The translations under genes and the position numbers were made by a program. The notes under the pieces were generated by a model. That model was not told where the DNA came from. It did no database searches and worked only from the letters and a program-made list of their open reading frames with translations. Below, one piece after another: positions 1-64,000 of a stretch of DNA of 64,000 bases. Every line of letters begins with the position of its first letter. The first letter of the stretch is position 1. Where the stretch lies: positions 256,001 to 320,000 of the forward strand of contig CAWKDB010000002.1 of NCBI GenBank assembly GCA_963848295.1, in the 5' to 3' direction. This DNA comes from an uncultured delta proteobacterium. GTDB taxonomy: Bacteria; Myxococcota_A; Polyangia; Haliangiales; Haliangiaceae.

Positions 1-1
1 C

Positions 2-1057
2 GAGGGTCAGCAGTTCATCGATCCGATCGAGCAGACCTGCATCGATCGCGCGAAGGCGCTGTTCGGCGCCGAGCACGCGAACGTCCAGCCGTACTCCGGC
101 TCGCCCGCGAATCTCGCGATCTACTTCGCATTCTGCAAGCCGGGCGACACCGTGATGGGCATGGGCTTGCCCGCCGGCGGCCACCTCACGCACGGCTGGA
201 ACGTCTCGATCACCGGCAGCTACTTCCGCGCGGTGCAGTACGGCGTGCGCAAAGACACGCAGCGCGTCGACATGGACGAGGTCCGCGATCTCGCGCTCAA
301 GGAAAAGCCGAAGCTGCTGTTCGCGGGCGGCACCGCGATCCCGCGCACGATCGACTTCCCGGCGTACGCCGCGATCGCGAAAGAGGTCGGCGCGATCTTC
401 GCGGCGGACATCGCGCACATCGCTGGGCTCGTCGCGGCGGGCGTGCATCCGTCGCCGGTGCCGGTGGCCGATGTCGTGTCGACGACGACGCACAAGACCC
501 TGCGCGGCCCGCGCGGCGGCATGCTGCTATGCACCGCGGCGCATCAGAAGGCGATCGATCGCGCCGTGTTCCCCGGCTTGCAGGGCGGGCCGCACAACCA
601 CACGACCGCCGGCATCGCGGTCGCACTGCGCGAGGCGGCGACCGCCGAGTTCAAGAACTACGCGCAGCAGATCGTCGCGAACGCGAAGGCGCTCGCCGCA
701 GCGCTCGTCGAGCGCGGGTTCTCGCTCGTCACCGGCGGCACCGACAACCACCTGATCCTGTGCGACCTGACCTCGAAGAACGTGTCGGGCAAGATCGCCG
801 CGAAGGCGCTCGACGCCGCCGGCATCGAGCTCAACTACAACAGCGTGCCATTCGACACGCGCAAGCCGTTCGACCCGTCGGGCATCCGCCTCGGCACCGC
901 GGCGGTCACGAGCCGCGGCATGAAGGAACCGGAGATGAAGCTGATCGCGGCCTGGATGGATCAGGTCGTCAACGCGCCGGCGGATGCGGGTTTGCACGCG
1001 AAGCTCGCGGGCGAGATCCGCGAGCTGTGCGCGAAGTTCCCGGCGCCGGGGCTGTAG
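2..1057 (+). CDS. glyA: Serine hydroxymethyltransferase (5' end outside window)
   Basis: Frame open from base 2 (EGQQFIDPIE..HANVQPYSGSPAN); motifs GGHLTHG, STTTHKTLRGPRGG (PLP lysine), FPGLQGGP, GTDNHL, SGIRLGT. Confidence 0.97.
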   Translation, partial: EGQQFIDPIEQTCIDRAKALFGAEHANVQPYSGSPANLAIYFAFCKPGDTVMGMGLPAGGHLTHGWNVSITGSYFRAVQYGVRKDTQRVDMDEVRDLALKEKPKLLFAGGTAIPRTIDFPAYAAIAKEVGAIFAADIAHIAGLVAAGVHPSPVPVADVVSTTTHKTLRGPRGGMLLCTAAHQKAIDRAVFPGLQGGPHNHTTAGIAVALREAATAEFKNYAQQIVANAKALAAALVERGFSLVTGGTDNHLILCDLTSKNVSGKIAAKALDAAGIELNYNSVPFDTRKPFDPSGIRLGTAAVTSRGMKEPEMKLIAAWMDQVVNAPADAGLHAKLAGEIRELCAKFPAPGL

Positions 1058-1060
1058 GTC

Positions 1061-1954
1061 CTATCGCTTCGGCGCCTTGCGGTTGATCTGTGCCGTGCCG
1101 GTCGCGGCGTCGATCTTCACTTCCCAGGTTTCCGGATCGATCTTCTGCAAAGCGATGCCGAGGCCGATTCGCTCGTTCGGACTCAGATCGTTCTGCTCGA
1201 ACAGGTGCTCGCACATAGCGCGGAGCGGTGCGTGCTCTTTCATCAAGGCCTCGAGCGACCACGCAGCAGCCTGGAAGATCGCGTCGTTCACCGCGAGCCT
1301 CCGGTCTGCCTCCGTCTGCTGCGTTGTCTTGAAGCGCGCCGCAGCGCCGAAGTCCGACAGATAATCGAACGCCGAAATGATGCGACGGACCGGGCGCGGA
1401 TCTCCTGTCGCGAAGTAGTAGGCCCACAGCGCATCGAGGATGGAGGGGTCGTCGACCTTGCAGGTCAGGATATCCAGAGGCGGGCCGCGTAGCCCGGTTG
1501 GCGCGCCACTATGGTCGAGGAACGCTCGGCCCTCCTTTGTTCCGGACAACCATGCCGCGAGCTGCAGCGTCTCGCGGGCCGCGCCTTTCAGATCGCCGAG
1601 CGCGCCAGCCCAGTCGTGAATCCTTGCCGGATTCGCGCGCATCACTTGCCCGAAGAAGACCGCGGTGACAAACCGCTGTGGGGCGCCGTCGAGGGATCCC
1701 GACTCCGCCCGTGCTCGCAGTTCGGGGACGAACCGGTCCGGGCTCGGGTTGGCGTAGTAGAACTTCATCCAATCGGTCGCCATTCCGATCGCCTCCGTCT
1801 TGGGCTCTGTGCGTGTCTTGGAAGTGACATCGAAACCGCTGCCGATCAGCTGCCTGAGAGCGTCGTCGCACGCAGGAGGCGCCGCGTGCCCTGCCAACGA
1901 GCAGGACGCCCCGGTGCAGATCGCCAACGCCGCCGTCCAACGCCAACGCATCAA
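1061..1954 (-). CDS. Hypothetical exported protein
   Basis: 297-aa ORF with signal-like N-terminus filling the gap between convergent glyA and coaBC; no recognised motif. Confidence 0.65.
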   Translation of the reverse strand: MMRWRWTAALAICTGASCSLAGHAAPPACDDALRQLIGSGFDVTSKTRTEPKTEAIGMATDWMKFYYANPSPDRFVPELRARAESGSLDGAPQRFVTAVFFGQVMRANPARIHDWAGALGDLKGAARETLQLAAWLSGTKEGRAFLDHSGAPTGLRGPPLDILTCKVDDPSILDALWAYYFATGDPRPVRRIISAFDYLSDFGAAARFKTTQQTEADRRLAVNDAIFQAAAWSLEALMKEHAPLRAMCEHLFEQNDLSPNERIGLGIALQKIDPETWEVKIDAATGTAQINRKAPKR

Positions 1955-1960
1955 CGGGTC

Positions 1961-3268
1961 CTAACGTTTCTTCGATTTCTTCGACGGTTTCGCCGCCGGC
2001 GTCGGCGCCGGGCCGAGCAACTCGACGAGCTTGTCGATGATCCGGTGCGCGACCTCGGTCTTCGGGCCCGGCGGCACGTCGGCGACGCCGTGGCGGTCGA
2101 CGAGGTGGACGTGGTTGGTGTCGACCGCGAAGCCCGCGTTCGGCTCGCCGACATCGTTCGCGACGATCAGATCGCAGCGCTTGGCCGCGAGCTTGTTCTG
2201 CGCGTTGCCGATCACGTCATCGGTCTCCGCCGCGAACCCGACCAGCACGGGGTGGTGCCCTCGCCGCTTCGCGCCGAGCCCGGCGAGCAGATCGGGGTTC
2301 GCGACGAGCTCGATCTGGGTCTTCGCGCCGAGCTCGCCGCGCTTGAGCTTGGACTTCGCTTCTCTCGCCGGCCGGTAGTCCGCGACCGCGGCGGTCATCA
2401 CGATCGCGTCGGCGGTCTTCGCCGCGCTGTCGAGCGCCCACTGCAATTGCGCGGCGGTCTCGACGTGGCTGGTCGTCACGCCGATGGGCGGCGCGACGCC
2501 GCTCGGCCCGAGGATCAACGTGACGTCGGCACCGCGGCGCTGCGCGGCGGCGGCGAGCGCGATGCCCATCTTGCCGGAGCTCCGGTTGCCGACGAACCGC
2601 ACCGGATCGATCGGCTCGTACGTCGGCCCGGCGGTGACGACGATCCGCACGCCGGCCAGGTCTTGCCTCGACAGCACGTGCGCCGCGGCTTCGAGAATAT
2701 CGTCGGGTTCAGCGAGCCGCCCGGGACCGGTCCAGCCGCACGCGAGGTAGCCAGCGCCCGGGGCGACGACGTGATAGCGCGCGATGTCGACGAGCCTCTT
2801 TAGATTTGCCTGGGTCAGCGCGTGGCCCCACATGTTGACGTTCATCGACGGCGCGACGAGTACCGGCGCCTTCGTGGCGAGCGCGATCGCCGCGACCGGA
2901 TCGTTGGCCATCCCGGCGGCGAGCCGCGCGATCGCGTTCGCGGTCGCCGGCGCGATCACCAAGAGATCCGCGCGGTCGGCGAGCTGGATGTGGCCGATGT
3001 TCGCTTCGTCGGTGAGCGAGAACAGATCGGTGAACACCGGCCGCCGCGTCAACGCCTGGAACGTCATCGGCGTGACGAACTTCTGCGCGCGCGCGGTCAT
3101 CGCGACCTCGACGTGCGCGCCGGCCTTGTCGAACAACCGCACGAGCTCGGCGGCCTTGTACGCGGCGATCCCACCGGTGACGCCGACGACGATCCGCGCG
3201 CCGTCGAGCGGCCGGGCGGGGTCGCGAGCTGCGCGATCGCTGCGAGGTCCTAGTGCCATTTGCGGCAC
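1961..3268 (-). CDS. coaBC: Bifunctional phosphopantothenoylcysteine decarboxylase/ligase (start approximate)
   Basis: [61 protein letters not shown] motifs. Confidence 0.96.
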
Positions 3269-3284
3269 TGTACCCGAGTTGTGA

Positions 3285-4712
3285 TCAGCCGACGCGCGTC
3301 GCGATGTACTTCAGCTGCGTGTAGTCGTCGATGCCGTGGCGACTGCCCTCGCGGCCGACGCCGGACTGCTTGACGCCTCCGAACGGCGCTTGCGCGGTCG
3401 ACACGAGCCCTTCGTTGACGCCGACCATCCCGACCTGGAGCGCCTCGGCGACGCGAGTCTGGCGCGCACCGTCGCGGGTGAACACGTAGCCGACGAGCCC
3501 GGCGTCGGTGTCGTTCGCCTGGGCGAGCGCGTCGGCTTCGTCTCGCGCGATCCGGATCGCGACGATCGGTCCGAAGATCTCCTCGCGCCAGATCGCCATC
3601 TCGGGGGTCACGCTGCCGAGCACGACCGGCGCGACGAGCCGCGACGTGCCGGTCGGGGCCGTGCCGAGCAGGATCCGTGCGCCGCGCGCCGTGGCGTCGC
3701 CGACCAACCGCGCGCACTTGCGCGCCGCATCGTCATCGATCACCGGACCGAGATCGACGCCGGCGACGAGCCCGCTGCCGACCGCGAGCTTGGCGACCGC
3801 CGCGCACAGCTTCTCCGTGAACGCCGCGGCGACCGGCTGTTCGACGATGAAGCGATTCGCCGCGACGCAGCTCTGGCCGGTGTTGCGAAACTTCGCGACC
3901 ATCGCGCCGGCGACCGCGGCATCGACGTCTGCGTCGGCGAGTACGACGAACGGCGCGTTGCCTCCGAGCTCGAGCGAGATCCGCTTGAGATCCTCGGCCG
4001 CGCCGCGCATCAGCAGCCTGCCGACCTCGGTCGAGCCGGTGAACCCGATCTTGCGGATCGCGCGCGCGTTGACCAGCCGGGTTCCGGCGCGCGCGCCGTC
4101 GAGCGCGGGCACGACGTTGATGACGCCCGCGGGCACGCCGACGTCGTGCGCGATCGCCGCGAGCGCGAGCGCACCGAGTGGTGTTTGCTCGGCGGGCTTC
4201 GTCACGGTCGTGCAGCCGGCGGCGAGCGCGGCGCCGAGCTTGCGCGTGAGCATCGCGTACGGAAAGTTCCACGGCGTGATCAGCGCGCACGGTCCGACCG
4301 GTTGGCGGATCACGTGCAAGCGCTGGCCGGCGGAGCTCGCGGGAATCGTCTCGCCGTAGATCCGCTCGGCCTCGCCCGCGAACCAGTGGAAGAAGCTCGC
4401 CGCGTAGCGGACCTCCGCGGCGGATTCCTGGAGCGGCTTGCCGTTCTCGCGCGTGCACAGCTCGGCGAGCTCGGCCTCGGCCTCGAGCATGCGCTCGGCC
4501 ATGGCAGCGAGCAGCGAACCGCGTTCGATACCGGGCACCGCGGCCCAGGCCGGGAACGCGCGCGCCGCCGCGCCGACCGCCTGATCGATCACCGCGTCGT
4601 CAGCGTCGGTGACGTTCGCGATGACCGAGCCGTCGAACGGGTCGTGAACCGGAAAGCTCCGAGCGCTGCGCTGCCAGGCGCCGTCGATATAGGCTTCAGT
4701 TCTCGGCTCCAT
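3285..4712 (-). CDS. gabD: NAD(P)-dependent succinate-semialdehyde dehydrogenase (GabD-like aldehyde dehydrogenase)
   Basis: [37 protein letters not shown] (catalytic Cys), [22 protein letters not shown]. Confidence 0.85.
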
Positions 4713-4781
4713 GTCCGAGGTCTACCGCGAGATCCGAGATCCGGTGCGACTGTGCACCCGGATCACGCGTCTATTGCTGAT

Positions 4782-6398
4782 ATGACCCAGCCCATGAAGG
4801 CCGAGCGACTTCGCATTGCGTTGATCTTCGTCGTCACGATGGCGGTCGTGGTTGGCGGCGCCGTCTACTTCTTCGCGATCTATCGGCCGAAGCAGGTCAA
4901 GAAGGACGCGCAGGCCGAGATCCTGACGTGGGAGAAGCGCTGGGACGCGGCGCGCGCATGCATGCTCGGATCCGCGAAGCCCGAGGGCAAGACGAGCGAA
5001 GCGCTCGCGATCCACGAGATGTCGCCCGAGGCGTGGGACGAGCACGCGTGCTCGGCGCTGGTCGGCAACATCAATCGCGGCGCCGCGCCCGACACCGGCC
5101 TCGACGACGTCGAGCGCGCCTGGCAAGCGCTCGATCACGACGCCGCGAAGGCCGCGAACGCGTTCGCGATGCATGCGCCGGACGAGGGCAAGCCCGACGG
5201 GCTACCCGCCGCGCTCGACGCCCTCGACGATGACCGGGCGGCGTTGCGCGTCGCCGCCGGCTTGCCCGACGATCGCACGACGACGGCCGCGCTGCCCGCC
5301 GCGACCGTGACCCCGATCATGCTCGGCACCGCCGCGGTCCACGTGACCGACTCCCGGCGCGAGCTCGCGACCTCGGTCCACGGCGTGGTCGCGAACGGCC
5401 GCGCGAGCTCGACGACGGTGCGCGTTCAGCTAAGCGCCGACGGCAGCGTGAAGGCCGGCGCGGTTCCGAGCGATGTCCCCGGCGAACGCAGCCTGACCGA
5501 TCCGTCGTGGGGTGCGGTCGCGGTCGGCGATGGCCTCGCGATCGGGGCGTTCGGCGAGACCGGAGAGATCACCGGCGGCGCGGACCAGGCCATGAAGGTC
5601 CAACCTCAGCTCATCGGCGCGCTCGGCGGCGCCGCGAAGGGTACGCTCGTGTTGTCGCCAAACGGCAAGGACGAATACGCGATCGCGCGGTGGGCCGACA
5701 GCAAGCTGACGATCGGTCCGGTCACGAAGATCGTCGATGGTCGCGTCGGCCGCGACCCGGGCGCCGGCGCTCGGCTCGCGTTCGTGTGGTCGGACCCGCA
5801 CGGCGCGATCCAGGGCCAGATCGTGACCAACGACGACGCGTCGAAGGTGGCCGAGCTGCGCCACGCAACCGGCAAGCCCGCCGCGGCGGACTCCGAAGAC
5901 GGTGACGACGGCGCGAATCCGGCGGATCGCGTCGCCGGCCCGATCTGCTTCACCAGCGACCGCGCGTGGACGACGGTCGACCATCGCCTGATGTCGTTCG
6001 CGGCCGACGGCACGGTCGCATCGCCGTGTCCCGCCGGCGGCTACTGCCCGGCCGAGCTCGGCGCGGAGGCGACGATCATCGCGTGCACCGCAGACACCGT
6101 CGTCGTCGCCGACAACACGCGTAGCTCCGCGTTCGCCGTCTGCACCGCGAGCGCCTGCCGCACCGCGAACCTGCCGCCGCAGCCGTGGTTCCAAGCGGTC
6201 ACCGTCGCCGACGGCAAGCTGGTCTCGATCTTCGGCCATGCCGGGGTGATCGCGGTGCGCCGCGAAGGCGGAGCGACGACCTACTACAGCGTCGCCGGAT
6301 CGCCGCACATGATCGCGGCGGTGACCGATGGCAAGGCGGTGTCGGTGCTCGCGTCGCAGAACGGTGGCGACGTCGTGGTTCGCGTCCCGCTCAAGTAA
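4782..6398 (+). CDS. Hypothetical membrane-anchored protein (N-terminal TM, beta-rich C-terminus)
   Basis: ATG at 4782 in the 3336..6398 frame, divergent from gab[26 protein letters not shown]; the upstream part of the track ORF is antisense to gabD. Confidence 0.75.
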
Positions 6399-7707
6399 CG
6401 GCGAGCTGCGCGGCGAGCGCCCGGGTCTCGACCAGGTTGTCCTCGATCGAGCAGTAGGTCCAGCCGCCGTAGCGGCCGACCGAGTGCACCCCGGCGGCGC
6501 TCAGCTGCGCGCGGAGTCGCGCCGTTTCGGCGAGCGAGCGCCGCGTGATGTGGACGTACGCCGGATCGAGCACGACGCTGTGATGCGCGACGAGCTGGTG
6601 GTCGGTGACGATCTGCTCGCGCCGTAGATCGGCGAGCGTGCGGGCGAGCAGCGCCTCGGTATCGAACACCGCGCCGGCCGGCGCGCCGATCTCGACGTAC
6701 AAGCTCATCCGCGCCCCCCCGGAATGGAGCGGACCAGGCTCTGCGTGGCCCGCGGGGTCGACGATGTTGTCGTACCAACCGACGCGATAGAACACGTCGG
6801 CGCGCTCCGGGAAGTACATCCAGTGGACGTCGTCGCGGCCCTTGCGATCGAACCCGAGGTTGAACACCAGCACCGCGTTCGCCGAGAACGCGCCGGCATC
6901 GTGCGGCGCGGCGCACAACCGCGCGAGCGTGGGCAGCGGCGCCGAGCTGATCACGAGCCCGGCCTCGATCGATCGCCGCGGGGTCGAGACCGTGCGCGTC
7001 GCGAGATCGATCGCGATCGCCGGCTCGCCGCAGCTGACGCAGTCGGCCGGCAGATCCTTCAGCAGCGCGTGGATGTAGCGGATCGCGCCCTTCGCCGGAT
7101 ACGTGAACGTCGCGTTGTAACCGTGCTTGCGACCCGGCTCGGGACGCATGTTGCCGATGATGTCCGCGATGTCGGCGTGAGGGAAGAACCGGCCCATCGC
7201 GTCGGGATCGAGCGCGTCGAGCTCGGTCGCGTACAGCTTCTCGTTGTACGGGCGCAGGAACTTGTCGGTGATGCCCTTGCCGTACTTGCGATAGAGCATC
7301 TCGCCGAACGACGTGGGCGGATGCTCGCCCGCCGGCCGAAAGTACAACTCGGTCAGGCACTCGATGAAGTCGTCGTGCGGCAGCTCGTGGATGTGCGACT
7401 GAAACGGAAAGTGGATGTCTCGACCGGCGAAACGAATGAGCGCCTTGCGCTCGACCGTCCGCACGTCCTCGCCGGGCATGCGATCGCGCAACCACGCCTC
7501 GATCTCGGGATGCTTGAAGTGGAAGAAGTGACCGGAGTAGTCCCACACGAACCCGGCCTGCTCGACGGTGCGGCAGTAGCCGCCCGGTTCAGCCGCGGCC
7601 TCGAGCACGACGACGCGCGCGCCCGGATGCGCCGCGCGCCACCAGTTCGCGAAGCCGAGGCCCGACACGCCGGCGCCGATGATGACGACGTCGGCGGTCC
7701 CGGTCAC
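6391..7707 (-). CDS. FAD-dependent oxidoreductase (protoporphyrinogen oxidase / UDP-galactopyranose mutase-like superfamily)
   Basis: N-terminal [32 protein letters not shown]-terminal GRYGGWTY. Confidence 0.85.
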
Positions 7708-9407
7708 CCGAGCCGTCCGATCTCGCTCGTGAAGATCCGCCGCGCGATCGCGATCGCGCAGCCGTAGGTCGAGTCCATGCCGAAGTACGACAGGCTCTTC
7801 GATAGCAAGCTCTGGCGTCGCGAGTACGGCGTATCCGACGCGTAGTGGATGACGCCGAGCTCGAGCATGTTCTGATCGACGAGCGAGACGATCTCGTCCT
7901 TCGGGTGGCGTCGAGGCTCGACCAGCTCGTACGCCGCCGATAGGTACGGGCCGGCCTCCATCTCCATCACGGTGTAGCCCTCGCGATAGAACACGTCCAT
8001 GTACTCGCGGTTCTGCAGGAACGCGGAGCGCACGGTCAGCGCCTTCTGGTTGTCGAGCACGGTGCCGTGGTGCAGGTACGGCGCGACGTCGTGCGCGGTC
8101 AACGCGTTGCGAAATAGGTACGTATTCGACGAGTGCTCGTCATGGACGACCTTGCTGATCATCACGTCGCCGATCCGGCCGTTGAGCGTCGCCGCTTTGC
8201 CCATGATGTACAGCCCGCGCAGCTCGTCGACGCCCAAGCCCACGGCCGACAGGTGGTGATACGCCGCCATCCCGAGCGGGTAGTCGATGTTGATGATCAG
8301 CGCGCGGCTGTGCGCGAGCCGTTCGATGCCCGGGACGTGCAGCCGCGGATCGAGCTTGTCGACTCGTAGCTTGCCGAGATCGATGACCTGCGCGTCGACG
8401 TCGATCTTGCCGGGCGACGCGATCGCCTGGATGCCGACCGCGGCGTCGGACGCCTGGACCTGCGCCATCCGTTCGCCGTCGCCCTTGTCGTGGATGAACG
8501 CGCGCAGCGAGTAGTAGAGGATGTTCGCGGCCGAGGACACCTCGCCGGCGGCGACCGTCTCGTCGTAGCGCGGCGCGAGATCCTCGAAGTTGCGACGGCG
8601 CAGGAACTCGACGATCTCGTCCTGGTGCTCGCGCGCGTAGCCGCCCATGAGGTTCGCGAGCGAGTGGCTGTTCGACGACACGAAATAGATCGGGCGCCGC
8701 CGCGGCACCGCATCGACGATGCCGCGCCACCAGCGCAGCGCCGAGCGCTGATACTCGCGGAACGAGCCGTCGAGCAGCCGGACCAGCACGTCGCTGTCGT
8801 GGGCGATCATCTCGCGCAGCACGTCGTTCGCGTTGGGCCCGAGGGCGCCGCGCAGCTTCGCGATGCCGACGTCGTCGACGCCGATCGCCGCCGCGAGCGC
8901 GATGTCATCCTCGACGTTCGTGACCCGGGCTTGCAGCAGCCGATCGCGCACCTTGTTCCACTCGATCTGATACGCGGTGATGATCGGCACGAGATCGTCG
9001 ATGTCGGAGCCCGACGCGACGAACACCGCGAGGTTGCCTTCGCCATCCCAGCGCAGTGGGCGCCGCCGACCGCGCGTGCGCACGACCTGCCAGCTCTTGA
9101 TGTGAAACCCGGCCGCTTCGAACTGCGCGACCGACTGGCCGAGCACGATGCGCTTCACGCTCGGCATGCAGTCGGGCAAGCGCGCGGCGCTGTACGCGAA
9201 CGCCGCCAAGTCCGGATCGGGATCCTCGGCGCCGAGGTGCAGGCTCGATCGCGAGTAGAGGTGCGCCTCTTCGAACCCGCGCACCCGAACGTCGCCGCTG
9301 CTCCTCAACAGCGAATAGTACGTCCGGATGTACAGGTCGATTTCATCGCTGGACGCACGAGGGGGCTGGCGATCCACCCCTCTAAGGTAGATCACCAATC
9401 GCCTCAA
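7704..9407 (-). CDS. Conserved hypothetical protein (DUF6909-like; C-terminal half resembles nucleoside phosphorylase fold)
   Basis: 567 aa; [48 protein letters not shown]; 4-bp overlap with downstream gene; family recalled, not searched. Confidence 0.6.
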
Positions 9408-9457
9408 ACGCTTTTCTTGGCGCCTAGATAGTGATACCCAAGCGTCCCTGAGGTCAC

Positions 9458-9676
9458 GTGAGTAAGGAAGAGCTGATCAATCTCGACGGCGAGGTCGTCC
9501 TGATCGCGAAGGGCGGCAACTTTCGCGTCAAGCTCGACAACGGCCACGAGGTCCTCGCCAAGCTCGCCGGCAAGGTCCGCCGGCACCGGATCCGCGTCGT
9601 GCTCGGGGACCGCGTCACCGTCGCGGTATCGCCCTACGATCCGACCCGCGGCTTCATCGTCTATCGCCAGCGCTAA
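9458..9676 (+). CDS. infA: Translation initiation factor IF-1
   Basis: 72 aa; FRVKLDNGHEVLAKLAGKVRRHRIRVVLGDRVTVAVSPYDPTRGFIVYR. Confidence 0.95.
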   Translation: MSKEELINLDGEVVLIAKGGNFRVKLDNGHEVLAKLAGKVRRHRIRVVLGDRVTVAVSPYDPTRGFIVYRQR

Positions 9677-9703
9677 GCACTGCCGACGCGGTAGGCTTGG
9701 GGC

Positions 9704-12160
<2,457 letters not shown>

Positions 12161-12164
<4 letters not shown>

Positions 12165-12502
12165 CCAAGCCGACGACCCGAGGCGACGATAATCCGTTCC
12201 TCGTGCTCGGCGTCTCGCCCGACGCCAGCCGGATCGAGATCGAGCGCGAAGCGCAGAAGCTGCTCGGCATGCTCGAGCTCGGCTTTGCCGAGGCGAAGTC
12301 GTTCGACACGCCGCTCGGTCCGCGCGAACGCACCGCCGAGGCCGTGCGCGCCGCGGTCGCCGCGCTGCGCGACCCCTATCAGCGCTTGCTCGCCGAGCTG
12401 TGGGCGCGCAATGCGCCGCCGGTCCGCGAGGCCGCGCCGGTGCGCGAGCCGCCCGGGATCGCGCCGACCGGTCTGCGGCGCGCGCTCGGGTGGAGGCCGT
12501 GA
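12161..12502 (+). CDS. Small J-domain-like protein lacking HPD
   Basis: ATGA overlap with Hsp70 stop; NPFLVLGVSPDASRIEIEREAQKL resembles J-domain helices I-II; AVAALRDP resembles the helix III AYEVLSDP segment. Confidence 0.7.
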
Positions 12503-14017
12503 TCCGGATGTACGCCCTGCCCTACGTCGCGTTCTTGCGTCTGCATCGCTACGCGCTCGATGCGCGGCGGCGCGATCGCACGTGGCGCTATCTCGCGTGG
12601 TCGGTGCTCGCCGGCGTGACCGGCGGCTTGCTCGTCGGCGTGACGCTCGCGGTCGCCGAGCTGTTGTGGATGGTCGGCTGGTGGCCGCTCGCGGTCGGCC
12701 TCGTCGCGCTGTTCGCCGTGCCGCTGCTCGATCCTCTGCTCGCGCGTCACGTGCTCGTGCCGCTCGGCGCGGTGCGACCTTCGTATTGGGTCGCTCGGCT
12801 CGCGACGATGCGCGACCCCGAGGCCTACGCGTTGTGCCTCGCGGCGTGGGCGCATTCCCACCGGCCGACGCCCTCGGGCGAAGCGTGGATCGCGGCGCGA
12901 CGCGACCGCCGGGTGCCGCTCGGCGATGCCGAGATCGTGACGACCGCGCTCGTCACCGCCGGCCGCGGCGATGCCGAGGCCGCGCGCCAGCTGATGCGTT
13001 CGACCGCGTTCATCGTCGAAGATCATCCGCAAGTGCGCGAGCTCGCCGGCGAGTGGCTCGCGTGCGACGCCGCCGAGCGCGGCGCGTGGCAAGAGCTCGC
13101 CGACGACGGCCGCGCCGCGACGTGGCCCGCGAGCTCGCTGACGTATCTGCTCGAAGGCATCGCGTCTCGCCAGCTCGGCGCGGGCACGCCGGGCGTCGTC
13201 GAGCTCCACGCGCGCTGGCTGATCGCGCCGTTTCGCCGCGCGACCCGGCCGTTGCTCGACCGCGCGCTCGCGGTCGCGCCCGCGCCCGCCGCCGCGACGA
13301 CGGCGAGCGAGCCCGAGCCGATCGCGAACGCCGACGACGATGCTCGCGGCGCCGCACCGCTGCCGCGCGCGATCGCGGCCCAGCTCGCGTTCGCGACCGA
13401 CGCCCCGACGCCGGCCGCGCTCGCTCGTGCCGTCGCCGCGTGGGACGCCGCGCTCGCCGATCCCGCGACGCGGACCTGGCTCGCGCGACGCGCGCTCGAG
13501 CTCGACGCGCCACTCGGCGCAGCCGATCGCGCGCTGCGTGACATCGCCGCGAGCGTCACCGACGAGCTCGGCCGCGCCGCCGATCGGGCCGGCCTATCGC
13601 TGACGCGCGCGCGCGGCATCGTCGGCGACGGCCTGGCGCATCGCTTGCGCCACGGCCGGCTCGACGCGCTCGAAGCCGGCTTCACGAGCTGGGCCGATCG
13701 CCGCCACTCCGGCGCGATCCGCGCGCCGATCGACGAGTGGCGCGAATGGGTCGCGTTGCGCGCGAGCTACGACGCGACCGCCGCCGCGGGCGGGCTCGAC
13801 GTGCGCCGGCTCGCGTTCCCGCACGTCTACCGGACCGCCACGACGATGGCCGCGTGGTTGTGGAACTCGCGCCACGAGTACGCCGTGTCGCACGCGATCT
13901 CGGCGTGGCTGCGGGTGGAGGCGATGGCGGTCGGCGATGCCGAGGCGATCGAGCTGTGCACGCGCAACTGCCAGCCTCGCCGTGCCGACCCGCCTCGGCA
14001 GCGTCAATGCACCTTAG
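12499..14017 (+). CDS. Membrane protein (2 N-terminal TMs, Ala/Trp-rich helical body); probable +1 indel near 13972
   Basis: GTGA overlap with preceding stop; shifted frame ends LAVPTRLGSVNAP-TAG (14015-14017) just before the RBS and ATG of the next gene. Confidence 0.7.
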
Positions 14018-14028
14018 ATCGGAGATCC

Positions 14029-14487
14029 ATGTCCACGCGCCTACTGCTCTCGCTCGCGTTGCTCGTCCCCGCCACCGCTCGCGCCGACGACAAGGTGCCG
14101 CCCGCGTGCGCCGCGGTCGGAACGCCCCCGGCGTCGGCGAAGATCCAACCGCCGGTGACCGCCGCGCGCATCGCGCTCGCGATGTGCGAAGCGGAGGGCA
14201 AGTTCAACGCGCTCCATCTCACGCCCGATGACGCCGGTATCGCGGCGATCACCGACGCTGCCGCGCCGAGCCTCGCATTGCTAGACGCCGAGGTGCAGCG
14301 CGACGACCCGTTCTGGAGCCCGATCGCGCAGAAGGCGCGTGCGGCGCTGCACGTCGCGATGGCCGTGCGGATGCGCAACGCCGTGCCGCCGATCACGGCG
14401 ACCACGACCACCGCCGAGCTAACCCAGCACGATCAGGCGCACGCGGCGCTCGAGCCGAAGCTCAAGCCGTGGCTCGATGCCCACTAG
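14029..14487 (+). CDS. Secreted hypothetical protein, paralog A
   Basis: GGAG RBS then MSTRLLLSLALLVPATARA signal peptide; aligns end to end with 14536..14982. Confidence 0.8.
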   Translation: MSTRLLLSLALLVPATARADDKVPPACAAVGTPPASAKIQPPVTAARIALAMCEAEGKFNALHLTPDDAGIAAITDAAAPSLALLDAEVQRDDPFWSPIAQKARAALHVAMAVRMRNAVPPITATTTTAELTQHDQAHAALEPKLKPWLDAH

Positions 14488-14535
14488 CGTCCACCGCACG
14501 ATACCGCTCCCGCCGGATTCTGTCAGGATGCGATC

Positions 14536-14982
14536 ATGTCCACACGCCTACTCGCCACCGTGTTCGTGATCCTAGCCCCGAGCGTTGCTCGCGCGGATGA
14601 TTGTGCCGCCTTGGGCACCCCGCCGGCATCGGCGACGATCCCACAGCCCGCGATCGAGGCGCAGATCTCGATGGCGATGTGTCAAGCCGGGCACGCCCTC
14701 GATGCGCTCAAGGTCACGCCCGACGACGCAGGCATCGCTGCGATGACCGCCGCGACGAAGTCGAGCTTCGACATGCTCGACGACGCGATCGCGAAGAACG
14801 ATCCGTTCTGGAGCCCGGTCGCGCGGAAGGAGCGCGACGGGTTGCAGATCGCGATGGCGGTGCGCGTGCGCGATTCGATTCCGCCGATCACGGCGACGAC
14901 CGTCGGCCAGCCACTCATCGATCACGATCGAGCACACGCCGCACTCGAGCCGAAGCTCAAGACCTGGCTCGCGGTGCGCTAG
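14536..14982 (+). CDS. Secreted hypothetical protein, paralog B
   Basis: Signal peptide; shares CAAxGTPPASAxI, TPDDAGIAA, DPFWSP, AMAVRxR, HAALEPKLKxWL with paralog A. Confidence 0.85.
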   Translation: MSTRLLATVFVILAPSVARADDCAALGTPPASATIPQPAIEAQISMAMCQAGHALDALKVTPDDAGIAAMTAATKSSFDMLDDAIAKNDPFWSPVARKERDGLQIAMAVRVRDSIPPITATTVGQPLIDHDRAHAALEPKLKTWLAVR

Positions 14983-14987
14983 AACCG

Positions 14988-15525
14988 ATGCCGCTCAGAT
15001 AAGTGCGTTGACCTTGACCTTGACCTCGACATGAACATCAACGCCACCTTGGACATTGACGTCGACCCGATCAGGTCATCTTGGTGAGCATCGCCACGAT
15101 GGCTTCAAGTGGATCGATGCCGCGCGCGTAGGTCGTCTCGCCGACCAACTTCAGGACTCGCATCGTGTCCAAAGCCGCTGCGGCCTCCATCGCGGAGCCG
15201 CGCGCGTGCGTGTAGAAGCGAGCCTGATCGACGTTCGTGCGACGACCCGCACCCTCGGCGATGTTACGAGGTTGCGACTGCGCGGCGCGGACCAGCTGAT
15301 CGGCAAGCTCGGCATGACCCTTCGGAAGCTCGCCGATGATCTCCAGTGCCAGCGCGAGGAACTCGATCGAGCGTTGATCGACGCGAAGCTTCTGGAAGCT
15401 GAGCATGACCGGGCTATCGGCCACACAACTCTGGAGTTGCGGTGTCAACAGCAACGCCTAAGGTGCCGTGCAAGTTCAGGTTCAGGTTCAGGTCAAGGTC
15501 AAGGTCAACGTTATCTGAGCGGCAT
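14988..15525. mobile_element. Inverted-repeat-bounded cassette carrying a four-helix-bundle gene (no transposase)
   Basis: Perfect 15-bp IR ATGCCGCTCAGATAA (14988-15002) / TTATCTGAGCGGCAT (15511-15525), extended inward by complementary hexamer arrays; flanking direct repeat GCGCTAGAACCG (14976-14987, 15528-15539). Confidence 0.6.
15071..15406 (-). CDS. Four helix bundle protein (23S rRNA IVP / bAvd-like family)
   Basis: MLSFQKLRV..LADQLVRAAQSQPRNIAEGAGR..ARGSAMEAAAALD matches the family pattern DQLxRAxxSxxxNIAEG..ARGSxxE. Confidence 0.9.
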   Translation of the reverse strand: MLSFQKLRVDQRSIEFLALALEIIGELPKGHAELADQLVRAAQSQPRNIAEGAGRRTNVDQARFYTHARGSAMEAAAALDTMRVLKLVGETTYARGIDPLEAIVAMLTKMT

Positions 15526-15530
15526 TGGCG

Positions 15531-16752
15531 CTAGAACCGCGCCGACGCCTTCGACCAATCACAGCCGAGCTCGTCTCGCGAGACGTGGCAGCGCAAGCAC
15601 ATCCGGCGATTGCCGCGATCGAGCGCGTGACATTGCGCGCTACCTCGCCAGTTCGCGGGGTGCGGCGTGAACCGTCCCTTGCCGGACTCGGCGCTATGGC
15701 ACGTCAGGCAGTCCTCTTCGCGATGACACGACGCGCACGTCTGTACGTTGCGCCGCGCCTCCTGCGCGTGCAGGTTCGGGCCGCCCATCGCCGACGCCCA
15801 GCCGGGGCGATGAAACGCGCGCGCCAGATCGGTCGAGTTGAAGTCGGTCTGAGCGCGCGTGCCGAGCCCCGATCGCTCGTGGCACGCGACGCAGAAGCTC
15901 TCGAGCCGATGGCACGCCGAGCAGTCCGGCTGACCGCGCCGCGCCTCGACCGCGTGGGTCAGCAAGTAGTTGCCCGGGTGAAAGTCGGTCGGCTTGACGA
16001 CGCCCTGGTGGCAATCGACGCACTCCGAGCGATCGTGGCAGGCGGTGCACGTCGCGCCGACCTGCCGCGCCTGCTGTTTGTGATCCTGCGCGAAGCCCGG
16101 GTCGTGGTCGTCGCCGAGCCCGCCGCGGCGCGGCACGAGATCGCCTTGCGGCAGCTGCGTCTCGAGCAGACCGCCGAGCTTCGTGAGGTGGCAATCGGCG
16201 CAGTGGCGCGGGGTCGTGCCGTCGGTGTGGCACTCCAGGCACAGGCCCATCGTCGGGAGCTGCTTCGTGCTCGCGAGGTCGACCGTGCGCAGATCGCCGT
16301 GACAGCGCGCGCAGTCGATCTTGGCATGGGCGGCGTGACCGAACTTGAGCGCCGGCGGCGCGATGTGGACGCGATCGACCGGGCGATCGACGGAGAACCC
16401 GCGGTGACATGCGACGCAGGCCGCCGGCGGGGTCGCGACCTTCGCCGGTACGGTGCGCTCGATCGCGTGGCACGCGCGACACGCCGCTTCGGTCGGGATC
16501 AAGTTGTCGACCGCCGAGCGCGAGGTGGTCGCGGTCGGATGACACATCGCGCACACCGCGCCGCGCGCGAGGTGCGCCTTGTGCGAGAAGATCAGCGGCA
16601 GCCGTTGCTGCGGGATAGACGATCGGCGACCAGCCGACGCCCGGGTCCTCGTCGCCCGCACCCGCGACGTCCGCGCGACCGAACCGCGCCGCGCCGATCA
16701 CGGCGGCGAGGCACAGCGCGCAGACGAGGGTGAGCTTGGCGTTCGTCGTCAT
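15531..16752 (-). CDS. Exported multiheme c-type cytochrome, 13 CxxCH motifs; frameshift near 16612
   Basis: 13 CxxCH counted in the 15531..16661 frame; signal peptide MTTNAKLTLVCALCLAAVIG in an adjacent frame; ATGA overlap with upstream gene. Confidence 0.9.
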
Positions 16753-18393
16753 GGTTCGGGTAGGAAGGCGAGATCGAGCACGGCGATCACGCGGGTTTGG
16801 AACGCTCGGATCTCGTCGTAGTCGCCTTCGAGGATCGCGTGGATCGCGACGGTGTCGGCGACCCGCCACGTCGAGCTGAGCACGGTCGAGCTCGTCGTGT
16901 ACTTCTGCGCGGTGACGTTCGCGCTCACGACCGGCTCGGTCGGCGTTTCATCGTCGCGCACCGCGAGCACGATCACGCGACCGCGCAGCCAGAGCTCGCG
17001 TTGCCAGCGCCACGAGGCCTCGGCGGTGCCGCCGACGCGCCGGCCGCCCCAGCCGTCGTCCCATAGCGCGTCGAGCCGCGCCGCGCCAGGTCTCGCCGAG
17101 CCGGCGCTCGATGCCGGCGTCGCCGCCGCCGGCGACCGACGTCGTGTCGTCGATCGGGGCGTAACGGCGCAGCCACACGCTCGCGGTGCCGCGCCACGGT
17201 CCAGGCGCGGCGTATTGATAGGCGATGCGGAAATCCGTCGTCGGCTCGATCGAGAACGCGTTGAAGATCGAATCGCCGTCGAACGTCGGATAGAAGTATT
17301 CGACCGTCGGCTCGATGACGTGGTCGCCGAACCGCAGGCGGACCCCGAGCGTCTGCACGATCGAACACGGCGTTGAGGATCGAGTAGCGCGCGTCGGCGT
17401 ACGGCTGTAGTTGCAGCGCACCGAGCGTGAAGTCGCCGTGGACGCGGCCGTACATCCGCTCTTCGTCGAGGCCGGTGCCGGGCGCTTGCCCGAAGTCGTT
17501 CGGATACAGCCCGAGATCGGGATAGCTGCAGGCGATCGACCGGCCCGATCAGGCCGACCGTGTCGGACCACGTGCGGCGATAGCCGAGCTCCGCGCCGAA
17601 GTGACGCATGCGCGCGGTCGCGATCGTGACGCCGATCGTCGGTTGCGTGACGTCGCGCTGCGGGCAATACGCGGTAGTCGCTCCCGAGCGCGGTGTTGGT
17701 GGTGTCGCGGTTGCGATCGATCAGCTGCCACGAGCCGGTGCCCGGGGTCGGCCCTTCGACGTACTCCTGACAGCCTGCGCCCGACGTGCCGTCGAGCTCG
17801 TACTGCGAGGTGCCGAGCGGCGACGACTCGCGCACGCGCAACCCGGCGGACGCCGTGATCGCGATCGGCGCCGGCGCGGGGAGCTCGGCGCGAACCTGGC
17901 CGCCGTCGAACGCGGTCGTGCCCCAGCCATCGTCGCTGAGGATCCGGCCGAGCTGCGCGGTGACGTGATCGTCGAACAGCCCTTCGAACTCGAGGTAGCC
18001 GTACATGAGATCCAACGCGACCGCCGACTCCGACAGCTCGGGGATCGCATCGATCGCGCTCTGGCTGACCGGCCCGGGCAACACGACCCGGCCGTTCGTG
18101 TAATCGCCGAAGTCGTGATCGATCCGAAGGTAGCTATAGAAGCTGATGCGTAAGCCGCGGTCCGGCAGGTGCGCGACCCGGCGATCGTGCGAGAAGTCAC
18201 CGACGTCGGTGATGCGCAGGGCGAGCGTCTGGGTGAACCGCCGGCGACCGAGGTAGACGTCGGGTCCGACGAGGCGAAAGTCGGTGAGCTGATACGCCTG
18301 GCCGGTGGTCTGCGCGCGGAGCCAGAACTCGTACGCGTGTGCCGACGTGGCCGACGCAGCCACAGCCGCGATCACCGCGCACGTACGACGCAT
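16749..18393 (-). CDS. Putative outer-membrane beta-barrel protein, several frameshifts
   Basis: Signal peptide ending AHA; alternating aromatic/hydrophobic strands (FYSYLRIDHDF, LMYGYLEFEG, FGAELGYRRTW, LWLRGRVIVL, RVIAVLDLAF) spread across three frames. Confidence 0.6.
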
Positions 18394-18414
18394 CGGCGCC
18401 GACGGTATCACCCG

Positions 18415-20343
18415 CTACATGGGCTTGCGCGACGCGGTGACCGTGATCAAGTCGATGACCGAGCCCGCACCCACGGGCGCGATGCCCCACGCTCCGAGAT
18501 CGTTCGCCTCCGGATCGGCCTGGATCTCACACTGGACGAGCGTGGTCTCGGCGCTCGGTGGGCCGAACGTCAGCGTCGCCGTGCCGTTCGCCACGACCAG
18601 GTGGGCCGCGACCGACGTGTCGTCGGCGACCACCGGGACGACGCCGCCCTGGCACGATGGGCTCGACGAGCTGCCGTCGAGGCGATCGATGTGCGCGGGC
18701 ATCCCCGGCTCGACGTAACCGACGAGCGCGCGCCCCGGCCCGAGCTCTTGCGCGACGAGCGCGAAGCCGCCGGACCTGACGTCGAGGATCGCGCTGACCG
18801 AGCCGGTCGTCATCTTCGGGCCGCCGAGCAGCGCGCTCGCGCCGAGGCTGTCGTCGACCGCGGTCAACGTGTACAGCGCGCCACGCGTCACCGTGCTCGG
18901 ATCGCTCGCGGTCAAGATCGCGTTGTTCGCCGGATTCGAGAAATCGACGGCGGCGAGCGCCGAGGTCGCCCCGACGAGCGACGGCCGATAGATCCACGCT
19001 TCGGTGCCGGCATCTCGGCCGGGGAGCACGAGCACGCTGCCATCGCCGAGCCGGATCATCGTCGGCGCGTTGACGTTGCTCGGGTACCTCGTCGTCCCGG
19101 CCGCGGTCCATGTATCGGTCGTGGGTATGTAGAAGTGCACCGAATTCGGCGCATCGCCGCTGAGCGCGAGCACGCTGCCGTCTTCGAGCTCGACCATGTG
19201 GGCGTTCGTGAGCAGCGGCGCCGCAGCGGTCGCGACCAGCGTGCCTGCCGGTGTGATCTGCTGCGCGATACCCGACGCTGGGGCGAAGCCGTCGGCATCG
19301 AACGCGGTCAACGCGGCGCCACCGTCGAGCCCGACGACGTGAGCGCCGACCCCGGTGAGCTCGGTCGCGGTAGGCGTGAGCGACGGCGGATCTTGGAGCG
19401 CGAACACCTCGGCGGTGCCGGTCGTCACCTCGCTGCCCGCGACCGTGAACAGCTCGCCGCCGCCCGCCGCCGGCCCACCGTCGATCACGGTCGGGTAGAG
19501 AAACGCGGCATCGGACGCCAGGGTCTGGCCGACCTGCGGCGAATCCTGCGGCGCGTCGATCGCGAACACGTGGCTGGTCCGCGCCGCGTTCGCGGCGGTG
19601 CACGGGTCGGTCGTCAAGCAACCGCCGGTCAGCATCACGCGATCGGTGCCGACGGGGACCGCACCTTGATATGCGCGCGGCTCGGGGCGCGCCGACGCCG
19701 TGAACTTCATGGTCGTCGGATCGAAGATCGTCCACAACCGATCGCCGCCGGACAGCAGCACGCGCCCGTCGGTGAGCGTCGTCAGGACGACGCCGTCGAA
19801 GCCGAACGTGTCGTCGACCAAGCCGTCCGGCACGTCGACGTCGAGAAAGCTCGCGGTCCGCGGATCGTAGTACTCCGCGCTCGTCAGCGGCAGGTTCGCC
19901 GGATCGTGGCCGCCCGCGACGAGCACGCCATCGCCGGCCCGAGCGACGAGCGGTGCGCTGCGCGGCACGGTCATGCCGCCGACCTGGCAGAAGTCGTTCG
20001 GCGTCGCCATGAGGATCGGCAGCGCGGCGCCGGCGGCGAGGGTCTCGTAGTCGATCGGCGACGTCTTGCCTTCGGCGAGCACGAGCTGGTCGGCGTCGAC
20101 GAGCTCGATCCCGATCTGCTCGGTGTCGGCCGGGATATCGGACAGCTCGACCGGTTCGCCGTTCGGCACCGCCACCTGATGATCGCCCGCCGGGCCCCAC
20201 GCGTGGACGTTGACCGACGTGAAATCGGTGGCGCCGCAGTCACCGACCACCTCGAGCGACACGTGGGCGGGGCTGCTGCACGCGGCAAGCGCCATCGCGA
20301 GCAGGCACGCATCGAGCGCGGTCCGATGGATCACCTCCCACAT
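18415..20343 (-). CDS. Kelch-repeat lipoprotein
   Basis: Lipobox LAAC; kelch-like units GVLVAGG..SAEYYDP, LTDGRVLLSGG..IFDP, LEDGSVLALSG..YIP, LGDGSVLVLPG. Confidence 0.8.
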   Translation of the reverse strand: MWEVIHRTALDACLLAMALAACSSPAHVSLEVVGDCGATDFTSVNVHAWGPAGDHQVAVPNGEPVELSDIPADTEQIGIELVDADQLVLAEGKTSPIDYETLAAGAALPILMATPNDFCQVGGMTVPRSAPLVARAGDGVLVAGGHDPANLPLTSAEYYDPRTASFLDVDVPDGLVDDTFGFDGVVLTTLTDGRVLLSGGDRLWTIFDPTTMKFTASARPEPRAYQGAVPVGTDRVMLTGGCLTTDPCTAANAARTSHVFAIDAPQDSPQVGQTLASDAAFLYPTVIDGGPAAGGGELFTVAGSEVTTGTAEVFALQDPPSLTPTATELTGVGAHVVGLDGGAALTAFDADGFAPASGIAQQITPAGTLVATAAAPLLTNAHMVELEDGSVLALSGDAPNSVHFYIPTTDTWTAAGTTRYPSNVNAPTMIRLGDGSVLVLPGRDAGTEAWIYRPSLVGATSALAAVDFSNPANNAILTASDPSTVTRGALYTLTAVDDSLGASALLGGPKMTTGSVSAILDVRSGGFALVAQELGPGRALVGYVEPGMPAHIDRLDGSSSSPSCQGGVVPVVADDTSVAAHLVVANGTATLTFGPPSAETTLVQCEIQADPEANDLGAWGIAPVGAGSVIDLITVTASRKPM

Positions 20344-20358
20344 GATACTCTGCCCGCG

Positions 20359-22311
20359 ATGGCCGGAGCCGATGAGGCCGGGACCGATGACGCCGGGGGG
20401 GGCCGGCCGCCCCGCCAGGCGACCGAGCTGCCGACGACGTTCGGCAAGTACTACCTGACCGAGAAGCTCGCGACCGGCGGCATGGCCGAGATCTACCTCG
20501 CGAAGCTGATCGGCCCGGGCGGGTTCGAGAAGCAGCTCGTGATCAAGCAGATCCATCCGAAGCTGACCGGCCAGCGCCACTTCGTCGACCTGTTCGTCGC
20601 CGAGGCCAAGACGCTCGTCACGCTCGCGCACGGCAACATCGTCCCGGTCTACGAGCTCGGCGTGATCGACGACACCTACTTCATCGCGATGGACTACATC
20701 GACGGGCCGACACTGTATCGGTTGACCGAGACGATGTCGCGGCGCGACGCGCTGATGGAGCCGCAGGTCGCCGCGTGGATCGCCGCGCGCGTGCTCGACG
20801 GCCTGGACTACGCGCATCGCAAAGGCGAAGGCGTGATCCATCGCGATCTGTCGCCGCGCAACGTGATGATGTCGCGCGACGGCGAGGTCAAGCTCGTCGA
20901 CTTCGGGATCGCGGTGACGCTCGGCGAGACCGGCGAGTCCCATCAGAGCGCGCCGACCGGCTCGTTCCCGTACATGTCGCCCGAGCAAGTGCGGCGCGAC
21001 GCGCTGACCGGGCAGACCGACTTGTTCTCGGTCGGCGTGCTGCTGTGGGAGATGCTCGTCGGACGCCGGCTGTTCGCGCGGTCGGATGCCGATGCGACGC
21101 TCGCGGCGGTCGTCGGGTTCGCGATCCCGCTGCCGTCGAGCGAGCGCCCCGAGGTGCCGGCGAAGCTCGAGGAGGTCGTGATGCGCGCGCTCGAGCGCGA
21201 TCGCGAGGCGCGCTGGGCCAATGCCGGGGACATGGTCGCCGCGCTCAATCGCTACCTCTATGCGCTCGACGAGCCGCCGGGCGCTCGCGAGATCGCGGCG
21301 CTGGTCGCGAAGTTCTGTCCGCCCGCGACCCGCCGGCTGCCGACGCACCTCGAGGCGATCGCGACCGATCCGTCTGCCGATGCGCGCGACCCCGCGGCGC
21401 CCGAGCCCGCCGACGCCGACGGCGACGCGAGCGGGCCGGTGACGCCCTCGCCGCCCTTGCCCGGGCCGCACACCGCCGTGATCCCGCGCGAGGGCAACGC
21501 GCCACGCGGCAAGAAGCAGCGCCGCGCCCAGACGTTCGCGACCCACGTCGAGCTCGCGAGCATGCTCGAGCGCGCGACGCCGGCCGAGGGCGATGGCGAA
21601 GTCGACGAGACCAACGGCGCGAACATCGAGACGTCACCGACCGCGGCGCCGCGCACCCCGGATCGGCCACCGACCGTCGAGGTCGCCGAGGATCTCGAAG
21701 AGCCCGAGCCGCGACCCGGCATCATCGCGCCGAAGTTCAACTTCGGAGTCCCCGGTCGCCGGGCGCCGAGTCGTTTCGTGCTCGGTATCGCGGCGATCGG
21801 CATGGCGGTGCTCGGCACGATCGCGCTGTTCGTCGTCCTGCGCGCGCGCAGCCAGTTCGCGCGCAACGGACTCGCCGACGCGCCGCGCGCCGACGTCGCC
21901 GCGATCGTGCCGCCGCTGTTCGACGCCGCGATCGACGCGCCGCCTGCGATCGATGCCGGCGAGCCCGATGCCGAGCCGCCACCGGTCGACGCCGCGGTCT
22001 TGGTCCATCGCGACGCTGCGGTCAGGCTCCGCCCCGATGCCGACGTCGTTCAGCCGCCGTCGCGCGTCGATGCAGCGGTCATTGCGCCGGCCGGGACGGC
22101 CACGCTGAAGCTGGGCGCGAAACCGTGGGCCGAGGTCTACATCGACGGCGCCAAGCAGGGGGCTCAGGCACCGAACGACTTCCGGGTGCCCGTCGGGCAC
22201 CATTCGATCAGACTCGTGTTCCCCGCCGTTGATCCGCCGCGCGAGCAGAAGTTCGAGGTCGACGTCAAGGCGGGCGAGACCATGCCACTCGCCGCCGACT
22301 TCACGCAGTGA
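20359..22311 (+). CDS. Membrane Ser/Thr protein kinase with C-terminal PEGA-like domain
   Basis: LATGGMAEIY, VIKQI, IHRDLSPRN, DFG, YMSPEQ; TM; DAA-rich linker; KPWAEVYIDG..VPVGHHSIRL. Confidence 0.92.
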   Translation: MAGADEAGTDDAGGGRPPRQATELPTTFGKYYLTEKLATGGMAEIYLAKLIGPGGFEKQLVIKQIHPKLTGQRHFVDLFVAEAKTLVTLAHGNIVPVYELGVIDDTYFIAMDYIDGPTLYRLTETMSRRDALMEPQVAAWIAARVLDGLDYAHRKGEGVIHRDLSPRNVMMSRDGEVKLVDFGIAVTLGETGESHQSAPTGSFPYMSPEQVRRDALTGQTDLFSVGVLLWEMLVGRRLFARSDADATLAAVVGFAIPLPSSERPEVPAKLEEVVMRALERDREARWANAGDMVAALNRYLYALDEPPGAREIAALVAKFCPPATRRLPTHLEAIATDPSADARDPAAPEPADADGDASGPVTPSPPLPGPHTAVIPREGNAPRGKKQRRAQTFATHVELASMLERATPAEGDGEVDETNGANIETSPTAAPRTPDRPPTVEVAEDLEEPEPRPGIIAPKFNFGVPGRRAPSRFVLGIAAIGMAVLGTIALFVVLRARSQFARNGLADAPRADVAAIVPPLFDAAIDAPPAIDAGEPDAEPPPVDAAVLVHRDAAVRLRPDADVVQPPSRVDAAVIAPAGTATLKLGAKPWAEVYIDGAKQGAQAPNDFRVPVGHHSIRLVFPAVDPPREQKFEVDVKAGETMPLAADFTQ

Positions 22312-22327
22312 CGGGACATGGTGGGAC

Positions 22328-22481
22328 ATGGTGACGCTGTCGCTATTGTCAACTTGCGCGCCGTGAGGGCATTTCGCATTCGTCGACCGGAAGCTGGATC
22401 TGCTCTGTGCCCAAGTAGACAAAAGCGACAGCGTCACCATCGGCTTCAAGTAGACAAAAGCGACAGCGTCACCATCGGCTT
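22328..22481. repeat. REP-like intergenic repeat: two exact 35-bp tandem copies plus one inverted 29-bp copy
   Basis: CAAGTAGACAAAAGCGACAGCGTCACCATCGGCTT at 22412-22446 and 22447-22481; reverse-complement copy with 2 mismatches at 22328-22356. Confidence 0.9.
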
Positions 22482-23706
22482 AGTGGCCGAATTTGCTCGG
22501 ATCGAGATCCAGGATGGGGGGCGGCTTGGAGGCTGAGGTCGAGACGATGATCGCCAGGGTCGTGATGACGGCGGCGGCGCCGACGCTGCCCCACAACCAG
22601 CCGTTGCGGCAGAGCTTGCATCGCGGGCCGCCGCCGCCAGCGATGCCGCCGGCACGGACGTCGCGCAAGACGCTCGGGGGATAGCGCAGCTCGCCGTTCG
22701 AGACGCCTTGCCACACCGAACGCGCCGCCGCGTCGAGCCCGCTGCGATCGGCGTAGCCGATCTCGACGACCGCGCTGCACAGGGCCGGTGCGCCGGCACA
22801 GCGCTGCGCGAGCAACGTCGGTCCACCGCGGCGTTCGGTCTCGACCACGACGATCACCTCGTCGACATCCGCGAACCGCAACGTCGCATCGACGAGCTCC
22901 TGTTGCGCGTGGTCCGACATGCCGAGCTCGGCGCCGGCCGCGAGTCGAGTCGTCGCCTCGTCGCGATCGAGCTCGATCGAGACGTCGCGGGTCGCGTCGT
23001 CGACCGCGACCGCGATCGCATGCGCGTGATACATCGGCGCGCGCGCGATCACGACGTGCTGGCCGCGCGCGAGCTCGCCCTCGAACGGGGCGCGCCCGAC
23101 GTCCTTGCCGTCGACGCTGACCGTCGCGTCGGTCGGATCGACCGCGATCCGCGTGTGCTGCATCGTCGGGGTCAGCGCACGCACCGCGTCCACCTGCTGC
23201 GATCACGTTCGGCGAGAACTCGAGCTCGGTGATCGGCCGATCCGGGTCGAGCGCGAGCGCGAGTGCGATCGCGGCTTGCGACGCCTCGGTGCGCCCGAGC
23301 TGGCCGAGCACCGCGCCGAGCTTGAGCGAGGCGTCGGCGTAGAGCACCGAGCCACCAGGCAACGCGACGATGTCCTCGGCGTCGGTGCGCGCCGCGGCGA
23401 GCCGCTCGGCCGCGAACCCGAGCGTCGACGCGCTGGTAGGCATCCCAGCCCTCGTCGATCTGTTCGCGGACGCGGCGAAACCGCTGCAGCGTCTCGACCG
23501 GCACGGCGCCCGCAGCGGCGGCATCTCGCGCCTCGTTCGACCGCTCCCGGGACGATCGTCCTGGGCCGCTCCGCCGCGATCGCGCGCGCCATCGCCGCGG
23601 CGACCGTGCCGCGTGACTCGCCGGCCGCGACGATCCCCACACTATCGGCCGCCGCGATCCGCGCGGTCAACGCGATCGCTGCCACCAGGGCGACCCGAGC
23701 CCGCAT
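22480..23706 (-). CDS. PEGA-domain exported/membrane protein, several frameshifts
   Basis: Signal peptide MRARVALVAAIALTARIAAA; PEGA VDPTDATVSVDGKDVGRAP..LARGQHVV; C-terminal WLW plus TM. Confidence 0.7.
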
Positions 23707-23728
23707 CGGCACGAGTATACTCTCGCGC

Positions 23729-23998
23729 ATGTCGTTCGAATGGCTCGAGTGCACCCCGATGCGCCGCAACGGTGCCGAGCTGCGCGCCAAGGTCGCCGCC
23801 GCCGAGCTCGCGAGCCGAGCGGGCTTGCTGTATCGCCTCGGTTTCTCGCAGGACGCTGCCACCAAGCGGCTCGCCGCGCGCGTCGCGTGGGAGTACGACC
23901 CACCGTCGAAGCACGGCGGCCCGCACACGCGGCCGGCGGCCCTGTCCGACGCGGCGATCGCGAAGATCGTCGCCGAGACCTTCGCCCGCCGCCCGTGA
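23729..23998 (+). CDS. Small hypothetical protein (89 aa)
   Basis: MSFEWLECTPMRRNG..RVAWEYDP; divergent from PEGA gene; GTGA overlap with next gene. Confidence 0.65.
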   Translation: MSFEWLECTPMRRNGAELRAKVAAAELASRAGLLYRLGFSQDAATKRLAARVAWEYDPPSKHGGPHTRPAALSDAAIAKIVAETFARRP

Positions 23999-24954
23999 AC
24001 CTGCGCGCGCTCGCGATCGCGACGGTCGCGTGCCAAGTGCACGCCGGCGCGCCGGCGCACCCCGCAGCGCCGCTCGCCAAGGCCCCGGCGATCGATCAGC
24101 TCGGGCTGACGTCGATGATCGGCACGTGGCGGTGGATGCTGCGACACCGGCGCCGCCGGCACCGATCGCGTCGAGACCGAGACCTGGCGCTCGGGCAAGA
24201 TCCGGCGAGCGAGACCCGGCTCGTGGGTCACTACATGCGCGTGGTCGAGGTCCGCGTCGACCGACCGCGTGCCGTTCCAGTGCAACCAGCGGCTGTGGTA
24301 TCGCCAGCGCGCGGTGTTCGACGTCGTCGTCGAGCACGATCGCTCGGGCTTCGCGGTGCGCGAGACCGGCGTCACCGCCGAGTCCATCGCCGTGCGACGA
24401 CGGCTTGCGCGAGCTCGGCGACCTACCGCGCCGACCGCGCCGGCACGCGGCTCGTGCTGCACTGGCCGAGCGGGCAGCAGACGCTGTGGCAGATCGCCGA
24501 TCGCCCGCGAGCGCCCCGGCGCGCCGCGGCCCGCCGATCACGCCGGCGGGCCCGTGGCGCTGGGAAGACCTCGAGCTACGACGACGAGCGGCAACGATCC
24601 GCGACGAACGCGAGTGGTGGGAGATCACGCACCACAGCGCGACCCAGCTCGACATCACGTATCGCCGCCGCGTGACGGTCCGGACGGCCGGACGGCTCGC
24701 CGATCGCGTGTGCGGGCGCGCCGAGCTGGAGCTTCGACGACGCGTACGTCGCGAGCGCGCAGCGCGAGGAGGAGCACTGGCACCTGTTCGAGCTCGCGGT
24801 CGAACCCGGCGATCACCCGTGCCTGCGCCCGACGCCCGAGCGCACGCTCGACGAAGCGACCGCCGAGCAGATCGGCGACTACTTCGTGCTCGAGCTGGCG
24901 CGGCAAGCGCCGCGCAGGTCCTCTATCGGCCCGACCCGGTCGTCGGGCGAGTAG
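23995..24954 (+). CDS. Putative lipoprotein with two similar beta-rich domains, heavily frameshifted (end approximate)
   Basis: VAC lipobox; repeated GTWRW..ETETWR..YMRVVEVR and GPWRW..EREWWE..YRRRVTVR segments in different frames. Confidence 0.5.
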
Positions 24955-26590
24955 ATCTTCGCGACGTAGTCCTGGACCATGCGGTCCGACGAGAACCGCC
25001 ACTGCGACATCGCGATGCTCGCGCGCATGATCGCGAGCCACGCGCTTGCGATCGCGATACGCCGGCAGCACCTCGCGTCTCGAGCGTGCGGTACAGCAGC
25101 GCGCGATCGCGCTTGTCGACGCGCGCGGCGTCCTTGGCGTCGAACGCGTCGTCTTTCGGGTCGGGGTCGCCGATCTTCCAGCCGGTCACGCCGTGCTCGC
25201 AGCCCTCGGGCCACCAGCCGTCGAGGATCGACAGGTTCGGCACGCCGTTCATCGCCGCCTTCATCCCGCTCGTGCCAGACGCCTCGAGCGGTCGCCGCGG
25301 ATTGTTCAGCCAGATGTCGGCGCCGCGGGTGAGCAGCGCGCCGAGCGTCATGTCGTAGTTCTCGAGGAACACGACGTGGCCGGCATGCGCCTTCGCGGCG
25401 GCGACGAGCTTGCCGACGAGCTGCTTGCCGGCGAGGTCGCGCGGATGCGCCTTGCCCGAGTACACGAGCTGGACGCCGCCCGCGAACAGCTGCCGCGAGC
25501 GCCTCAGCGATCGCCGAGGATGAGATCGGCGCGCTTGTACGCCGGCCGCGCGGCGCGCGAAACCGATCAGCAGCTTGTCGGCGGCGAGCGTCGCGCCGGT
25601 GCGCTTCCCGATCTCGGCGATCAACTCGGCCTTCATCGCGCTGTGCGCTGCCCACAGCTCGCGATCTTGCTGCGCGCGCGGCTTCTCGACGACGAGCGCG
25701 GCGCGGATCCGCGCGTCCTGCCAGGTCGGCACGTGCACGCCGTTCGTGATCGCGACGATCGGCGCGGCGCCGCGCACCCGCTTCCACATCTTGCGCGCGG
25801 TCTCGGCGTGCAGCTCGGCGACGCCATTCGCCAAGCGCGCGAGCCGCAGCCCGGCGACCGTCATCGAGAACGGATCGCCGCCGACCTTGACCAGCTCGCT
25901 TGGCGCTGAACCCGACGTTCGCGCCGAGCTTCTCCATCAGCGCGAGGTCGTGGGTCTCGTTGCCCGCCGGCACCGGCGTGTGCGTCGTGAACACGACGTG
26001 CTGGCGCAGCTTCGCGATCTTTTCGTCGAGCGTCTTGCCGCCGTAACGCGCCTGGCGCAGCAGCTCGAGCCCGGCGAACACCGCGTGGCCTTCGTTGAAG
26101 TGAAACACGTCGACCGGCTCGCCGAGCGCGTCGAGCAGGCGCACGCCGCCGACCCCGAGCACGATCTCCTGCGCGAGCCGATCGGTCGTCGTCGCCGCCG
26201 TACAGCCGTTGCGTGATCCAGCGGTCGGCCGGCGCGCTCCGGCTCGAGCAGGTACAGCGTCCGACGTGATGAACCGCTCGACCTTCCAGGCGCGCAGCGG
26301 CACCTTCTTGCCGCGCACCGTGACGTCGATCTTGACGTCGATACGCCGCACCGCGTCGCGCGAGGTCTGCGGATACTCGTCCTTGACCGCTGCCCTTGGC
26401 CGAGATCATCTGGCGCGATATAGCCCTCGTCCCACAGGATCCCGATGCCGGTCAGCGGTACGTGGAGGTCGCCGACCGACTTCATGTGGTCGCCGGCGAG
26501 GATGCCGAGGCCGCCGGCATAAATCGCGAAAGCAGGATCGAGCCCGTACTCCATGCAGAAGTACGCGACGCGCTGAGCTTTTGCTGCCAC
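24923..26590 (-). CDS. glgP: Alpha-glucan (glycogen) phosphorylase, multiply frameshifted (end approximate)
   Basis: AYFCMEYGL..YAGGLGILAGD, HFNEGH, VFTTHTPVPAG, ITNGVH, GFARR, GKAHP, EASGTSGMKAAMNG (PLP site), LDGWWPEG. Confidence 0.92.
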
Positions 26591-26675
26591 GCGCGAAAAG
26601 TGCCCGGCCGTGACGCGCGCCGCAAGCCCCGAGGCCGATCGAACGATCGGCTGTCCGCCGCGCAGCGAAGGATGG

Positions 26676-26763
26676 CCGACTCATTGGGCCGAGGGGCCCC
26701 GTTCGTGGGGCGGGGTTGCCAAAAGCAACGCGGTCCGGCCCCGTAACGGGGTGCCCTCGGCTC
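26676..26763. repeat. Long imperfect intergenic hairpin
   Basis: GGCCGAGGGGCCCCGTTCGTGGGGC pairs with GCCCCGTAACGGGGTGCCCTCGGCT; inner GTTGC-CAAAA-GCAAC stem-loop. Confidence 0.6.
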
Positions 26764-26809
26764 GGGCGAAATCTGGCCGTATCTCCGACTCCCAGGTACA
26801 CAATGAATG

Positions 26810-27353
26810 GATGAAGGCTCGCGCGACTGCGCGGAACAAGGGCCCGGCGGTCTCCGCCGAGGATCGCGACCTGTTCCTCAGCGCGGTCGCCGATGCCAAG
26901 CCGATCGCCGCCCGCGATCGCGTCGCCCCGCCGATCACGCCGCCCTCGCCGCGGCCACGTGCGCCCGAGGTGCCGGCCGAACGCGCGCTCGCGGTCGAAG
27001 CCGACGGCGGTCGTTACGCCGCGCGTGGTCCGGGCGTCTCGCGCGCCCAGATCGCAGAGCTGCGCGCCGGCCGCGTCCGAGCCGAAGCGACGCTCGACCT
27101 GCACGGCTCGAAGGTCGAGCGCGGGCTCGCCGAGCTGCGCGCGTTTCTGGTCGAGGCCGACCGAATCGGCCGGCGCTGCGTGCTCGTGGTCCACGGCAAG
27201 GGCTTGCACTCCGAGGTCGGCGCGCCGTTGCGCGAAGCAGTGCTTGCCGAGCTGCTCGGTCCGCTGTCGGGGCTGGTCCACGCGTTCGCCTCCGCGGCGA
27301 ACCCCGACGGCGGCGAAGGCGCGACCTACGTCGCGTTGCGAGTCAAGCGATGA
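26810..27353 (+). CDS. Smr/MutS2 domain protein (start approximate)
   Basis: ATLDLHG, CVLVVHGKGLHS, AFASA..DGGEGATYVAL. Confidence 0.9.
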
Positions 27354-29074
27354 GCCGCCGCGCGCTCGCGATCGGCCTGTGCGCCGCGCTCGCCGCGACC
27401 GCGTCGGCCGCGCCCGGCGCTGGCAGAACCCGCACTACGGCGAGCTTGCCCGCGGTCAGAGCGGCGGTGCCCGGTGCCCTGAGCCACGACGGCGCGCACG
27501 CCCGCGTCGCGTTCAGCGTCGCCGGCGCGCTGCGCCCCGCCCGCGAGGTCGTCGGCCGGCGCGAAGAGCCGCTAACTCCGGAAGAGGCCACCGCAAAGCA
27601 GATCGAGAAGGTGCTGCGCGGGCCGTTGCGTTACGGCGTCACCGGGTTGTTCGTCGCGGACGCGCGCACCGGCGAGCCGCTGTTCGCGGTCAACGCCGAC
27701 GACCCGCTGAACCCCGCCTCGAACATCAAGATGATCTCGACCGCGACCGCGCTCGAGCTCCTCGGCCCGACGTTCCGCTATCCGACCCGGTTGCTCGGCG
27801 CGACGCCCGATCCGGACGGCGCGGTGCACGGCGATGTCTACTTGCTCGGCAGCTGGGATCCGACGCTTGTCGCCGCCGACCTCGACGACATCGCGCACCA
27901 GCTCGTCGATCGCGGCGTGCACTCGCTCGACGGCGATGTCGTCGTCGGCAGCGACCCGACGCGCGACGGCGTGTTTCGCGCGAGCGTACCGATCGCGGTC
28001 AAGGCCGGCGCCCCCGGGCAGCTCGCGATCGCATCGGCGCCCGCCGGGTTCGATCTCGTCGCACTCACCGTCACCGCGAAGACCGGCGCGCACCCCGGTC
28101 GGCCGCACCTGACGTACAAGTCGACGACGACGCCCGATCACAAGCTCGCGCTCGAGATCGGCGGCACGATCGGCGCCGGCGGCGAGACGACCTACAACTT
28201 CGTGACGACCGAGCGCACCGCCGACGCCGCATACGCGCTGCGCGCCGCGCTCCGCGCCTACGGCATCGCGGTCACCGGCGGCGTCAAGGTCGCCGAGCTC
28301 GACGAGTTCGTCGCGCATGCGGCGATCGGTGGCGCACTACCGGCCGAGCTCGGTCGCCACGAGTCGGCGATGCTTTCGGACATCGTCGCGCACGTCAACA
28401 AGTGGAGCATCAACTGGCTCGCCGATCGCGTCGTGATGACCGCGGCGGCGCTGTCCCGCCATCAAGCCCCGTCGATGGCGCTCGCGCTCGATGCGATGTA
28501 CGGCTGGCTCGAGCGCCACGCGCACGTCGCGAAGGCCAACGCGACGATCGATACGGGCTCGGGCCTGTCGTATCACACCCGGATCAGCGCGCACGAGCTC
28601 GTCGAGGTCGTGCGCAGCGCCGCCGGCTTCGCCGATGACTCCGACCCGGATCAGGCGCGGGCATGGCTCGCGTCGCTGTCGATCGCCGGTAACGACGGGA
28701 CGCTGCGCCGTCGCTTCAAGACGCCCGCGGTCCGCGGCAAGCTTCACGGCAAGACCGGCACGCTGTCGACCGTGATCGCGCTCTCGGGTGTGCTCGAGGT
28801 CGATCCGGATCGCCCGCTCGTGCTCTCGATCGTCACGAACGGCGATGCGCCGCTGTCGGCGGCGTACACGCGCAAAGCGCACGAGCAGCTCGTTGACCTC
28901 GTCTGCAGCTACCTCGCGAAGACCGCGAAGCACCACGTCGCGGCGCCGCCGCCCGCGGTCGTGCTCCCGCCGCCGCCGCCGCCGGTCGCGAAGCCCGCGC
29001 TGCCCGACGATCTCGAAGACGCGGTCGACGACCCGGCGCTCGATCACGAGACCGCCGGCTCGGCCGCGCCGTGA
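27350..29074 (+). CDS. dacB: D-Ala-D-Ala carboxypeptidase/endopeptidase (PBP4, peptidase S13)
   Basis: Signal peptide; PASNIK (SxxK), SIN (SxN), GSGLS, KTGTL; ATGA overlap with Smr gene. Confidence 0.9.
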   Translation: MSRRALAIGLCAALAATASAAPGAGRTRTTASLPAVRAAVPGALSHDGAHARVAFSVAGALRPAREVVGRREEPLTPEEATAKQIEKVLRGPLRYGVTGLFVADARTGEPLFAVNADDPLNPASNIKMISTATALELLGPTFRYPTRLLGATPDPDGAVHGDVYLLGSWDPTLVAADLDDIAHQLVDRGVHSLDGDVVVGSDPTRDGVFRASVPIAVKAGAPGQLAIASAPAGFDLVALTVTAKTGAHPGRPHLTYKSTTTPDHKLALEIGGTIGAGGETTYNFVTTERTADAAYALRAALRAYGIAVTGGVKVAELDEFVAHAAIGGALPAELGRHESAMLSDIVAHVNKWSINWLADRVVMTAAALSRHQAPSMALALDAMYGWLERHAHVAKANATIDTGSGLSYHTRISAHELVEVVRSAAGFADDSDPDQARAWLASLSIAGNDGTLRRRFKTPAVRGKLHGKTGTLSTVIALSGVLEVDPDRPLVLSIVTNGDAPLSAAYTRKAHEQLVDLVCSYLAKTAKHHVAAPPPAVVLPPPPPPVAKPALPDDLEDAVDDPALDHETAGSAAP

Positions 29075-29091
29075 CGTGATCCGCGTTCGCC

Positions 29092-30074
29092 CTACTTCTT
29101 GACGAACCGCAGCACGAACCGATCGCTCGTGCCGCGCTTGTCCCCGGCCGCTCTCGGCGACGAGTTCCAGTCGCGCTTGTCTTCCTTGTTGCGCAGCACG
29201 TCGCTCTCGGCATCGAGCTTGAAGCCGGCGGCGAGCACTTCCTTCTTCACGACCGCTTCGTCGATGCGGTGCAGCGTGTCGGTGTCCTTCGTGCCCGAGC
29301 CGTCCGGCGCGCTGTGAGTCCTCGATGTCGTAATACGCCGCCCTTCTTGAGGTGCGCGAACACCGCCTTGTTCATCTTCGCGCGATCGGTCTTGTCGTTG
29401 ACGAGGTCGTGATAGTTGAGGATGCACACGACCGCATCGAGGTTCTTCGCGTCGGCGGGGAACGGATCCTCGTTCGCCGATTCGACGAGCTGGGTGTTCT
29501 TCATCTCCGGCTTCTCGAGCCGCGCCTCGAGCGGCTTGCGCGCGAACTTGTCGAGCATCTCCTTCGTGTTCTGCGCCCACACGTGGCCCTTGTCGCCGAC
29601 GATCCGCGCGATCAGCTCGGTCGAGTAGCCGCCGGGCCCGGCGAAGATCTCGCCGACCTTGTCACCGGGAGCGATCTTGAAGAACGCGAACACCTCGCCC
29701 GGCTTGCGACCGGCATCGAGCGCGCGATCCTTGTCGCTCCGATCGGTCGCGGCGATCGCGGCCTTGATCGGCTCGGGCACACTGGCTGCGGGCGTGTACG
29801 GCGGCACGACGATCGCCGCCTCCGCCGAGCCCGAGCCGGCCATCGCCGAGCCCGAGCCGGCCATCGCCGAGCCCGAGCCGGCCATCGCCGAGCCCGAGCC
29901 GGCCATCGCCGAGCCCGAGCCGGTGGTGGCGGCCATCCCGTTCGCAGATCCGGCCCCCGTCGTCGTGGCGCTGCCCGAGCCCTGCTCGGCCGCCGCGGTT
30001 GCGGGTGCTTTCTTCTTACAACCGCTCGCGCCGACCGCGAGAGCGAACAAACCAAGAGCGAGGTACTTTTTCAT
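29092..30074 (-). CDS. SAM-dependent methyltransferase-like lipoprotein (COG4798-like), frameshifted near 29320-29340
   Basis: ASGC lipobox; DAGRKPGEV..PGDKVGE..GGYSTE, NYHD, LKKGG, LHRID, AAGFKL..LRNKED, SDRFVLRFVK. Confidence 0.82.
29824..29923 (-). repeat. 21-bp coding tandem repeat (4 full copies plus a partial) encoding MAGSGSA
   Basis: GCCGAGCCCGAGCCGGCCATC repeated exactly on the + strand. Confidence 0.95.
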
Positions 30075-30118
30075 GCCCGCACGGTACCGCCACTCCGTCA
30101 GAGAAATTTCGATCCGGA

Positions 30119-32080
<1,962 letters not shown>

Positions 32081-32090
32081 GGCAGCTCCT

Positions 32091-32495
32091 TCAGGGCGTG
32101 GCGATCACGGCGATCGCTTCGATCTCGACCTTGGCATCGCGTGGCAGCCGCGCCGCCTGCACCGTCGAGCGCGCGGGCGGATCGTTCTGGAACTTCTCGC
32201 CGTAGATCGCGTTGACCGTGGCGAAGTCATCCATGCTCGGCGAGAAAGATCGTCGTCTTGACGATGTCGGCGAAGCTCGCGCCCGACGGCGGCGAGCACC
32301 GCGCCGAGGTTGGCGAGGACCTGGCGAGTCTGCGCCGCGACGTCGCCCTCGACCATGCCGCCGGTCGCCGGATCGAGCGCGATCTGGCCGCTGGTGAACA
32401 CCCACCGCTTGTCGACGGCGCGTCACCATCATCGCCTGCGAATACGGCCCGATCGCGGCCGGCGCCTCGGCGGTCCGCACGACTTTGCGCTGCAT
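32091..32495 (-). CDS. ridA: RidA/YjgF family reactive-intermediate deaminase, frameshifted
   Basis: [62 protein letters not shown]. Confidence 0.9.
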
Positions 32496-32562
32496 GTCTG
32501 CGTCGTACCACAGGACGCCCTTGACGCCTCGGCCCCGCGCGTTGCTACACACGAAATCCACC

Positions 32563-32634
32563 GGGCGCTTAACTCAGCGGGAGAGTGGTTCCTTCACACG
32601 GAACAAGTCGCAGGTTCAATCCCTGCAGCGCCCA
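32563..32634 (+). tRNA. tRNA-Val, anticodon CAC (CCA not encoded)
   Basis: Cloverleaf: acceptor GGGCGCT/AGCGCCC, D stem ACTC/GAGT, anticodon stem GTTCC/GGAAC with loop TTCACAC, T arm GCAGG-TTCAATC-CCTGC, discriminator A. Confidence 0.96.
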
Positions 32635-32645
32635 CGATTTTTCGT

Positions 32646-33524
32646 CTACTTACACTCCGGCGGCGGCGTCACGATCGTGTGGCCGCCGGTCGCGACGTCG
32701 ACGAGGGCGACCGAGCCGTCGGCGCGCGCGATCGCGACGTGGCCGTCTCGCGTTAGCGCGGTCTCCACGGCTGAGACCGCCAGATCGCGCGATGGCGGCG
32801 GACCGAACACGGCGACGAGCTTCGTGCGGTTGCCGAGCTTGTCGCGAACATCGAGGCTCTCGCCAAATGCAGTCGCGACGACGATGGTGCCGCCGGCGAG
32901 CGCGAGCGGCGGCACGCGCGGTACGTCGCCGAGGTCTGCGATCTTCGCGCCCTTGGTGTCGAACACGCGCAGCTCGGCTTTGTCACCGGCGTGCATCTCG
33001 ACGTAGATCCGATCGCCGTAGAACCAGATCCCGTCGAACGACCAGCCTTCGCAATTGACGCACGCACGCCACGACGCGATCGTGCCGCGCTTGCCGCCCT
33101 TGCTGTCGAACAGCGTCACCGTTTCCCAGTTCACCGCGGCGATCAGCGAGCGGTCCGCGTTCGCGACCGCCCAGGTCTCGTCGAGCGTGTCGACCGGAGC
33201 GGGCGGAACCACGAAATCGCGGCAGTCGTTGCCGTCGGTGCCGCACACGTTGACGGTCATGCCGACGGTGACGCCGGGGATCGGCGTGCGATGAAACGCC
33301 GGGTACGACGTGCGCCTGGCAGCCGGCTTCCACGCCGGGGACTTCGCGTCGACGTCGAGCGTGAAGCAGGAAGACGGGTCCTGCCAGCACAGCCGCAGCG
33401 TGTGCGCGTCGAGTCGCTCCATGATCTCGATCGATGCGTGCCGGCCGTAGCAAGCGGGCGGCTTGGCCGACGCCGGCGCGCAGACCCACGTGACGACCGC
33501 GAGCGCGACGAGCGCGCGCCTCAT
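32646..33524 (-). CDS. Secreted Cys-containing beta-rich protein, paralog of the upstream gene
   Basis: Signal peptide MRRALVALAVVTWVCAPASA; VCGTDGNDCRD motif; ATGA overlap. Confidence 0.75.
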   Translation of the reverse strand: MRRALVALAVVTWVCAPASAKPPACYGRHASIEIMERLDAHTLRLCWQDPSSCFTLDVDAKSPAWKPAARRTSYPAFHRTPIPGVTVGMTVNVCGTDGNDCRDFVVPPAPVDTLDETWAVANADRSLIAAVNWETVTLFDSKGGKRGTIASWRACVNCEGWSFDGIWFYGDRIYVEMHAGDKAELRVFDTKGAKIADLGDVPRVPPLALAGGTIVVATAFGESLDVRDKLGNRTKLVAVFGPPPSRDLAVSAVETALTRDGHVAIARADGSVALVDVATGGHTIVTPPPECK

Positions 33525-34390
33525 TTCGGACACAGCGGTGGCAGGTAGCGGCGCGGCTGCTTCGTCGCCAGGTCGTACACGACGATGCCGCTCGCCGCGT
33601 CGCCGCGTGCGGCGAGGAACAGCTGCTTGTCGGTCGTGCGGAACGCGACGGACGAGCCGCGGGTCGAGTCGGTCACGCCGGGGCCGGGCAGCGAGATCGG
33701 TGTGCGCAGCTTGCCGGTCTTCGCGCTCGCGACGATCAACACGTCGCCGTCTTCGCGCGGGAACGCCCAGTCGCCGCCGCCCAGCTCGATCGGATCGCCG
33801 ATGATCGCGGGGGCGATGATCGCGAGCTGCTTGCCGGTGGCGCCGTCGAACAAGCGGACCTCGTCCGAGACCGGCGAGCTCGCCTCGTAGATCGCGAGGT
33901 TGCCGCCGACGAACGCGCCGCCTCGGATGGTGTTCCCGTCGGGATCGTACTTGGACTTCCATGGCGGAATCGTCACGACGAGCCTGCGGGTCGCGCCGTC
34001 ATAGACGTAGACCGAGCTGCCTTGGCCCAGGATCGCGACGCGCGCGCGGTCGGGCGTCTGCAGGGTCTCGAGGTTGCCGAAGGTCCACGCCCCAGGTAGA
34101 TCGATCTCGCGGCAGTCGGTCCCGTCCGGCGCGCACACGTGGATGTTGGCGGTGGTCTTCGGCTCCGCGGCCTTCGCCGGCTGCGCGGTGTCGGCCGGCA
34201 GCGGCGCGTGAGGGCCCCACTGGCGGGCGGCGAGGTCGAAGGCCCAGCACCCACCGGCGTCGAAGCACAGCACGATCGCCTTGTCGGTGGCCTCGGTACG
34301 AGACGCCGCGTCTTCCCGAGCGAGGCAATCGGCGGAGTGCGCTACGCCGCCGGCGCAGGCGACGACGCAGACCGCGACGAGTGCCTTCAT
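33521..34390 (-). CDS. Secreted Cys-containing beta-rich (partial propeller-like) protein
   Basis: Signal peptide MKALVAVCVVACAGGVAHS; VCAPDGTDCRE; repeated xxYDGATxxL / LFDGATGKQL units. Confidence 0.75.
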   Translation of the reverse strand: MKALVAVCVVACAGGVAHSADCLAREDAASRTEATDKAIVLCFDAGGCWAFDLAARQWGPHAPLPADTAQPAKAAEPKTTANIHVCAPDGTDCREIDLPGAWTFGNLETLQTPDRARVAILGQGSSVYVYDGATRRLVVTIPPWKSKYDPDGNTIRGGAFVGGNLAIYEASSPVSDEVRLFDGATGKQLAIIAPAIIGDPIELGGGDWAFPREDGDVLIVASAKTGKLRTPISLPGPGVTDSTRGSSVAFRTTDKQLFLAARGDAASGIVVYDLATKQPRRYLPPLCPK

Positions 34391-34526
34391 CGGCCTAGCA
34401 TAGTCGCGTTCCGAGTCCGCCCGCACCCCGGCGTAACGAACGAGGTCGCCCGGCGATTTCATGCGCGCTCTGCGCCGCCTCGGGGAGTCGGTCGGCAGGT
34501 CGCTCGTGCGCACCAGCGCGGTCGTA

Positions 34527-35153
34527 TCAAAGCGGTCGCTGCGCCCAGGTTGGCGCGGCTCTGGGCGCAGGCTCGAGGTTGGTGAAGTCGGCGACCTCGA
34601 CCTCGCGTCGGCGGATGCGGCGATAGAGTCGGCCGTCCCTCGCGTAGATCAGGCGATCGTCCGGATCGCGGCCCGACCATTCGGCATCAGGTACCTCGCC
34701 GCTCGAGCGCTGGGACTCGGCTTCACCTGCGACGAGGCCGAGCTTGCCCGCATCTAGCCCGCCTGGCGGATGATCAGGATGGAGCCGACTCGTACCGCGT
34801 GTCATCAGGTGGCGGTCATCGACGAATCGCCCTCCGCCGCCATAAGTCGTGCCCATCGGCCACAGCGCCAGCGCGTGCAACCACGGCGGCCGGCTGACGG
34901 CGGTCCACGACGACGTGTAACTAGTCCGCCCCCGGCTGCCTTGATGGGCCGCATAGACAAAGAGCTTCCCATCGGGCGATAGATCGCATTTCTCCTCGTA
35001 GATGCGACCGTGAAACCACGCACCGTGCGCGAAAGCGTCGCGCGTGGTCTCCCACGCGATCAGGTGACACCAGGCACTCGGTCCTCGTCGCAGCACGAGC
35101 GCGAACCGCGCCGCGCGCGCGACGATCACGAACAGGCGTGGTGCGGGGTTCAC
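34527..35153 (-). CDS. Conserved hypothetical protein
   Basis: 208 aa; LRRGPSAW..W..GRIYEEKCDLSPDG..WTAVSRPPWLHAL..GGG. Confidence 0.7.
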   Translation of the reverse strand: MNPAPRLFVIVARAARFALVLRRGPSAWCHLIAWETTRDAFAHGAWFHGRIYEEKCDLSPDGKLFVYAAHQGSRGRTSYTSSWTAVSRPPWLHALALWPMGTTYGGGGRFVDDRHLMTRGTSRLHPDHPPGGLDAGKLGLVAGEAESQRSSGEVPDAEWSGRDPDDRLIYARDGRLYRRIRRREVEVADFTNLEPAPRAAPTWAQRPL

Positions 35154-35277
35154 ATTGGCGATCCTAGCAGTGATGCAATCGCCGCCGACACCGCCTGGCG
35201 TGACGTCCGGTCCTTGATGTCATCGAGGTTCACGCCGCGGAAATCAACGCACCGTGTCCTCGTCGCGGACGGGCCTT

Positions 35278-35628
35278 TCAACGACGCTTGATCCGCAGGA
35301 GCCCGCCTTTGTGGGCATCGCAGTGACGCGTTAGCCACGTTCGCAGGTCGAGCGTCGTCGATCTCGCGGTCGTGTTGTCGTCGAACGGTGAGAACCGCTC
35401 TTCCGTCCCGGCGCGGAACACCCAAGCCATGGCTCCGTAGGGCACGTCCCGGGAGCTGAACGAAGCGCGGTCGTTCGCGAAGTCGACGGAGATCTCGAAC
35501 AACGGCGCCCCCTCCTTCCAGCCGAACTGCGCTCGAAACTTGTCCGGTCCTTCCTCGACCAGCTTGCCGTTAGACCGGAAGCCCGCGACGAGCTTTCGAA
35601 ACCACGCGACCTGTTCGTCACTGGCCAT
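35278..35628 (-). CDS. Hypothetical protein
   Basis: 116 aa; AGGAAG upstream of ATG; plausible codon usage; may extend to ~35150 via a frameshift. Confidence 0.55.
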   Translation of the reverse strand: MASDEQVAWFRKLVAGFRSNGKLVEEGPDKFRAQFGWKEGAPLFEISVDFANDRASFSSRDVPYGAMAWVFRAGTEERFSPFDDNTTARSTTLDLRTWLTRHCDAHKGGLLRIKRR

Positions 35629-35699
35629 GGTTCTTCCTACTACGTCGAAACACCGGACGGAGCGCGCGGTGCGGCGATCCGCGCGTAAGCTTGTCGGCG

Positions 35700-37445
35700 A
35701 TGTCAGGCTTGGACGACACGCTTCCCGAGGTCGATCCCCACGCCACCGAGCGCGCCAGCGTGCCCAGCTACGAGCTCGGCGCGGTGCTCGGCACCGGTGG
35801 GATGGGCGAGGTCCTCTTGGCGCACGACGTGGAGATGGGGCGCGACGTCGCGCTCAAGCGCATGCGCGGCGCGGCGCCGACGCGCGACATGACGGCGCGG
35901 TTCCTGCGCGAGGCCAGGATCCAGGCGCGCCTCGATCACCCCGCGATCGTGCCGGTGCACGCGCTCGGGCGCGACGCGGACGATCGGCCCTACTTCACGA
36001 TGAAGCGACTCGCCGGGATCACGCTCCAGCAATCACTCGAGACTCGCGCGCACCGCCCGCAGAAGTTGCTGCGCGCGTTCGTCGAGGTCTGCCATGCGAT
36101 CGAGGTCGCGCACGAGCGAGGCGTGGTCCACCGCGACCTCAAGCCGGCGAACATCATGCTCGGCGAACGCGGCGAGGTCTACGTGCTCGATTGGGGCGTC
36201 GCGCGCGTGGTCGGCGAGTCCGCTCAGATGACCGATGTGCGGCCGACGGACCCAGCCGGCGATGACGCCGCGACGGCGACCGGTACGCTCCTCGGCACGC
36301 CCGGATACATGGCGCCGGAGCAGGTACGCGGCGAGCTGGTCCAGAACGCCAGCGATGTCTATGCGCTCGGCGCGATCTTGTTCGAGATCCTCGCGGGCGC
36401 GCCGCTGCACCCGCGGGGCGGCGCCGCGCTGGCGACCACGCTCGACGCCGACCGCACGTGCTCGCCGGTGGCTCGCCTGCCCGACGGCAACACCCCTCCC
36501 GAGCTCGACGGGTTGTGCGTGTCGGCGCTCGCGTTCGATCCGGGCGCGCGGCCGTCGGCGCGCGAGCTCGCGGCCGGGGTCGAGAGCTACCTCGACGGTG
36601 ATCGCGATCTCGAGCGGCGGCGCAGGCTCGCGCTCGATCAGCTCGCCGACGCGCGCGCCGCGCTCGCGAGCGGAGACGCCAGCCGGCGCGCCGAAGCGAT
36701 CCGCGCGGCCGGTCGAGCGTTCGTGCTCGACCCCGACAGCGACGATGCGTGCGCGCTGCTCACGCGCCTGACCGTGGCGGCGCCGGAGCTGTTGCCTCCC
36801 GAGCTCGAGCGCGAGCTCGCCGACGTGCAGGTACGCGACGCGCGGCTGCGCAGCCGCCGCGGGTTCTACGCCTACCTGATGTTCCTGCTGTTCGTGCCGC
36901 TGTGGGCCGTGATGCGGGTCCAGCATCCCGGCGTGCTCGCGGTCGTGGTGGGCGCGATCGCGTTGACCCTGGTCGCGCAGCTCGTCAACTGGAAGATCCG
37001 CTACGTGCCGACCGGCGCATTTCTGGCGACCCACTTCGTGACCTGCGTGCTGGTGTCGCGGTTCGCGTCGCCGTTCCTCGTGATGCCGAGCCTGATCGCG
37101 GGCGTCATGCTCGCGATCACCAGCCTGCCGGGCGTGATGAATCGGACCTGGGTCGCGCTGTTGTGGCCCGCGGCCGCGAGCCTCGCGCCGTTCGCGCTCG
37201 AAGCGGTCGGCGTGTTTCACTCGACCTGGTCGATCGGAGATGACGGCGCGGTGATCCTGCACGGGGACGTGTTCGCCTGGCTCGGCAGCGGACCGACGAT
37301 CATCGCCACCGTCATGCTCACCGTGGTGGTCTCGTTCTACGCGCTCGGCATCAACCGCGACCGCTCCGCCGCGCAGCGCGCCGCATATATCCAGGGCTGG
37401 CAGATGCGCCAGCTGCTCCCGCCGAGCTCGGGCGGCGGTCGTTAG
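35700..37445 (+). CDS. Ser/Thr protein kinase with polytopic membrane C-terminus
   Basis: LGTGGMGEV, VALK, HRDLKPAN, DWG, GTPGYMAPEQ; about 5-6 TM segments. Confidence 0.92.
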   Translation: MSGLDDTLPEVDPHATERASVPSYELGAVLGTGGMGEVLLAHDVEMGRDVALKRMRGAAPTRDMTARFLREARIQARLDHPAIVPVHALGRDADDRPYFTMKRLAGITLQQSLETRAHRPQKLLRAFVEVCHAIEVAHERGVVHRDLKPANIMLGERGEVYVLDWGVARVVGESAQMTDVRPTDPAGDDAATATGTLLGTPGYMAPEQVRGELVQNASDVYALGAILFEILAGAPLHPRGGAALATTLDADRTCSPVARLPDGNTPPELDGLCVSALAFDPGARPSARELAAGVESYLDGDRDLERRRRLALDQLADARAALASGDASRRAEAIRAAGRAFVLDPDSDDACALLTRLTVAAPELLPPELERELADVQVRDARLRSRRGFYAYLMFLLFVPLWAVMRVQHPGVLAVVVGAIALTLVAQLVNWKIRYVPTGAFLATHFVTCVLVSRFASPFLVMPSLIAGVMLAITSLPGVMNRTWVALLWPAAASLAPFALEAVGVFHSTWSIGDDGAVILHGDVFAWLGSGPTIIATVMLTVVVSFYALGINRDRSAAQRAAYIQGWQMRQLLPPSSGGGR

Positions 37446-38287
37446 TCTTGGTTCGCCGAGATCGACGTGACCTTGCAGCCGTCCTCGTCGGAGTCGGTCG
37501 CCACGGTGTACGCGAAGTCGCCCGACTCTTCGTCGTGGACGCCGCCGGTCCACGTGTAGCCGCTGCCGCTCGCGGTGCGCTTGCTGACGTACGGCTGGCC
37601 CGAGGACGAGCCGTCGGCGAATGCCTGGCTGCCGATCTTGTCGGCGACGATCGCCGAGCATGACTTCGGCGTGACGTCGCCCTGCGTGCACAGGAGGCCG
37701 TCGACGTTCATATCGACGTCGTAGAGAAAGTCGCCGACCTTCGAGCTCGGCACGGTGACGGTGTAATGCTCGCTGCTCGTCTTCGCGTAGACCGGCGCCG
37801 CGCTCGAGTCGATCGGCGAGATCTGCTGAACCAACGGCAGGCACTGATCGCCGGTCGGATCCTCTTGGGTGCACGTCCCTTCCCAATACGGGTTCACGTT
37901 CGCGATGTACCAGTCGACCTTGCCCGAGCCATCCTCGATCAGCGAATCGGGGATCACGAGCGTGTCGCCAGCGCCGAAGAACACCTTCTTGTTCCAGCTG
38001 CTGTATGTCTTCGACGTGTCGTCGGTCTTCGTCAGCTTGCCCTTGTTGAAGCCGGAACCCTCGATGGTCGCGGTCACCGACGTCTTCTTGATGTCGAGCC
38101 ACACGGTGTTCGAGGTGCCGAGGTTCTGGCACGAGAAGTACAACGCGGTGCCATCGGCCTTACCGTCGTCGAAATCATCGTCACCGGAGTCGGACGACGT
38201 ACAGCCATGCAGAGCGAGCGGGACGATCAACGACAATGCGAAGACCAGCTTGTTCATGACGCGCCGCATTTGCAGGTCATAGGCCAC
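37442..38287 (-). CDS. Lipoprotein with DDGKADG motif (start may be a downstream ATG)
   Basis: LHGC lipobox followed by DDDFDDGKADG; two similar C-terminal segments (YTVTVPSSKVGDFLYDV / YTWTGGVHDEESGDFAYTV). Confidence 0.8.
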   Translation of the reverse strand: MAYDLQMRRVMNKLVFALSLIVPLALHGCTSSDSGDDDFDDGKADGTALYFSCQNLGTSNTVWLDIKKTSVTATIEGSGFNKGKLTKTDDTSKTYSSWNKKVFFGAGDTLVIPDSLIEDGSGKVDWYIANVNPYWEGTCTQEDPTGDQCLPLVQQISPIDSSAAPVYAKTSSEHYTVTVPSSKVGDFLYDVDMNVDGLLCTQGDVTPKSCSAIVADKIGSQAFADGSSSGQPYVSKRTASGSGYTWTGGVHDEESGDFAYTVATDSDEDGCKVTSISANQD

Positions 38288-38420
38288 GTCGCCCCGATGG
38301 CATTTCGTGTGGTTGGATCAGGGCGGGCGGGCAAATCGAATTGCCGCGGCAACTCGACTCGACGGTAATTGCTACCTTTATGCAACACCGGACCATCGAG
38401 CCGTGCGTACATCGCGCTTG

Positions 38421-39311
38421 ATGAAAGCCGCGTTGATCTCGCTCGCCGTGATGGCCGTGCCCAGCGTCGCCCTCGCCAGCCCGGAGGACGACGTCGGCGC
38501 GATCGTGGGCGCCACCGTCCAGCACCTGGCCGACGGCCCGACGACGTTCGCGAAGGGCGCGATCGTGATCGGCATCCGCGCCAACGTCTTCAACTACGAC
38601 ACCGGCGAGCGCCTGTCCGGCGCGAACGACGGCAACTCGCTGGACCTCAAGACCCATGGCCGGCTGTGGCCGATGATCATGGACAACGCGGATCCCAGGG
38701 CGAGCAAGCGCACGCTCGGCAAGGTCACGGTGGTCGTCGATCCGGCGTCACACACCGCGTGGTTCCAGGCGCCGCTCGAGGTCGCGCCGGTCAAGGGCGA
38801 GACCCGGACGTTCCACGTGTCCGGCGTCGCCACGGCCGATGCCAAGGGCGCGTGGTCGTTGCGCGTGTTCCAGGCCGGCGTCACGCTCGCCGACCGAAAG
38901 CTCAAGGACTTCGTCGTGCTCGCGCCGTGGGGGATGATGAAATGGGCTGCGACCAAGGAGCCTCGCGACGCGGCTGCCATCGCTTGGTTCAAGCACCACT
39001 CGTTCGCGAAGAACGCCGCGAGCGGCGTCGTGCTCGCCGGTGGCAGTGCGCCGCAAGAGCTGGCGACCGGGCCGGCGGCGATCAAGCTCGCGGCCGAGTT
39101 CGACAAGCTCGACATGCGGGCGATCGACGTCGCCACGACCGGCACGAGCCTCGTCACGACCGGAACCGCGCTGTGGCTGAACACCGGCAACGAACGCGAC
39201 GGCGAGATCGAGCTCGGCTTCGCGGCGTATGCGGTCAGGGAAGCAGGCGCCTGGAAGTGGCGTTCGCTCCAGTTCTTCGAGGACCAGTTCCCGAGGATCG
39301 GCGAGCCTTAA
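38421..39311 (+). CDS. Secreted hypothetical protein
   Basis: Signal peptide MKAALISLAVMAVPSVALA; strong GC3 bias. Confidence 0.75.
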   Translation: MKAALISLAVMAVPSVALASPEDDVGAIVGATVQHLADGPTTFAKGAIVIGIRANVFNYDTGERLSGANDGNSLDLKTHGRLWPMIMDNADPRASKRTLGKVTVVVDPASHTAWFQAPLEVAPVKGETRTFHVSGVATADAKGAWSLRVFQAGVTLADRKLKDFVVLAPWGMMKWAATKEPRDAAAIAWFKHHSFAKNAASGVVLAGGSAPQELATGPAAIKLAAEFDKLDMRAIDVATTGTSLVTTGTALWLNTGNERDGEIELGFAAYAVREAGAWKWRSLQFFEDQFPRIGEP

Positions 39312-39339
39312 CGATCCGTGATCGCGACGTGACCGAGGC

Positions 39340-40413
39340 ATGACGCGCGTCGCGGCGAACGCGCCGTACGATGGGATCATGCGCGTCGAATACCTCTCGA
39401 GGGGATCCCTCGTGTCGCAGTCCACCTATACCCACGAGCTGCGTCCAGCGCTGCCCGCGGAGGCGTTCGAGCCGGCCACTTCACGACTCGCGTTCGTGCC
39501 GGCCCATGTCGCGGTCATCGCGATGGCCACGATCGCGATCGCCGCTCACTGGGTTCCGTGGCCGCTCGTGCCGCTGCTCTCGCTCGCGATCGGCATCAGC
39601 TTCGCGTGCTTGACCTTCGTCGGGCACGAGACCGTGCATGGCGGGATCGTCCGAGGGCATCGCATCCGGCAGCTCGTCGCCTGGGTGTGCTTCTTGCCGT
39701 TCACGCTGTCGCCTCGGCTGTGGGCGGCGTGGCACGACCGCGTCCACCACGCGAACGCGAACCTCGCCGAGGATCCCGACATGTATCCGACCCTCGCGGA
39801 GTACCGCGGCAGCGGCAAGATCCGGTTCGTGGTGAACGCGTTCTCGCTCGGCGGCAGGCGCTGGCGCGGCGGGCTCAGCTTGATCCTCGGCTTCACCGTC
39901 CAGAGCGCTCATCAGCTGATCGACGCACGGCGATTCCTGAAGCCGCGCGCGTTCAAGGTCGCGCTGGCCGAGACCCTCGCCGGCGTCGCGTTATGGGCGA
40001 CGGTCGCGGCGCTCGTCGGGTTCGTCCCGTTCTTGTTCGTGTTCGTCCTGCCGTTGGTGGTCGCGAACGTGATCGTGATGTCGTTCATCCTGACGAACCA
40101 CGGGTTGAGCCCACGGGTCGAGATCAATGATCCCCTCGCCAGCGGGCTCAGCGTGACCGCGCCGCGCTGGATCGAGTGGCTGACGTTGAACTTCGGCTAT
40201 CACGTCGAGCACCATCTGTTTCCCGCGATGAGCTCGCGCCACGCGCGTCGCGTGAGGGATGGCCTGCGGCTGCGCTGGCCACTCCGCTACAAGTCGATGC
40301 CGCTCGGGGCCGCGCTCGCCGAGTTGCATCGCACCGCGCGCGTTTACAAGGACGCGACCACGCTCGTCGATCCGCGGACCGGCCGCGAGTTCGCGACGCT
40401 GATGCCCGGCTAG
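39340..40413 (+). CDS. Membrane fatty acid desaturase (start uncertain)
   Basis: Three histidine boxes HETVH, HDRVHH, HVEHH and TM segments. Confidence 0.92.
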   Translation: MTRVAANAPYDGIMRVEYLSRGSLVSQSTYTHELRPALPAEAFEPATSRLAFVPAHVAVIAMATIAIAAHWVPWPLVPLLSLAIGISFACLTFVGHETVHGGIVRGHRIRQLVAWVCFLPFTLSPRLWAAWHDRVHHANANLAEDPDMYPTLAEYRGSGKIRFVVNAFSLGGRRWRGGLSLILGFTVQSAHQLIDARRFLKPRAFKVALAETLAGVALWATVAALVGFVPFLFVFVLPLVVANVIVMSFILTNHGLSPRVEINDPLASGLSVTAPRWIEWLTLNFGYHVEHHLFPAMSSRHARRVRDGLRLRWPLRYKSMPLGAALAELHRTARVYKDATTLVDPRTGREFATLMPG

Positions 40414-40456
40414 CCGACGGTGCGACTCCCGCGATCCTGATACCGTCCGTTGAGTC

Positions 40457-40933
40457 ATGGCCGAGCAGAATGAGCTCATCGAGCTCGAGATCGCAGCGTT
40501 CCAGGGCCCGCACATCAAGCGCGCCCGGATGGTCCTCGCGGCCACCGGCGTGCTCTACGTGATCCTCGGCTACCTCGACTACGGCGACATCGCGAAGGCG
40601 CGCGAGCGCGTGCACACCCTCACCGCCGCCGGGGTAGACCTCGGCGACGCCCCGCACCTGGTCAACATGGCGCTGGCGGTCGCGGTGGCGGCGGTCGCCG
40701 GTGGTATCGCCAATGTCGCGCTCGCCGTGCTCGGCGGCACGAAGACGATGATCGTGTTCTACGTGGCCGCGGCGATCTTCATCGGGCAGTCGGCGCTCAA
40801 CCTCTACGTCTCGGGCGGCGCGATGCTGACGAGCTTGCTGTGGTGGCTGATCGCGATCGTCCTCGGTATGGGGTTCATGGCCGCGTTCAAAGCCGAGCAG
40901 CTGCGCAAGCGCCCGGTTCCTGCCCGAGGTTAG
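40457..40933 (+). CDS. Hypothetical membrane protein (about 4 TM)
   Basis: 158 aa with four hydrophobic segments. Confidence 0.8.
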   Translation: MAEQNELIELEIAAFQGPHIKRARMVLAATGVLYVILGYLDYGDIAKARERVHTLTAAGVDLGDAPHLVNMALAVAVAAVAGGIANVALAVLGGTKTMIVFYVAAAIFIGQSALNLYVSGGAMLTSLLWWLIAIVLGMGFMAAFKAEQLRKRPVPARG

Positions 40934-41010
40934 CGTCGAGGTGAGGGTCCTTGCCTTCATTGCCGTACAAGCTCACTGACCACTCGGGCGGTTGACGCTC
41001 TTGTTCGATC

Positions 41011-42267
41011 ATGGATGATCGAACGATGGTCGAGAACGACAGCGCCTTCGCCGCAACGGTCGCGCCGAGCTCCGATTCGCCGGCGATGCTGGCCGAGACG
41101 CATGCGACGCTCGCTCAGGGGTCGACCGCGGGGTTGGCGCTGTCCATGCGGTCGACGGTGTTGCCGCGGGGGACGGTTGGCGATCTCCGCGTCGAGGCGC
41201 CACCAGCGGCGCAGCGGTTCGTGCCGGTTCGCCTGCTCGGCATCGGCGGGATCGGCGAGGTGACGTTGGTCCAGGACCACGACATCGATCGACCCGTCGC
41301 GCTCAAGCGGCTTCGTCCCGAAGCGAGCTCCCCCGAGCTCGTCCATCGGTTCGCGCAAGAGATCCGCACCGTCGGCCAGCTCGAACATCCGAACATCGCG
41401 CCGGTTCATGACGTCGGCATCGACGACGAAGGTCACCACTACTTCGTGATGCGCTACGTCGAAGGCGAAACGCTCGAGCACATCATCGCCAAGCTCGCCG
41501 CGGGCGACCCCGCGTATCACGCGCGCTTCCCGTTCGAGCACCGCACACAGGTCTTCCTGGGCGTGTTGAATGCGATCGCCTACGCGCACGGCAAGCAGAT
41601 CCTCCACCGTGACATCAAGCCATCGAACATCATGGTCGGCCCTTACGGCGAGGTCGTGGTCATGGACTGGGGCATCGCGAAGAAGAAGACCGCCGAGGAG
41701 ATGGCCGGTCCGCACGCGGACTCGCAGATCGACGGCGAGACGCGGGCGCAGTTGTTTCGCACCCGCCATGGATCACTCATCGGCACCCCGGCGTACATGT
41801 CACCGGAGCAGGCGCAGGGCGCGACCGATCGCATCGACGAGCGCAGCGATATCTACGCGCTGTGTGTCGTGCTCTACGAGCTCCTCACGCTCCAGCACTA
41901 CCTGCCGGAGCGCACGACCATGGCACACATGCTCGCCTCGATCGCAGACGACGAGCATGTGAGCGCAGCCTTTGTGCCCAACCGGCATCAGACCCCGGTG
42001 CCGGCGGAGCTCAGTTGGTTCATCGAGAAGGGACTCGAGAAGCCACCGGGTGCGCGTTACCAGACGGTGACCGAGATGATCACGAGGCTCGAGCATGCGA
42101 TGGCCGGCCTGTTCCCGGTGCAGTGCCCGGTCACATTCCTCAAGACGGTCGGCGGTCGCGGCGTGCGCTTCGTCGATCGCCATCCGATCGTCTCGATGGT
42201 CGGGACGCCGGCCGCGGCCGGTCTGATGATCTTCGGCTTGGTCGAGCTCGTGCTCAAGCTCGTCTAG
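41011..42267 (+). CDS. Ser/Thr protein kinase with C-terminal TM
   Basis: LGIGGIGEV, VALK, HRDIKPSN, DWG, GTPAYMSPEQ. Confidence 0.93.
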   Translation: MDDRTMVENDSAFAATVAPSSDSPAMLAETHATLAQGSTAGLALSMRSTVLPRGTVGDLRVEAPPAAQRFVPVRLLGIGGIGEVTLVQDHDIDRPVALKRLRPEASSPELVHRFAQEIRTVGQLEHPNIAPVHDVGIDDEGHHYFVMRYVEGETLEHIIAKLAAGDPAYHARFPFEHRTQVFLGVLNAIAYAHGKQILHRDIKPSNIMVGPYGEVVVMDWGIAKKKTAEEMAGPHADSQIDGETRAQLFRTRHGSLIGTPAYMSPEQAQGATDRIDERSDIYALCVVLYELLTLQHYLPERTTMAHMLASIADDEHVSAAFVPNRHQTPVPAELSWFIEKGLEKPPGARYQTVTEMITRLEHAMAGLFPVQCPVTFLKTVGGRGVRFVDRHPIVSMVGTPAAAGLMIFGLVELVLKLV

Positions 42268-42271
42268 GCGC

Positions 42272-43030
42272 TCAGCGAATCGCGACGCGGGGAAGGGTCA
42301 GGTAATGCGTGTCGCTCTTCGGGTCGCCGAGGCGTTGGCGATAGCCCTCGCGGTGGATCGAGTGCGTGTTGACATCGGGCAAGCGCAGCGCGACGTCCTC
42401 CGACGTCGGCGCGAGTGGACCGCGGCGGACCAAGCTCGCATACGCCTCTTTCGCGCCGGCGAGCTCGCCGGTCGTCCGACCTCGTGCGGTAGCCGCGGCC
42501 TCGACCTGGGGCTCGAGCGCGAACCACTTGGCCTGCGCCTTCGCGAGCTGGCCGCGATACCCGGCGGTGTCGTAGGTGTCGCTGCCGAGCAGGTGGTGAT
42601 CGATGGCCTTCGCTCGCTCGAGCTCGCGCTCGCTGCGTAAGACCTCGAGCTGAGCGGTCAGGAATTCGCCGCGCAGCTCGCGCCACGCGAGGTCGGCGCG
42701 GCGGACCGCGACAGTCGCGCTATCGATCTGCGTGATCGCCGCGGCCTTGCGGCGCTCTTGGCCCTCGATCGCGGCGGCCCAGCTGTCGCCCGGCGCGGCG
42801 GGCGTGACGTCGGGGTGGTGCACCGCGGGCAGCGCGAGCATGCGGCGGTCCTCCGCGGTCGCGAGAACGATCGCGTAGAGCTCGCCTTCGGTCTGCGCGA
42901 CCTTCGCATCGTGCGCGCGATCGAGAGACGCGCGTTCCGCGGCAGGCACGGTCTGCCAATCCGCGAGTGGAACGCTCGTAAACCCAGCACAACCCGTCAA
43001 GACAAGTGCGACGAGATGGAATCCCCTCAT
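42272..43030 (-). CDS. Helical/coiled-coil lipoprotein
   Basis: MRGFHLVALVLTGC lipobox; Ala/Glu/Arg-rich helices. Confidence 0.7.
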   Translation of the reverse strand: MRGFHLVALVLTGCAGFTSVPLADWQTVPAAERASLDRAHDAKVAQTEGELYAIVLATAEDRRMLALPAVHHPDVTPAAPGDSWAAAIEGQERRKAAAITQIDSATVAVRRADLAWRELRGEFLTAQLEVLRSERELERAKAIDHHLLGSDTYDTAGYRGQLAKAQAKWFALEPQVEAAATARGRTTGELAGAKEAYASLVRRGPLAPTSEDVALRLPDVNTHSIHREGYRQRLGDPKSDTHYLTLPRVAIR

Positions 43031-43160
43031 CGTCCGATCGTGCAACGGTTTGCCGCGCGCGTCAGTAGTGCAGCCTGCAAGAAATCGTGAGCCCGAAGTG
43101 AGCGCGTACTGTCGCGCATGCGCGTACAGGTGCGTGCGCGTGAGCGCCCCGATGTCGCTG

Positions 43161-43568
43161 CTAACCCTGTTCGACGGGCTTGCCGGCTTTCACCCAGCCC
43201 GCGATCCCGGCCGGCATGATGTAGACGTCGGTGTAACCCAGCTTTTCCGCCGCGACCGCGGCGGTATGGCAGGCGTGTCAACTCTCGTTGTGACAGTAGA
43301 AGATCAACGTCGCGGCCTTATCGGGGGCGAGATCGCCAGCCTTGATGTCCTCGTCGTCGACCCACTTCGCCCCCGGCACGTGCGCCTTCTGCCAGACCTC
43401 TCTTGGATTGGCGTCGTAGAGGAACGTCTTGCCGTCTTTCGCGGCGATGCGCGTCGCGACCTGATCGACGGTCAGCGGCCGGAGCTCGTGTGGACCGCCG
43501 GCCGCGGTGTCCTTCGCGCAACCGACGAGCGCCACGGTGATGAGGATCAACAGCGAGCGGCGTTGCAT
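43161..43568 (-). CDS. Rhodanese-like lipoprotein, predicted selenoprotein (Sec97; UGA at 43278-43280)
   Basis: LVGC lipobox; YDAN..HVPGAKWV..LIFYCHNES-UGA-HACHTAAVAAEKLGYTDVYIMPAGIAGWVKAGKPVEQG-TAG; the post-UGA frame completes the rhodanese C-terminal signature. Confidence 0.88.
43247..43264 (-). promoter_or_regulatory. Bacterial SECIS-like hairpin
   Basis: mRNA CCGCCGC-GGUC-GCGGCGG; stem begins after a 13-nt spacer and loop after 20 nt from the UGA. Confidence 0.75.
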
Positions 43569-43605
43569 GGGTGACAGGCTAGCTCGTTCTTCGCGGTAGC
43601 GCGAG

Positions 43606-44640
43606 CTACGGATCGAAGTCACCGCCGCACACCGTCATGTCGTACGCGACCGGCAACCCGGTGCTCCCGTCGTAGGCGCCGACCCAGATCCAGTACTTCG
43701 TGCTCGGTAGCACCGCGAACGTATTGAACTCGTCCTCGGTCAACGACGTGAGCGTCGCGGTCGCGGTCGCGATCGTCTGGTTCTCCTGGAACACGACGTA
43801 GTCGAGATCGGCCGTCGCGCCCGGCCAGTTGAGCCGGACCGACAGCTCGTTCGCGCGCTCGCCGGTCGTGATCTCGTAGGTGTCGCGGTCGAGGTACTTG
43901 TCGCTGCCCGCGGCGACCGAGCCGCTCGATCCCGAGAGGTGTACGCTCTTGTTGCGGTCGACGGTCAGCCCGGTCGGCTCGGCGGCGTCATCGGCCGGGG
44001 TCAGCGTGAATGGCGTCGTCTGGCTGAAGTCGACGAGCATCACGTCGTTGCCGGTATTCGTCGCGGTGTCGAGCGCCTCGACGTAGTCCGGCATCGGCAC
44101 GCCGGTCGAATCGGGGCAGCGGTTCGTCGGCTGATCGGTGACCAACCGCACTTTGTACGGGATCGGCGCCGCGACGTCGGCGGTGCCGGTCGCGGTCACG
44201 ACGACCTCGTAGTTGCCGGCGTCGAGCTCGGCGAGAAACGCACCGTGATCGCCGAGCGTCGGGTCGAGCGTGCCGGCGTTCTCCAGCACCGGGTTTGGCG
44301 AGCTGTCGAAGATCTCGACCTTGAAGCCGGTGAGGCCGGTCGGCTGTGCGTTGTTGAACTGGATCAGCAGCTCGGCCGGGCTCGCGGGAATCGCGAGTTG
44401 ATACGTATCGACGTCCACCGTCCCCGACGCTGCGCTGAAGTGTCCCGAGTCGACTTGGCCGCAGATCGTCCGCGTCACGTCGACGGTGAGCCCGGTCGCC
44501 TCGAGCATCGTCGCGTTCGTCGCGTCGGACAGCTCGGTGTAGTCGCACTCGGGCAACGCGTCGACGTAGGCATCGCTACCTGCGCCACCTCCGCACGCAG
44601 CGAGCCCGACGAACGCAACGGCCACAGGGATGCGCATCAT
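43606..44640 (-). CDS. Acidic lipoprotein with two PPC-like beta domains
   Basis: LAAC lipobox; DVDTYQL and DRDTYEI, LSVRLNW..ADLDYVV, YWIWVGAYDG. Confidence 0.75.
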   Translation of the reverse strand: MMRIPVAVAFVGLAACGGGAGSDAYVDALPECDYTELSDATNATMLEATGLTVDVTRTICGQVDSGHFSAASGTVDVDTYQLAIPASPAELLIQFNNAQPTGLTGFKVEIFDSSPNPVLENAGTLDPTLGDHGAFLAELDAGNYEVVVTATGTADVAAPIPYKVRLVTDQPTNRCPDSTGVPMPDYVEALDTATNTGNDVMLVDFSQTTPFTLTPADDAAEPTGLTVDRNKSVHLSGSSGSVAAGSDKYLDRDTYEITTGERANELSVRLNWPGATADLDYVVFQENQTIATATATLTSLTEDEFNTFAVLPSTKYWIWVGAYDGSTGLPVAYDMTVCGGDFDP

Positions 44641-44888
44641 CATCCCTACTCGCGTACAAGGCGAACGCCCGCGGCGCAAGCTCTGATCGCAAACTGATCG
44701 TTAGCAGGCGATGCGCACGCGCGTCAGGGTCGACGAATTTGCCCGGTGCTGCCACGACGTCGTGATGTGACTTCAAGGCGTGCTGCACGTACATCTCGGG
44801 ACGATCGCGAAACGTTAACGCCTGTGACCAGTCCGTCTGTTACCGTTACCGCCTGGCCGTGATCCACTAGCAGTTGTCGGAGGACACG

Positions 44889-46490
44889 ATGTCGAATCGA
44901 TTGGGCTGGCTCGCGCTCGCGGTGGCTACGGGATGCACGACGCAAGACCCGACCTCGGGCGAACGCACCAAGGTGCAGTATGGATCGCAGCTCGGCGCGC
45001 CGGCGCCGCCGCAGACGTTCGTGCCGCTGACAAACCAACCGGAGTTTGCGGCGAACCTCTCGCTCGTGTTGCCCGACGGCACCGTGATGTCGCAGGACAC
45101 CGATGCAGGCGACTGGTGGCGGCTGACGCCGGACCTCACCGGCAGCTACATCAACGGCACGTGGACCGAGCTCGCGTCGCTGCCGGATGGTTACTCGCCG
45201 TTGTATTACGCCTCCGCAGTGCTGCCCGACGGCCGCGTGATCGTCGAAGGCGGCGAGTACAACGGCGGCGGCGAGGGCGTGTGGACCACGCTCGGCGCGA
45301 TCTACGACCCCGCGATGGATCAATGGACGTCGGTAGACCCGCCGACCGGCTGGGGCACGATCGGCGATGCGCAGAGCGTCGTACTCGCCGATGGCCGGTT
45401 CATGATGGCCGACTGCTGCACGACCAACGAGGCGATCCTCGACGCGACCAGCTTGACCTGGACGCCGACCGGCACCGGCAAGGAAGACATCAACGACGAA
45501 GAAGGCTGGACGCTGTTGCCCGACAACACGCTGTTGACCGTCGACGCGACGAACGGCGGCAAGCCGATGGAGTCGGAGAACTACGACCCGACGACCGGCA
45601 CGTGGTCGAGCCTCGGCGATACGCCGGTGCTGCTCGCCGATCCGGGCTCGAGCGAGCTCGGCCCCGCGGTGCTGCGCCCGAACGGCACCGTGATCGCGAC
45701 CGGCGCGACCGGGCACAACGCGGTCTACGACACCGCGACCAAGACGTGGACCGCGGCGCCTGACTTCCCGATCGTCGCCGGCGGTCAGCTCGATATCGCC
45801 GACGGCCCGGGCGCGTTGATGCCGAACGGCAACGTGCTGTTCGCCGCGAGCCCCGGCGTGTTCGGCAACGGCGTCGTGTTCTTCGAGTGGGATGGCACGG
45901 CGTTCAACATGGTCGACGGCCCCGACTTCGCGCCCGATCTCACGTCGTATCAATGCAACCTGTTGCCGCTGCCGAGCGGCGAGATCATGTTCACCTCGCA
46001 ATCCTCGGACGTCGAGATCTACGAGCCGGTGCCGCCGGCCGACACGAGCGCGTTCCAACCGGTGGTCACCGCGGTGCCGGTGCTCGAGGGCACCACCGGG
46101 CTGACCGGGCGCGAGATCGCGAACACGCGCAGCGTCGAGCACCACGCGGCGACCAGCGGGCTGTCGCCGTATCAACTGCCGCTGATGACGATCTACACCG
46201 GCCACACGTACACGGTGAGCGGCACGCGCCTCAACGGCGTATCGCAAGGGGCGGCGTACGGCGACGACGGCCAAGCCTCGACGGCGTTCCCGCTCGTCCG
46301 GTTCACGAACATGACGACCGGGCACGTCCAGTACGCGCGCACGCACGACGGCAGCAACTTCGCGATCGCTCCGACGACGACCGGCTCGACGCACGTCGAT
46401 GTCCCGGCCGGCATCGAAGGCGGACTCGCGAAGCTGGAAGTAGTCGCGAGCGGCGTCGCGTCGCCGGGATTGCTCGTCAACGTGAAGTGA
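44889..46490 (+). CDS. Kelch-repeat (galactose oxidase-like propeller) lipoprotein
   Basis: ATGC lipobox; repeats VLPDGTV, VLPDGRVIVEGG..IYDP..WT, LLPDNTL..YDPTTGTWS, LMPNGNVL. Confidence 0.85.
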   Translation: MSNRLGWLALAVATGCTTQDPTSGERTKVQYGSQLGAPAPPQTFVPLTNQPEFAANLSLVLPDGTVMSQDTDAGDWWRLTPDLTGSYINGTWTELASLPDGYSPLYYASAVLPDGRVIVEGGEYNGGGEGVWTTLGAIYDPAMDQWTSVDPPTGWGTIGDAQSVVLADGRFMMADCCTTNEAILDATSLTWTPTGTGKEDINDEEGWTLLPDNTLLTVDATNGGKPMESENYDPTTGTWSSLGDTPVLLADPGSSELGPAVLRPNGTVIATGATGHNAVYDTATKTWTAAPDFPIVAGGQLDIADGPGALMPNGNVLFAASPGVFGNGVVFFEWDGTAFNMVDGPDFAPDLTSYQCNLLPLPSGEIMFTSQSSDVEIYEPVPPADTSAFQPVVTAVPVLEGTTGLTGREIANTRSVEHHAATSGLSPYQLPLMTIYTGHTYTVSGTRLNGVSQGAAYGDDGQASTAFPLVRFTNMTTGHVQYARTHDGSNFAIAPTTTGSTHVDVPAGIEGGLAKLEVVASGVASPGLLVNVK

Positions 46491-48919
46491 GAGAGCGCGC
46501 GGTCATCGCGGTCGTCGCGCTAGTCTCCCTCGGGGCGTGCCACGGCACGATCGCGGCCTCGCACGATGCGGGCGACGCGGCGATCGACGCGAGCTCGGAC
46601 GCCGCGCCCGGCATCGTGACGATCACGTCGACCCGCGACAGCGCTCGGTTCGTCACGCGCGAGCACATGCTCGCCGCGGGCGAGATGCAGATCTCCGGCG
46701 AGCCGCTCGCGCAGGCGATGGGGCGCGACCTGACGGCGTATAGCCGCGACCAGATTCCGCCGAACCTCTACAACGATCCGGCGCTCGGCATCCTGTGGAT
46801 CGATCTGACCGGGTTCTCGACCGCCGTCGAGTCGTACGAGTATTCGAAGCAGCCGATGAACAACCTCGCGTTCGAAGGCGGGGCCGGCACCTCGCTCGCG
46901 TATGCGCCGCTGGTCGATACCGATGCCGCGATCGGCGCCGGCGCGACCGCGCACCTCGCCGCGCTCGTCCAGCACTACGCGGTCGGCAGCGACGCCGCCG
47001 GCATCTTCGTGTTCCCGCCCGGCACGTTCCCCGCCGCGAACCCGATCGGCGACGTCAACCCGACCGGCGCGGGCACGGGCGCCGAGAACCCGGTCGGCTG
47101 GCCGGGGATCTGGCCCACGACTCACGTGTTCGCGAGCTTCGACCCGACGATCGATCCGACGAGCCAGATCGCGCTGTTGTGCTCGATAAGCTCGGACGAC
47201 GATCCGCACGACCTCGGCACGCTGCAGTGCGCGGACTACGAGTGCGACGCGACGACGTTGCACCTCCGCGATCGCGCGAGTCAGATCGACTCGACGATCA
47301 CGCCGGGCGCCGACGGGTTCTCGGCCTGGAAGTACGGGCTGTGGTCGCTGAACTACTTGCAGGTCATGCACGACAGCAACGAAGCGGCGGTCGCGAGCGT
47401 CGCCGATGCGGATCTCGCGACGGTCGGAACCGCCGGCAACGGGATCGTGGGGCTCGACGCGAACGGCATGCCGACCACGCCCGGGACGTTCCTCGGCTCG
47501 AGCCGGATCGAAGGCCTGCAAGCGCAGATGATGATCGTCGAGATCGACAGCCGCGCCGACGACTGGATCTCGCGGCTGACGACGAGCGATGGCACGTCGC
47601 TGTCGGGCTTCGCATCGATCGAGGATGCGCTCGCCTACAACTACAGCTCGCCGTTGCGCTGGTTCCCCGGCGCGATCGCGGTGACCGAGCAACCGGGCGG
47701 CGACTTTCCGATGCCGAGCTACGCGTTGGCGTCTCCGGACAGCACCGCGCTCGATCTGATCGGGCTCGCGATGGGCTACGCCGAGTTCTTCTCGCTGACC
47801 GACACGGCGAATCGCGATGTCGGCGGTGCGCAGGCCGCTCGCGCCTACTTCGACGGCGATCCGTTCCCGGCCGACGATCAGCTCGCCGACGGCGAACCGA
47901 CCCTGCACGACCGCGCGCTCGCGATGATCCGAGTCGCCGTCGTCGACCTCGATCGGCTGCACACCGATCCGGCGACCGGCCTGTTGGTCGATGAGGTCGC
48001 GATGACGGGCGCGACGCCGAGCCGCGGTCACACGCTGTCGACGACGACCGCGGCCTACGCGATCATCGGGTTGCGCACGATCGGGCGCGCCCTGAGCTCG
48101 CAGCTCGAGCTGTACTCGAACAACACGCCCGACGACGCGATCACGACGACGCCGCTCGACCCGCTCGCGCTCGATGATCCCGGTGCGGCGGTGACGTTCG
48201 GCGGCCGGGTCACCCAGATGCTGCGCGCGCACGCCGATTTGCTGCTCGATCACCTCACCGACGCGACCGGTCGCGCCTACGACGGCTGGGACGTCACGAC
48301 CGGCGCGCCGATCGACCATCAAGACCTGCTCGATGCCCACACGGCCGCGATCCGCGGGCTGTTCGCCGCGTACCTCGCGACCGGCGACACCCGTTACCGC
48401 GATCGCGCGCTCGCCGTGTTCGACCGCATGCAGGCGACGTTCTACGACCCGACCGCGCGGATCTATTCGGCGACGCCTTTCCCGGTCGACGACGTCACGT
48501 TCACGCCGCTGCGCTTCGCGCTGCTGCAGAGCGCGCTGCGCGATGTCTACGAGCTGATCGCGTCGCGTCCCGGCCACGAGCCGATGGAGCCGGAGGTCGA
48601 AGCGCTGATCGCTCGGCTCGACAAGCTCGTGCTCGACGGCTGGGATGACCGCAATCAGAACCGCGAGGTCGATTGGCCGAGCGAATGTACGAACGTCGAC
48701 GTGCGCGGTGTGCCGCAAGGCGGCCTGCAGATGGCGGAGCGCACGCTGACCGGCGAGATCGGCAGCTACGACGAACGGCTCGAGCCCGGTGACCCGCGGA
48801 TCCCGACGTTCGACCGCGACGAGGACTGCGTCTCGGAGATCGACGATGTCCACCTGCCGTCCGCGCTCGCCGACTCGGTGACGTTCCACATCGCGCGGAG
48901 CGCAGGCCGGGGGCCGTGA
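46487..48919 (+). CDS. Large acidic lipoprotein with C-terminal (alpha/alpha)-toroid-like segment
   Basis: GTGA overlap; LGAC lipobox; AIRGLFAAYLATGDTRYRDRALAVFD..FYDP resembles six-hairpin glycosidase repeats. Confidence 0.75.
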   Translation: MRERAVIAVVALVSLGACHGTIAASHDAGDAAIDASSDAAPGIVTITSTRDSARFVTREHMLAAGEMQISGEPLAQAMGRDLTAYSRDQIPPNLYNDPALGILWIDLTGFSTAVESYEYSKQPMNNLAFEGGAGTSLAYAPLVDTDAAIGAGATAHLAALVQHYAVGSDAAGIFVFPPGTFPAANPIGDVNPTGAGTGAENPVGWPGIWPTTHVFASFDPTIDPTSQIALLCSISSDDDPHDLGTLQCADYECDATTLHLRDRASQIDSTITPGADGFSAWKYGLWSLNYLQVMHDSNEAAVASVADADLATVGTAGNGIVGLDANGMPTTPGTFLGSSRIEGLQAQMMIVEIDSRADDWISRLTTSDGTSLSGFASIEDALAYNYSSPLRWFPGAIAVTEQPGGDFPMPSYALASPDSTALDLIGLAMGYAEFFSLTDTANRDVGGAQAARAYFDGDPFPADDQLADGEPTLHDRALAMIRVAVVDLDRLHTDPATGLLVDEVAMTGATPSRGHTLSTTTAAYAIIGLRTIGRALSSQLELYSNNTPDDAITTTPLDPLALDDPGAAVTFGGRVTQMLRAHADLLLDHLTDATGRAYDGWDVTTGAPIDHQDLLDAHTAAIRGLFAAYLATGDTRYRDRALAVFDRMQATFYDPTARIYSATPFPVDDVTFTPLRFALLQSALRDVYELIASRPGHEPMEPEVEALIARLDKLVLDGWDDRNQNREVDWPSECTNVDVRGVPQGGLQMAERTLTGEIGSYDERLEPGDPRIPTFDRDEDCVSEIDDVHLPSALADSVTFHIARSAGRGP

Positions 48920-49425
48920 TGCGCGTGCGAGCCGCCGCGGTCGCATGCATCGCCTTGGGGTGCGGCGACAACGCGCCACCACCGCCCGACGCCGCGGTGC
49001 CACCCCCGCCGGCGCCGTGCGTCGCGACGTTCGCGGGCAACTTCGCCGAGACCGTCGAGCTCGCGCCGGGATGCGCGACGGCGTCGACCGCCGGAACGAT
49101 CGCGCTGGCGCTGCCGTCGACGGTCCTCGCGACGGTCGATGCGATCGCGATCGATCTCGGGGCCGCGCCGGCGATCGGCAACTACTCGTCTGCCACCGTG
49201 CATGCGTGGAGCGCGCGGGCGACCGTCCAGCACGGCAGCGACGTGTGCATCTATCTGGCGGGCTCGTCGGCCGTGCCGGCCGGGAGCTTCATGATGGCGA
49301 TCTCGGCCGTCGACCCCGCGCGCCACACGGTGCACGGCACGCTCGCCGTCGAGCAAAACGTCTTGGCCGGTGCGGAGACCAACTGCGGCGCTGACAGCGT
49401 CGAACAGGTGACCGTCGAGTTTTGA
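48916..49425 (+). CDS. Small lipoprotein
   Basis: GTGA overlap; ALGCGDN lipobox, PDAA linker, four further Cys. Confidence 0.75.
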   Translation: MMRVRAAAVACIALGCGDNAPPPPDAAVPPPPAPCVATFAGNFAETVELAPGCATASTAGTIALALPSTVLATVDAIAIDLGAAPAIGNYSSATVHAWSARATVQHGSDVCIYLAGSSAVPAGSFMMAISAVDPARHTVHGTLAVEQNVLAGAETNCGADSVEQVTVEF

Positions 49426-49518
49426 TCCACGGGACCGGGTGTCAGCGCTGTCGCGCGAAAGCCCACACGAACCTCCATCGCGGGCGGCCCAGCGCTACCC
49501 TAGAATGGGCAAACGGGG

Positions 49519-51070
<1,552 letters not shown>

Positions 51071-51101
51071 TGCCGCGTCGCCCCGCCCGCGCGCGCGCGT
51101 T

Positions 51102-52304
51102 ATGGTCGGCGCGGTGCGAAGCGCAGCCGTCCTCGCAGTCGTCATCGCCGGGTGCGGCGCGTCGGTCCCGCCGGTGCCGAGTCGCGGCGGACCGCCCTGG
51201 ATCGAGCTGACGAGCGAGCACTTCAGGCTGTGGACCGACGGTACGTCCGCGCGCGGTCACCAGCTGATCCGCGAGATGGAGCACTTGCGTCAGGTCATCG
51301 TCGGCGCGGTGTTTCCCACGGTCCCGGCCGAGGGCCGGATCATCGTGATCGCGCTACGCGACGACTACGAGCTCCAGGCGTTCTCGCTCACCGACGAGCC
51401 GCGTGCGTACGCGATGCTGCCGCACTGGCCGATGTGGCAGCCGATGATCGTGCTCGCCGCCGACAGCAACCAGCCGCAAGGCGACCAGACCGTCGCGCAC
51501 GAGCTGACTCACGCGATCTCGTGGGGCGTCGTCCATCATCAACCACGGTGGTTCGCCGAGGGCATGGCGTTCTATCTGCAAACGGTCGGGCTCGATCCCG
51601 ATCGCACGGCGGTCGACATCGGCGCGGCGCCGACCTACCGCGGTGCACCACTGCGGCTCGGCCGGCTCGTCCCGCTGCCGTCGCTGTTCGCGTGGCGCGG
51701 CATGACGACCGACGAGTACCCGCAGTACAGCACCGGGTTCGCGCTGTTCGCGTACTTGTTCAACGAGCATCGCGCGGAGCTGTCGCACTACATGCAGCTG
51801 CTCGATCAGATGCCGACCGCCGACCCGGCCGTCGTCTGGCAACAAGCGTTCCCGTCGCTGCCGATCGGCGACACGATCGACACGCTGCGCGAGTGGATCG
51901 TCCACGGCCACCACACCGTGTTGCACTTCACGACCGAGCCGCGCACCTGGCCGGTGACCGAACGCACGCTCGGCGACGGCGACGTCTACGCGGTGCGCGC
52001 GCTGCTGCGCTGTCGCGATACCCGGTGCAGCGCGGCGGCGGCCGACCTCGCGGCCGCGCTCGCCGCCGACCCGACGAACGTGATCGCGCGCGTGATCGAG
52101 ACCGGCGTCACGAAGCACGTCGCACTCTCCGACGCGCGCGCGGTCGTGGCCGCGCACGACGATAGCTGGCTCGCCTGGATGTTGCTCGCGGAGGCGCTGC
52201 CGGTCGGCGACGAGCGGACGCGAGCGATTGCGAATGCCTGCGAGCGCGCCGCGCGGAATCCGGCGATCGTGCCTCCGCCCGGCGAGTGCCCGAGGACCCG
52301 CTAG
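51102..52304 (+). CDS. Lipoprotein with HExxH metallopeptidase-like domain (DUF1570-like)
   Basis: IAGC lipobox; WIELTSEHFRLWTD, AHELTHA, PRWFAEGMA. Confidence 0.8.
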   Translation: MVGAVRSAAVLAVVIAGCGASVPPVPSRGGPPWIELTSEHFRLWTDGTSARGHQLIREMEHLRQVIVGAVFPTVPAEGRIIVIALRDDYELQAFSLTDEPRAYAMLPHWPMWQPMIVLAADSNQPQGDQTVAHELTHAISWGVVHHQPRWFAEGMAFYLQTVGLDPDRTAVDIGAAPTYRGAPLRLGRLVPLPSLFAWRGMTTDEYPQYSTGFALFAYLFNEHRAELSHYMQLLDQMPTADPAVVWQQAFPSLPIGDTIDTLREWIVHGHHTVLHFTTEPRTWPVTERTLGDGDVYAVRALLRCRDTRCSAAAADLAAALAADPTNVIARVIETGVTKHVALSDARAVVAAHDDSWLAWMLLAEALPVGDERTRAIANACERAARNPAIVPPPGECPRTR

Positions 52305-53185
52305 CGGTCGGCGATCGCGGTGCCGGTGCGGCACGCCGTCGCGAGCGCCGCCCAGAACTGTGGTGCAACGCCTCCGTAGTAGCGCGTGAACCAATACAGC
52401 CGCGTCCCTCGCACGCGCTCGCAGCGGTCGAGCGCCGCGATCCGGTCGAGCTCGACATTCGTGTTGCTCGCGATCGCATCCGCGAGCACAGCCGGGTCGG
52501 TCACCGCTTCGAACGTCGTGATCGCCGAGAGGTCGCGCAGCCGCTGGTCGACGAACCGGCCGCGCTGGGCGAGCGCCGCGTCGGCGACCGGCCGATGCAG
52601 CCGCACGAGGATCGCGGTCAGCTGCGAGCTCGCCCACCGCGACGTATCGGCCGCGACCCGCACGCGCTCGATCGCGACCGCGTCGAGCCGGGCGAGCAGC
52701 TCGGGATGATCCACGATCCACCAGCCCGCCTCCTCTGCCATCGCCGGATCGCCGAGCGCATCGATCACGACCTGCCCGCGGTCGGCCTCGGTGGTCGCGG
52801 CCGCGTAGCGCTCGAGCGTCGGTAGCAGCTTCGCGTAGTCGCGCACGTAGCCCTCGTAGTGCCCGACCGGCCAGCCGTCGGCGCCGACGAACACGAGCGC
52901 GGTGCGACCGACCGCGAAGCCCGCCGCGCAGCTCGTATTGGTCTCCTTCGCGACCAGCTTGCCGGCCTTGCCTTTGAGCAGCTGCCTGACCGCGAGGTCG
53001 ACGTCTCCCGCCGGCCCGAGCCCGTGCGCCGCGGGCGGCATCCGGCGCACCTTCGCGACCGCGACGGTCTCGGCGAGGTCGAACAGCTCGAACACCGTCT
53101 GATGCCGCTTCGAGCAAGCATGCGCGCGCGGCGCTGACGCAGCGATCACCGATGCCACCGCGACCACGATCGCAACGCGACCCAT
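52301..53185 (-). CDS. Secreted hypothetical protein
   Basis: Signal peptide ending AHA-CS; convergent CTAG overlap with previous gene. Confidence 0.75.
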   Translation of the reverse strand: MGRVAIVVAVASVIAASAPRAHACSKRHQTVFELFDLAETVAVAKVRRMPPAAHGLGPAGDVDLAVRQLLKGKAGKLVAKETNTSCAAGFAVGRTALVFVGADGWPVGHYEGYVRDYAKLLPTLERYAAATTEADRGQVVIDALGDPAMAEEAGWWIVDHPELLARLDAVAIERVRVAADTSRWASSQLTAILVRLHRPVADAALAQRGRFVDQRLRDLSAITTFEAVTDPAVLADAIASNTNVELDRIAALDRCERVRGTRLYWFTRYYGGVAPQFWAALATACRTGTAIADR

Positions 53186-53216
53186 GGGGCCTGAACGCGC
53201 GAGCCGGCTCGGCGGT

Positions 53217-54086
53217 CTAGCGCTTGCGGCCGAAGTCGTCGCCCGCGGACGTCTCTTCGGACGCGGACCAATCGACGAGCTGCGAATCGTCGACCGCGAG
53301 CTCGCGCTCGCGAAAGTCGCTGACGTCGGTCTCGACCTCGTCGTTGCCCTCGGTCTGACCGCGACGCACCACCGGCTTGGCGCCGGCGACCGGCGCGGGA
53401 GGCGCAGCTTGCGCTTGCGGGCGGCGCTGTTGCGGCGTGCCGGGACGCCCGATGCCGGTCGAGGCGTTGCGGAACCGGCCGGTCGGCGGGCGCGCGCGAA
53501 TCACGCCCGCGGGTTGCGCTCCGCCGTCGCGCTCGAGCTCGCTGACCATCTCCGCGAACGGCTCGGCGGCTGGCGCGGGAATGCTCGGTCCGGACGCGGT
53601 CGGCCGCGACGGCGAGGCACCGACCGGCCGCGACGGCGCTGCGCTGACCGAGTGCGGCACCGCTTCGGGCGGAGGCGGCGCGAGCGGCGACTTCGCCGCG
53701 AATCGACTCGGCGCCGGCGTCGGCGTCGGCCGCTCGGGCGCGGTCGGCTTGACCACGGCGGACCCGAGGGGTGGCGTCGTCGTGCTGACGATCATCGCCG
53801 GCAGCTTGCCGGTGAGCGCCCGCGCCGCGACGTCCTGGATCGAGCGCCAGATCAGCGCGGTCGGGATGTGCTCGACCAGGTTCGCGACCCCGACCGTTTC
53901 GACGACGAGCGTCGCATCGACCTTGGGCGCGCCGAGCGCGGCGGTGAGCAGGCGCGCCCACAGCGGGCGCGGCAAGTGGGCCGCGAGGACGTCGGGCGTC
54001 ACGTGCCGCAGCACGTCGTCGGGCACAGCGAGCCCGAGATCGAGCGCGCCCTGCAGCGCGTCGACGCAAAACGTCTTCACATTCAC
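53217..54086 (-). CDS. Hypothetical protein: N-terminal TPDVLAxHLP domain plus disordered tail
   Basis: First ~90 aa resemble the upstream small protein; acidic C-terminus. Confidence 0.75.
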   Translation of the reverse strand: MNVKTFCVDALQGALDLGLAVPDDVLRHVTPDVLAAHLPRPLWARLLTAALGAPKVDATLVVETVGVANLVEHIPTALIWRSIQDVAARALTGKLPAMIVSTTTPPLGSAVVKPTAPERPTPTPAPSRFAAKSPLAPPPPEAVPHSVSAAPSRPVGASPSRPTASGPSIPAPAAEPFAEMVSELERDGGAQPAGVIRARPPTGRFRNASTGIGRPGTPQQRRPQAQAAPPAPVAGAKPVVRRGQTEGNDEVETDVSDFRERELAVDDSQLVDWSASEETSAGDDFGRKR

Positions 54087-54388
54087 GGCGTCCCCACGTT
54101 GCTAAGCCCGGCGCGCGCGGCCGCCGCCGCGATGCAGGCCCACAGCACCTCGTGCGGGAGGTGGCGGGCGAGCAGCTCCGGCGTCACGGTCTCGAGCACG
54201 CGATCGGGGGTCATCGCGCCCGCCGCGAGCGACGCGGCGAGGACCTTGCTCAGCAGCTCGGGAGGCAGGTGATTGGCGAGCACATCGGGCGTCGCATGCG
54301 CCAGCACGTCGGACGGAGCGAAGATCTTGTGCTCGAGTCCCGACTCCACCATTTTCGTGAACCACGCTTGCCGCTGATCATTCGCCAT
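54083..54388 (-). CDS. Small hypothetical protein with duplicated TPxxLAxHLP motif
   Basis: MANDQRQAWF..ATPDVLANHLP..VTPELLARHLP; GTGA overlap with downstream paralog. Confidence 0.75.
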   Translation of the reverse strand: MANDQRQAWFTKMVESGLEHKIFAPSDVLAHATPDVLANHLPPELLSKVLAASLAAGAMTPDRVLETVTPELLARHLPHEVLWACIAAAAARAGLSNVGTP

Positions 54389-54492
54389 CCCAAAACGATA
54401 TACCGAATCGCTCGCGAGCAACGCCCTGGAATCGTTGAAACCCACCCCCCGGTCTTGCATTGCAGTTCGGTGCGGCGCACGGTCACAAGACG

Positions 54493-55140
54493 ATGGTCGA
54501 GCAACGCGCGAAGCTCTCGTCGGGGACGGTGCTGTACCGCCGGCGTGACGGCGCCCTGGAGATCCTGCTCGTCCATCCCGCCGGTAACTACAACCGCCGC
54601 GCACCGTGGGGCATCCCGAAAGGTGCCCCCGACCCCGATGAAGCGCTCGAAGCGACCGCGCGGCGCGAGACGCTCGAGGAGACCGGCATCGACGTCGCCG
54701 GCCCGCTCGTCGACCTCGGCCACGTCGACTACACGCGCAGCAAGAAGCGCGTGCACGGCTATGCCTGCCCCGCTCCCGAAGGCGCGGCACCGCGTTGTGC
54801 GTCGTGGGAAGTCGACAAGGTCGAGTTCATCGAGATTTCACGCGCGCGCCGCATCATTCACCCCGACCAAGCGGCCCTGCTCGATCGCCTGCAGCGCCAC
54901 CTCGGAGAGCTCGCAACTAGCGAGAAGTCGTCCGCGCGTCGAGCTGTCAGCAAATCTGACAACCTGATCATCTGGGACTGGACAATCGCGCGCGATGTGG
55001 CAACCCTGTGCGCTGCATTGGGGACGGTGTGGGATGGGACGATCAGTCAAGCGACTGATTTGGTTGATCTCGACGAGATCGACCTGCCTACCCGGTCGGG
55101 TCGGTTGCTGAGGCACCGCTCGGTGCGCATTGTGCAGTGA
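54493..55140 (+). CDS. NUDIX hydrolase (true end may be near 54920)
   Basis: ILLVHP..WGIPKG..EATARRETLEETG Nudix box; the tail after ~54920 has non-coding-like composition. Confidence 0.85.
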   Translation: MVEQRAKLSSGTVLYRRRDGALEILLVHPAGNYNRRAPWGIPKGAPDPDEALEATARRETLEETGIDVAGPLVDLGHVDYTRSKKRVHGYACPAPEGAAPRCASWEVDKVEFIEISRARRIIHPDQAALLDRLQRHLGELATSEKSSARRAVSKSDNLIIWDWTIARDVATLCAALGTVWDGTISQATDLVDLDEIDLPTRSGRLLRHRSVRIVQ

Positions 55141-55241
55141 AACCGAGCCGTTGCCTCGCTCGTATAGGTGAGGGGGCATAACGCGGCCTCGTGCAACGGT
55201 TCGATTCGAGACGACGTCTCACGAAGTACAGGAGCACCGCC

Positions 55242-56624
55242 ATGGCCATCACCCAACCAGCTCATCGTCGGCAGCGCCTCGCGCGCCGAACCCCAGCGAG
55301 CACGGCCCATGTCCGCGCGTCGACGCGCGTCCGACCGGATCGACGGTGAGCGCGACGGCCGCAGCGTCGGTCGCAGCCACGGTCGCTCCCGCCCCGGTCA
55401 AGCGCGCGCTACGGACGGTCGATTCCGATGATCATCTCGCCGCGTACTTTCGGCACCTCTCGGAGCACGAGCTGCTCACGCCCGAGGACGAGCGCGAGCT
55501 CAGCCAAGGCATCGAGGACACCGAGATCCTGACGTGGGAGCGCGTGCTGTCACGGCCGGACGCGATCCGTCCACTGCTCGCGCTGGTCGAGCCGAACCTC
55601 GAGCAGCCTGTGAAGTTCCCGAAGCTGCAGAAGCTCGCCGACGAGATGTCCGCTTCCAAGAAGCTCGCGCAAGGAGCCGCGCGCGCAGAAGCGTCTCGCG
55701 TCGGTCGCGAAGGAAACTGCGGCGAAGCTGCGCACGCTCGACCTCGATCGCGTCCACATCGACGCCGTGGTCCGCGAGCTCTATCGCGCGCGCGAGCTCG
55801 CGCATGCGGGCGAGGAGACGTGGTGGGAAGCCGGCGCGAGCAAGGATGCCGGCGCCTACGTCGATCACGTGCGCCAAGCGTACCGCGATGCGGCGAACCT
55901 GCGCGACGAGTTCGTGCGTGCGAACCTGCGCCTCGTCGTCACGATGGCGCGGCGCTACGATCGCGGCGGCATGCCGCTCGCGGATCTGATCCAAGAGGGC
56001 AACCTCGGCCTGATGCACGCGGTCGCGCGGTTCGACTATCGCCGCGGGCTGCGATTCTCGACCTACGCGTGCTGGTGGATCCGCCATGCGATCGGCCGTG
56101 CGCTCGCCGACAAGGCGCGCGCGGTCCGCATCCCGGTCCACATGCTCGAGGCGCAGCAGCAGCTCGAGAAGGTGCGCCAGGGCCTGATCGGCGAGCTCGG
56201 TCGTCCGCCCACTCCGCAAGAGCTGGCGAAGGCCGCGAAGGTTCCGCTCGCGAAGCTGAACCAGATGCACCGCTACATCATGGGCCAGCCGATGTCGCTC
56301 GATCGGCCGGCGCACGATGACGACGACCGCACGTTCGGCGACACGATGGCCGATCCGGACACCGAGGAGCTGTCGCCGGCGGACCGGATGACGATGCAGA
56401 CGCTGAGCTCGCAGATCAAGCGACTGCTGCACCACCTCTCGCCGATCGAAGCCGACGTGCTGACCAAGCGCTTCGGCCTCGGCGACGACGAGGAGCGCAC
56501 GTTCCGCGAGATCGGCGACCAGTATCACCTGTCGCGCGAGCGCATTCGCCAGATCCAGAACTCGGCACTCGACAAGCTGAAGCGAGCGCTCGAGCGCGAG
56601 CACCGCGGGCATGTGGAGATGTGA
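55242..56624 (+). CDS. Sigma70-family RNA polymerase sigma factor (RpoD/RpoS-like, no region 1.1); frameshifts near 55345 and 55680
   Basis: AGGAG RBS before ATG 55242; [15 protein letters not shown] (1.2), [50 protein letters not shown]. Confidence 0.9.
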
Positions 56625-56648
56625 GAATCGACGGAGCTATCTGACGCC

Positions 56649-57484
56649 GTGCGACTCTCGATAGCCGACTTTTTTACGCTGCCGAGTCAGAGCGTGAAGC
56701 TCGCCTCGCTCGCGGACGAGGTCGGCTTTGCGCGCTACTGGGTCGGTGAACATCACACCCCGACATCAGTGCGCCAATCCGTTGCTGCTTGCCAGCGTGC
56801 TGGCCGGGATGACGGAGACGATCCGGATCGGCACCGGGGCGATGTTACTGGGGTTGCGCGGTCCGCGACGGCGCTCGCAGAGGATGCGCGGCTCGTGAGC
56901 CAGCTATATGGCGACCGGCTCGATCTCGGGGTGACGAGCGGATGGAGCCGACGCGCTTGCCCGCGACATGCCAGAGCTCGCGAGCTGCTGACGCCGGATC
57001 GCGATCCGCGCTCGCCGCGTTGCCGTACATCGAGGACGCACCGGCACTATGGCTGATGGCGATCAGACGTGCGGAAGCGGCTACGCTCGCGGCGAAGCTG
57101 GGCTCGGCCTTTGCGCATCGTTTCATCACGGCGGAACACGAGAGGGAATTCGCGACCTCGTCGCTCGTTACCGCGACGGGTTCCAGCCCGGCGCCCTCTC
57201 CGAGCCACGCGACAATCGCGATGCTGAGCGGCGTCTGCGGGGTGGACCAACCCGCGCTCGATGCCGCGCGCGGCAGCTACGCCGCGGTCGCAAGCCAGCT
57301 ATCCGGCGGCGCTCGCGCCCGAACAATCTCGTTCGACGGATCGCCACGCGCCGTCGCCGAAACCGCCGCCCGCGAAGGCGAGACCGTCGGCGCCGACGAG
57401 GTGATGCTGCTGTTCCTGCAGACCGGACCCGACGCCGCCGCTAGGCTCGAGCCGGTGCTGGCCGAGATTAACGCGTCAGGTTAG
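56649..57484 (+). CDS. Luciferase-like (LLM class) flavin-dependent oxidoreductase, frameshifted
   Basis: [16 protein letters not shown], then in shifted frames [46 protein letters not shown]. Confidence 0.8.
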
Positions 57485-57629
57485 GGGCCTGCGGCTCGGG
57501 CTCGTTGCCGCATCTTACCAAGGTCCACAACGCGACGCCGCCGTTGATCTTCTCCAGCTTGTCCTTCGACAACGGCTTGATGACGGTCTTGTTGAGGCGA
57601 AGCCTCTTCGGCGTCGAGGTTTTCTTCAT
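57468..57629 (-). CDS. RiPP precursor peptide, class I lanthipeptide-like with double-glycine leader (53 aa)
   Basis: Leader MKKTSTPKRLRLNKTVIKPLSKDKLEKINGG; core [22 protein letters not shown]; same strand as LanC-like gene. Confidence 0.8.
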   Translation of the reverse strand: MKKTSTPKRLRLNKTVIKPLSKDKLEKINGGVALWTLVRCGNEPEPQAPNLTR

Positions 57630-57732
57630 GGCGGGATAATCAGCAACTGCCGCGCCAGCAACCGACCGCAAAGGTTTCGCCGGATTAGCTATCGCTGGAA
57701 CTTCACAGTTCGTGTAGGGCACGCGGCCCGGA

Positions 57733-60700
57733 TCACTTGGAGTGCAGCGCCACGATCTCGCGTAGGTCAGGAACCGGCGCCGATGGGGTCCAGATCGTGG
57801 TCCCGTTGAAGTTTCGGAATACCACGTATCTCGAATTGGGCCCGATACCTACCAACGTCGCGTCATCTGCGATCTCCAGGGCATGGAAGGTATCCAGATC
57901 CCATACCCGAGCGGACGAATCGACCGAGGCGGTGACCAACAGCCCGCCCGCAATGAACCCCGCCGAAGACACCATGTTGGTATGACCCTCGAGCACGCTG
58001 ACTCGCCGCAAGCTCGCCGCGTCCCACACCGGCAACGACACCGCCCCGATGCCGATGAGGAAGCGGCCGTCGGGCGAAAGTATGATCCCGCCGAGATCGG
58101 CGGCGTCGGTGTTACCGATAGGCGCGCCATCTGCGGCGGACCATGCCCGGAGACGCTGATCGCTGGTGAGCGCGAACACGCGGCCGGCGTGCGCGTCGAC
58201 GGCAACGTCCATGGCGACCGCGCCTTCGCCGCTCAAGACCAGCGGCGCCGCGTCCGCGCCAAGGCCTTGCAGCACTACCGCTGCCCTTGAGTCGGTCGTC
58301 CTCGCGAACACGCGATCGGCCGTGACGAAGCCAAGCCGGACGATGCCGGCGCGCAGGCGCGGCAGCGCCCGCGGTCTCGCGCCGTTACCCGCCGAGAGAT
58401 CCGTGACCGACCAGGTGCCGTCGTCGCCGCCGATCACCACGCGTTCGCGCTCGCCGAATGCGACCGCGGCCACGCTCGCCGCGCTCGGGATCGTCGCGAT
58501 CAGCTGACAGGTCGCCGCGTTCCAGACGCGCGCCTCGCGCTCCGCGATCCCGGCGACGACGATCCGATTCCCGCCCGGCTCCCACGCGACGCGGGTCAGG
58601 ATAGCCCCGTTACCGGCCAGGCGGCATGGCGGCGACCCGGGCGCGCCCAGGTCGTGGAGCTCGAGCGAACCGTCGGCCGTTCCGAACGCGACACGATCGG
58701 TCCCCACCGCGATTACGCCCTCGCGCTCCGCGGGGATCTCCCGGTAGTGCGACGCCTTCGCGAGGTTCCACTCGACCACGCGGTGATCCCACGACGCGGT
58801 GGCGAGCGTGCGCCCATCCGGCGAGAACTTCATGTGTGCGATCCGATCCGTGTGCCCGTTGAGCTCGCCGGTACTCAGGCCAGAGGGCACCGACCACAGC
58901 CGGACACCGCCGTCGACGCTCGCGCTCGCGAGCGTGTCGTCTCGAGGCGAAAAGGCCTCTGCCCAGATCCCGGCATGGTGCGCCTGGAGTGTCGCGATCG
59001 GCTTGTTGGTGGCAACGTCCCAGAGCCAAACCGCGTTGTCGTCGCCGCCCGTCGCGAAGTGCTTGCCGTCATGGCTGAACACCACGACGTTGATCGTCTT
59101 GCCTTCGTGGGCGGGGTAGCGCGCGACCACGCGGCCCTCGCTCGAGACGAGCACGACCTCGCCGCTCTCGTCGGCGAACGCAACCCGATCGCCGCTCGGA
59201 CTCGCCGCTGCGACCTGGAGGTTCGATCCGATCTCGACGCGCGCGAGCTTGGCGAACGTGTGCGCATCCCACCACGTCACGACGCCCTCGGCTTGCCAGG
59301 TCACGATGCATTGGCCGCTGGCACAGAACGCCCCACCCGCGACGCCGTGGTCAACCAGCTTGGCCGCCAGCGCGCCGTCCCCGACGTTCCACACTCCGAC
59401 CCCCCGTCCGCTGGCGAGGAGCTGCGAGCCGTCCGCGCTGAACGCGAGGTCGTAGACGCGGGTGCCGGCGCCGGTGTCGATCGCGGCGACCGGCTGTTCG
59501 CTGGCGAGCGACCACACGTCGACGCGATGGTCGAGCTCGCCGCTCGCGAGCAGCTGGCCGTTGGGACTGTACGCTAGCGCGTACGTGGTTGACCCGGTCT
59601 TGAGCGACCGGATCGGTGCGTTGGTCGCGGTATTCCATTCGATCACCGCGCCGTCGTTCCCCGCCGTCGCTAGGCGCGCGCCGTCCGGGCTGAACGCGAC
59701 CGCGAACACCTTGTCCGAGTGCGCGGTCAGCACCGCGTCTTCGGCCGCGTGGTCCGCAGCGCCTCCTCGATCATGAACCTGCACCGCGGGCCCGGTGTCG
59801 CCCATGCTGGTACGCCATGGCGAGTGGCTCGAGCGCCTTGGACTTTTCGCCTTGAAGCATCAGCAGCCGACCGCGGTCGACGGTTGCGTCCAGCAACAGC
59901 TGCTGCGCCGCTCTGCTCGGAGCGTCGGGTCGCGCGATTGGCTACGACAGGCCGATGACGAACCGATGCAGCGAGCAGCGCGATGGCGGCGAGAGCGATT
60001 CGGATGCGTCGCCCGCGCGCGGATTCGGCGACGCTGGCCGCACCGAACTCGGCCTCCGCCGTCGTGACCGCCGACACGTTGCGCTTGTGCCAGAGCTGAT
60101 ACTCGGCGAGCGCGTCGCCGCGCCAGAAAGGCCCCGAGGCCGGTCCGCGATCGGCCCACTGCTTCGCGCCGATGCGCAGCTGGGCGTGAAACGTGAGCCT
60201 CGGCATCCTCGCGGCGCCATTCGGCGAGTCGAGGCCATGCCGACACGAGGGCCTCGTGGATGATCTCGACCGTGCCATCGCCGCGTTCGCTCTCCGCGGA
60301 GATGACGAGCCGCGACGAAATCAAGCGCTCGATCACCCTCCGACCTTCGGCCCCACCGCCGAGGAGCTGTTCTAACTCGTCACGTAGCAGTACCGCGCGC
60401 GTACCCTCGAACGTAACGAGATGGCGGAACATGGTCCGCACGACGGTTCGCTCTGACGTGGAAAGCGCCTCGACCGTCTCGTCCGCATGACGCGCCAAGG
60501 CGCCGGCAACCCCGCCGATCGCTTCATAGGCCTTGCGCGGTAACTGGCGAAAGTGCCGATCGCGTAGCTCCCACAAGCGCGAAGCCGCGAACGAGATCAG
60601 CGCCACAGCCGCGGGTGTGTCCGCGGCCTCGGCGACCATCCGCTCGGGCAGCGAGGGGTCGTCGAACTCGTAGCCAAGGCGGCGAGCCGGCTCGACGATG

Positions 60701-63046
60701 ACGCGCGAAAGTGCCTCCGCGTTCATGGGCCCGAGCAGATGCAGGCCACGAGCGAGCATCGCGTCAAAGCCCGGCAGCTGCTGGGCGCGAATCAAGAAGT
60801 CGTCCCGCAATGTGATGATCACGCGGAGCTTGCGGCCGGCGTCGCTGCCGAGCGCGAGCAACACTTGCGCGAACCGCTGGCGTTCGTCGTCGGCGCAGCC
60901 GAGTGTGAACAGCTCCTCGAACTGGTCCACGACAACGATGAGCCCGTCCTGGTCAGCCTCCTGCCGACGCGCGACGTCTCCCGCCAGGTCCGCAGGAGCA
61001 AGGTCGACGGACTCGGACAATCCGAGCTGCGCTAGCAACTGACGCAGCGGGGTGCGTCCGGGGCGTGTGGTGACCGAGTGCCATCCGGTCATCGCGGGAA
61101 CGACGCCGGCATTGACGAACGAGCTCTTGCCGACGCCCGATGGCCCGACAACGGCGACGAACGGCTCGAGGACAAGCCTGTTCACGAGGTGCTCGGTCTC
61201 GCGCTCGCGGCCGAGAAACAGCGCGGTGTCGCTCGGAATGTACGCCAACAAGCCGCGATACGGGCTCGCGTCGTCGACGACCGATGGATCCGACGGCGCG
61301 GGCGCGAACAACTGGGTGCCGAACCAATCCCACAGCTCGCTGTCGCGGTGCTCGAACCCATACTGCGGCACCACGAGCCGCGCCGCCGCTCCCTTCGGTC
61401 CGGCCAGCATGAAGAGATGCTCCGCGTGGCCGGGCACGGCGACGTGGACCTGGATCAGCGGCCATAGCGACAACAACGGCACACCCGTCGCATCGACGAT
61501 GACCGGACGGCCGTCCGGAACGCTGCGTTGCAGCGCGACGGATTCGACGCGGTCCACTGCGTGCACCCATCCAGGATTCAGCGCGGTCTCCGTGGCCGAC
61601 GGCGAGCTGGTAGTCGAGCAAGAACGCCAACGACCGAAGTAGCGCGGTGATGATGGGCAACTCGCGTGCGATCGCGATCGTCGCAGCGGCCTCCGATGTA
61701 TCGGTGAGCGCTTCCACGAGCGAGCCCTCGACCACCGCGGCAAACGCGTCGCTTTGGTGAATGAGAAGCGCGATTTCAGGAACCGGATACGCGTCCGGCA
61801 GGGTCGCGAACGGCTGCGTCAGTTGCCGCGCGAGTGAAATCCATCCCGCCGACGACAGACCATGGCGGCGCAGGTCGCGCAATAACTCTTGCGCTCGTGG
61901 CGAGTCCGCCTCGCCGCCGGAGCCCACGCGCGTTCGACAGGCGACGGCCAGGATCCCGACGAACCAGCAGGCGACGTGCGCGATCCCGCGCAGCGCCTCT
62001 CTTGCCTGGTGCGCGTTCTTCGCGGCGTCGTACGCCGTGACCGCATCCGCGAGCGGTCGCGGCGCACAAGTCAGGAACGCCTGCCGGATACCCTCCTCGA
62101 TCTGCGGCAGATCCGCGGTCTGCGTGCCGATGCCCGCGGCAACGCGAAACGCTTCCGCGAGCTCGAGCACATTGCCATAGCGGGCGTGAGCGGTCCTTGC
62201 GGTTGCCCGGCGGAGAACGATATCGAGGTCCGGGGAGAACCCATCACCGAGTGCCGGGATGGTCGATCGCGCATGGGCCCGCGCGATCTCCATCATGGTC
62301 TTGCCGGTAAACGCCAAACGACCGGTGAGCGTCTCGAACACGAGCGCCCCGATCGCGTATTGATCCGCGGCCGGTCCCGCGCTCGCCGGATCGACCCATA
62401 GCTCCGGCGCCATGTACGGCGGTGATCCGACGATCGTACCGCGCTGAGTCGTCGTGCTCGCTGGGCTATCCGGAAGCTCGTCGGAGCCTCGCTCGACCGC
62501 GGGGTGATCGTCGCCGATCGCTCGCGCGACTCCGAAATCGAGGAGTTTCGGGAGCAGACGTCCCGCGCGCGAGATCACCATCACGTTGTCGGGCTTGATG
62601 TCGCGGTGGATGATCCCTTGCTCGTGCGCCGTCTGGACGACCTCGCAGATGCGATCGAGCAACGGGATGAACCGCTCGAGGGGCATCGGCCCCTGCGCTT
62701 CCACGACGGCGCGCAGCGACGCGCCACGCACTAACTCCATCGCGATCCAGAACACGCCGTCGGGCTCGGCGCCGAAATCGTAGATGTGGGCCGCATAAGG
62801 ATGGTCGAATCGCGTCGCGAGCTTGGCCTCGCGTAGAAACCGCTGGACCCGCGTCTCGTCGAGACTGCCTTCGCGGAGAACCTTCACGATCGCTTCGCGC
62901 CCCAGCCCCGGCTGTTCGGCGAGATAGACGTCGCCGAATCCACCCGCGCCGACTTGTTCGCGCAACACGAAGCCGCCCAACGTTCGCGTCGTCAAGGCGC
63001 CCGGATGCCCGGCTCCTAGTCCCCCGGTCAACGCGCCGGTTGCCAC
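57733..63046 (-). CDS. Giant Ser/Thr kinase - helical domain - nSTAND1 NTPase - TM - WD40 protein (about 1770 aa if joined); several frameshifts
   Basis: Kinase GAGGFG, HRDIKPDN, DFG, YMAPE; nSTAND1 PYRGL, FLGRERE, GPSGVGKSS (Walker A), VVVDQFEELFT (Walker B), TLRDDF, IHEALVSAWPRL; many WD40 repeats (FSPDGARLATAGNDG, FSPDGRTLATASWD). Confidence 0.88.
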
Positions 63047-63074
63047 GTCGTCACGATACCACTCGCTGAATCAC

Positions 63075-64000
63075 TCAGAGCCCGCCAGGGAGCAGCAACT
63101 CGTTCCATCTCGGCTCTACGGGCTCGAGGCCCGCGATCAAGGCGAGGCCGACGCCGACCGCACCATCCCAGAAATCGAGTGGATCCGCGCTGTCGAGCCG
63201 CGAGTCGAGAGCGCGCTCGAGCCAGCGTCGCGCGCAGACGGCTTGTTGTTCAAGCCCGTCGCGCTGATACACCCGGTTGGACAGATGCCCGAGCCCGGCG
63301 GCCCCGTGACACATTCCCGCGTCCTCGACGCCAGCCTCGTCGGTACCGAGCGCCATCCAGCTATCGTTGATCTCGGCGATCTGATCGGGCGGCAGGGCAG
63401 CCGTGAGGGCCGCGGCTATCCCTGGCCGTCCGTAGCACCACGCCTCTCGGACTCCGTGCCGTCGCGTTGCGTCGACCCATAGCGGAAACGACCCGTCGGA
63501 GTTGCGCCACGATAGCAACCACCGGGTCGCGGCATCGCGCAGCGGCACCGCGCCGTCGGGAACGTCAGGGCGCGCCGAGATCCGCGTCAGTAATGCGATC
63601 ACGGCGGGTACGCCGTGTGCGACGCCGCAGTTGTACATCCCCTGGGGCCACTCGGCGGCTACCGGCGCAGGTAGCAGTGCAGGAGACGTGTGCCAGGTCG
63701 CGCCTCGCTCGGTGAGGCGCGCGCGAGCCTTCAAGTGATCGACGATCCGTGAGAGTCCAGGCGCGACCGCCGCCGTGTCACCGCGAGCGAGCAAATAGCC
63801 GCCGAATCCAACGAGACCCGCGTGAAAGTCATAAGGCACAGCATCGTCCGGCGGACCGGCGAGCACGGCCAACACGGCGTCGTCGGTCGCGGTAAGCACC
63901 TCATCGACATCGTCGGCTACCTGCCCTGCAACCCAGGCGGCAAACGCTAGCCCGCGCGTGAATGACAGCGAGTCCGGGCCACGCGTGAAGACGGCTTCAA
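63075..64000 (-). CDS. lanC: Lanthionine synthetase C-like cyclase (5' end outside window)
   Basis: Frame open to the window edge; YDFHAGLVG, GVAHG (catalytic His), AWCYG and GMCHGAAG (Zn ligands), GAVGVGLAL. Confidence 0.9.
   Translation of the reverse strand, partial: EAVFTRGPDSLSFTRGLAFAAWVAGQVADDVDEVLTATDDAVLAVLAGPPDDAVPYDFHAGLVGFGGYLLARGDTAAVAPGLSRIVDHLKARARLTERGATWHTSPALLPAPVAAEWPQGMYNCGVAHGVPAVIALLTRISARPDVPDGAVPLRDAATRWLLSWRNSDGSFPLWVDATRRHGVREAWCYGRPGIAAALTAALPPDQIAEINDSWMALGTDEAGVEDAGMCHGAAGLGHLSNRVYQRDGLEQQAVCARRWLERALDSRLDSADPLDFWDGAVGVGLALIAGLEPVEPRWNELLLPGGL

Follow-up and report, generated by a model that had tools for sequence, protein, structure and literature searches.

A single-domain rhodanese of a Haliangiaceae genome with a very likely selenocysteine at an in-frame UGA

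Rhodanese-like selenoproteins were already on record, as the initial annotation of the present locus had stated. A 2026 selenoprotein catalogue lists five rhodanese forms and treats different selenocysteine (Sec) motifs as separate subfamilies (PMC13188914). Form 1 is entered in its Table 1 under PF00581, with the motif UxxS and the Geobacter protein WP_010941598.1 as representative (PMC13188914). According to supplements 1 and 3 of a further publication, all nine 'rhodanese-like' entries and the form 1 representative have Sec at C-x4-U (PMC12013277). BSepDB comprises 57,630 entries, which were identified by similarity. No activity of a C-x4-U rhodanese is described in the literature consulted, and the search returned no paper on GSU0930. 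For bacterial SECIS (bSECIS) elements, the catalogue text gives as consensus a loop of 3-9 nt with a G within its initial two nucleotides, a stem of 4-16 bp, a spacing of 16-37 nt, and an energy of -7.5 kcal/mol or lower (PMC13188914).

The gene described here lies in a stretch of 64,000 nucleotides (the window) from an uncultured delta proteobacterium of the Haliangiaceae, whose genome amounts to 7.78 Mb and is 85% complete. On the minus strand, an ORF runs from an ATG at 43568 to an in-frame TGA at 43280-43278 (codon 97) and, beyond it, through 38 open codons to a TAG at 43163-43161. The initial annotation had described an ORF that stops at YCHNES-TGA while its frame continues for 38 codons, and the re-derived coordinates agree with this. 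The database entry for the window's own protein is a 96-aa truncated product, just as had been expected of standard annotation. With read-through, the Pfam Rhodanese score rises from 26.9 to 51.6 bits and the profile becomes complete, which bears out the earlier statement that the continuation completes the rhodanese fold, and the motif reads C92-HNES-U97-HA-C100-H. The features of the locus are as follows (window coordinates, strand, feature, basis).

43161..43568, minus strand: full coding sequence, 135 aa with TGA97 taken as Sec, plus the TAG stop (sequence, Pfam, database protein record)
43518..43568, minus strand: predicted signal peptide with the lipobox L-V-G-C17 at its end (sequence; lipobox pattern match)
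43188..43466, minus strand: rhodanese domain PF00581, aa 35-127 (Pfam; AlphaFold2 model; fold matches)
43407..43415, minus strand: D52-x-N54, invariant in the family (75-sequence alignment)
43293..43295, minus strand: Cys92, canonical rhodanese catalytic position (62/62 TGA loci, 22/22 Cys loci)
43278..43280, minus strand: in-frame TGA, codon 97, predicted Sec (homologue column TGA/Cys)
43266..43271, minus strand: Cys100-His101, completing U-x2-C-H (residue counts, 62 TGA loci)
43247..43264, minus strand: predicted bacterial SECIS, 7-bp stem, -14.1 kcal/mol (folding; locus comparison)
43257-43254, minus strand: GGUC loop of the predicted SECIS (folding)

The hairpin, CCGCCGC-GGUC-GCGGCGG with a perfect 7-bp stem, is located at 43264-43247 on the minus strand, with the 5' arm beginning 13 nt, and the loop 20 nt, past the UGA. 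A perfect 7-bp stem with a GGUC loop 20 nt after the UGA had been claimed and was confirmed, the 20 nt being the distance to the loop. The accompanying reference to the GGUC of Escherichia coli fdhF was equally correct, and that loop lies 18 nt past its UGA. In both genes the UGA is followed by CACG and GGUC sits at the hairpin tip, whereas the fdhF stem is bulged and its loop stands at 18 nt, compared with the perfect 7-bp stem and 20 nt of the window gene. The bSECIS rules of the catalogue (PMC13188914) were applied through our own script rather than bSECISearch, and the window hairpin falls within them, with GGUC as a 4-nt loop, a stem of 7 bp, a spacing of 20 nt and an energy of -14.1 kcal/mol.

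Two features that might be taken as proof were rejected as such. The stability of the hairpin is non-significant against shuffles (z from +0.96 to -1.39), and an open downstream frame of at least 38 codons follows 611 of the 1164 long TGA-ending ORFs in this GC-rich genome. Of the same 1164 ORFs, 202 are followed by a SECIS-like hairpin with an energy of -7.5 kcal/mol or lower. A coding-like open continuation (score 0.2 or more) is found after just 17 of them, the coding score past TGA97 being 0.33 against a 99th percentile of 0.26, and just 3 are followed by a hairpin that reaches -14.1 kcal/mol and places its loop at 19-22 nt. The window gene combines the two. Taken singly, the open frame or the hairpin is no better than chance; jointly, they beat it. 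Among 34 genome-wide TGA candidates the window gene ranks second, and the candidate ranked first resembles two adjacent genes.

The protein search found 140 homologues, and the counts given here come from the 120 that were listed, the window's own 96-aa product included. Ninety-seven of these stop 3-4 residues past the catalytic Cys, as judged from protein records in which the stop codons themselves were not read, and the remaining 23 run through, all of them with Cys at +5. The nearest named records carry the title Kofleriaceae (91% and 62% identity), and an Atlas look-up with a Cys homologue yielded generic rhodanese clusters, for the most part from Myxococcota. At the DNA level, 90 loci were compared, comprising the best search matches, two loci of the window's own genome, 20 hand-picked no-stop regions and 20 hand-picked TGA regions; 5 duplicates were dropped, leaving 85 distinct loci. 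The column of codon 97 holds TGA in 62 loci (47 genomes), Cys in 22 and Arg in one distant paralogue, a ratio that is not to be read as a frequency because the loci were partly hand-picked. The expectation that homologues would show either TGA or Cys at this column thus held nearly throughout, and failed for the Arg paralogue and for the catalogue protein P0273, which has Gly there. We would guess that this Gly is a single-base error in a read-assembled catalogue.

The frame past the TGA is open for 35-44 codons in the 62 loci, and for 38 codons in 48 of them, the same as in the Cys forms. A qualifying hairpin follows 61 of the 62 TGA loci versus 2 of the 23 other loci, with its loop exactly 20 nt past the UGA in 60 TGA loci; when the three TGA loci of the unpublished genomes G010 and G123 are set aside, the count is 58 of 59. 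In a further set of 40 loci, our own pattern recognised 39 motifs in 37 loci, two of them repeats of loci already counted. The hairpin follows 7 of 7 TGA motifs in this set versus 3 of the 32 with Cys, and two other families supply five of these seven. A survey of the phylum gave matches in 57 of 251 genomes, with TGA in 8 among the matches listed. At +3, 50 of the 62 TGA loci have Cys and 12 have Ser, and at +4 all 62 have His. The Cys100 position is also Ser in 20 of the 22 Cys loci, so Cys100 is not essential.

A sequencing error at TGA97 was considered and ruled out, since 62 distinct loci keep TGA at the same column. One public contig spans TGA97 with 0 differences and may be the source sample itself, and the contig X4, from a second study, reaches TGA97 just ~30 nt from the contig end. 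A look-up of RNA data sets listed none with the gene, which speaks neither for nor against its expression. No U residue appears in 270 checked proteins, in whose records U may go undisplayed. In the hand-picked set, 11 genomes contain both a TGA and a non-TGA locus. The window's genome has an intact Cys paralogue of its own, a putative C-x4-C-x2-S-H lipoprotein (G000:C10:1001037-1001360, L049), which has no qualifying hairpin.

Purifying selection acts on the frame past the TGA. For the 15 GGUC-loop loci, pN/pS amounts to 0.41 ahead of the TGA and to 0.28 beyond the hairpin; GC3 is 0.91 past the UGA. Synonymous divergence in the same loci is 0.21 in the stem-loop versus 0.46 and 0.40 outside it, and the Gly codons of the second hairpin type are fixed (GGC 45/45, GGG 43/43). 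Double-sided changes from C-G to U-A occur at two pairs of the GGUC type (6 cells, 13 distinct sequences) and at three pairs of the second type (25 cells, 46 sequences). For both types these cell counts were reached in 0 of 500 shuffles and the pair counts in 47 and 49 of 500, and the shuffles overstate the signal because related sequences are not independent. At least three hairpin forms were observed, namely GGUC at 20 nt, CGGGC, CGUGC or CGUGA at 20 nt, and CGUGU or CGGGU at 21 nt (L014, L101, L112, L138-L140); in every one of them the loop has G as its second nucleotide. The hairpin appears to dictate the encoded residues, which are TAAVAA or AGAGRA in the hairpin-bearing genes versus EAAxKA in the Cys forms.

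A check of the genome for selA, selB, selC and selD, as the initial annotation had proposed, found selA (528 against a cut-off of 268), selB (294 against 242), selD (326 against 125) and tRNA-Sec (67 bits against 47), all above curated cut-offs. The presence of selA was rejected as a discriminator and does not single out the TGA carriers, because 110 of the 121 family genomes have it. The two TGA carriers that gave no selA match, the fragmented genomes G123 (unpublished) and G147, do contain tRNA-Sec and selB. In the window's genome, 1164 of 2234 long ORFs end in TGA, more than in any other stop, and genome-wide recoding is thereby ruled out. SelD of this genome is the Cys form, and neither FdhA nor a YeeE/YedE thiosulfate transporter was found in the 85%-complete sequence. 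Two DsbD-plus-thioredoxin genes are present elsewhere in the genome.

The same genome carries a second likely selenoprotein gene, which encodes an AhpC/TSA (Prx-like) domain with W-U-P-W-C (TGA near 807164, minus strand, G000:C10; L148:477-1400). It matches the catalogued Prx-like UxxC family, its C-terminal extension has no Pfam match, and its hairpin (-10.0 kcal/mol) has the loop at 21 nt. This gene, with its hairpin, provides an internal control.

Taken together, UGA97 is very likely decoded as selenocysteine. This had been the central proposal of the initial annotation, and it is supported by the TGA/Cys column, the hairpin in 61 of 62 TGA loci, the covariation, the selection on the downstream frame and the Sec machinery.

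Known lipobox and Tat patterns were used to judge the N-terminus. The signal peptide begins with an RR-x-hydrophobic pattern, L-V-G-C17 forms the end of the hydrophobic stretch at the protein N-terminus, and Tat export of the protein from its RR start is possible. Our lipobox pattern is matched by 71 of the 97 truncated homologues, and most of the others have, by eye, the look of a cleavable signal. An RR-x-hydrophobic-hydrophobic start (43568-43545 in the window) is seen in 54 of the 97 truncated homologues versus 0 of the 23 full-length Cys homologues; other Sec clades do without it, and it may be either a clade trait or a Tat signal.

The family comprises putative lipoprotein, cleavable-signal and signal-less clades, and TGA forms occur in each, so the chemistry is not tied to a lipid anchor. 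Members of the signal-less clade (L025, from the unpublished genome G010, L026, L057, L059, L066 and others) are ~108 aa long, read C-SGPG-U-HS-C-H, and have another hairpin register with a CGGGC loop. Two Cys members, L065 and L068, nest in this clade and have no 20-nt hairpin. In 14 of 45 loci, two upstream genes are shared, one of which looks by eye like a dCMP deaminase. Tandem two-domain Cys relatives (L143, L144, P0121-P0124) have the C-x4-C loop in each domain. A quick tree (108 columns, hairpin-shaped codons included) needs three Sec/Cys changes; it is unrooted and gives no direction.

No conserved neighbours of the window's clade were found among the 45 loci, most of which had flanks of ~1.5 kb, and gene context therefore names no substrate. 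The flanking same-strand ORFs (43606-44679, minus, 357 aa; 42272-43045, minus, 257 aa) are lipoprotein-like, are common to the closest relative only, and have no Pfam or NCBIfam match. The further surroundings in the window are ordinary: a fatty-acid desaturase (39340-40413), a Ser/Thr kinase (41011-42267), a Kelch-repeat protein (44874-46490) and a tRNA-Val (32563-32635). No promoter-like site was found at the gene, one terminator-like site is at chance level, and the region 40000-47000 of the window has no Rfam match.

An AlphaFold2 model was built from a 75-sequence alignment with Cys in place of Sec (mean pLDDT 91.8) and replaced a single-sequence fold (pLDDT 61.5). In this model, Cys92 follows a strand, residue 97 stands at the end of the loop and Cys100 lies in the first turn of a helix, while two helices and one strand lie past the TGA. 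The top structural matches, among the matches listed, are rhodanese folds. The first of them, BH2092 of Bacillus halodurans (PDB 3nhv, 3o3w), aligns over 116 residues in VIA (Z 16.7, rmsd 5.3) and with a TM of ~0.8 and an rmsd of ~1.5 in Foldseek, and its C-x4-C loop is aligned gap-free with that of the window protein. This loop is two residues longer in both proteins than in the other solved rhodaneses aligned. BH2092 differs in sharing ~21% identity with the window protein, in having Cys only, and in having Ala at +3; no literature on it was found. In the alignment with solved rhodaneses, Cys92 shares a column with their YC/HC cysteine. The protein thus bears the mark of the single-domain sulfurtransferases of the GlpE/PspE type, a rhodanese fold whose loop has Cys at the canonical place, while the GlpE and PspE models score 17.5 and 16.6 against cut-offs of 102. 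The PDB relatives aligned have D-x-R or similar where the window family has D52-x-N54.

On these grounds, the gene product is probably an exported, likely periplasmic and selenol-assisted sulfur transferase or reductase, built as a likely lipid-anchored, 135-aa single-domain rhodanese with Sec97. Established Sec biology suggests that SelB would bind the hairpin and deliver Sec-tRNA at UGA97. With rhodanese persulfide chemistry and thioredoxin geometry as background, Cys92 may take over a sulfane sulfur, with polysulfide, thiosulfate or a persulfide as the donor. Sec97, which closes a loop that exceeds the usual length by two residues, would attack this sulfur to form an Se-S bond. Cys100, placed in the first helix turn as in the thioredoxin U-x2-C motif, may then resolve the bond where it is present, and a DsbD-type system would likely re-reduce the protein. 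The DsbD step is proposed because TsoB is a rhodanese/DsbD fusion and two DsbD genes exist in the genome, rather than from gene context. Speculatively, the Cys-only paralogue of the same genome might cover for the protein when selenium is short.

The same residues could instead make the protein a thioredoxin-like peroxide or disulfide oxidoreductase on a rhodanese fold, with U97-x2-C100 as the redox pair and no sulfane sulfur involved, although this seems unlikely. The modelled U-x2-C motif at a helix start, the fusion of TsoB to DsbD and the invariant D-x-N, which is unlike usual rhodaneses, would suit such an enzyme, and U-x2-C and U-x2-S alternate among clades as they do in catalogued thiol-oxidoreductase selenoproteins. 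Against it, Cys92 at the sulfurtransferase position is invariant and the fold is that of a plain rhodanese.

Rather less probable is a periplasmic site for soft metals or metalloids (Hg, Cu, Zn, As(III)), formed by Cys92, Sec97, Cys100 and His101, serving binding or detoxification. Three chalcogen residues do fall within nine positions, His101 is kept in 62 of 62 TGA loci, and some catalogued selenoproteins handle metals. However, 183 of the 220 motifs in the best 150 of 17782 profile matches have Cys at +5, and the third ligand of these C-x4-C motifs from distant relatives, at +8, is Ser in 128 cases as compared with Ala in 28 and Cys in 11. No metal-resistance gene was recognisable by eye in the neighbour clusters printed, and the loop is without the C-x5-R that characterises the rhodanese-fold arsenate reductases.

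It is very improbable that U-H-A-C-H is a selenium version of the CxxCH haem c site, with the haem of an exported rhodanese held by a selenoether and a thioether. UxxCH occurs in 50 of the 62 TGA loci, CxxCH in several exported Cys relatives, and predicted export would take the protein to the compartment where haem c gets attached; yet UxxSH and CxxSH are common, the signal-less clade retains UxxCH, and the model is a compact rhodanese with no cytochrome among the fold matches listed. The search found no literature on a 'UXXCH' haem linkage through a selenoether. Finally, although the truncated database annotation, the Gly of P0273 and the intact Cys paralogue would fit a TGA that is a real stop, a sequencing error or another residue (Trp, Gly, Cys), hence a truncated gene or one recoded without selenium, this is hardly credible in view of the 62 loci in 47 genomes that keep TGA with a full-length frame and a positioned hairpin, the purifying selection past the TGA, the ordinary use of TGA to end 1164 of 2234 long ORFs, and the two helices and one strand of the model that a stop after residue 96 would cut off the fold.

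With UGA97 read as Sec, a large and systematically truncated selenoprotein subfamily is added to the soil myxobacteria. Small redox proteins like this one may, speculatively, be among the reasons why the Sec trait is kept, a thought prompted by the Cys form of SelD and the lack of an FdhA match in the 85%-complete genome. The soluble domain of the window protein counts 119 residues, U/C and C/S variants of it occur naturally, in exported and signal-less versions, and the fdhF-like SECIS of this gene might work in E. coli; together these would give a convenient handle on the role of Sec when it sits away from the canonical place in the rhodanese loop. For selenoprotein specialists, the family is a solid addition and less a surprise. 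The subfamily was not found in print in the literature search, and the similarity entries of BSepDB may already include it.

In comparison with the described families, no NCBIfam model reaches its cut-off on the window protein. The best NCBIfam match is TsoB (NF045694; form 5, UxxxxU), with 41.5 bits over aa 67-134 on profile positions 92-158. The two share the four-residue spacing between two chalcogen residues, the match of columns being inferred from that spacing. However, the window protein is far below the TsoB cut-off of 805, and TsoB covers 572 positions with a DsbD part and two Sec, whereas the window gene has one TGA and no DsbD fusion. Rhodanese_LYCAU (NF041203; form 3, CxU) is likewise a short exported single-domain rhodanese selenoprotein, but it has Sec at C+2 instead of C+5, and the window protein scores 31.4 against its cut-off of 115. 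Forms 2 and 4 (UxxG) are also rhodanese selenoproteins, form 2 differing in that its Sec occupies the catalytic position itself rather than C+5.

Form 1 comes closest. Like the window protein, it belongs to PF00581 and, in all 9 listed sequences, places Sec five residues past the canonical Cys, at the same column; the post-Sec segments are similar by eye, and its members have N-terminal export signals, two of them lipobox-like. The same sequences are multi-domain proteins of ~260-480 aa, in contrast to the one domain and 135 aa of the window protein, and a search for longer forms of the latter gave just 6 distant matches (24-37% identity). At U+3, the listed form 1 sequences have Ser, Tyr or Ala and never Cys, where the window protein has U-x2-C-H, and upstream they mostly have D-x-R where it has D-x-N. 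The UxxS of form 1 is thus absent from the window protein (UxxC), and is present in 12 of its 62 TGA relatives. The hosts of the listed form 1 sequences point to sulfur- or metal-reducing anaerobes, as distinct from the Kofleriaceae-like Myxococcota of the window. The Sec column C-x4-U itself is already catalogued as form 1, and the window protein, judged by sequence, is form 1-like in its Sec position and departs from form 1 in the UxxS motif and the multi-domain architecture. What sets the present case apart is the stand-alone single domain, the U-x2-C-H and D-x-N motifs, and a large Myxococcota family that is truncated in databases.

Follow-up and report, generated by a model that had tools for sequence, protein, structure and literature searches.

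A putative class I lanthipeptide satellite cassette in a soil myxobacterium, with a giant STAND kinase as candidate receptor for its peptide

In a soil myxobacterium, a lanC-type gene, a giant STAND kinase gene and a lanthipeptide precursor gene lie side by side at the end of a 64,000-nucleotide stretch of DNA (the window). We interpret this locus as a satellite of a class I lanthipeptide system encoded elsewhere in the genome; in this cassette the giant protein may well serve as receptor or regulator of the peptide rather than as a biosynthetic enzyme, and put the probability of this interpretation at about 0.5. A biosynthetic role of the giant kinase is unlikely.

The gene order agrees with the one originally predicted. 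On the minus strand, the LanC-type lanthionine cyclase (374 residues; Pfam LANC_like, E 1.7e-22) occupies positions 63075–64000 and continues to the equivalent of 64199, its start lying beyond the window, two bases after the stop of a CoA-transferase B-like gene. Its own stop at 63075 is followed by a gap of 28 nt, the predicted spacing, and then by the GTG of the giant gene at 63046. The giant gene (57733–63046, minus strand) is separated by 103 nt, close to the 100 bp expected, from the double-glycine precursor gene (57468–57629, minus strand; 53 residues encoded by 57629–57471). Onto this gene converges, as foreseen, a luciferase-like monooxygenase (LLM) gene on the plus strand (56649–57484), which has about three frame breaks, matches Bac_luciferase at E 1.1e-8 over only 26 residues in Pfam, and lies within a species-specific insert. 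It had been suggested that lanB, a lyase or a C39 peptidase ABC transporter might be found past 64000; the following 12 kb contain none of them.

The precursor consists of a 31-residue leader ending in GG (residues 30–31) and a 22-residue core. The leader belongs to class I: residues 1–31 align to positions 1–32 of the NCBIfam profile NF038153 (lant_leader_L1a) with 25.8 bits against a cut-off of 22 (E 8.9e-6), which the precursors of two related loci, L017 and L014, also pass. With a leader HMM built in this analysis the match has an E-value of 1.3e-13; TIGR01847, with a cut-off of 15.7 bits, gives 15.2. The core contains two threonines and one cysteine, a composition capable of forming a thioether, and the ring itself is predicted from the sequence. 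The other frames of the precursor offer no alternative core. Nine members of the leader family occur in this genome, five of them adjoining one of its 13 nSTAND1 genes.

The giant gene had been described as encoding a kinase, an nSTAND1 module, a membrane helix and WD40 repeats in a single protein. The domains are all present, with a hydrophobic segment between nSTAND1 and WD40, but they do not form one open reading frame in the assembly, where at least five frame breaks distribute them over several frames; the intact orthologues in genomes of the same genus have open frames of 1808–1961 residues. The N-terminal domain (62195–62965, minus strand, as for all following domains) is a Hanks-type Ser/Thr kinase (Pfam Pkinase, E 3.5e-36) with the GxGxxG, VAIK-type lysine, HRDIKPDN, DFG and APE elements, and in our alignment A1 its motifs GAGGFGDV, K55, HRDIKPDN, DFG and SPPYMAPE are either invariant or retained. 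It is followed by a conserved linker domain (61568–62194), which is all-helical in an AlphaFold2 model (pLDDT 92.7) and for which neither Pfam yielded a family nor Foldseek a PDB match at E≤0.001. Its best VIA scores (Z = 8.7) were to Roquin/HEPN-like helical bundles, under VIA's own bar for helical folds. A small β-rich piece precedes nSTAND1, and the linker was the sole unassigned domain that was folded. The nSTAND1 NTPase (60190–61263; PF20703, E 2.8e-95) covers profile positions 1–359 of 379 and has the P-loop GPSGVGKSS. A three-frame reading locates the membrane-helix segment at 59945–59999, where two close frame breaks cut it, and the 690-residue WD40 β-propeller region (Pfam WD40, E 3e-51) extends over 57736–59805.

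All 60 complete orthologues scanned have a strongly hydrophobic 19-mer at the position of the membrane helix. Exactly one hydrophobic helix, some 70 residues past nSTAND1, splits the ATP-using part from the WD40 part in 54 of 56 orthologues; judged by hydropathy alone, the WD40 domain is thus predicted to lie outside the cytoplasm. Compared with the orthologue in genome G005, kinase and linker are 62% identical, nSTAND1 58% and WD40 31%, and in five of six close pairs WD40 has diverged more quickly than the remainder of the giant. In the pair L058/L089, an identity of 85–96% drops to 49–70% in WD40, and the peptides of the two loci have similar leaders and different cores.

The LanC keeps the motifs AHG, WCYG and CHG, aligned with those of LanB-partnered LanCs and of PDB entry 8byk, which we take to be the catalytic histidine and the Cys/Cys/His zinc ligands of a stand-alone LanC. 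In a quick tree it groups with seven of eight LanB-adjacent LanCs (SH-aLRT 94). A LanB gene was found neither between 56649 and 64000 nor in the 12 kb beyond; the genome's single full LanB is encoded at C2:785180-788344, 470 kb from the locus. Likewise, the precursor has its GG and the locus no C39-ABC transporter, and the only exporter set of the genome (C39-ABC, GAF-HlyD and OEP) is located next to LanB, at C2:790–794 kb, in a cluster holding no LanC or LanA. Of the other genomes with LanB-less cassettes, five of five have a LanB elsewhere. All four LanC-precursor pairs in this genome adjoin a sensor kinase: two STK-STAND-WD40 proteins, one STK-TPR protein and one GAF-PAS histidine kinase.

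To judge recurrence, we used an 80-locus set of Myxococcota MAGs and counted on the 42 loci in which the giant is complete and flanked on either side by 3 kb or more. Of these, 20 have a precursor with a leader of this family within 2.5 kb and 13 a LanC within 3 kb, counts that come from related, non-independent genomes and overlapping locus sets (L027 is on the same contig as L017). LanB is present in 6, C39-ABC in 5 and GAF-HlyD in 10 of the 42. The first five relatives' loci have intact giants with precursors, and LanB, LanC, C39-ABC, GAF-HlyD and FHA-sigma-54 activators are spread among them. Since the neighborhood of lanC, STAND kinase and precursor recurs beside orthologues of the giant, it is not a chance insertion, which had been named as the outcome that would overturn the proposed association. 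The leader HMM found no peptide in 22 of the 42 loci and 29 have no LanC, which, like the single cysteine of the core, speaks against our interpretation.

A sigma-54-type promoter, TGGCGCGGCAGTTGCT, lies at 57642–57657 on the minus strand. It contains the GG and GC of a −24/−12 element, fits 10 of 11 consensus positions and ends 12 nt before the ATG of the precursor. It is the only site in the window with at most one mismatch; the genome has 131 such sites in total, as well as rpoN. Sites fitting at least 9 of 11 positions, whose background is 0.014 per 220 nt, precede 7 of 11 giant-adjacent peptides and none of five others. In a wider set they precede 20 of 41 peptides, 15 of them 28–40 nt before the ATG, so that 15 further loci have the site placed as it is here. 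An FHA-type sigma-54 activator is encoded at most 4.1 kb from the giant in 12 of the 42 loci. No sigma-54 activator gene was found within 25 kb of the locus studied here; six candidates exist in the genome, and the nearest orthologue of the cassette-linked ones, at C10:1015038, is 61% identical.

From these observations we propose the following mechanism. Threonine or serine residues of the core would be dehydrated in trans by the only LanB of the genome (C2:785 kb), and the LanC of the cassette would then form a thioether with the one cysteine, for example from Thr5 to Cys9 of the core. The single C39-ABC/GAF-HlyD/OEP exporter would then cleave after GG and export the peptide, which in its mature form may bind the outward-facing WD40 domain. 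Binding would cause the STAND NTPase to switch or oligomerize, activating the kinase, and phosphothreonine could recruit the FHA-type enhancer-binding protein, here encoded in trans, with the product of C10:1015038 as a candidate. The activator would fire the sigma-54 promoter, resulting in an autoinduction or recognition loop. With LanB and the exporter 470 kb away and no activator within 25 kb, three of the steps must work in trans, which counts against the proposal. The earlier suggestion that the giant is a receptor with kinase output agrees with five observations: the helix topology, the divergence of the WD40 part, the promoter, the FHA activators and the histidine kinase at one LanC-precursor pair.

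More tentatively, the cassettes may constitute a modular peptide language across Myxococcota, in which variable class I lanthipeptides are each read by their own membrane STAND receptor kinase through its outward WD40 domain. Phosphothreonine would act on FHA-type sigma-54 activators and these on a leaderless precursor transcript, and one hub of LanB and exporter would serve dispersed, swappable satellites of LanC, precursor and receptor. If true, bacteria would have here their own version of the NLR and receptor-kinase logic of eukaryotes, applied to RiPP signals or kin recognition.

The original prediction had also considered that the kinase supplies phosphorylation in a split pathway similar to those of classes III and IV, with the kinase phosphorylating Ser/Thr of the core, the phosphate being eliminated, and the stand-alone LanC closing the ring, so that LanB is not needed. 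A Ser/Thr-kinase-like domain is indeed employed by class III/IV enzymes (PMC10604976), and 10 of the 13 LanC-positive loci have no LanB in the available DNA. Further, zinc ligands are missing from the LanC-like proteins that accompany the nearest orthologues of the giant (L017, L025, L026), and reportedly also from the class III cyclase domain (10.1101/2020.03.13.990614), which we counted in favor of such a pathway. Nevertheless we regard it as very unlikely, and the analysis did not support it. The leader is of class I, the LanC of the window has its zinc ligands and falls in the tree among LanCs partnered by a LanB, and LanB is available in trans, both here and in the five other genomes. In the linker, the one unassigned domain that was folded, neither Pfam nor the model, a helical bundle without a clear match, revealed a lyase. 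LanC and kinase are separated by a stop codon and the 28-nt gap, and the tests for one-polypeptide LanKC/LanL enzymes scored far below their cut-offs (NF038150, 39.5 bits versus 650; NF038151, 18.2 versus 575). A histidine kinase takes the same place at another LanC-precursor pair, cassettes with cysteine-free cores and no LanC exist (L018, C10:4158681, L087), and such an enzyme would have no use for a STAND switch, a membrane helix or 690 residues of WD40. Scarcely credible, in our view, is a guardian function resembling that of LanCL proteins, in which LanC would add a thiol to dehydroamino acids at the phosphorylated sites of the kinase and the small peptide would be unrelated. Human LanC-like proteins reportedly bind kinases (10.1101/2020.03.13.990614), eukaryotic LanC enzymes add thiols between molecules (PMC9934072), and in this genome LanC lies beside kinases of three kinds. 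Yet 17 of 18 peptides at most 3 kb from a LanC have a cysteine in the core (the 18th has no parsed core) and most are Ser/Thr-rich, peptide and LanC often share an apparent operon (L017, L051, L084, L025, L026), and the histidine kinase partner has no phospho-Ser/Thr activation loop. A third possibility is an NLR-like conflict sensor, whose STAND-WD40 part detects a foreign cue, be it a phage, the peptide of a competitor or a signal from the cell envelope, and whose kinase turns on the lanthipeptide as a weapon, without self-sensing. In 10.1101/2023.09.22.558884, nSTAND1 proteins are described as sensors and placed among conflict systems, which points to a different kind of role than that of a peptide receptor. 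The hypervariability of the WD40 part is also compatible with this, as is the cassette being a species-specific insert, missing from the corresponding site in all six genomes of the same genus examined. On the other hand, the giant is fixed beside one particular peptide gene, and its sensor diverges together with the peptide core as the leader stays alike, for which a lock-and-key pair is the simpler explanation; we therefore consider a conflict sensor unlikely. The two readings differ only in the ligand, as the output logic of kinase, FHA activator and sigma-54 promoter is the same.

The cassette could also be a decayed remnant, a dead insert of this strain, left without LanB, exporter or activator, whose giant and LLM genes are genuinely frameshifted. 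From tblastn with the intact G005 orthologue and three-frame reading, the giant gene changes frame near 61543, ∼60195, ∼59963, ∼59947, ∼59908 and ∼59805, and together with those of the LLM gene about eight breaks fall into a 4.9-kb patch, whereas the adjacent 1558-residue ORF, LanC and the kinase domain are unbroken. Partner genes are missing within 12–25 kb, and another giant of the genome (C2:726 kb) is broken too. The break at 61543 is the only one that can be compared with an independent contig, none covering the five between 59800 and 60200 (the one near 60195 in a TTT run). It consists of one extra T (GGATTCG), and a 263-nt contig of run X1, otherwise identical over 61299–61562, has one base fewer there; omitting this base leaves the frame open from 63046 to ∼60195. 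Because the sole break covered by an independent contig is absent from it, assembly errors are likelier than decay and probably account for at least one of the breaks. Moreover, the five contigs from X1 agree with the patch over 1,079 nt without a substitution, no in-frame nonsense change was seen beyond those explained by the frame path, and the patch ignores gene boundaries, running through LLM, the surroundings of the precursor and two thirds of the giant, as would fit a poor consensus in a strain-variable island. Decay thus appears rather doubtful to us. The precursor is encoded within this patch too, and an error may have entered its core; like the breaks in the giant, this counts against our interpretation.

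The locus resembles several known systems. Class I lantibiotic clusters such as those of nisin (NisRK) and subtilin (SpaRK) are autoinduced through LanRK, and share with it a leader-bearing precursor, a LanC, a LanB in the genome and a membrane sensor kinase beside the precursor, there to switch on a promoter in response to the mature peptide. In contrast to the histidine kinase and response regulator of LanRK, the locus has a Hanks-type Ser/Thr kinase with STAND and WD40, whose output would go to a sigma-54 activator with an FHA domain; the locus itself encodes neither LanB nor exporter nor activator, and the leader ends in GG, fitting C39-ABC export. The double-glycine peptide pheromone circuits ComC/ComAB/ComDE and BlpC/BlpAB/BlpHR likewise combine a GG-leader peptide, a genomic C39-peptidase ABC exporter and a membrane kinase paired with the peptide, with both sensor and peptide variable. 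Here the host is Gram-negative, the precursor is of the lanthipeptide type and accompanied by LanC, the Ser/Thr kinase has a STAND switch and the promoter is of the sigma-54 type. PknD of Mycobacterium tuberculosis, a receptor-type Ser/Thr kinase with an outer β-propeller, has the same succession of N-terminal cytoplasmic Hanks kinase, one membrane helix and C-terminal propeller, predicted in our case to lie outside; it differs from the giant, which has 600 residues of helical linker and nSTAND1 between kinase and helix, a WD40 propeller and a dedicated peptide gene. In Myxococcus xanthus, FHA-domain sigma-54 enhancer-binding proteins work with Ser/Thr kinases, and both systems combine an FHA/AAA+/HTH activator gene beside the gene of a Ser/Thr kinase with a target that has a sigma-54 promoter. 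In our case the target would be a lanthipeptide precursor whose transcript is almost leaderless, and the activator is not adjacent in the window. LanKC and LanL (10.1101/2020.03.13.990614; PMC10604976) also bring Ser/Thr-kinase-like and LanC-like domains together beside a precursor, but carry lyase, kinase and cyclase on one polypeptide. Our locus has LanC and kinase in two genes, a precursor leader of class I and no lyase that was found, and its kinase is fused to sensor modules that follow a membrane helix. With the nSTAND1 NTPases of conflict systems (10.1101/2023.09.22.558884) the giant shares the NTPase family, a variable C-terminal sensor and an N-terminal effector; here, this effector is a kinase, the sensor is predicted to lie outside by virtue of a membrane helix, and a RiPP precursor is the constant partner.

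The gene calls bear out the arrangement proposed for this end of the window in the original prediction. On the minus strand, a LANC_like gene (stop 63075, start at the equivalent of 64199, past the window end) comes first in transcription order. It is followed after 28 nt by the giant gene (63046-57733), which encodes a Ser/Thr kinase, a helical linker, an nSTAND1 domain, a membrane helix and a WD40 region, and after a further 103 nt by the gene of the 53-residue precursor peptide (57629-57471), the last of the series. A luciferase-like monooxygenase (LLM) gene on the plus strand (56649-57484) converges on the peptide gene. Upstream of LanC and on the same strand, a CoA-transferase B-like gene ends 2 bases from the LanC ATG; beyond it lie genes resembling CoA-transferase A and an aminotransferase, and ORFs of 669 and 1558 residues, all named by eye on the basis of their translations and not with a library. 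A LanB, lyase or C39-ABC transporter gene, for which the prediction had pointed past 64000, was not found in those 12 kb. Scanning 57300-64000 for sigma-70 promoters and terminators gave no promoter-like and two terminator-like sites, against 3.8 expected of the latter, and is uninformative on co-transcription. For the giant gene, the closest public sequences come without exception from Myxococcota MAGs, most of them titled Kofleriaceae, and the best has 80% identity over 493 residues; the source genome itself (G000), in which the window occupies C2:256001-320000, is an assembly of 7.78 Mb in 11 contigs, 85% complete.

An orthologue of the CoA-transferase B gene is present in 28 of 30 same-genus genomes, and in the six genomes whose site we fetched, no LanC, nSTAND1, WD40 or gene like this LLM occurs there, so that we regard 56.63-64.2 kb as a species-specific insert. 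It is bordered by a gene for a sigma-70-family factor of 285 residues with RpoD-like C-terminal regions only (55767-56621, plus strand), with about 90% conservation in three genomes of the genus. In one relative (G019) this gene directly abuts the CoA-transferase gene; in two others (G011, G020) the two are separated by peptidase and arginine-pathway-like genes. GC content does not differ between the insert and the flank at 54-56.6 kb.

Elsewhere in the phylum the combination recurs. In five relatives' loci, which were fetched first, the giant gene stood beside a precursor, with LanB, LanC, HlyD, C39-ABC, GAF-HlyD and an FHA/sigma-54 activator spread among them. A search for related loci then gave 308 relatives across Myxococcota, with Haliangium, Kofleria and Archangium among them, from which 80 loci were kept. 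A giant ORF could be assigned in 70 of these, and 42 were complete and had flanks of 3 kb or more on either side. Precursor and LanC recurred beside the giant gene: a leader-family peptide lay within 2.5 kb of the giant gene in 20 of the 42 loci and a LanC gene within 3 kb in 13, counts that include non-independent related genomes (one locus, L027, repeats L017). An FHA-type activator was found within 4.1 kb in 12 loci, GAF-HlyD in 10, LanB in six and C39-ABC in five. The exact order of the window, with LanC upstream on the same strand, is absent from the other loci examined, where LanC occurs on either side and either strand. The LLM gene was considered as a conserved member of the cassette and rejected, as a weak match stands beside a giant gene in only one other locus (L081). 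A literature search outside subscription journals found no published pairing of LanC or a lanthipeptide precursor with a kinase-STAND-WD40 protein.

The window peptide is, on its sequence, a class I LANTHIPEPTIDE precursor and passes the NCBIfam model NF038153 ‘lant_leader_L1a’. A leader HMM built for this analysis found nine members in the source genome and more beside the orthologous giant genes of relatives. Their cores are mostly rich in Cys and Ser/Thr, with a few Cys-free, and the window core contains a single Cys along with two Thr. Cysteine is present in the core of 17 of 18 peptides within 3 kb of LanC (the eighteenth had no parsed core) and of 14 of 18 peptides without LanC in the locus sequence examined. 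Three kinase-paired peptides (L018:8499-8841, G000 C10:4158681-4158812, L087:7317-7681) have short, Cys-free cores rich in Pro and polar residues, with no LanC nearby; such cassettes suggest that the pairing of receptor and peptide is independent of lanthionine chemistry.

The window LanC retains the AHG, WCYG and CHG motifs and, in a quick tree, falls into one clade (SH-aLRT 94) with seven of the eight LanCs that adjoin LanB; one row of this tree (L008) comes from an unpublished genome (G010), and the placement of the window LanC is independent of it. The LanC-like proteins beside the closest orthologues of the giant gene (L017:11625-12617, L025:8346-9353, L026:8545-9600) group apart, in a clade whose members no longer carry the Cys and His zinc ligands and have WAxG and xxG for WCYG and CHG. 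They could be cyclases that work without metal, or binders with no activity. Two further LanC-like proteins carry CCG (L022:10327-11373, L036:15258-16265).

The source genome has a single match to Lant_dehydr_N, at C2:786 kb, and a single C39-ABC, at C2:792 kb. Together with the only GAF-HlyD and an OEP they cluster at C2:785180-794477 (L021:9180-18477), with no LanC or LanA adjoining. The gene content of this region, C2:785-794 kb, is that of a hub for biosynthesis and export; four LanC-precursor satellites lie elsewhere, each beside a sensor kinase. In the window locus and at C2:726-731 kb the kinase is of the STK-STAND-WD40 type; at C1:20.7-24.9 kb (L111:6754-11683) it is an STK-TPR protein of 919 residues, with a divergent ECF-type sigma factor; and at C10:2864-2868 kb (L110:4000-8045) it is a GAF-PAS histidine kinase. 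Since a histidine kinase cannot replace a dehydration step that phosphorylates Ser/Thr, regulation is the simplest role that all these kinases could have in common.

In the giant protein, a strongly hydrophobic 19-mer follows nSTAND1 by about 70 residues in all 60 complete orthologues scanned and is the only one there in 54 of 56. Because kinase and NTPase both require ATP, this topology predicts an outward-facing WD40 part. Compared with the orthologue in G005, identity is 62% over kinase and linker, 58% over nSTAND1 and 31% over WD40, and the WD40 part has the lowest identity in five of six close pairs, which marks it, at the level of sequence identity, as the fastest-evolving part of the protein. 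The linker (61568-62194, minus strand, 209 residues) is a conserved helical domain between kinase and nSTAND1 that is modelled as a helical bundle (pLDDT 92.7). Comparison with solved structures gave no clear relative: Foldseek found none at E≤0.001, a profile search of PDB sequences nothing meaningful, and the best VIA-wide match, to helical bundles, had a Z-score of 8.7, below the tool's bar for helical folds. Complex prediction of the WD40 region with the precursor scored 0.00 against a mark of 0.34, the proteins being folded without alignments and the peptide fold uncertain.

A sigma-54-type site, TGGCGCGGCAGTTGCT (57642-57657, minus strand), matches at 10 of 11 positions, and its end lies 12 nt upstream of the ATG of the precursor. 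No other site in the window has at most one mismatch; this is not significant alone, as 51 of 100 shuffles have one. In a first set, sites with at least 9 of 11 positions preceded seven of 11 giant-adjacent peptides as against none of five others; in a wider set they preceded 20 of 41 peptides, 15 of them at 28-40 nt from the ATG, with a background of 0.014 per 220 nt. The same 12-nt placing is seen in 15 further loci (e.g. L058, L083, L089, L061, L093, L039, L063, L081, L098, L087). Because the -12 element lies only 12 nt before the ATG, the precursor transcript would be nearly leaderless: it would begin 1-3 nt upstream of the start codon and leave no space for a ribosome-binding site. The genome has rpoN; no activator lies within 25 kb of the window locus, and an orthologue of the cassette-linked activators, 61% identical, is found at C10:1015038. 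A near-palindrome, CACTTCAAGTGAAGTG, occurs about 80-120 nt upstream of sigma-54 sites in L015 (twice, upstream of 1753 and 2083), L017 (11455) and at G000 C10:4158887, the last being its only occurrence in that genome within two mismatches, at the C10:4158 cassette. The FHA-type activator may bind at this sequence. In the window, only a half-site-like stretch was found, over the stop codon of the giant gene, and we claim no activator site there.

In lantibiotic producers, two-component systems are known to detect the peptide that the cell itself makes. The best-supported reading of the cassette, to which we give a probability of about one half, is that the giant kinase senses the exported peptide: a Ser/Thr kinase, a STAND switch and an outward WD40 region would take the place of the sensor in such a system, and the signal would reach sigma-54 through the FHA activator. 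Alternatively, the kinase could phosphorylate the core in a split pathway without LanB. LanB was seen in the locus sequence of only three of the 13 LanC-positive loci; all five tested genomes of LanC-positive, LanB-less loci encode it elsewhere, and the regulatory role suggested by the histidine kinase satellite also makes phosphorylation of the core very improbable. If the giant kinase is indeed a receptor, a large class of NLR-like proteins of bacteria, commonly interpreted as immune sensors inside the cell, would gain a function in extracellular ligand sensing, and matched peptide-receptor pairs would be at hand for tests of signalling and kin recognition in social bacteria. A lanthipeptide cluster could then consist of one hub for biosynthesis and numerous satellites under regulation, and mining rules that require LanB beside LanC would miss such split clusters.

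The predicted arrangement is real except for the single ORF: in this assembly the giant gene is broken into several frames. Its frame shifts near 61543, 60195, 59963, 59947, 59908 and 59805, positions on which a GC3 frame plot, tblastn with four intact orthologues, the G005 alignment and three-frame reading agree; same-genus orthologues have open frames of 1808-1961 residues. With about three shifts in the LLM gene, some eight breaks across three genes fall into a 4.9-kb patch (56700-61550) with clean flanks, and the kinase domain, LanC, the sigma-factor gene and the 1558-residue neighbour are unbroken. These breaks could reflect decay of the genes. Among four DNA runs, only a soil metagenome available as contigs (X1, depth about 3) has identical pieces, five in number, covering 1,079 nt of the patch without a substitution. 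Their sole difference is one base left out at 61543, an extra T in the assembly, without which the frame is open from 63046 to the next break; this cover reaches the break at 61543, with the sites near 60195, at 59963-59805 and in the LLM gene lying outside it. Decay is thus the less likely explanation, and the patch is probably a poorly polished stretch in a strain-variable insert. Annotation of 56700-61550 is unreliable unless backed by reads. The precursor lies inside the patch, and other reading frames give no alternative core. A frame break inside nSTAND1 is also present in the second STK-STAND-WD40 gene of the same contig (C2:726486-727557, L022), after which come a Cys-rich precursor gene and one for a LanC-like protein.
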